Assembly: GCF_964194025.1 (NCBI RefSeq)
Contig: NC_134471.1
Location: 65,162,001 to 65,226,000 of the forward strand
Length of the DNA: 64,000 bases
Direction: 5' to 3'
Origin: Convolutriloba macropyga
Taxonomy: Eukaryota
The position numbers and the translations under genes were made by a program. Positions 1-64,000 of the stretch are shown here, piece by piece. Positions within the stretch are counted from its first letter, which is position 1, and every line of letters starts with the position of its first letter. Under the pieces are notes generated by a model. That model was given only the letters and a program-made list of their open reading frames with translations, made no database searches and had not been told where the DNA came from.

Positions 1-1
1 G

Positions 2-1384
2 AAGGGTGAGTCTGATAAGTTACGAAAGCTTTACCTAGAAAAGAAAGGATACAAAGTTATAGAGATGAGAGAATGTGAATGGTGGGATCATGTTCAGAAG
101 AACTCCATGTTGAAGAACCACGTTAGAAAAAATTTCCCCTACAAAATACCTTTGAGCAGTGAGACGCTGTTGATGCGGATACAGGAAGATAAATTATTCG
201 GATATGTACAGTGTGATTTAGAAGTTCCTGAAGAGCTTCGTGAACGATTTGCAAACTTTCCTCCAATTTTCAAAAACTGTGATGTTGGAAGAGAGAATAT
301 AGGTAAATTCATGCTGGATTATGCTGAAAGAAACTCCTTATTGTTAAAACCACAACGAATGTTGATTTCGAGTTACAAATTAAACAATGGAATAGTCATA
401 ACACCATTATTAAAGTTCTATTTGAAGCTGGGTATCCGCTGTACCAAAATCCACAGATTCCTTGAGTATATCCCGCAAAAATGTTTCAACGGTTTTGTAC
501 AATCTGTTGTTGATGCAAGACGAGAAGGTGATGAAAATCCAGACTCTAGCGTTGTTGCTGAAACTATGAAATTATTTGGGAACAGCTCGTATGGTTTTCA
601 GATTATGGATCGAAGTCGACACACAGAAACTCTTTATCTTAACGATGAAAAGACGCATAAAGCTATTAATAATCGTCTTTTTAGAAGATTGAACAACGTT
701 TCGACAGATATATATGAGGTTGAGCTTGCAAAAAGCACTGTTGAGCATCGTGAACCAATAATTGTTGGATTCTTTATCTTACAGTATGCAAAACTGAGAA
801 TGCTGGAGCTCTACTACAATTTCTTTGACAAGTTCTGTGATGTTCAGAAATTTGAGGAGCTTGAAATGGACACTGATTCTCTGTATCTGGCACTGGCTCA
901 TGAAAATCTCTATGAATGCATTAAACCAGAAATGAGGAGTATTTGGAATGAGATGAGAAGTAATGACTGCACAGATTTTTTTCATGCTAATAGTACAAGT
1001 AATTTTTTCCCAAGAACTTGTTGCGATAAGCATATAAAACATGACAAGCGTGAGCCTGGATTATTCAAAGAGGAATTCCGATGTACTGAAATGCTATGTT
1101 TATGTAGCAAAACGTACTGTTGCTATAATTCAGTAACGAACAAAACTAAGTTCAGCAGCAAAGGACTTAACAAGAGTGTTCTGGAAGAAAACAGTGATGG
1201 ACCTTTACAGAAATACAGACGAGTCCTGGACGATGCAGTGAATATAGCCTCAACTAACAGAGGATTCAGAACTATAAATCACCAAATTCTAACCTATGAG
1301 CAAACAAAAAAAGGACTCTCGTTTTTCTATCCAAAACGAATTGTGGATGCAGATGGAATTCATACGACACCTTTGATAATCTAA
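2..1384 (+). CDS. Protein-primed family B DNA polymerase (pPolB) of Polinton/Maverick type, C-terminal part (5'-truncated by window edge)
   Basis: The frame is open from base 2 (KGESDKLRKLYLEKKGYKVIEMRECEW...) to TAA at 1382-1384. It has PolB motif B KLFGNSSYG, motif C EMDTDSL, and KTY and SSKG motifs. There are no introns or disablements. Confidence 0.9.
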   Translation, partial: KGESDKLRKLYLEKKGYKVIEMRECEWWDHVQKNSMLKNHVRKNFPYKIPLSSETLLMRIQEDKLFGYVQCDLEVPEELRERFANFPPIFKNCDVGRENIGKFMLDYAERNSLLLKPQRMLISSYKLNNGIVITPLLKFYLKLGIRCTKIHRFLEYIPQKCFNGFVQSVVDARREGDENPDSSVVAETMKLFGNSSYGFQIMDRSRHTETLYLNDEKTHKAINNRLFRRLNNVSTDIYEVELAKSTVEHREPIIVGFFILQYAKLRMLELYYNFFDKFCDVQKFEELEMDTDSLYLALAHENLYECIKPEMRSIWNEMRSNDCTDFFHANSTSNFFPRTCCDKHIKHDKREPGLFKEEFRCTEMLCLCSKTYCCYNSVTNKTKFSSKGLNKSVLEENSDGPLQKYRRVLDDAVNIASTNRGFRTINHQILTYEQTKKGLSFFYPKRIVDADGIHTTPLII

Positions 1385-2270
1385 ATTTTCTGATTCTTTT
1401 CTGATTCATTCATTTTATACATTTAAATCAATTGTCCGCTTGTGAACATGTGATGTGATTATAATAAAGTTTTTTCAAATTGATGAGTCCACTGTTTAAA
1501 GTAATCATTCTTGATGGGAAACCCGAACCGGGTTTTTAAAGTTCAAGCTGAGCATGTAAAAGTTTTCTGACTTATTTCGCAAGGTGTTGACCAGATCTGA
1601 GACAACCCTGGATGAAAAAATCAAGCACGACTTACTCTTCTGAAATAAAGAAACACCTGGAAATTCCTAAAGTCCCTTTTGTTCTAGCACTTCTGACTGA
1701 ATAACTTTCATCGTAGCTATCAATAAGAACTTTTTGTGTGTATCAATGTAGACATCCATATAAGGAGACCAATAAAATGTTATTAGTTCAACAGAGGTCT
1801 ATTTTGATCCATTTTTCTTCCAGTTAACCCAGAGTTGAGTTGATTGTTTTGTTTCGTTTTTATCAGTTCTTTGAGATAATCCTTTTTACCTGTACAGTCT
1901 CTGAAAATAGCTATAGTTTGCTGTGACATCATTCATAATAAATATGTGATTTAGGAACTATTAATTACAATCATGAGTTTGATCGATAGTCATTTTATAG
2001 AAACCTCTTTATTTAGAATAAGCTTATTCTCAACACAGGTGCTAATCAGAATATTTGAAAGTGTATTAGCACTGTAGAATTTTTGGCCTTACACTTAGTC
2101 TTATTGACCACTGTTTGCTACCAAGTAACTTAAAACATTAGCATTAAAAGATGACTCATCTTGAAAGAAAAACATAAACCGACAAATGTCGGAAGAATTG
2201 CTCATGAACGACATGCGAGGCACTTTAATTGATGTTCTTTAGTCTAGACCAATTTTTTCTTTATGGGTGC

Positions 2271-2384
2271 AAAAAACTTTGACCCCACCGAGACTCGAAC
2301 CACTGACCTCTCGCTCCATGACCAAAATCACTACCAAATTGGCTACGAGTCACTTAATTTTGCCATGCTCCAACCGCTTTTATA
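2271..2384 (-). ncRNA. tRNA-like RNA polymerase III transcription unit (not a canonical tRNA)
   Basis: On the minus strand: TATAAAAG (2384-2377), A-box-like TAGCCAATTTGG, B box GGTTCGAGTC, GACTC/GGGTC acceptor-like pairing over a 72-nt body (2352-2281), then TTTTTT (2276-2271). The anticodon and T stems pair poorly. Confidence 0.55.
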
Positions 2385-2642
2385 TTAGCAACTTTGGAGC
2401 ACTAGCGATCACTCAAAAATGAAGAACGAAAGCGTGAAAAATTCACTTTAGCATTCAAAGAATGTTCTAGAAGAAAAGCGCAAAAATGTCAAGTGAAAGA
2501 CTTGCATAAAAAAGACACACAAGTTTACAATAATAGCTATGAACTGCGTTCAAGAGCAATTAAAAATATAACACAGCTTCATTTTCCAATTTGCTATCTG
2601 TTAATCTTTTTTTTGTTATTTTGTGATGAAAAATTTAATGAG

Positions 2643-2912
2643 AAATCTTATACATAAGACCTATTACCAATCTTAATGCGATGTTGTTTTATTTGCAATC
2701 TTAATGCGTGTAAAATCTAAAACCTATCTTTATAAATTACTGTCAAAAATCAGATCTTAATTCATGTAAAATCTATTACCCATCTTTATACGTTGTTCCC
2801 ATAACTCTAATGTTAATACATGTAAAACCTATTACCCATTTTTATACAATACTATCAAAAATCAAATCTTAATACATGTAAAATCTATTACCTATCTTTA
2901 TACATTACTGTG
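2643..2912. repeat. Subterminal tandem repeat, ~56-bp unit, 4-5 degenerate copies
   Basis: The TCTTAATACATGTAAAATCTATTACC-like motif recurs at about 2699, 2755, 2811 and 2867. Confidence 0.8.
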
Positions 2913-3553
2913 ATAATTGAACGGTGACCAAAATGATTTGAAATCGCTATAGCCTATCTTAAAACATGTGGGTCACCACCCCCCCCCCCCGGGCAGCTCC
3001 GCTCATCTATATACTACTGGGGGGGTACGTGTGGGGGTGGGGTACGTTGGGTAGCTCACACTAGTTCACATGGAGGTGTATGTGGGTGATACGTGGGAGG
3101 TTGTAGTTGGATGATCAAATGAGGTAGGTATGCCCAATATTGTTAGGATTATTCCAAAAAAAAGTCTGAAACCAGTTGGGTGCAAGAAAACTGGAAAGAG
3201 TTTAAAGGAGCAAAAATTAGAGCACAAAAAGAAGAGTAATCGAATAAGATATAAGCTGAATTCAACCCAAAATTATGTGAGGTCAACGCCAAAATCTATG
3301 CAAAATATTGCAAGATCTACGCATAGAAACGCCAAAAAATATGTGAAACGTGATGTTACAGTCCGATTAGTAAAGAATACAGTTCCTAAGAAATGATTCT
3401 CTGACACTCTATGGTTCTCTGACACTCAAATGAAACACAAAACACAGACAATATCAGCCAACTTGCACAGCAACACGGACACTAGTCTTTGCCCAGAACC
3501 AAAAACAGAAAAGCCAAGGAAATCACTACGCTTCTAAACAACAAAAAGGGGCG

Positions 3554-6500
3554 TTGGTGCGAATTTTCTATGGACATCTCATCGAACAAGCAGAAAATTG
3601 TAGTTTGGGGGATGAAGAAACCACTTTTATTTCGAGAACTTTCAAACTCAACATGCAAGATGTTGACACTCAAAGAGAACGTCTGAAAAAGACTGTTTCG
3701 CCAACAAAAGCTCTTGAAGTTGCAGTCCATATAGAAATGGGGGCGCAAAATCAACAGAAAATAAATCAAAATCTGAATATTAACGCTCAATTGGTCAATG
3801 TTGTCAATAATTTCCAGGGACACAATTGCAAGGTGAATTACCAGCAGCCACGAAAGGACTTCACTCGCTATCCAACTGTCCTTCAAACTACCAAAATACT
3901 AGCATCTGTGCTAATTGTGGTCAGCGCTGGAACCATAACCACCGCCAAATTCGTCCCGCGAGTGGTAAGAAATACAATAATTACGGAATTATAGGAATTT
4001 TTGCTAAAAAGTGTCGCAAACTTAAAAACTCACGGCGCAAACGTCGAAACCTCCACAAACAATTTTCCACCATACTAACACAAACACCACTAAAAAAGAC
4101 GAAGAAGAATCGGTTAATTATGTAACAAGTTATCATCAACTCTATAATCAAGTCTATGATTCTAATTACGATAGCGACTTTGGTGAATATGTGGCAGCTA
4201 CCTCCAGTGATTCTGCAAGCCAATGAGAACCCCTAAACTCAACGCAAGAGTTCTATATAGAAACATCGAAGGAAACTCGATGATTGACTCAGGTAGTGTC
4301 AGAATCCAAAAACGTTCCCCCCTTGCATGATGGATCACCACGAAACAGGACAAAGGTCTCAAAACATTTTTGAACGAATCAATCAAATTTCTGAGAAAAC
4401 AGTCATATACAACGATTGGACCTGTGAAGAAGCTTGCTTAACAGTCGTGGAGGACGAAACTAATCATTGAGAGAGATCGTTTCAACAGTCCTGGCCTGGC
4501 AGCGGTGCAGCAACAAGCAAAAAGGGGTAATTGGGTTTACAGTAATAATAATTCTACACGTAAATTTAAACCGAAAATCGTGTCGCAATTTCCCCGCCTA
4601 GTTTCACGAATTGGCTTCTCAAACACCCATGTATTGAAATCAAAGTTTCATCAAAAGTTTACAACAAAGCCTCAAAAAGCTCGTCGCGTTCCCATTAACC
4701 TCCAGCCTAGAGTTAGAGTCGAAATAGATCGTCTACAAAAAAGAAGTATATTCTGAACAAATATCTAGCTCCTCTGACGAACACGTTATATCCCCGATAG
4801 TAATCACAGTATAAAAAGATCAATCTATGAAACTTGCATTAAGTTCTAAAGTTGTAAATAAATCAATTCACAAAAAAGATCAAATGCCCAACATTGAAAT
4901 AATAATAGATTCAATTTCACATAATTTTGTAAACACACAACACGGACAACAAGCATATTATTCAACAATAGCTCTCAAATATTCTTATAGTCAATTACAA
5001 CTGCACACCACAAAGACACTGTAATTTCAATAATAATTGCGGAGAATCAACCGGTGCCTAGAGATTTAAAACCGAATTTTACGGCATTTCTGACATGTTA
5101 GCTGATTTTCAAAAGGCAATGAACTTTACCCTTGTAGACCACCAAAAAAACATTCATTTCTTGATATCATTATTATTGTTAGCACAGGATCAGAATCCGA
5201 TCACATTAGTTATGTCACTAATTGCCTTAACATCTAGACAATGATGATTTGAGAATTAATCATCAAAAATGCCATTTCGTAAAAACGGACACTGAGTTCC
5301 TTGGCCACAAATTCACCCACGCAGGTATGTCACCACTTGAAAGTAAAACCACATCTATATTAGCATTACCACCACCATTAACATTAAAACGCATAAGATC
5401 TTTTCTTCGGTCATTACACTATATGAGTAAATTCATACCAAATCTAGCACAACTCTGCCACCTTCTTAGACCACTTCTAAAAAAATCCGCCAAATTCCTC
5501 TGGACTGAAGAACACGCTAAACATTCAAACATTAAAAATGTAAAAAGTGCTACAAGCACCGAAAATGGCTTATATAATCCAAAACTAGATGTTCGTGTGA
5601 AAAGTGATGCATCTCGTTCTGGACTAGAGTGCTGCCCTCGAACAAAACAGTTCTGATGGATAAAAACCTATTGCATTCGCATCACGATTTCTTAATCCTA
5701 CAAAAGAAAGCTACATTGTCGGTAAACCAAAAATACTTGGAATCGCTGGGTCAATTGACTACTTTCAATACTACCTCTATAGAAATGACTTCACTGTAAT
5801 AACAGATCATTGCGCTTTGCTATCAATCCTAGAGGAACATAGATCCAATAAGTCCTACAATAGTCTTCTTTCTAGATGGATTGACTGTCTACTTCTCTAT
5901 AATTTCACAATTGAAATTTTCCTTAGAGCAAAATGGGTTTTATAGACAAAATCTCAATAAACTTTTTCACCAAAGCTAAGAAAATGTCGTTGTATGTTTT
6001 GTGGTGGCAACGATACCTCAAATTCGGGATTCCTTCAATCACCTAGTCAAACATAGATCACAAACAGTAAAAAAGCAAGATAGAATTCACCGTTACAAAC
6101 ATCAAGTATGTTAACCGGACCGCAAACACCTAATTTAATTGATAACAATTCACAAATCCGGATTACAGCAAATACATCACAATCGCCATATCCCAACTCT
6201 TCATTGCCAATTGCTTTGCTATTGACACATCAGAATAAATCTATAATTCCCCAATTAAAAACGTCAATCGCGTCGCAAATACCTCTTCAAAATTCTAAAC
6301 ATAAATCATTTTCTATTAACAAATCTGCGCTGCAAAAGTCAGAAACTAAAGAATGAAATAATCTTAACAATTAAACCCAATAAAGTCCGTATTTGATACC
6401 AACTCAAATAATCACCACAAATTCCTCAAATCAGGCGCAAAAGTAGAAAATACCAACTATAAAAGCAACCAACTCAAAAACTCGCTTTTTGCCCGAAATC

Positions 6501-8460
6501 AATTCAGTATTCAGCACACAAAAAACTTTTCCATAAACGCTATCTCCAATATCCCGAGAACTAAAGCAATCAACTCAGCACCCACAAAAGCCCGAGAAAT
6601 TTTCTTGGATAATTCACCCCCCAACTCAACACCAGCAACAAACACCTCGTCCAATGCAGAAACAACGCCCTCTCCTAGTGCCATCGATATCGGGGAGGGC
6701 CTGAAAATGACTGATACGATCAACAGGATCTTCAAAAAAAAAATTGGCTATCTTGACTGGAAAACACGCCATCTTGAAATATGTACGAGATTATTTCATT
6801 CGCAATGACGAAACGATTGAAGGATATCAGCCCATGTATCCAATCGTATTGGCGGGAAATGAGCGTGAAACATAGATACTTGTGCATCGATGAGCGTAAA
6901 GTAGCACCCAAAGCTATCAAAGACTCTTTGCTGGAAATATTTACTCCAAACATCCCGCGGGTTTTGTCATGTTGTCATTAGCCCAAAATATCTGGTGGCC
7001 GTATATCTACCGAGATATATTGGCTAAGGCCATTGAGTGCGAACCCTTCACGCAAATTGGAAAGAATATAAGACCAGTGACTCCACACAGCAAATGGTCA
7101 CCTTTACCTAATTGTATTGAACCAAACGACGAAATCCGAAATATTTTGGTGGACCTATTATTAATGAAACTGGTATAGAGCAACATTTCCTGACAAACGT
7201 CGATCGTTACTCAAGATACCCCGCAGTAGAAATAGTAAAAAACGCATCGAGGACAAATGTATATTAATNNNNNNNNNNNNNNNNNNNNNNNNNNNNNNNN
7301 NNNNNNNNNNNNNNNNNNNNNNNNNNNNNNNNNNNNNNNNNNNNNNNNNNNNNNNNNNNNNNNNNNNNNNNNNNNNNNNNNNNNNNNNNNNNNNNNNNNN
7401 NNNNNNNNNNNNNNNNNNNNNNNNNNNNNNNNNNNNNNNNNNNNNNNNNNNNNNNNNNNNNNNNNNNNNNNNNNNNNNNNNNNNNNNNNNNNNNNNNNNN
7501 NNNNGAAGAATCAAATTAGGTCAAGCTAGATGTTTAACAGGTAAAAAATTTGAAATATTTTGAAAATATACAACGTCCAAAGATATCTTAAAAAAACAAC
7601 AACAAAAAATTCACCAGAGGAAGCACACTTTGGCAGACGTTGTATTACATCAATTTCTAATATTACCACAAAATCAAATAAAAAGATTTATATTATAATA
7701 AAATAATTAAATTTTATTTAGAAGACGATACCATGCCAGGAAGCACGTATCTCACAGATGAACAGTGGGCAGATACAGGCATGTGCTCCGATGTGGAAGT
7801 AGAGAAAGTTTTCTGCGCTGCAAACGCCCGAGCTCACGAGGAGCAACAGAAATTGAAACATAAAGAGTCACGGCTAATGTGGAGTATTGACGGTATTTCC
7901 AGACCAATTCCGCGTAGCGAAAGGGGCATACAACTCAAGATTGCAAAAAGTATATACGCAGCGCACAGACAAAAAAGAAATTTTGACGGCTTATACAAAG
8001 TTCTCGCCCCAGGCAGCACATTGGGGAAAATGAGCCCGACAACTACTGTCATCAAGGAACCGAATAGACCGGAAGTACGTGTCCGAATTTCGGATATTGC
8101 CAAATTTGGGACAAGAAATGAGAGACGCAGAACTCGGTCAACATCTCGACAGGCGACTGAAAAAAAAACAAGAAAATACCTTGGAGCAGAAAATAATTAA
8201 CCATAAAAACGCTCTGTTGAGAAAAGACTTGGGGAGTAAGAAAATTATGCGCGCCCATAAACAACCTGACGACATAATTATTGTATCTCTTGGACGGTCT
8301 TGTTTTACTTATAACGTTAATCGAGCCCTAAAAATCAGAATCCCCAAACGCAACCCTGAGGCATTCCAAAACACTATGAGGCATTCCAGAACCGGCCAGA
8401 CCTAAAACAAATTCTGAATTTCAGCCCACCAGTACTAATTGCGGCTCCACCTACACAACC
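3554..8460 (+). pseudogene. Gypsy gag-pol, multiply frameshifted
   Basis: gag FYGHLIEQAENCSLG and a degenerate Zn knuckle (3900-4020); protease MIDSGSV (~4280); RT ARRVPINLQ, KDQMPNIE, EFLGH; RNase H DASRSGL, PIAFASRFL, TDH; integrase Zn-binding AQNIWWPYIYRDI. The integrase core is partly in the N run 7269-7504. Confidence 0.85.
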
Positions 8461-8548
8461 CACTGTAGCAGGACCATCACCGCCGCAGTAAGTACTAATT
8501 TTCTGATCTTGTTTATTATTTTTTTTTGTTTTCTCTAACAGAGGGAAA

Positions 8549-9895
8549 TGTCATACTGGATGGATATCATCATCAGAGTATACTTTACCGTAATTTTATT
8601 CAAATTAATCTTTTCATCCATTTCAAGGGAAGTTGATTTAATTCAGTTCGTCATGTGTCATTTAATTACTATTTCATTTTGTTCAGCTAGGTAGACAGGG
8701 CATTGTCTGCTCACACTTGTAAACAAACTTCTACTTCCCTTTTAAAAAGAGAACAGTACCATAATTTTGTTAACTTCCTTGTGACCTAACTTTTGTCATT
8801 TTTGTTTTCATTCATGGCATTTGCATCTCTCTAATTCAGTTGCAATTCAAATTAGTCAACCGCTTTTCAATTAGCAAGCTCAAATTAAGCAAAGCTATTC
8901 GCGTTGCGAAATCTCAGTTTATTATTCGGAATTCAATCAGTGATTACTAAAGTTGGCAATTGCCCCAGTCAGTTGGTAAAGATGCAATTGCTACTCAATT
9001 GACTAGTCACAGAGTAACTGAGTAAAACAATAAATTAGGCAAAATTCCTCGCCCGTGCCACACCACTTTTGATTAAACTATGTCCAGAATTTGTTCTCTG
9101 ATCAGATTTTAATTCGGACGACCATTGTCCACATTTTCATGCGACTATACCATTTTCCAGGCCCCGAAAATTGGGTTGCATTATCCTTCCCGTTTGCGAC
9201 CCGAGATCTTTTTCGTTTGTGCGTCCCCCAGCTACAGAGCACGTGCCATTACATAGTAAATCACTATGTTAAAATATGGCACGTGCGTCGGGAGGGTGTA
9301 AATAATATGCCTAACTATGCTCTGGGTGCACAAACGGAAAAGATCCGCGACCCAACTGATCTGATCAGAGATTGCTTAGGTCTGGGGCCTTCAAAAGGCT
9401 TACATCTCAGGTTGGGGTGTGCAACAACGATCAGAAAAAAAGGAAAGCACAGGTGGGGCTGGGAGAGGGAGGGCAATGCGTTTTCATACATGGTCGAGCA
9501 GCCCCGCAGAGTTTGACTCCACTGTCTTTTTTAAAATTCGAAGTCTGTTCTAAGTATTTCAAAGCAAAAGTTTGATGCCATCGGAATCCGAATTCACCAG
9601 CTAATTTTCAAAATCCCAACTCAGTAAATAGTTAAATAGTTTCAGATTCCATATAACTTACGGTGACCCCATTATCCTGTTTGATGAAACCCATTATTAT
9701 TATAACTAGTCCCTCAGATCTCGCTCCACAAACAAGAGACCCTCAACTGAAACACAAAACAGAGACATTATCAGCCAACTTCCACAGCGACACTGACGCA
9801 AGTCTTTGCTTACAGCCAAAAGCAGGAAACCCAAGGAAGTCGCTACAGGTTATCATCAAAGATCTCGGTAACTCTCAACACTTCATTATATGACA
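8549..9895 (+). repeat. 3' LTR of the Gypsy element (1347 bp)
   Basis: Purine tract AGAGGGAAA lies immediately before TGTCATA (8549). The LTR ends in the perfect inverted TATGACA (9889-9895). Confidence 0.8.
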
Positions 9896-9954
9896 CGACG
9901 TTATATACAACACTATAACAGACCCTCATTACCGAATTCTCCTGTCAACTGCAC

Positions 9955-10477
9955 CACTGCTGAAAAAAATAGCCCGGGCCGAAGTTTCACCCCTTATCCG
10001 CTTCTAATTAGCGGGGATTAGGGTGTAATGCGTATTCCACTGCTATTTTTAGGGGAAAAGAGGGTATGACTGTAATTTTAATAAAATTTCACTGTATTTG
10101 CATTCTTTTCTCCACTCTTTTTACACTCTTTGCAAAGAGTGTAATTTAGTGTATACTGATGGAAAATTACCTTTTTACACGATTAACAATCTAGCCAAAT
10201 TGAAACATCTGATCCTATTGTTAGTTGGTGCAATGGTTTATGCAGACAGCAAAAGTAACATGTTCGACAGTGGGAAGATGGGGAAATCAACCCTCAATAC
10301 CTCCTTCCACCTTTATTTTTTAAAATTACACTCTTATAATTACACTGTTCCAGCCTTAATTGAGCGCAGAAATAGGGGTTCAATTTTTTATTTATACTTT
10401 CTTTACACTCTTTTCCCCGTTATTTTTGGGGAAATCCTCAGCCCGGGAGTCAGTAAAAAAAAATAATGTGTGCTGTG
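9955..10477. mobile_element. Possible non-autonomous CACTA/EnSpm-like DNA transposon (MITE), degenerate
   Basis: Begins CACTGC...GCCCGGGC...TTTCACCCC and ends GGGGAAAT...GCCCGGG...GCTGTG (imperfect inverted ends). TTACACTCT motifs repeat internally. Confidence 0.4.
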
Positions 10478-11399
10478 TATTGCGTGCGAGAAGGTTCAAG
10501 CAAATTGGTTCTTCACATTAAACATACGGGTTCTTAACCTTGTCAATTTTTTCACATCCAAACATTTACCATCGAGTACAACGAGCTGCATCAACAACAA
10601 TCCTTAGAACTTCACAGTCTTGGAACTGTATGTCCTGTTATTCTCACTTGATTGTTCTTCACCTTCCAATTATCACCTTCAACAATGATAAAATACGTGT
10701 GAAAATGCAACAAATCAAATATACCAAATACACATAAATAGTCTGTGTTGTGATTCCAGGGGTAAGCAGGCCAAACAATTTTTTCAACCCATTACTACAA
10801 AAAGCAACAAAATCGTAATAAGAACATTCTAGAGTAATCATACTCAAATAGACCTTGTATGCGTCAACTACATTGTATATAATATTTCGCCATGACTCTC
10901 ACTTCGATATAAAATATTTTGGTATCTCAATCGATAAAGTGTTTGATTATAATTCACAGATCATTGATCACAAGTGGATCAAGGAAACTGTGTCACACAT
11001 GGCACACTAAACACTACCTGCATCAACTATTACTCATATTTTCATTTCGAAAACCAACAACCGTACGATGAGAAAGTTAATTGGTGGAAGGTATTATTTC
11101 GATGTGTTGGTGAATGGGTAACGTTCAACTCGAATATTGTTTTTAATGTGATGTTCAATTTGAATAAATTTTTATAATGTGATGGTTAATGGTTAAATTT
11201 AAGGCAATGTTCAAATATATGGTGAAAATTTATATTTAAAACAAAGTTCAATATGATGGCGACAAATTATCAGGGAACCTGCTTCGCAGAATATTTTTTA
11301 AACTTTTTTTACTGCATTAAAAAATTGAAATCCTATTATAAAATTTATTCTAAAAAAATATTATTAAACTAGAAACATTAAAAAAAATAAACATATTAA

Positions 11400-14300
11400 A
11401 AAACAAAAACTGGGGAAAATATGGAAAGATGCTTTAGAACATTAAGAGTATTATGGCAAGATAGAAGAGTTATTTTATCCATTCAATAAAACTCTGAATG
11501 AACAAACAACTTTACCGACCCTAAGTTCAACCAATAGGATATCAATTCAGAAACAACTTTAGCAGCATTAGAAGATACCACTAATGTTTTAAAAAAGCTT
11601 AAGAGTTATCACCAACTGAGTCGTCAATGGATAGACCACTTATTACATTAACCAATGATAAAGGCAAAATGTTTACTGTAAACAATGATATGATTGATAT
11701 CCAATTACTAGAGATAAACAAACAAATAAATAAAAAGAAAAAGATAAAATCTATGATCTCACAATAGCTTCCACTATTTTTGTCACCAATAAAAATGAAA
11801 ACGTGTGACATCAAAGATAATAGAAATGGAATAAAACTTTTTCTATGGGATATCAATTACAAACAAAAAGTAGATACTAAGAGAAAAAGATTAAAGAACT
11901 ATTGGAAACTTAGAAACTATTCCACCTCGCCAAGTTACCAAGACACTGTAGCGAGGTTTTACATGGACAAAAGTCCGTTTGCGCGTACAAATGTGAAGAC
12001 GAAGAAGAAGTTATAGCTACTGGTTTGAGATCCCTTTTAGAAAGCATTAGCCATAACGATGTAGTAAACAGGTTGAAACTATTCATACCAGAAACAAAAA
12101 CAGATGAGGGATAATATGATGAGATGCTAAAGATCTCTAAGCAACTGTTACCAAAAAATTACTCGCAAACAAATCGATATTTTTTAAATTATGATAAATG
12201 AATTAAGTTCCTGCGAGCAGATGACATAACAACAACAGAAAGTTGTAATTTAGCACACCCAACAACCACTCTCTAAAGAAGTATTTTTCCCTAAAAAAGG
12301 TCAAAAGGGAAATTATTTAACCATTATACAGAGATTGAACATGCTCTGAAGATTTAATTGAATACAAAAATATTTATAAATTTGTATATGCTGTTATAGA
12401 TAAACTATATATTATTATAATAGGCTATATAATTATTGGTGAAATCTGATGTATAAATAACTAATGAAATTAACACAATTTCAATAGAAGGTAGAACACA
12501 CGAAAATCTGTGGCTCGATAGAGGTATTGAGTTCTACAAAAAAACATTTACATCTTTAATTCGAGAATGCATCTTTAATAAAACCAGCAACACCGCGTCG
12601 AAAATAGAATTTTTCTCTAGATATAGTTACCTGAAGGAAATATTCAAAGAGATATATATCCAAACATTATTATACCTAAACATTAAACCAAATTTTATAA
12701 ATGGTGATGTTATCTGGAAACGTCCATTAAATACTGCAATTGTAACAGCTAACGAAAACAAACACTCAACAATTAACATTTAACCTGTTGATCCACCGAG
12801 AAGCCCTGAAACGGAATTGTACTAAAGTCTAATTTTAATTTTGAAGCTAATAATAAAAATTTAGAAACCCTCGATGTTTTTTTAATGTAAACAATAATGA
12901 CAAGCAACAGATTCAACGTAAGTAAACAAGTAACCTCAATAATAATTTCCTTAACAGAAGCTAGAGCAGATCAATTGATCATAGGATACAACGATGGTTT
13001 TGATACGCAAAAGAAAGCAATTTGTTACGAAATAATGCAATATTGGTACTAATAAAATAGATGTTGTGAATTTTAAAAAANNNNNNNNNNNNNNNNNNNN
13101 NNNNNNNNNNNNNNNNNNNNNNNNNNNNNNNNNNNNNNNNNNNNNNNNNNNNNNNNNNNNNNNNNNNNNNNNNNNNNNNNNNNNNNNNNNNNNNNNNNNN
13201 NNNNNNNNNNGACCTAATACTGATAAACTTTATTCACAACCTACTGAAATTACTACATTGGCATCCGAGACAAATAAAGTAGTTTTTCAAAATAAGGATA
13301 ATTTCAAGACTCTATCTGAGAAACCATCCAATACAGAAAAACTTTTTAATCAATATTGTACAAAATTAGCCGGTGACGCTAACAATAAATAAAACCACTT
13401 AGAATGAGCTTTTAACGACAACAAGTTCAATAAAATGTAACTTATATTCATTTAATTGATATCTTTACTCGTGGTATGGCAGAGAAAAAAAGAAAACATC
13501 GAACATTTAGGAAGAAAATAATCCAATATAAATCACTTGAAAATAAATTTATGGACAACAAAGAACAAGTACGATTAGAGATACATTATGAGTTTAATCA
13601 GGAATATGACAGTATATAATTACAGAAATGGATAGTTTTGTCTTCTGTAGAAAGTGAATCATCCAGCAGCACCACCTCTTGAGCGGCGTATTACCTTCGC
13701 TTATCCACGTAGTGGCAGCTTCGTTTGTGGAAAACCATTATTTTATACAAAAATTGTACCTATATCAGGGCGTTTTGTCAATGAGAAAATTTTGACAGTT
13801 TTTAATAACAAAATTAATGTTATAAAAGATACTGAAAATTTTATTGAAGCTGATTACAGAAGTAATATTATCATCAGTAGTAACTACACCAACAACAACG
13901 TCAGTTGCAATAATAGGTATAGGTTTAAGTTATTACACTACCAACAGCATTTGCAGCAGCAACAGCGTGTAGATCACTTTCAAAAGTATACAATAATAAA
14001 ATACGAAAAATTTTTTAAAGTAATCACATAAATTTATTCAAACTAAACCGTTTAGCGATAAATTTAAATAACTCTGTACTAGGTTATTGAATGATTATGG
14101 AGTAGATAACATTGAGTGTAAATATTTAGTTACTTTATATGAAAAGCATAAGAAGATTATAAAAAGCAAGTTTTTTTCATTAAACTAAATTTAGTAACAT
14201 CAGTATTAGTATTAAAAAAATTTTAAAAAGGAGTTTTGATACGGTTGTTTGTCTGTTTATTAATATTTTTATTAGTAAGATTATTATTTTGATAATTGAT

Positions 14301-14700
14301 ATGAATATGATTATGCTTATTGGTGTGATTACTAATAAGATTATTTATATGAATACGGTTATTGATATGAATATTGCTATGACTATTAAACTTAATTACA
14401 TCTTCTCTGTACCAAGGTGTAACCCCCTAATCTTTTGTGCTTTTTTCATCAGTTGTAGCAATCTTGAATAATTCAGTTAGTGCTGTTAAAGCTCTTCTTG
14501 GATTTTTAGTTGCTTCTAATAACCAATATTACTAGCTATCTCTAATGCTCTTATGGACTAATAGCAACTTTCTCTCCGAAATGAACTGCTGCTTTAACAA
14601 CACTTTTAAGGACATCTTCTAAACCTTCGGCTTCAATGACTGCATCAGCTAGTGTCATCGATTTTTGTCTTCTACATTTTGTCTACCGCCAATATAATAT
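11400..14700. mobile_element. Highly decayed second Polinton/Maverick-like relic
   Basis: Plus-strand retroviral-type integrase remnants (NLWLDRGIEFYKKTF ~12503-12550; KPNFINGDVIWK..NTAIVTANENKHSTINI*PVD ~12685-12792), an NDVVNRLKLFI..YDEML motif (~12050-12150), and a minus-strand small-ORF remnant (VIEAEGLEDVLKSV...RALEIAS..NPRRAL) at ~14400-14660. All resemble Polinton-type genes. Confidence 0.6.
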
Positions 14701-14769
14701 GATATATTTTAAATTTTTGAAAGAGCAAGATTTAAATATATTAAAAAGGAGAAAAAAAATTGTCTTTTT

Positions 14770-14968
14770 ACTGAGATATTAACACAGATCAAAACGAAGA
14801 CTGAGACAAGGACAAAGAGAAAGACACAGAAAAGAGCAAAAACATAGAAGAAGAAAAAGACAAATACAAAGACAAATGCAAAATCACAGCCAAAGACAAA
14901 GGCAAAAACGAAGACAAAGACACAGACAAAGTCAAAGAGAAAAACAAACACTACACCCCATCCCCAAG
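14770..14968. repeat. Low-complexity AAAGAC/ACAAAG hexamer-like microsatellite
   Basis: Degenerate (ACAAAG)n running into an N run. Confidence 0.7.
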
Positions 14969-15169
14969 NNNNNNNNNNNNNNNNNNNNNNNNNNNNNNNN
15001 NNNNNNNNNNNNNNNNNNNNNNNNNNNNNNNNNNNNNNNNNNNNNNNNNNNNNNNNNNNNNNNNNNNNNNNNNNNNNNNNNNNNNNNNNNNNNNNNNNNN
15101 NNNNNNNNNNNNNNNNNNNNNNNNNNNNNNNNNNNNNNNNNNNNNNNNNNNNNNNNNNNNNNNNNNNNC

Positions 15170-15373
15170 AAAGTTTCATATCAAGTCAGGGCCGCTGAGG
15201 CATGGCCATGGCCATTAAATATGTTTAAACATAGGGTACTAACGACTGCTAATTTGTTGGCGGATCATTGAACGGAAGTATCCAAGTACATTGGGTATAT
15301 TGGCATTGGGTATAATGGCATTGGAGATTTTGGCATTGGGTATAATGGCATTGGGTAAATTGTCCTGACACCC
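15170..15373. mobile_element. Foldback MITE A (one end visible; the rest is in the N run)
   Basis: Core sequence followed by about four 15-bp repeats TGGCATTGGGTATAA, ending TTGTCCTGACACCC. Confidence 0.65.
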
Positions 15374-15566
15374 TTATAATGATAATCAGCTGTTCTTATA
15401 ATGATAATTGTCAACTTTTAGATAATCATTTTCAAATTCAGCAATGTTCTTCTACCGATATCATTACGTAAATCTAAACATTTTTATTGCTTTTTCAGTT
15501 TTCAAGGATATACAGCATTTTAAATTTGAGTAGCACTGATAACTTGATTTGTAAAAGAGGGATGAT

Positions 15567-16053
15567 CGTGTCCGGACAAAACAGTCCCAGACAAAACAGT
15601 CCCAGACAAAACAGTCCCAAATTGCAAAATATTCCCAGACAAAATAGTCCCAAGAAACCAGACAAAACAGTCCCAGACAAAATAGTCCCAAATAAAATGT
15701 ACCTAATGCCATTATACCCAATGTACTTTGAAATGTTCGTTCAATAATCCGACAACAAATTAGCAGTCGCTATTACCCGTATGTTTTAACATACTTAATG
15801 GCCATGGCCATGCCTCAGCGGCCCGTGGGACTTGATATGAAACTATCACAACCGAACATGGGATTAAATTATCCGCTTGTTAAATCATACGTGTGAGAGC
15901 TATAATAATGGCCTTGGGACTATTTTGTCTGGGACTGTTTTGTCTGGTTTCTTGGGACTATTTTGTCTGGGACTGTTTTGTCTGGGAATATTTTGCTATT
16001 TGGGACTGTTTTGTCCGGGACTGTTTTGTCTGGGACTGTTTTGTCTGTTCACC
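15567..16053. mobile_element. Foldback MITE B with TIRs built from 15-bp tandem repeats and an 8-bp TSD
   Basis: (GACAAAACAGTCCCA)n at left and its reverse complement at right. GGGATGAT is duplicated at 15559-15566 and 16054-16061. Confidence 0.85.
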
Positions 16054-17299
16054 GGGATGATACGTCTTTACATACTACGTAGTGTTCATTATATTCTAAA
16101 TTACAACATGCTTTAGATTATTATGACTAATTAATACCTGCTCCATAGTTTTATTCGTTTTTAAATTAAATATTTCAAATTGTGTTTATCTGTGTTCAAC
16201 ATTGATATCTTTTTTATTTGATTATAATCACAAGGTGATTTACAGGGTGTGTTTATCCCTTTAAAAAATCCAGGTCTATTATAACCGCTAACAATTGAAG
16301 ATTTATTTTTACTTTGTTGTAAATGTGCAATCAACAGCATAATAAACAACATTAATAATCATCATCATTATGTGTATTTTTTATTTGGTTTGTTTAAAAT
16401 GGAAATTAGACCCTTCCACAACCTTCCAATTTATAAACCCTGTTATGTATGAACATTGTTTGTTTTTTAAAGATTTGTATACTCCATCCCGATTTCAGTA
16501 TTGCATGTAAATTTTCTAACCCCTCTAAGAATATAGGGTTTTCATAATTACTACTAGTCACTGCAATCTGCTTCCATCAATTTTGATGAAATAAACAATA
16601 TTCACTCACAACTTTTTTCCATCTGCAATCTTTATCTTCCATAGAACTGAAAATCTTTTAATGTTCAGAAATTTTTTATGTTTATTTTTATCAGTAAAGT
16701 TAGTTTGACAAAAGCGACAATGATTGTATTTTTTATTGCTATATTGCAGACTATAAGTAAACCCCCTTGCAACTCATTATTAATATCTTTATAATTATTG
16801 TTATTATAAAAAAGTGGCCAGTCTGTGGCTTATCATTAGCATTATTATCTTTGTAATTAAAGTCAATATGATTTTTTTATCATAATTATTATTGAATATT
16901 GCATATGTGTTAATGAAAGCTGCATATCTATTTTCAATCATTGCATTTATGTTATTGGTTGTTGTATTATTATTGAATGTCACAATTGCATTATTAATTG
17001 TTGCATTTCTAATATTGCCTAATGTTTTTTTTTAGTTTTCACTTGTTCCCTAGCATTTCAGTTTAGCAGTACTACATTTTATATTTCACATTTAAATTTA
17101 TCTGAATAATGTCTATTCAAATTATCTATAGAAGTTCGAATTATAAACGAGATAGTGCTATATGGGGTTGAGTAGAGTTATCGCAGATCCATTTCTGCAG
17201 CCTCTCTAACGGGCAAATTGTATCCAACTTTTTTACGTCAGGAGATACTACTTGCTCTCAAAAGATCTCATCAAAAGAAAATGAATGAATCCTGTTGGT

Positions 17300-18300
17300 T
17301 GCAATGTTTGCGCTTGGTGTTGTTTGCAAAACGGTAAAAGAGTGCCAGAAAGTGTTCTGTTTGTCGTAACTGTTTAGGAGGCAAAAGAACATACATTTTT
17401 AGTGTACTTTAGGTAATTCATGAAACCTGGCTGGCTTTTAAATAGATGACTGAGAATTTGTTAAATTTGGCACTGATCTTTTCCCACCTTAATGAACATT
17501 TGCAGGCTGTTAGTTTTTTGTTTTTCAATTTCAACTTAACTTCATCTTTCGCCCCTTGATGACTCGCATAGATCATGCTTCAGCAATAGGACCTCAAGTT
17601 AAAACTTTGGAAGTTCACATGGATCCATTATCACAACGATGCAGGCCGTTCCGCAGCTGTCTGTCCTATCGCTCTGACGGTTTATTTACCATCTTTATCA
17701 TTTAGTCTATTTTTCATCTGCGTAGTGATTCGTAATTTTTTGTCTGAGGCTGCTGTCAACGGACAGCATCAGATTTTGTCTCAAAATCTCTCTAAATCTA
17801 CTATCTGATTCAATTTTTTCTTTGTACACATTACGGCTTTTTTCAGCATGGTTTACTTAATGTTTTAGGTGTCTGACTTTAGAACTGTACAAAGGAGAAC
17901 AGGAGCAAAATGTACAAAAGACGCTGTGTACGTTAAAGAATTTTTAGTCTGCACTCTTTATTCTTCGTTTTTTTCACAATGAATGCGTTGTTCATGCCTC
18001 GTTTTGTTCCATTTGCTTGTTTTTGTTCCAATAAATTGTCGCCATACTTGTTCGCTAGTAACTCAAAGTGGAAATCATTGGAGGTAATTTCAGGCGTTAG
18101 AGTCTCTCTATCAACGTTTTGGCTGATGCACAACTCATAATCTACGCCCGAGTTGTTCTTTGCAGCATTCCTAGCGCTTTTACACCTCCATTTCTGGAAT
18201 ACCCAGCTAGGGAATTTTTGGCTACGATAGGTAAAACGTAGCCCCTGTAGGTGTTCAGTTATGAAGTTTGCCCTTGTTGAGATGTTGAGATAAAGAGTGA
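17300..18300 (-). pseudogene. Possible FLYWCH/MULE-type transposase relic
   Basis: Only a weak minus-strand YRGY...QKWRCK pattern near 18170-18260. The rest is heavily disrupted. Confidence 0.2.
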
Positions 18301-18429
18301 ATAAACTTTTAGTGTGATAACCGCAATCTCCGAGAAATCTCTGAAAGGAACAGAGGAGATAACTGAAAAAAGTCCTACCATTTACGGTTAACTGTTTTCT
18401 CCCTCTACATTACGTGTAAAAACACACCA

Positions 18430-21400
18430 ATTGATAATCAACTGATAACAGAAAACTAAATTTTGAAAGTTTTTTGTTCAAACAGATGCAAAGTTCCAAG
18501 AAATTTTCTATTGCTTTACTACATTGTCGAATTGATTTCATTTTAATTGTAATTTGAATAAGTTGCATTTTACATGAAGTTGGCAGATATAGCGAAATAC
18601 TTTGTAAACGTTTTTTATTATTGATAATTTTCCCAGAACAATTAACTTTTCTCCTTTCATGAATATTATTCTCCTTTCATAGATTTTTTCTTGCTAAATA
18701 GTTTTTAGATAAAAGACTAATGACAATAAATCTGTTTAATTGTGAAAACCTTACTCTAAACCCGTTTCGGAAGCAGAAGATAAACAGGAGGCGCAGATGG
18801 CTGAAAATTGAGTGCTACCATCATGGTAATCTTCTTCTACATAGTTCTCAATGTGAAATTACAGCAACTGTTAGCCAAACTATGAAAAAAAATTTTTTGA
18901 AACAAATGCAGGTATGATGTAATTTGCACCGCAAGAGACTATCGCACAACTTTGCCTTAATTACAAAAAAACTGCTAAGAAATTGGGACAAACAAAAAAT
19001 AATGAAAGAAAAAGGCGAAATAGTCTTCCTAGATAAGGCTGTCTGCGTTGATGAACAAAAAAGTCTCTTGCAACTGGTACAAAAATTCAACAGAAAGCGG
19101 AGCAATACTGAACTTCCGTACCTGCAAAAACCTCCAGCAGAAAATTTATGCTGACGCCGCTATCCATAAGTTTTTCTGATCAACGAGCAACTGGGATTAC
19201 TCTGTTGAAATTTTAAATATCAACAAAAACATTTGGCAGAGAGAGCAAAATCCTGAACATTGGACTTCAAGTAGTGTAATTAAGACTAATTGAAATATTT
19301 TAGTTAACCGAAAAACGGACTGCAAAAAACCAGTAGAACGCTTTTCTAAGGTTATGAGAAACCCGAGGCAGGAAACAATATTTTTTTGTACTTTAGAGGC
19401 CAAAAGTGCATTAGACCAAAAGAAAACTGACTAAAATAACGGCTCCTACAGTTTTCTACACAACAAAAAAACCCAAAACCTCCTTATGATCCTTTAAGTC
19501 TAGTATTGATCAGCATCTAAAATCAAACCTGGTATACGAACAAACTTGTAGTGCATACATTTTGTGCAAACTTGCACTCATATAATAGTTGCAGACATAT
19601 AATGCAGACATATAACATAAAGTAGTTTGCTTGGTGTATGTTTTTTGAAAGCAATGTGCCACAAATACTTCTGACTCATGAACCAAAACTCATAGTGCAG
19701 CGCAAAAGCATCGACTAAAGCGCTTGAGAAGGACCGAAGCAAGGAACTAGCATTAAATCTTTACTTAAGATTTGATGGATATATTCCTTGATCCAAAATA
19801 TATGTTTTAGCGCATTAAAGAGCTGAAATGTTCAGAATTTTTGCTAGAATTTTGGAAAAAATAAAAAAAATTTTGAGATTTAAATTGCCAGACCCTCAAT
19901 AGCAATTGAAATACATAACGGGAAACTTTTTAATTTTTCAAATGTAAAAATTTAAGAAACTCTTATTTCATTATTTTACTTCATAAATGAATTATTATTA
20001 ACTTAAATTCAAATTAAAAAACTTTCATCTTGTCCCATGGTTGTAGATATAAGAAAAACTTTTGCTAATAATTTTTATAATTAACTTAGCTTTTGAACAA
20101 ACAATCTTTATAATTAAAGACTCGCATGCGGAATTCTTCTTGCGAAAGAAAATGCCCTAAATATCTACCTTAATGGATAAAAGCAAAAAATAGTAATTGT
20201 TCTTAAAAGTAAGAACCTTCCTGAAAAACAAAATTTTGGAGTGAGAGGATAACGAGGACTCGGGGATGACTGAAAAAGAGAGCTAGATGACGTTATTTGT
20301 ATTGCAATGATGGACCCCAATTACAAGTTAGAATTAAATGATCTTTATTGCATCGCAAAGAGGCACGTCTAAAATTTGTTACAAGTAGGAAACAATTTGC
20401 ATGCAAAATTTATTTCAGAATTGGAAATTGAAGAAAGCACGTTCACTATTCTTGCTAGATAGAGCTGTCTACGTTTGTGAAAAGAAGAAACTCTTCTGTA
20501 AAAGGTGCAAAAATCCAACAGAAACTTGAACAAAACTAAAATATGCAGCTGCTCACACCTTTAGCAGAAAGTTTTCTTTGAGTGCGCTATCCCTAAGTTT
20601 TGCAATTGACGAGAAACTGGCTTTACTCAGGAGAAATCGAACATATCAACAAAAATATACGGCAAAAAGAAAATTTCCCGAGACTCGGACATTAGGCATT
20701 GCAAATAGAAACATTTAAGATAACCCAAAAAGACCACAAAAACGGCAGCTTAATTCAATTCTTTAGTTATGGAAATTCAGTAGAAAATACCAAAAAACTT
20801 TTCTGCTTTACCCAGGCCAATAAAGCATCTGACCAAAAAACTATTAAAAAATAACGGCTGCTTTAGGGATTTATATAACAAAGCAACTGAAAATTTGTTT
20901 ACCATCCTCGAAGTCTAGGTTTGATCAGCATCTAAAATGACATCAGCTATGCAAAATAATTTATAGTGAATGCCTTTCCAATTGTGTTGGGCGAACTTGA
21001 AGATATATAACCACGCGGATGGCAAGGAATCAAACTTAGACTCACTGGTAGCTCAAAATGTAAGCAATGGTTGTTTGAAAACATGATAGTTTGCTTGGTG
21101 TATGATTTTTGAAAGCTATATGCCAAAAACACTTCTGACTCTTGAACAAGACTCATAGTTCAGCGAAAACCATCTCTTAACGCGCTTGTCAAATACCAAA
21201 GCAATGAACTTCCATTACATCTTTATTTAAGATTTGACGGATATATTTTTTCATCCAGAATTTTTGTTTTAGCAATTTAAAACGCTGAAATGTTCAGAAT
21301 TGTTTCTGAAATGAAAGAAAACGAACAAAAAATTGATATCTAGTTTACTGGGCCATCAATAGCAATTGAAATGCGCAACGGCAAATCTAAGGAATTTTCA

Positions 21401-24400
21401 AAAGTAAAATTCAAGAGACTCTCATTTTATTGTTTACTTCATGAGTGGATTACTATCAATTTAACTGTAATTTTTATAATTTTTATTTTGTCTAACATAT
21501 ATTAGGAAAACTTTTGTTAATAGCATTTGTAATTTACTTAGCTTTTGAACAAATAATGCTTATACTTTAAGGAACTATTGAAATAATTTTCTTGGAACAG
21601 AAGCTGCCCTAAATGTCTACCTAACTAGATACAAAGCAAAAGATTTTAGTTGTTTTTAAATGTAAAAGCCTTCCTCCAAAACAAAACTTTGGAAATAGAG
21701 GATAAAAAAGACACGGGGATCACTGAAAATCAGAGCTAGATGACGTTATTTGTATTGCAATGAAGGACCCCAATTACAAGTTAGAATTGAATGATCTTTA
21801 TTGCATCGTAAAGAGGCACCTCGAAAATTTGTTACAAGTGGGAAACAATTTGCATGCAAAATGTAATTCAGAATTGGAAAATTGATGAAAACATGTTCAC
21901 TAGTCTTGCTAGATAGAGCTGTCTACGTTTGTGATTAAAAAAAACTCTTTCGTAAACGGTAGAAAAAGCCAACAGAAAACTAAACGAAATCGAATTTTGC
22001 AGCTGCTCATGCATTTAGCAGAAATGTTTTCTTGAGGGCAGTATCCCTAAGTTATCCAATCGACGAGAAACCGTTATTCAGCAGTCGAATATATCAACAA
22101 AAACATACGACAGAACAGACAATATCCTGAGACTTGGACATCAAGCATTGCAATAACAAAATATAAGTTAACCCAAAAAGACCACAAAAACAACAGCTGA
22201 ATGCTATTCGAATGCTGCGGAAAACAGTAGGAGATACTAAGAACTTTTCTACATTACCGAGGCCAATGAGGCATATGGCACAAAAATTACAAAAATTAAC
22301 GGCTCTTTCATTGATTTACAAAGCAAAGCAACTGAAAACCTGTTTATCATCCTTAAAGTCTGGTTTTGATCAGAAACTAAAATTGAACCTGCTATGCAAA
22401 ATAATTGGTGGTGGATGCCTTTCCAACTGTATTGGGCAAATTTGCAGAAGGGTATCCAGGTGGATGGATAGGAATCAGAAATTGTACTCACCTGTTGGTC
22501 AATTTGTAAGCCAGAGATGCGTCGCAAACTGGGTGTTTGATCAGGGTTTAATTAATGAAAAGCAATATGTCACAAAAACTCATGATCATTGAAGCAATAG
22601 AAATAGCAATACAAAAACCATCGCTGAAGAAGCGTGATGAGTACTGAAGCCAGGAACTGATAATAAAACATTAGTTAAAACTGGAGAAATTGTTCTGTTC
22701 AAAAATTTCATCTCAGCGTATTTAACTTTTTTGCGTAAATTCAGGTTACAACGCGAAAAAAATTTTTAGAAACCTTCTATTTAACAAAAAAGAGTTCTAA
22801 GATACCCTTCTTTCTTTCAGAAGATATATTCTTTTGGTTTTACTTCATAAATTAATTAAAATAACTTTAACTGTAATTTGACTAACTTGCGTGTTTCCTG
22901 ATGATGACAGATTAAGTAAGAATCTCTTTAGACGTCTTTTTACAACTGTTTGGGTTCTGGAACAAGTACTCGTTCTCTATTAATTGATTTATATGAATTT
23001 TTTTAGAAATTGGACTAATTATTTAATAACCTGGAAAATTTGCAAATTTAAAAAATTTGTTTAATTTTGAAAACCTCACTTGAAACGCACGCTTTGTATG
23101 AAGAAGAAAAGCAGGGAACGGAGTGAACTGAGAAAAATTTGTTTCCATCAATTGTTAATCCTTCTTTCACATAACTTTATAATTGAAGTTACAACCACAG
23201 ATAAATAGGAAAAGAAAATTTTGAAAACGAAGAGGAAGTTTCTTCAACGCTGAAAACAAGCCCAAAAATCTGCTGCATCTGGGAATTGTTTTGCATGCAA
23301 ATAAAGAAATAATGAAAAAAAGTAAAATGGGCTTCTGAGATACGGCTGTGTACGTTGATGAGACAAGCAGTACCCACTGTAAAGGCCATCAAAAACGGTA
23401 CCTGCGCACAATTTCAGCACAGAAAAATGTTTTTAAGGGCGCCATCTACGCGTTTTTCTGATCTACAAAAATTTATGGCTGAAAAACATTAGCCTAAGAA
23501 TTCGACGTCAGGCATTGAAAAATAGACAAAAGCATACGTTGACGGAAACAAGACCACAAAACAGCAGATGATTCCAGAATTATGTTAAACTAGGAGGAAA
23601 TACCACGCTTTTGCCTACATTATAGAGGTAAGTAAAATTTTAGACTAGAAAAGAATATTAGATTCAAAAAAATTACGGCTCATACAGTGACTTACCCGAA
23701 AAAAAATCAGTTCCTGCTTGCCATCCTTAAAGTCTAGCTTTATTCAACAGCTAAAATTGCACCTGGTTTACTTAAATTTTTGTTGAGAACGCATTGCCAG
23801 CTTTGTCGGTCCAACGTGCAGACATCTAACCACGCCGATTGCAGAGGATCAAAAAAAGGACTCACAATTTTATCAGCATGCAATCCGATATTTTGGCACC
23901 ACTTGGGTTATGAATGACCTATCTCTAATGAAAAAATATGCCCAAAAACTCAAGACTGTTGCGGCAATAAGCATAACACAACAGGAACCATCTCTTAACA
24001 CGCCTGACGGGAACCAAAGCCGTGAACTGACATTAAATTGTTAGTCAAACTTAGACATGATGTTTTATTGGAAAATTACTTTTTAGAGTATTAAAACGTT
24101 CAATCTTCAACATTATTGAAATCTTAGTTTCAAAGGAAAACATAGTTCAGAAGACATCTTTTTTTAATCGCTTTATATCATAAATAAATTATTATCATTT
24201 ATCTTGAATGAACAACTTAATGATTTGTAGTTTAGCTGACGATGACAGGATCAGCAATGACCATATAATTCCTTTAATTGTCTTAGTTTTTGAACAACTA
24301 ATCCTTCTCCTCTAATTTTATTATAGCGGACTTTTTTTCTCGTGTTAGAAAGTGGTTCAAAACTTTAACCACTTGAAGACAAGTCAAAAAACAAGGCTTT

Positions 24401-27400
24401 GTTTCATAGCCAGAACCCTTCTCAAAACCAAAGTTTTCGATGCCGAGATCAGGTAGGAAACTATTTTCTTAGGAAGTTTTTTTCGAAGTTGAAAAATGGG
24501 CATTCTTTTGTTAACGCTGAAACTTTTTAGAAGAAGAAGAAAACAATTAACTTTGATTCAATGTATAATATACCAAGAGGTTGCATTTTTAGTCAAACGG
24601 CGGGGAAAAATAACAGCGCTTATTATACATTTAAAAAAGAAAATAAAAGATTAATCGCCTTGTTAGTTTCTTAAAGTTACTTTTAAATGCTAGCTTTTGA
24701 TTGGTGATGTAGTCGTAAAGCACAAAATTGACCGCATTTCTGTTCTTTGTTTAGTATTAAAAAGCATTTTAGTTTATTGTAAGAATTCTAGATCCTTTAT
24801 AATTAGATCTGATAAAAATTTGAATCCTCAGTTCAATTGCGCGTTCAAGTAATGAGAATAGGTTTTTCTTATTATTGATTAATAACAGAGCCGAGTATTG
24901 TCAATACAATAGCACAAGCGAGCTGAAAAGTTTTTCCAAATTTATTGCTGAAAAATGAACCCTACAGATTTTTTGTTTTATTTCCTACATCAATGGTGTA
25001 TGTTTTTTGAGTGAATTACTATCAGTTTAATTGTTAATTGAAAAACTATTGTTTCGCTTGAAGATGACAGATAAAGAAAAACCTTTGTCAATAATTTTTG
25101 TAATTACCTTAGTTTTTGAACAAATGATATTTATCCTTTAATGAACCATACGCAAAAATTTTATGGCAAAAAAAGTTGCCCTAAATATCTGATTAACTGG
25201 ATACAACGCAAAAGATATTAATAGCCATTAATTGTAAGAACCTTCCTCAAAAGCAGATTTTTGAAAGGAGAGGACAAAAAGGTCAAAGGGATGACTGAAA
25301 AAGAGAGCTAGACGATGTTATAACATAAAGTAGCAGACATATAACATAAAGTAGTTTGCTTGGTGTATGTTTTTTGAAAGCAATGTGCCACAAATACTTC
25401 TGACTCATGAACCAAAACTCATAGTGCAGCGCAAAAGCATCGACTAAAGCGCTTGAGAAGGACCGAAGCAAGGAACTAGCATTAAATCTTTACTTAAGAT
25501 TTGATGGATATATTCCTTTATCCAAAATATATGTTTTAGCGCATTAAAGAGCTGAAATGTTCAGAATTTTTGCTAGAATTTTGAAAAAAAAAAAAATTTT
25601 GAGATTTAAATTGCCACACCCTCAAAAGCAATTGAAATACGTAACGGGAAACTTTTTAATTTTTCAAATGTAAAAATTTAAGAAACTCTTATTTTATTAT
25701 TTTACTTCATAAATGAATGATTATTAACTTAAATTCAAACTAAAAAACTTTCATCTTGTCCGATGATTATAGATATAAGAAAAACTTTTGCTAATGATTT
25801 TTATAATTAACTTAGCTTTTGAACAAATAATCTTTATCCTTAAAGAATCGCATGCAAAATTCTTCTTGCAAAAGAAGATGCCCTAAATATCTACATTACT
25901 GGATAAAAAGCAAAAAAGAGTAATTGTTCTTAAAAGTAAGAACCTTCCTCAAAAACAAAATAATGGAGTGAGAGGATAACAAGGACACGGGGATGCCTGA
26001 AAAAGAGAGCTAGACGACGTTATTTGCATTGCAATGAAGGACACGAATAACAAGTTACAACTAGATGACGTTATATGCATCGTAAAGAGTCACCTCAAAA
26101 ATTTGTTACAAGTAGGAAACAATTTGCATGCAAAATGTAATTCACAATTGAAAAATTGAAGAAAACACGTTCACTAGTCTTACTGGATAGAGCTGTCTAC
26201 GTTTGTGATTAAAAAAAACTCTTTCGTAAACGGTAGAAAAAGCCAACAGAAAACTAAACAAAACTGAATTTTGTAGCTGCACATGCATTTAGCAGAAATA
26301 TTTTTTTGAGGGCAATAACCCTAAGTTTTCCAATTGACGAGAAACTGGCAATACTCAGCAGTCGAATATATCAACAAAAACATACGGCAGAAAAGACAAT
26401 ATCCTGAGACTCGGACATCAGGCATTGCAAAAAGAAGAATATAAGGTAACCTAAAAATACCACAAAATTGGCAGCTGAATGCAATTCTAAAGCTGTGGAA
26501 ATTCAGTAGGAGATACTAAAAATTTTTCTACATTGCCGCGGTCAATAAGGCATGGAGCCAAAAAAAACTACAAAAATTAACGGCTCTCTCAGTGATTTAC
26601 GTAGCAAAGCAAATGAAAATCTGTTTACCATCCTTCAAGGCTGGTTTTGATCAGAAACTAAAATTGCACCTGCTATGCAAAATAATTGGTGGTGGATGCC
26701 TTTCCAACTGTATTGGGCAAATTTGCAGAAGGGTATCCAGGTGGATGGATAGGAATCAGAAATTGTACTCACCTGTTGGTCAATTTGTAAGCCAGAGATG
26801 CGTCGCAGACTGGGTGTTAGATTAGGGTTTAATTAATGAAAAGCAAATGTCACAAAAACTCATGAACATTGAAGCAGTAGGCATAGGGATTCCGAAACCC
26901 TCGCTGAAGAGGCGTGATGAGTACTGAAGCCAGGGACTGATTAAAAAAACTTAGTTAAAACTGGACATGTTGTTTTGTTCAAAAAATACATCTCAGCATA
27001 TTTAATTTTTCAAAATTAATACCGCAATGATGAAATATCACTAATATCTTTGGACGGCTGAATCAATAGTAAACTCAAGTTATAAAGAGAAACAGAATTT
27101 TAGAAACTTTCTGTTTAACAAAAAAAATTCCAGGAAGCACTTCTTTCTTTCAAAAGATACATTCTTTTGGTTTTAATTCATAAATGTGCTAAAATCATTT
27201 TAACGGTAAGTTAATTAACTTGCGATTTGCCCGATGATGACAGATTAAGTAAGAATCTTTTTAAAACTGTTTGAGTTCTGGAACAAGTACTCGTTCCCTA
27301 TTAATTGAGTTAAATTAAATTTTTTAGACTAACTGGATATATTTGAAATTTTTAACTAACTGGATATATTGCAGAGTTAAAAATTTTTTAATTGTGAAAA

Positions 27401-29305
27401 CCTTACTTGAAACGCATGCTTTGTATGAAGAAGAAAAGCATGGATCGGAGATGACTGAGAAAGATTAGCTACCATCAATTGTTAATCCTTCTTTCACATT
27501 ACTTTATATTTGAAGTTACAACCACAGATAACTAGGAAAAGAAAACTTTGAAAACGAATAGGAAATTTCTTCAACGCTAATACAAGCCCAAAAATCTGCT
27601 CCATCTGGGAAATGTTTTGCATGCAAGTAACGAATTAATGAAAAAATGAGCTGGCCTTCTGAGATACTGCTGTGTACGTTGATGAAAAAAGAAATAACCA
27701 TTGTAAAGGCGATCAAAAAACGTACCTGCGCACAACTTCAGCAAAGAAAAATGTTTCTGAGGGCGCTATTTAAGCGTTTTTCCGATCTACAAAAGCATAT
27801 GGCTTAAAAAACAGTATCCTGAGTATTCGACATCAGGCATTGAAAATCAGACAAAAACATTTTTTAACCAAAACAAGACCACAAAACAGCTGAAGATTCC
27901 AGAATTATGTTACACTAGGAGGAAATACCACGCTTTTTCTACATTATAGAGGTAAATAAAACTTAAGACTGGAAAATAATATTAGATTTAAAAAATTACG
28001 GCTCATACAGTGACTTACACGAAAAACAATATCAGTTCCCGCTTACCATCCTTAAAGTCTAGCTTTTTTCAACAGCTAAAATTGCACCTGGTTTACTTAA
28101 ATTTTTGTTGAGAACGCATTGCCAGCTTTGTCGGTCCAACGTGCAGACATCTAACCACGCCGATTGCAGAGGATCACAAAAAGGACTCACATGTTTATCA
28201 GCATGCAATTCGATACTTTGGCACCTCTTGAAATTTGAATGACCTGTCTCTAGTGCAAAAATATGCCCCAAAAACTCAAGACTGTTATGCCAATAAGCAT
28301 AACACAAGAGGAACCATCTCTTAACACGCCTGACCGGAACCGCAGCCAGGAACTGACATTAAATTGTTAGTCAAACTTAGACATGTTGCTTTATTGGAAA
28401 ATTACTTTTTAGAGTATTTAAACGTTCAATCTTCAACATTATTGAAATCTTAGTTTCAAAGGAAAACATAGTTCAGAAAACATCTTTTTTTAATCGCTTT
28501 ATATCATAAAAAAATTTTATCATTTTTCTTGAATGAACAATTTGAATGATCTGTAATTTAGCTGACCATGCCAGGATAAGCAATGAACATATAATTCTTT
28601 TAATTGTCTTAGTTTTTGAACAACTAATGCTTCTGCTCTAATTTTTTTTATAGCGGATTTTTTTCTTGTGTTAGAAACTGGTTCAAAATTTTAACCGCCT
28701 GAAGACAAGTCAAAAAACAATAAATTTGTTTCAAGGCCAGAACCCTTCTCAATACCAAAGTTTTGGATGCAGAGATCAGGTAGGAAACTATTTTCGTAGG
28801 AAATTTTTTTCGAAGTTGAAAAAATGGGCACTCTTTTGTTACAGCTAAAACGTTTTAGAAGAAGAAAAAAACAATTAAGTTTGATTAAATGTATAATATA
28901 TGAAGAGGTTACATGTTTAGTCAAACGGCGGAGAAAAATAAAATCGCTTATTATACATTTAAATAAGAAAATAAAAGGTTACTCGCCTTTTCAGTTTTTT
29001 AAAGTTACTTTTGATTGGTGATGTAGTCGTAAAGCACAAAATTCAGCGCATGTGAGTTCGTGTTTTAGTACTAAAAAGCATTTTGGTTAATTGTAAGGAC
29101 TCTAGAACCTTTAAAATTAGAGCTGAAGAAAAAGATTTGAATCCCCAGTTCAATTGCGCGTTCAAGTAATGAGATTAAGTTATTCTTATTATTGAATAAT
29201 AACAGAGCCGAGTAATGTAAATACAATAGCACAAGCGAGCTGAGATGTTTTTCCAGATTTTTGTTGGAAAATGAACCTTATAGATTGTATTGTTTTATTT
29301 CCTAC
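18430..29305 (+). repeat. Tandem array of ~1.45-kb units derived from the 3' part of a Penelope-like retroelement (RT C-terminus + GIY-YIG + UTR)
   Basis: RT relics LDDVICI..NNLH and IVFLDKAVCVD; GIY-YIG relic LKTCLSSLKSGFDQKLK..GCLSNCIGQICR..NQKLYSPVGQ..KLMIIEA..RDEY*SQEL, homologous to the GIY-YIG ORFs at 54128-55040. ORF-end homologues lie at about 19750, 21210, 22660, 24030, 25480, 26940 and 28355. Confidence 0.85.
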
Positions 29306-30599
29306 AGCGATGCCCTGTAGATTACTTTACTTGAGTTTCTGTAACGTTTTCGATATTGTTTCTACCAAACCCTCTCGCAATGACATCGCTCCATTTGCTC
29401 ACCGTTGAAGGGGCTCGTTTTGGAATCTATAGACACTAGGGCGTCGACCCAGGTTGAGGTTCCATCCGGAAGTGACCTCTGATCATCCGATGTCCACGGT
29501 GTGTTCCCAGACCATAATTACAGGGTCTGGGTTTTGGTGCCGGATGGGAATAGTCTGATCAGGGGTCTGATCAGGGCTTCGGTATTCACGGAATGTAGAG
29601 TTGAGTTGGCTGCAGGCAGCTATCTGGGCAGTTATTCTCCTCGTTTGCATCTGCTTTGGTCAAAGCATCAATTGTTTTCATTTTTATTCTGTTCTATGCT
29701 TTCAAATTTTTCTTTCGGTTTGGATTTTCAAACTGTAGGAACAACTGATATTTATAGTTGTGTATATCCAAATTTTTTTTGGCACAGCTAGAATAGAATT
29801 GAAATGGTGTTGACCAAAGATATGTTATTTCTTCGTGAGCGGATTTGTAGAATTTGTATTTAATTTTGTCTTCGATAGACAAAAATTTTTCCGAAGTCAC
29901 AATGCAAAAAATAAACCAATAAATCATCAGGGGACAACCAACTTTTCTAGAGGAGTTATTTTCTGTCTATATAGAAAGGAAGTCATAAAATTACATAATT
30001 GGAAAAATTTCTCATGAAAATGATATGTTCATATTTCAAAAAACTTTAGCTTTGCAGGAAATCAGTTCGTCGTTCATGATTGTAATTGAATGGAAAACAA
30101 GAACTTTAATGAAACTTAACATAAAAGATGAGTAAAAAGGATGAGTAATGGACGGAGATATGAGCAGCCACAAAAAACATAAGGATGACGTGATTATAAG
30201 CAACTTGGACGATCATTACGAAAACACCAGACAGACAAATTGAGGTGAATTCAAGCTACACAAAATTAGACTACAAAAGACTATTGACAACTACTTTCGC
30301 CGAGCTAGACATCTATATACTTACCACATTCGTTCTTGTCAAGCTTTCTACACGCTACAAAATGAGACAAATTTTAAGCACCCATATCGACGTCATCTAA
30401 CACAGAAGCAGACAAATGTGCTTCAAAAACTTTTGCAAAAATCTCAATTCCTTCTAGGGAAATACGTAACGCATACATACTGAAACAATGACAAGTTTAC
30501 AAAAAAACCAAAAAACCCTTAAAACCTGCTAAACATTGCAACAAATTTTTCTATAAAAAGAGCAAACGTTTTCACCGTCAAACGGTTCAAGTCTTCTAG

Positions 30600-33145
30600 A
30601 AAAATTTTTTCAATTTGCATAATGAATGTTTTTTTGGTGTTGTCAAACTGTAATATTTTTTGTGAAAGGAACTTCGCAGCCCGTTGCGGTTGAGGGATGA
30701 AACGTTCATCTGTTTCGAAACTTTTATTTTTCTATATTTCAAAGTAGCCAGTTCAATGAATCGTAGTATGATATGGCGCAAAACCAAGATCGATATCACA
30801 ATCATTAACTCTATAAACCAAATTCCATAGGACAATAAGATCTGTTCGTGCTAGCTGAAAACCAAAACTCAAAATGCTTAGCCGCTTCAAGCAGTCAACA
30901 TAACTGCTCAGACCGGTAGATAGCGTCCAATTCAGACAACCAAAATGGATTGTTTCAAGTTTTTATAGATACACTGCAGAAGTGTGCAAAGTTGGAGATC
31001 CATAACAAAAGTTTTTTTTATAGAAGTTTGCCTCTGGAGACAATTACTGCTTTTGGAATATTTCGTTTCCAATTCAAATAAATTGACGCCATCGCAAAAC
31101 ACTGAATATTGTGTTTTTCCCTGGTCAGATTTTTAGAAAAACTTTTCTCAAGTCTTTGTGTTGGAAAACTGAGCCGCATCGTTATGTCTAATTGAAATGA
31201 ACGTGCATTTTTTGGGTGGAGATCTATTTCATTCAGCTGCAACCAAATTGAGAGATTTTCAATATCTTTTTGAATGTACATGATTGAGACTCACTAAAAT
31301 TTTTGACGTGTCACTATACGAATAACATTTACAATCTTCAAGCGAGTCTGTCATTTCATTAATGAACAAAATGATTAAAGCGGCGCAATGACACTACCCT
31401 GAGGGACAGCACCATTAAAATAAATTAAGAGAAACCATTATCAACTTTAAATTTCTGTATTCTACAGTCTAAATAGGAATAACAAAATTCAACGAAATCG
31501 AAATCAAAACCACAATAGGCCAATTTTATCAGGATCACATAATATGGAACGGTATCAAAAGTTTGCTGCCGTCAAAATATACCGCTAATCAGTCTGGAGT
31601 AAAAAATAGCGTTGCCACTGATGAGGCTACATACGAGACATCAAATTGTTTTTAAAATTTGAAATTTAAGAGTGCCAATAAATTCGCGCATTCTGATAAA
31701 ACGGACAAAACAATAAAGTCCCCTCCCATAGATGAATCATTTTTACAAATTTAAAAAGCAAGCATTGCAAACGCAGCTCAGCTCCAGTGAAGGAGAAATC
31801 ACTCAACGTAGTGACATCCAGTGTTTGAGTTTGAATTTTTTCAGGCACTTACCTGGCTTGAACACAGAGCTAAAAAGTCCTTTTTAACAGCTAAACTTTG
31901 TTGAAGCTCCTGCCAGCTTTGAGATCCCCGTAAACCTGTTGCATTGATATATGGAACCTGACTTAACGGAACTGAATACAGTGTCTCTGATTGTTCAAAA
32001 TTTAAATTTTGACAAACAAACATTTTTTTTTATTTGATGAATCCAAATGGTCACCTTTGCTTTTTCAGCTGAGGTATGAGCCGGAAAAAATGAAATATTT
32101 GGCGGAATTGCTTCACGATATTTCCTAAGATGCATTGCATGCCATGAACAGAATTATGGTGCACTATGTCAGTTTTTTCATTTGATGTAAACAAATTTTG
32201 ACAACGCTTAGTTGGAAAAGTCGCATCAAGTTGTTATACTGACAATTAGGACACCAGTCCACAGTTAAGAATTCAATCAATTCTTTAAAAATAATAACTA
32301 TTTGGATATTTAGCGAAGAACATGCTTAAAGAAAATTGATAACGTTTTCAGGATCTTTCATAGAGGAGAGCACTATTTGGAAGCAAACTGCTTTTTGATC
32401 ACTAAAATTTGAATCCGAAATGGAAGATCATTAGCACAGAAGAAAATCAGGTCAAGTGTATTAGCATGTTTATGTGTACCCTGATCTATGATTTAATTCA
32501 ACCTGTAATCCTTATTAAACTTCAGAAATTGCGTTGAATTGAATTGAGGTTAGCAATGATCAACCTTTTCGGGCAAAAAAAATCCCAGAGAAAATAGAAA
32601 ACCATAATTGTTAAACCCTCCAAGGGTTGGAAATTGGGGAAAACTGATCGAGGTAATCCCTGAAAAAGGCCGCCGTAGATATTGAGTTAACACTATAAAT
32701 TGATGATGCAGCTGGATTGTAGATATTTACAAGAAAACTTATTATCGAGTCTCCTAAAATTGCGTATCAGCAGCCAGCGTATCGATTGAAATTAAAAAGA
32801 ACTATACAGCAATCAAGAAGCCAGCGTGGTTACTATGATCTCTGTAACTTGTTGCAAAAACTTGTTACGTTGACGCTAGAAATAATTCTGAATTGTGTAT
32901 TTCGTTTGATAACCAAGTTTTTGAAGGAAACACGACAGAAGACTCAGATTATTCCATTAATTGGAAATTTTTTGCAACCATCAGTTGATCTGATTGGTTG
33001 ACAATTGAAACGCAAGCAATTGATATTTTGAAATCTTGAAGCTGCCTCCATGACTAGAAAACGAATAGCTATACAAAAGTCTTCGGATTTTTAATTCTGC
33101 AATCAATTCGATCTTTAACTTCCGTGTTTATTATCTCGTAGCAGA
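30600..33145 (-). mobile_element. CR1/L2-like LINE copy A, ORF2 relic (APE + RT)
   Basis: Minus-strand remnants AVPQGSVIAP (~31385-31412), VYFD..K (~31560-31585), VNIYNP (~32715-32733). Colinear with copy B (50290-52530). Confidence 0.7.
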
Positions 33146-36100
33146 TGCGGCTACTCAAAAAACCTCAGCAAAACCAAAATAACAGAGCCCGTTTTCCCAG
33201 CTTTCCGTCGGTCTGGTTCTTCACTGCGTTTCAATTGACTAATAATCCTGTCGAAACTTTTAGTCGCTCGCTCGTTTTAAAGGACTGTAATTTTAATTTA
33301 TTGATTGAAGCTGAGAATATCCTTGCTGTTAAGATATTACCAATCTTGTGCTGAATCTTGTAAGTTTCCAGTCGAATTTTAGTGTTGTTTTCAACTTTAC
33401 TTAGAACTCCAAAGATCTTATGATATAACAAAACTCAAGAAAAAAATGACTAAAGGTGAAGAAAAACCAAATTTTAGTCTATTCTGAGAGCCAACTGCTC
33501 TTGGTAACAGTTTCCTGTGAACTTCAGCACAACATGTTTTCACTATTCAAACAATTGGGTTAAAGTAAAGTATCAGTTAAATATCATTTATATCATCATT
33601 GCCACTCGTTTCTAGGCTAGGTGCCTAATTAAATATGTGATTGGAGTCAATATTTATATAGTAATTCTCAAATTACATCAATAGTTGCATTTGTTGAACT
33701 GAGCAAGTTTGATACGTACGTAACTAGATATGCTTCAAATGCTTGACAATCGAACATAAAAACACCTAAAATATCAAAAAAATAACAATTTAGGAATTTT
33801 CACACCAAATAACAAAATATCAAAAATGCACTTTTTGGACAATATAAGTGCTATTAACCACACTTGTGGGTCTGATGCGTTAACGTTCGTTAAGTCACCC
33901 ATGCTTAGAGGTCAACCTAACCGTAACCTTTGATCTCGGGTTGCTCAGGTTTTCGCTTCCCCAAATCGCGCTGTGTACAAAATTTCGGTCCTCTTGTAAA
34001 AATTTTTCAGTTTTGACCGTTTTTCAGTTTTGACAAATTGGATGTTTTCCAGTTTCAAAAATCTTAATGCTGTCTGATGGCTCTGTTTGCCTGTTTGAGG
34101 TGGCGCTAACCTTGTGCGCCCCCTTTTTGATCTCGGAAACCATCTTGTAGGTTATTGGTGCCATTTTCACCACCGGCCTGGTGAATCCTCCATGAGCCAT
34201 TTCAACTCTCGCTGATCGTACCACATCATTGCCATCTATGAAGACTTGAATAACTCATCCCACTTTCTACTCACATCGTTTCAGTGAATCATCCACCATC
34301 AAAACAAGTTCTCCTTCCATCAGTATTTGCACATCTTCATTTGACCACTTCGGTTTTTGATTCCACTGGGGAATATGTTCAAGCGTCCAATTTTTCCGGA
34401 TCGTGTCGGCATATGCTTAAGCCGTTCTGAGGATTTTCTCTGGTCGTGGTAGCGCTCTCTGGATGAAATGAAAGAAGCTTTTTTTAATCTTCGCAAGAAA
34501 TGATTGGGTGAGACTGCTCGGGTCATCAGTTACTGCTGTCAGGGGTCTTGTATGGAGAGCTTGCACTACAAGATATATTGTTGTGCTAAATAATTCGTCT
34601 GTAAGACTTCAGTTGACGAAGTTTTCGATCATGACTTTCTTGAAAATCTGAACCAGTGTGTCCCAGATTCCACCAAAATGTGGGGCTCTGGGAGTGTTGA
34701 GTTTATGCATGATCTTCATCTGTGCTAAATCAATTTGAAACTTAGCTTTTCCCCATTCGTCCAGGAGTGCATTCAGTTCCTTGGCTGCTCCAATGAAGTT
34801 CGTGCCGTTGTTGCTGATGATGTTGTTTGGGTAGCCACGTCCTGCAGTGAATCCTGTAATTGCAGCTAGACATGACTTGGTGTCCAATAACTGTGCGAGT
34901 TCGATGTTCTTGTAGTTAGACAAGTCAAGAGGCGGCATCATCTCTTCAAGTTACGTCGCAGGAGATTTACTTGATTTTTCGTAATGCGCTTCTCAATCCA
35001 ACAATCCACTATTCTTCCTCAAGAATTTTTCTCACATACTATCTGCCTTCATGTAGGTTATCGCGATCTGCTCTCTACCACAGACGTTTTACAACTGGAA
35101 GCTTCGCTGTTAATTACAAATATTTGGTTTTTGGCATTTTAATCAATGTTCGAATTGTTCAATCAATGTTCCAATCACATTAATCCGCCTTCACCTATAA
35201 AGTGTGACAATTTGGCGGTATTCAACGTTTCTCAGACTTCATTGCTGTTGGATATCGACTTTGAAACAATCGGCAAGTTTTCTGTTCATAAAAAAATGAA
35301 ACAATTTTTGCTCATCATGGTGAATCTTGTCTGCTTTGAGGGGTCCTTTTTGCTTCGTCTTAAACCAATCGCAGTAGATAATAATGTTTCTGATTCTATT
35401 GAAGCTGCTGTAGTGGTTCCAGCCAAAGGGTTTGCACAGCTTTTATTTCTGTCGCTACAGCACTGATAGCTTGCTGGTTCCAGTTTGTTCTCTTGACACC
35501 AACGCTTGAACCACAAATCTTCATCCGTTTGCTGTCATGTTCACTCTATTAAATAAACGCACTCCCGTAGTCATTCAATAGATTTTCCTCGGGTTCCAAT
35601 GTCGTCAAGTTTTTCGACATCTTTGACGTGTCCATATTGATCTGTCGCCGAGTTTTCCAGTGCTTGGGATGCTTCATTCGCAACAAACACCTCTTGATTC
35701 TTGTGAGCTGCTTGTAGTCGCTGTAGGATCTATTGTCCAATGATAAATTTTGTCAATTCTGACATTAAGTTCGCTGAGTAACTGCTTTCTGGTACGAACA
35801 CCGTGCACTGCACTGCATTCTAACTTCGTTATTGCAAAGTGTCTGATGGGTGTTATACAAATTTTCCCTTTTTCATAGCTCAACTTCAACGTCGGCTCAT
35901 CTTGCAGATATGCTATGATACACAGTGTTTATTCTGATGCATCTGTAAAGATGTGAAGTCTCAGGTTTGTGCATCCGTTTTCAAAATAAAGTCAGTTTAT
36001 AGACATCGTCCTTACTTCTCTCACAGCACCAAATTATGAACGGATTTCAGCGATCTGTTGACAACTCGTTGTCCCGTGCTTGCCCCATTGCTGCGCAACT

Positions 36101-59676: not shown

Positions 59677-61711
59677 GTGAGCTGTTTTTAGTGTATACTC
59701 TGTATTCGCATGTAGACTAGTTCAAGTGTGCTAGTGACACGTTCAGACATCTTCAAGAGCCATTCACTTTAAACTCCGAGGGTATCTTTCCTAACGTCTA
59801 ATGCCTATTAATTTGCTAGTGCAAGTTTAGCTTCGGGTCAAACAGAGGTTTTCAGTCAAGTTTTTGACGCTGGGTCCCCTATCCGTGAGTTGTAAGCCTA
59901 CCCATTTTTTTTAAAGTGTTTGTTAAAATCACCTGTCTGATTTCAAATATCTGTTGTATATCCAGACAATCTGATCTCATCCAGGCTCTCCGAAGCAATC
60001 CACTTCGGTAGTGAATACAGATTTTCCTTAAAAGCATAAGCTTCAATTATCTGATGTACATACGCCAGCTGCATACCGACAAATTTGAGCGTTTTGAAAT
60101 TCCACAGTGCAAAATTACAATTCATTGTTTTGTCAATCCAACAAAACAATGGTAGCCAACCTAGCGCTTTTCTTCGTGGTTGGATTCACAAGGAAGATGT
60201 ACAGGTTTCCAATGACAACTTATGGTTCATGTGACAATTTTATTAATTTGACTAAGAAAATTCTCTAATCGCTTTGCAAAATGTCCTATCCTCAAATATT
60301 TGATCAAAATTTTAAACCACCTCCTTCCGATTTGAAAGCTGAGAGAAAAATGCGGACATCGAATGTCTGTTTATTGTTAATCAATAAAAAAAGATGCACA
60401 CTATTATGCAGTCTTGTGCTTCTTTAACTTTGATGTCTGTTGCATTGAGGATTTTCGAATTTCTTCAATAATAAGTTGCGACCATTTGTCGTAGAATTTG
60501 ACATATTTTGGATCACAATTGTCTGAAGCTAAGAAAAAATAAGGCTTTCAGTTAGCATTACCTAATTGTTAATGGTTAATGGTTTTTTTAATGAAAGCCA
60601 ATGCAAGTTTGTGAAAGCCAATGCAGGGTCGTGGATGTTTCAATGCACGTTCCAAATTGGTTCGGATTTTAAGTTTCTGAAGTTTGCTTTTGTAACTGTA
60701 TATCTGGTATATTTTAACCGTTGCATTACAAATTCGTTTTCTAATTTGTTGCTTAGCTTAGTTGTTCAAAATCAAATTGTTTTGGGTTTGCTACAGATCA
60801 CACAATACGGGATCTCTTTGTGTATACCAGTTCAATCTGATAAGGGAACACATTGAAAGCAAAGGTATATGCTTACGACCGTATATGTTGCAAAAAGGTT
60901 TTAACTTAAACTGAAGTTGGATTTCTCTATGTAGTCGTGGGCTGAAATATCAGAAACTGGGTCAGTAATAGTTCAATTACGGCACAAGCAAAATTTATAT
61001 ATGACACAGTAACAAATAATTACGTAGTTATTGTTGGCACCTAATTGTTCTATTCAATTTTTCATGTGTTATTGCTTTGTAAGATTTGCATGACAAGGAT
61101 GTCTCGTTTAGTCAGGTTTAAACTGCCAAAACGATTAGCTGAGCGCACTGAAATAAGAGCTTAACCAATTTTAGCTGCAATACTGAAATAAGTCCATCAT
61201 TGGCGACAAAGCCTTGATGCACATGAAGAGAAATACATTTTCTTTTATTTTGATGAATGTATTTTGGAGTAAAATAAGTTTCCAGTAATTCTGCGGGGCG
61301 ATTTCTATAAAGCAAGTTGTCATCGGATTTAAGAAACTACCATTGGAGTTGAGTCTATCTAGTTATGAGAGCTGTTGCGAGGAACTTCAATAGGTAGTGG
61401 TTTACTCAAATTGATGCTAATATGAAAATTGTCAAATGTTTTCAATCCGGACAATTGTACCTTGCACAAGTTTGATTGTCATACAGTGAGAGTATGTCGT
61501 TGTCTTTGAAACCATTCTTAATATCTATACTAATGTAATCAACTGTGGCGAAATCCATCTTAAGGTTCAGGCGTCTTCTTCGCGTCCACGGCTGACCTTA
61601 TTTTTTTTGCTTCAGGCACAGTTTAAAACAAATCTAGAAACTACGTATGAAAAAGATGGCCTTGAGGTACTTGTTATCAATAGATTAATTGACACGGTGT
61701 TGTTGTTTTAG

Positions 61712-61819
61712 ACATTGCCTTGCATAAAACGTATGCATTCGTAGACTTCGACTCAAAAGACGCTGCGGATGATGCCATTCGGGTGAAGCACCATTCTCTC
61801 TTCCGAGGAAAACCACTGA
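61712..61819 (+). CDS. SR-like RRM protein, second coding exon (RNP1)
   Basis: ttttag|..(H)IALHKTYAFVDFDSKDAADDAIRVKHHSLFRGKPL+A|gtaaga; phase-compatible with exon 1. Confidence 0.85.
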
Positions 61820-63501
61820 GTAAGAAGATCACAATATCGCCACCAACAATCAGTTTCCACAATGTATCAATTCTAATTCTAGTTATCATGACCAAGGTTC
61901 CTTGTATATTGTTGAATTTGGCTACCACTGTTCCCTGAAACCAGTACTAAAGTATCCACTTAGTCCAGAATATATCTCCCTTTTCAGTACTATGAAACTT
62001 TCTTGCATAATGTGATCTCGAACGGCAAAACTTGACCCCACAGTCCTCAAATGAGTTCATACCTCCTGATGTCTTTCTAGAAATTCACTAAGGCCTGGCT
62101 GCTCATTTCAGTGTTCGAAGTCCGTGAGCCAAGAGTTGTTATTTTAGGAAAACAATCAGCTGCTTTAATCTGCTGGAAGTAATCATAGACTATGCTGCAG
62201 CTATATCGATCCATATACGTGAGCCACAATTTGCAGCTATTTGTTCTTGAAAAAGACCTGCCTTATTGATAATTTTCGTCATATCAAGCTATTTCAGTAA
62301 ATACATAATCAGTGGTTTATTATCCTTAACCGAGAGTGGTTGGGTACAAAAAGTTAATGCATTGATTATCTACCACTTCTGAACGAGAAAAACAAATGAG
62401 TATAAAAATAAACAACTCATATTTTTTCACATGAACCTGCATCCTTGAGAGAAAAAAAGTGAAGCTCTCATTCACATGAACCTCTCATTACAACCTCTAT
62501 TTTGAATGCAAGGTTGTAATTTCCGCTGTTAACCCATTTAGTGATCAAATATAATAGACAATCTACATATTGTGGCAGAACTCTGACTTAGGATTTTCTC
62601 TTGAATGGGCGATTACGAATCGATTTCCTGGCCCAGCTAGAGAAAAGAACATGGAAATTATCCCTCTTTCACAATCCGTAAAGTGTTCATAGGTCACCTC
62701 TATGATCAGAGGCCTTCATGCTCGTATTTCTGGTGAACAAAGCTAAATCTTATTGAACCGAATGTGTTGATCCTTTTATTCCAGTTAGTACAATTGTGGG
62801 TTTCGTAAAGATTCCCGGTAACCGAAGCATATAAATTACCTCAGGAGCAACACACATGCTAGCATACAATCGAACAGCTTGAAAAAAAGTCAATTGCTTT
62901 GGAGATGTTTAAAATTAGAGGATCTTTTTTGCGTTTGCAAGGTTGTGGTGATTAAACAACATTGTAGGAAATAAAAATAAAAATCAGGAATTAGTTTAAG
63001 GATGTAGTCTTTATTAATCGCCGCACAGCGATAGCTGGGCTATTATTGGCCTTCTCTCGGTTTTTACGACTCGAAGAGGAGTATTGAGATTCGACAAGTT
63101 TTTTTTTTAGCAGAAAGCAAGTTTGTTCATGACTTGAATTTTGACTTCTTTCTATTCGAGCTTTTACCTGTTTTTGATTGTTGACTTCTGTTTTCATTGG
63201 ACTTTAACAATAGCTTAATTTCTAATGTATAGCAATTGGTAACAGTCTNNNNNNNNNNNNNNNNNNNNNNNNNNNNNNNNNNNNNNNNNNNNNNNNNNNN
63301 NNNNNNNNNNNNNNNNNNNNNNNNNNNNNNNNNNNNNNNNNNNNNNNNNNNNNNNNNNNNNNNNNNNNNNNNNNNNNNNNNNNNNNNNNNNNNNNNNNNN
63401 NNNNNNNNNNNNNNNNNNNNNNNNNNNNNNNNNNNNNNNNNNNNNNNNGTTTGAGAGCAATTCGCCCGACGTTAGTCGGTTATGTTTATTTTATAATGCA
63501 G

Positions 63502-63702
63502 AGCTCAAGAGATGGAAAAACGGAAGATAGAGATGATGGAAATGGAGAGAGCAGCTTCATCAATGGGTGGTCCTCCACCTGGCAGACAGCAACAGCACCC
63601 CAGACCTCCCTCACCACTTGGTGGGCATCCGCCTTCCCATCAAGGCAGACACGAGAACCCTCCTCAACACCATTTTGACGCCAGAGATCATGACTTCGAA
63701 CC
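63502..63702 (+). CDS. Probable downstream exon of the RRM gene (Pro/His/Gln-rich)
   Basis: tgcag|A GCT CAA GAG..AQEMEKRKIEMMEMER..HDFEP|gtaagt. A preceding low-complexity exon is probably masked at 63249-63448, and a possible last exon lies at 63881-63902 (QSVKVS*). Confidence 0.6.
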
Positions 63703-64000
63703 GTAAGTCTACTTGTGACTGTGTCTGACCTAGTTGAGGTATGTAAAGAGGTCTTGTACAGTGTCATCAGGGTACGGCTACTTGGGAATCGAGGAAACTT
63801 TGTTAACTTAAAATTACGAATGCAATATAAGATATGGGTCACTTTTTTATATATGTACGTAAATCAATTTTTCTGTTCAGTCAATCCGTCAAAGTTAGCT
63901 GACAGGATCCAATACCATCAAGAAATTCAGCCTTTTTTTGGAAAAGTTGATGCCCATTTCAGGCCCGCTCCTAAGAGACGTGCAACTTCTAGTGTGGCAT

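What the first reader, a model, noticed from the sequence alone, without database searches (positions are those of the whole stretch)
2271..2384. Complete tRNA-like Pol III gene inside the Polinton terminal arm (possible VA-RNA analogue)
Seen directly on the minus strand: a TATA box about 25-32 nt upstream, an A box, a consensus B box, tRNA-length spacing and a T6 terminator 4 nt downstream. The cloverleaf arms are poorly paired (CAT sits in the anticodon-like position). Retention of all transcription signals without tRNA structure, and without a SINE-like body or tail, suggests an element-encoded small RNA or a TFIIIC-binding insulator. Adenoviruses, relatives of Polintons, encode tRNA-promoter-type VA RNAs; an equivalent here is my inference.
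Basis: partly seen in the sequence, partly recalled or inferred. Interest (0 to 1): 0.7.

Follow-up and report, generated by a model that had tools for sequence, protein, structure and literature searches.

The report
tRNA-type promoter hitchhiking inside a Polinton
The tRNA-like piece is not the virus-like Polinton's own gene but the middle of a 390-base non-coding jumping element, likely of the rolling-circle kind, that landed in the Polinton's end; oddly, such elements keep tRNA promoter signals they should not need, and two different ones landed at the same spot.

Summary
The boxes are real (score 21.6, best of 200 shuffles 18.7), but no tRNA caller or Rfam model calls the unit. It is the centre of a 389-nt insertion (2173-2561) with subterminal inverted repeats, end hairpins, T-run flanks and no target duplication: the anatomy of a non-autonomous Helentron (HINE/DINE-1 type). 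Its 3' end motif stands at 3,591 places. Twenty copies of this Polinton have the site empty, and a young sister family lacks the unit (20 of 20). So a Polinton-evolved VA-RNA analogue is not supported. Two surprises remain. The A box, B box and T run are kept across diverged HINE subfamilies while the tRNA stems are lost; Drosophila DINE-1 is described as lacking such boxes. And a second, differently ended HINE with its own tRNA-type cassette sits at the same site, same orientation, in at least 30 other Polinton copies. Best reading: the cassette likely serves the HINE and rides the Polinton as a passenger; co-option by the Polinton has about 20%. No RNA data; autonomous partner not found. The scan noted a similar HINE cassette before in another genome (e1-9807942).

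The parts
65..1384 (+). 3' part of the Polinton protein-primed DNA polymerase gene (whole frame 1,444 aa, begins 2,950 nt before the window)
   Evidence: relatives carry PF03175
1385..3018 (.). Non-coding arm at the polymerase end of the Polinton
   Evidence: shared to base 3018 by the family, flanks differ beyond
2173..2561 (-). Inserted 389-nt non-autonomous Helentron-type element (HINE)
   Evidence: sharp ends in dispersed copies; empty sites
2547..2561 (-). 5' subterminal inverted repeat (15 nt), part of a 5' fold-back 2531-2562
   Evidence: z -2.9
2378..2384 (-). TATA-like word; a feature of some HINE subfamilies, not Polinton-specific
   Evidence: TATAAA in 8 of 12 end-selected cassettes; mostly AAATAAAA in another subfamily
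2334..2345 (-). A box (tRNA positions 8-19), one private change in this copy
2291..2301 (-). B box (tRNA positions 52-62)
2271..2276 (-). T6 run, predicted Pol III terminator
   Evidence: T4 or more in 9 of 12 end-selected cassettes
2196..2210 (-). 3' subterminal inverted repeat (14 of 15 complementary to the 5' one)
2179..2192 (-). 3' hairpin (5-bp stem, 4-nt loop) behind the 3' inverted repeat
   Evidence: 0 of 200 shuffles fold as well
2168..2172 (-). T run flanking the 3' end; with 2562-2566 it forms the single T run of empty sites, no target duplication
2562..2566 (-). T run flanking the 5' end
2655..2934 (.). 56-nt tandem repeats of the Polinton arm
   Evidence: family D13
3013..3018 (+). 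Polinton end ACTACT

Best explanation
The unit is the internal tRNA-type promoter cassette of a 389-nt non-coding element, likely a non-autonomous Helentron, that is inserted in the Polinton arm and was likely copied on with the Polinton as a passenger. Shown: the insertion, its ends, empty sites, thousands of relatives outside Polintons, and retention of A box, B box and T run across diverged subfamilies while the stems decay. Inferred: rolling-circle mobilisation by a Rep/helicase partner (not identified). Inferred mechanism I commit to: TFIIIC binds the boxes, with or without a short (about 80-nt) unstructured Pol III transcript, and keeps the element's DNA open next to its 5' end, about 210 nt upstream, so that such copies are better donors and harder to silence; the benefit goes to the HINE, not to the Polinton. 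The origin as an insertion is about 95% sure; the confidence given covers the whole reading.
For: Empty sites: 20 of the 30 arm copies that the unit pattern missed run straight across one T run. Dispersed relatives: 0 of 30 and 0 of 30 loci have polB; 3,591 places carry the 3' end motif; nearest dispersed copies are 82-85% identical over the whole 400 nt. Ends match the HINE description in PMC4067079; a head-to-tail joint 2563->2168 stands in 4 of 4 contig sets of one study. Cassette in copies chosen by the 3' end alone: 12 of 30 upstream in sense, 0 antisense, 0 downstream; in 9 independent places box-critical positions agree 0.89, leader 0.52, interior 0.58; own stems pair no better than mismatched partners (3.9 vs 4.2 of 7). 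Not needed by the Polinton: a young sister family with open 1,453-1,468-codon polymerase frames lacks it in 20 of 20 loci fetched (of 32); 4 copies lost the TATA word and the start of the A box and still spread; diversity in the unit 0.048 vs 0.030-0.084 in the arm.
Against: At least 14 of the 30 end-selected copies have another interior without a cassette near the 3' end, so mobility does not need it. The 9 places were kept partly by a box score, which inflates box agreement. No autonomous partner with these ends was found in 10 + 20 Rep/helicase regions fetched. For use by the Polinton: a second cassette-bearing element sits at the same site; 0 lineage-shared changes at 24 box-critical sites against 2.6 expected (not significant); empty copies are more decayed (last 200 polB codons open in 2 of 20, against 19 of 46 and 9 of 30). 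TFIIIC binding and transcription are untested.
Confidence: 0.55

Rival explanations
1. Co-option: the insertion came as a HINE, but Polinton lineages that gained a Pol III cassette at this site spread better, because it insulates the terminal origin from polB read-through or host silencing, or makes a decoy small RNA (the VA-like idea, gained twice second-hand).
For: Two differently ended elements, both with A box, B box and T run, at one site and in one orientation; at least 82 of 102 family copies seen carry one (52 + 30 vs 20 empty); in 21 copies the second element lost its 3' end and its 5' repeat changed while the cassette stayed; 0 vs 2.6 shared changes at critical sites; empty copies are older (distance 0.083 vs 0.037).
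Against: The arm offers only 18 T runs of 4 or more on that strand and insertions in genes would be lost, so one site hit twice is not very unlikely; the sister family thrives without it; TATA/A-box deletions spread; the second cassette has C at position 8 in all copies and a further A-box change in the young subfamily; no stable RNA fold; copies were sampled by different queries.
Confidence: 0.2
2. Neutral relic: an ancestral HINE captured a tRNA or SINE head once; the boxes look conserved through shared ancestry and my score filter, and do nothing for either element.
For: Half of the same-ended elements lack the cassette; no excess conservation inside the Polinton family; Helitrons capture host DNA readily (PMC6544945, passages).
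Against: Spacing of 43-47 nt, boxes and T run persist among 22 hand-picked cassettes whose spacers are near-random to each other (B box 0.78, interior 0.41-0.45), and in copies found by the left part alone (12 of 16 after removing 4 Polinton copies, six of them one tandem array; 0 of 100 shuffles); an unrelated OTU-Rep-helicase element carries a like cassette too.
Confidence: 0.2
3. The Polinton's own ancient small-RNA gene, homologous in role to adenovirus VA RNA.
For: Type-2 promoter and terminator inside a virus-like element; 47 of 48 close matches lie in Polinton arms.
Against: Empty sites, absence from the sister family and from 60 loci of other Polinton families, relatives outside Polintons, half the VA length and no stable fold.
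Confidence: 0.03
4. A tRNA-derived SINE inserted in the arm.
For: tRNA-like head with worn stems is typical of SINEs (own knowledge).
Against: The cassette is internal, about 210 nt from the 5' end; the T run would stop Pol III at once; no tail, no target duplication; inverted repeats and hairpins at the ends.
Confidence: 0.02

Closest known systems
HINE / DINE-1 non-autonomous Helentrons (PMC4067079: abstract, Background, first third of Results; PMC2374699 and PMC7492417: passages)
   Same: 12-15-bp subterminal inverted repeats, fold-back at the 5' end, short palindrome behind the 3' repeat, T-rich target, no target duplication, no coding, high copy number, exchangeable interiors.
   Different: An internal tRNA-type A box/B box/T-run cassette; PMC2374699 states that DINE-1 lacks Pol III promoter sequences and tRNA similarity, and PMC7492417 has no occurrence of 'tRNA'. 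No microsatellite or central tandem repeat in this copy. Partner not found.
Cassandra TRIM retrotransposons of plants (PMC10853983, abstract only)
   Same: A non-autonomous element that keeps a host Pol III internal promoter inside its body; related elements without the promoter also exist (section heading seen).
   Different: Cassandra has a 5S promoter in LTRs and needs RNA to move; this element has a tRNA-type promoter and would move as DNA, so the promoter has no obvious job.
Adenovirus VA RNA genes (PMC7589676, passages)
   Same: Intragenic box A and box B, T-run terminator, proposed tRNA origin, place in a virus-like genome.
   Different: About 80 nt instead of about 160; no stable three-domain fold; not fixed in the family; arrived inside another transposon.
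Polinton/Maverick with (AGT)2//(ACT)2 ends (end motif recalled and named in an earlier scan note)
   Same: ACTACT end, polymerase next to the end, further frames upstream (their labels as ATPase, integrase, capsid and protease are my reading of the sequence starts, not a family scan).
   Different: The arm is polymorphic for nested HINE insertions at one site; no left inverted repeat was found for this copy.
tRNA-derived SINEs (recalled)
   Same: Worn tRNA head with kept boxes.
   Different: Cassette internal and terminated, DNA-transposon-type ends.

Membership tests
HINE (non-autonomous Helentron) | 12-15-bp subterminal inverted repeats, 5' one a few nt from the end | tested here: met
   15 nt, 14 complementary, 2547-2561 and 2196-2210; 24 and 18 of 30 dispersed loci keep the 5' and 3' repeat
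HINE (non-autonomous Helentron) | Short palindrome behind the 3' repeat; fold-back at the 5' end | tested here: met
   (z -3.6 and -2.9)
HINE (non-autonomous Helentron) | Insertion in T-rich target, no target modification | tested here: met
   20 empty sites in Polinton arms show one T run; T-rich loose ends in 4 contig sets
HINE (non-autonomous Helentron) | No coding capacity, interspersed high copy number | tested here: met
   no frame of 120 aa there; 3,591 end motifs
HINE (non-autonomous Helentron) | Autonomous Helentron with the same ends | tested here: inconclusive
   Rep with the Helentron 'GS' signature exists in the genome, but none of 10 + 20 regions fetched (of 90 and 91 matches) was shown to end in these repeats
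tRNA gene | Cloverleaf with paired stems and anticodon loop | tested here: not met
   T stem 2 of 5
Pol III type-2 transcription unit | A box and B box at tRNA spacing, T-run terminator | tested here: met
Pol III type-2 transcription unit | Transcript or Pol III/TFIIIC occupancy | not testable with these tools
   no RNA holder listed
VA RNA | About 160 nt with stable terminal, central and apical stems | tested here: not met
   about 80 nt, z -0.97; features from PMC7589676
VA RNA | Fixed gene of the viral genome across the family | tested here: not met
   20 empty copies; sister family 0 of 20
VA RNA | Blocks PKR or Dicer | not testable with these tools
   needs bench work
tRNA-derived SINE | tRNA head at the 5' end, body, tail, target duplication | tested here: not met
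Polinton/Maverick (host element) | Protein-primed polB and ACTACT end | tested here: met
Polinton/Maverick (host element) | Terminal inverted repeats at both ends | tested here: inconclusive
   no copy of the arm within 30 kb upstream; of 30 best loci for the last 139 nt, 29 are polymerase-side arms and 1 is unclear

The most novel reading that the evidence does not exclude
Rolling-circle elements of this animal keep tRNA-type Pol III cassettes as working parts, and a virus-like Polinton family has twice picked one up at the same place in its arm and kept it for its own use, as an insulator or a decoy-RNA gene: a VA-RNA-like function being born by capture of a nested transposon.
Probability: 0.2. 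Interest if true: 0.8.

Novelty: new variant of a known kind. Interest (0 to 1): 0.48.

Why it matters
A DNA transposon that copies itself by rolling circle has no known need of a Pol III promoter, and the best-studied member of this kind, DINE-1, is described as lacking one. A clan that keeps the boxes but not the tRNA fold points to TFIIIC or Pol III as a host factor in rolling-circle transposition, and it scatters thousands of possible insulator sites over the genome. The Polinton family gives a natural experiment: empty, type-H and type-X alleles at one site. If the cassette helps the Polinton, this shows a route by which viruses of this lineage could gain Pol III genes such as VA RNA. If not, it is a clear warning that small-RNA-like genes in Polinton arms can be nested passengers.

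Tried and rejected
No RNA holder listed; no evidence either way. No relative in viral contigs. Parent tRNA unresolved: best identities 45-47 of about 72 for several isotypes among the few host isotypes I held; a Pro-like stretch was seen but not decisive; the second cassette is closest to tRNA-Thr (53). Weak tRNA calls in L122 and L123 looked like cassettes in a distant Polinton family, but those copies stop 260 nt behind polB and the calls lie in unshared host DNA: rejected. Faster change of the cassette inside the Polinton (net 0.17-0.19 vs 0.04-0.08 at the ends) was first read as remodelling; closer dispersed subfamilies found later explain it. Trees of the flanks do not separate empty, H and X copies cleanly (short internal branches, probable recombination), so order of events rests on the deepest branches being empty copies, on the sister family and on the dispersed family. 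Search for the autonomous partner failed. The script stopped before its pairing control; one search ran that control on another set. Literature: no paper on Pol III genes in Polintons or tRNA cassettes in Helentrons came up in searches (listings read; open-licence library only; Repbase reports and the supplements of PMC4067079 were not seen and may list such elements).

Full report
1. The observation. On the minus strand the sequence shows TATAAAA (2384-2378), an A box (2345-2334), a B box (2301-2291) at tRNA spacing and T6 (2276-2271). With weight matrices from host tRNAs the unit scores 21.6; the best score in 200 base-shuffled arms is 18.7. It is not a tRNA: ARAGORN calls nothing, Rfam gives no tRNA match, and the strand folds no better than shuffles (z -0.97). 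Its parent isotype cannot be named.

2. The host element. The polymerase frame (1,444 aa) ends at 1384 and the element ends in ACTACT at 3018. The 30 best loci share the arm. A 24-letter motif from the unit matches 48 places in the 1.18-Gb genome; 47 are Polinton arms and one, L153, is not. Among 27 copies, diversity in the unit (0.048) lies inside the range of 72-nt windows of the arm (0.030-0.084). All close copies are at the polymerase end; no left inverted repeat was found. An earlier scan note calls the host an acoel worm (not checked).

3. The unit belongs to a separate element. L153 led to a dispersed repeat: 30 of 30 loci match window 2165-2568 with sharp edges and none has polB. An exact 18-letter motif of that subfamily stands at 131 places; of the first 30, none has polB or arm sequence, 24 keep the 5' and 18 the 3' inverted repeat. 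The 3' end motif stands at 3,591 places. The ends are 15-nt subterminal inverted repeats, a 5' fold-back and a 3' hairpin, with T runs outside. In four contig sets of one study, depth rises steeply inside 2168-2566, loose ends pile up at both edges, and a head-to-tail joint is present in all four (depth is no copy number). This is the anatomy given for HINE and DINE-1 elements in PMC4067079 (Background and first third of Results read). Rep proteins with that paper's Helentron signature exist in the genome, but I found none with these ends, so the rolling-circle label is inferred from structure.

4. Empty sites. A motif from the arm beside the insertion matches 77 places. Of the 30 that the unit motif had missed, 20 run straight across one T run with no duplication, 5 carry this element (4 with a deletion of the TATA word and the start of the A box, 1 ending in an N run), and 5 carry another insert. 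A young sister family (77% identical polymerase tail) has a shorter arm with no such element in 20 of 20 loci fetched of 32. Sixty of 77 loci of more distant Polinton families show no cassette within the element. The 46 Polinton-borne copies formed one clade against 40 dispersed copies (support 0.77), and closer dispersed relatives at 82-85% were found afterwards. The unit is therefore a nested insertion amplified with its carrier.

5. The cassette is a feature of the HINE clan. Among 30 loci chosen by the 3' end alone, 12 have an A+B cassette upstream in sense (three are one tandem array, one lies further off), none in antisense and none downstream; at least 14 have another interior without it. 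TATAAA is present in 8 and a T run in 9 of the 12, so neither is a Polinton gain. In 9 independent places the box-critical positions agree 0.89, the leader 0.52 and the interior 0.58; stems pair no better than mismatched partners. The score filter favours this result, but copies found by the left part alone give the same picture. PMC2374699 (passages) says DINE-1 lacks Pol III boxes and tRNA similarity; PMC7492417 has no 'tRNA' in its text. An earlier, unreviewed scan note reports a similar cassette in a HINE of another genome; I saw it after reaching this reading and did not test it.

6. What speaks for use by the Polinton. The other insert is a second HINE-type family with different ends and its own cassette, nearest to tRNA-Thr, at the same site and in the same orientation. 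All 30 best loci for it are Polinton arms. In 21 of them its 3' end is gone but the cassette stays. Lineage-shared changes at box-critical sites are 0 of 24 against 2.6 expected (not significant). Empty copies are older and more broken. Against this: few tolerated T-run targets exist in the arm (18 on that strand), the sister family does without, promoter-deleted copies spread, and the groups were sampled by different queries.

7. Mechanism. Shown: insertion, ends, empty sites, dispersal, box retention without fold. Inferred: rolling-circle movement; TFIIIC binding; a short unstructured transcript; a gain for the HINE through open chromatin near its 5' end (0.55). Rivals: co-option by the Polinton (0.2), neutral relic (0.2), own VA-like gene (0.03), SINE (0.02).

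8. Comparison and verdict. It works like a Cassandra-style borrowed Pol III promoter (PMC10853983, abstract) in an element built like a HINE; it fails the VA RNA tests of length, fold and fixation (PMC7589676, passages). PMC10701932 (abstract) links Helitron marks to tRNA gene clusters in Arabidopsis, a different case. Searches showed no paper on this arrangement; subscription papers, Repbase and supplements were not seen. Verdict: observation confirmed, reading corrected; a new variant of a known kind; interest 0.48.

Noticed in passing
L268:1680-2152; L285-L314: A second HINE-type element (10-nt inverted repeats, other hairpin) with a tRNA-Thr-like A box/B box/T-run cassette sits at the same arm site in the same orientation; 30 of 30 best loci are Polinton arms; in 21 its 3' end and about 550 nt of arm are replaced.
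   Followed up: yes
L235/L236; L346/L347: An OTU-Rep-PIF1 element (2,468-codon frame) has a tRNA-like A/B/T cassette about 3.1 kb behind the gene in two diverged copies, and in each 1.46-kb unit of the tandem array around one of them.
   Followed up: partly
L258, L263-L265: Four Polinton copies share a deletion (window 2345-2683) that removes the TATA word, the start of the A box and the 5' end of the HINE.
   Followed up: partly
L004/L018 (G000:C8:26315103-26315616): One Polinton copy has a 323-nt tandem duplication that doubles the cassette.
   Followed up: no
L232, L149, L264, L024, L307: Other repeat families, some in tandem, carry tRNA-like box cassettes with T runs; their ends were not defined.
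   Followed up: no
L034-L075, L355: Host tRNA genes lie in large tandem arrays with many odd anticodons and decayed copies (Thr, Ala, Cys, Lys, Arg, Pro).
   Followed up: no
window 55997-59083 +: Intronless 1,028-aa M16C (presequence protease-like) frame.
   Followed up: no
window 42006-45185 -: LINE-type endonuclease and reverse transcriptase in two frames, between 99%-identical direct repeats 7,065 nt apart.
   Followed up: no
window 15189-16052: MITE-like element with long inverted arms built of short tandem units.
   Followed up: no
window 18500-28500: Array of about 1.45-kb diverged direct repeats; no strong box cassette scored there.
   Followed up: partly
window 3250-5900: Broken frames that read like a decayed Gypsy-type gag-pol just beyond the Polinton end (my reading; no family scan).
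   Followed up: no
L224: A sister-family Polinton ends in a long array of 9-nt units containing ACTACT.
   Followed up: no
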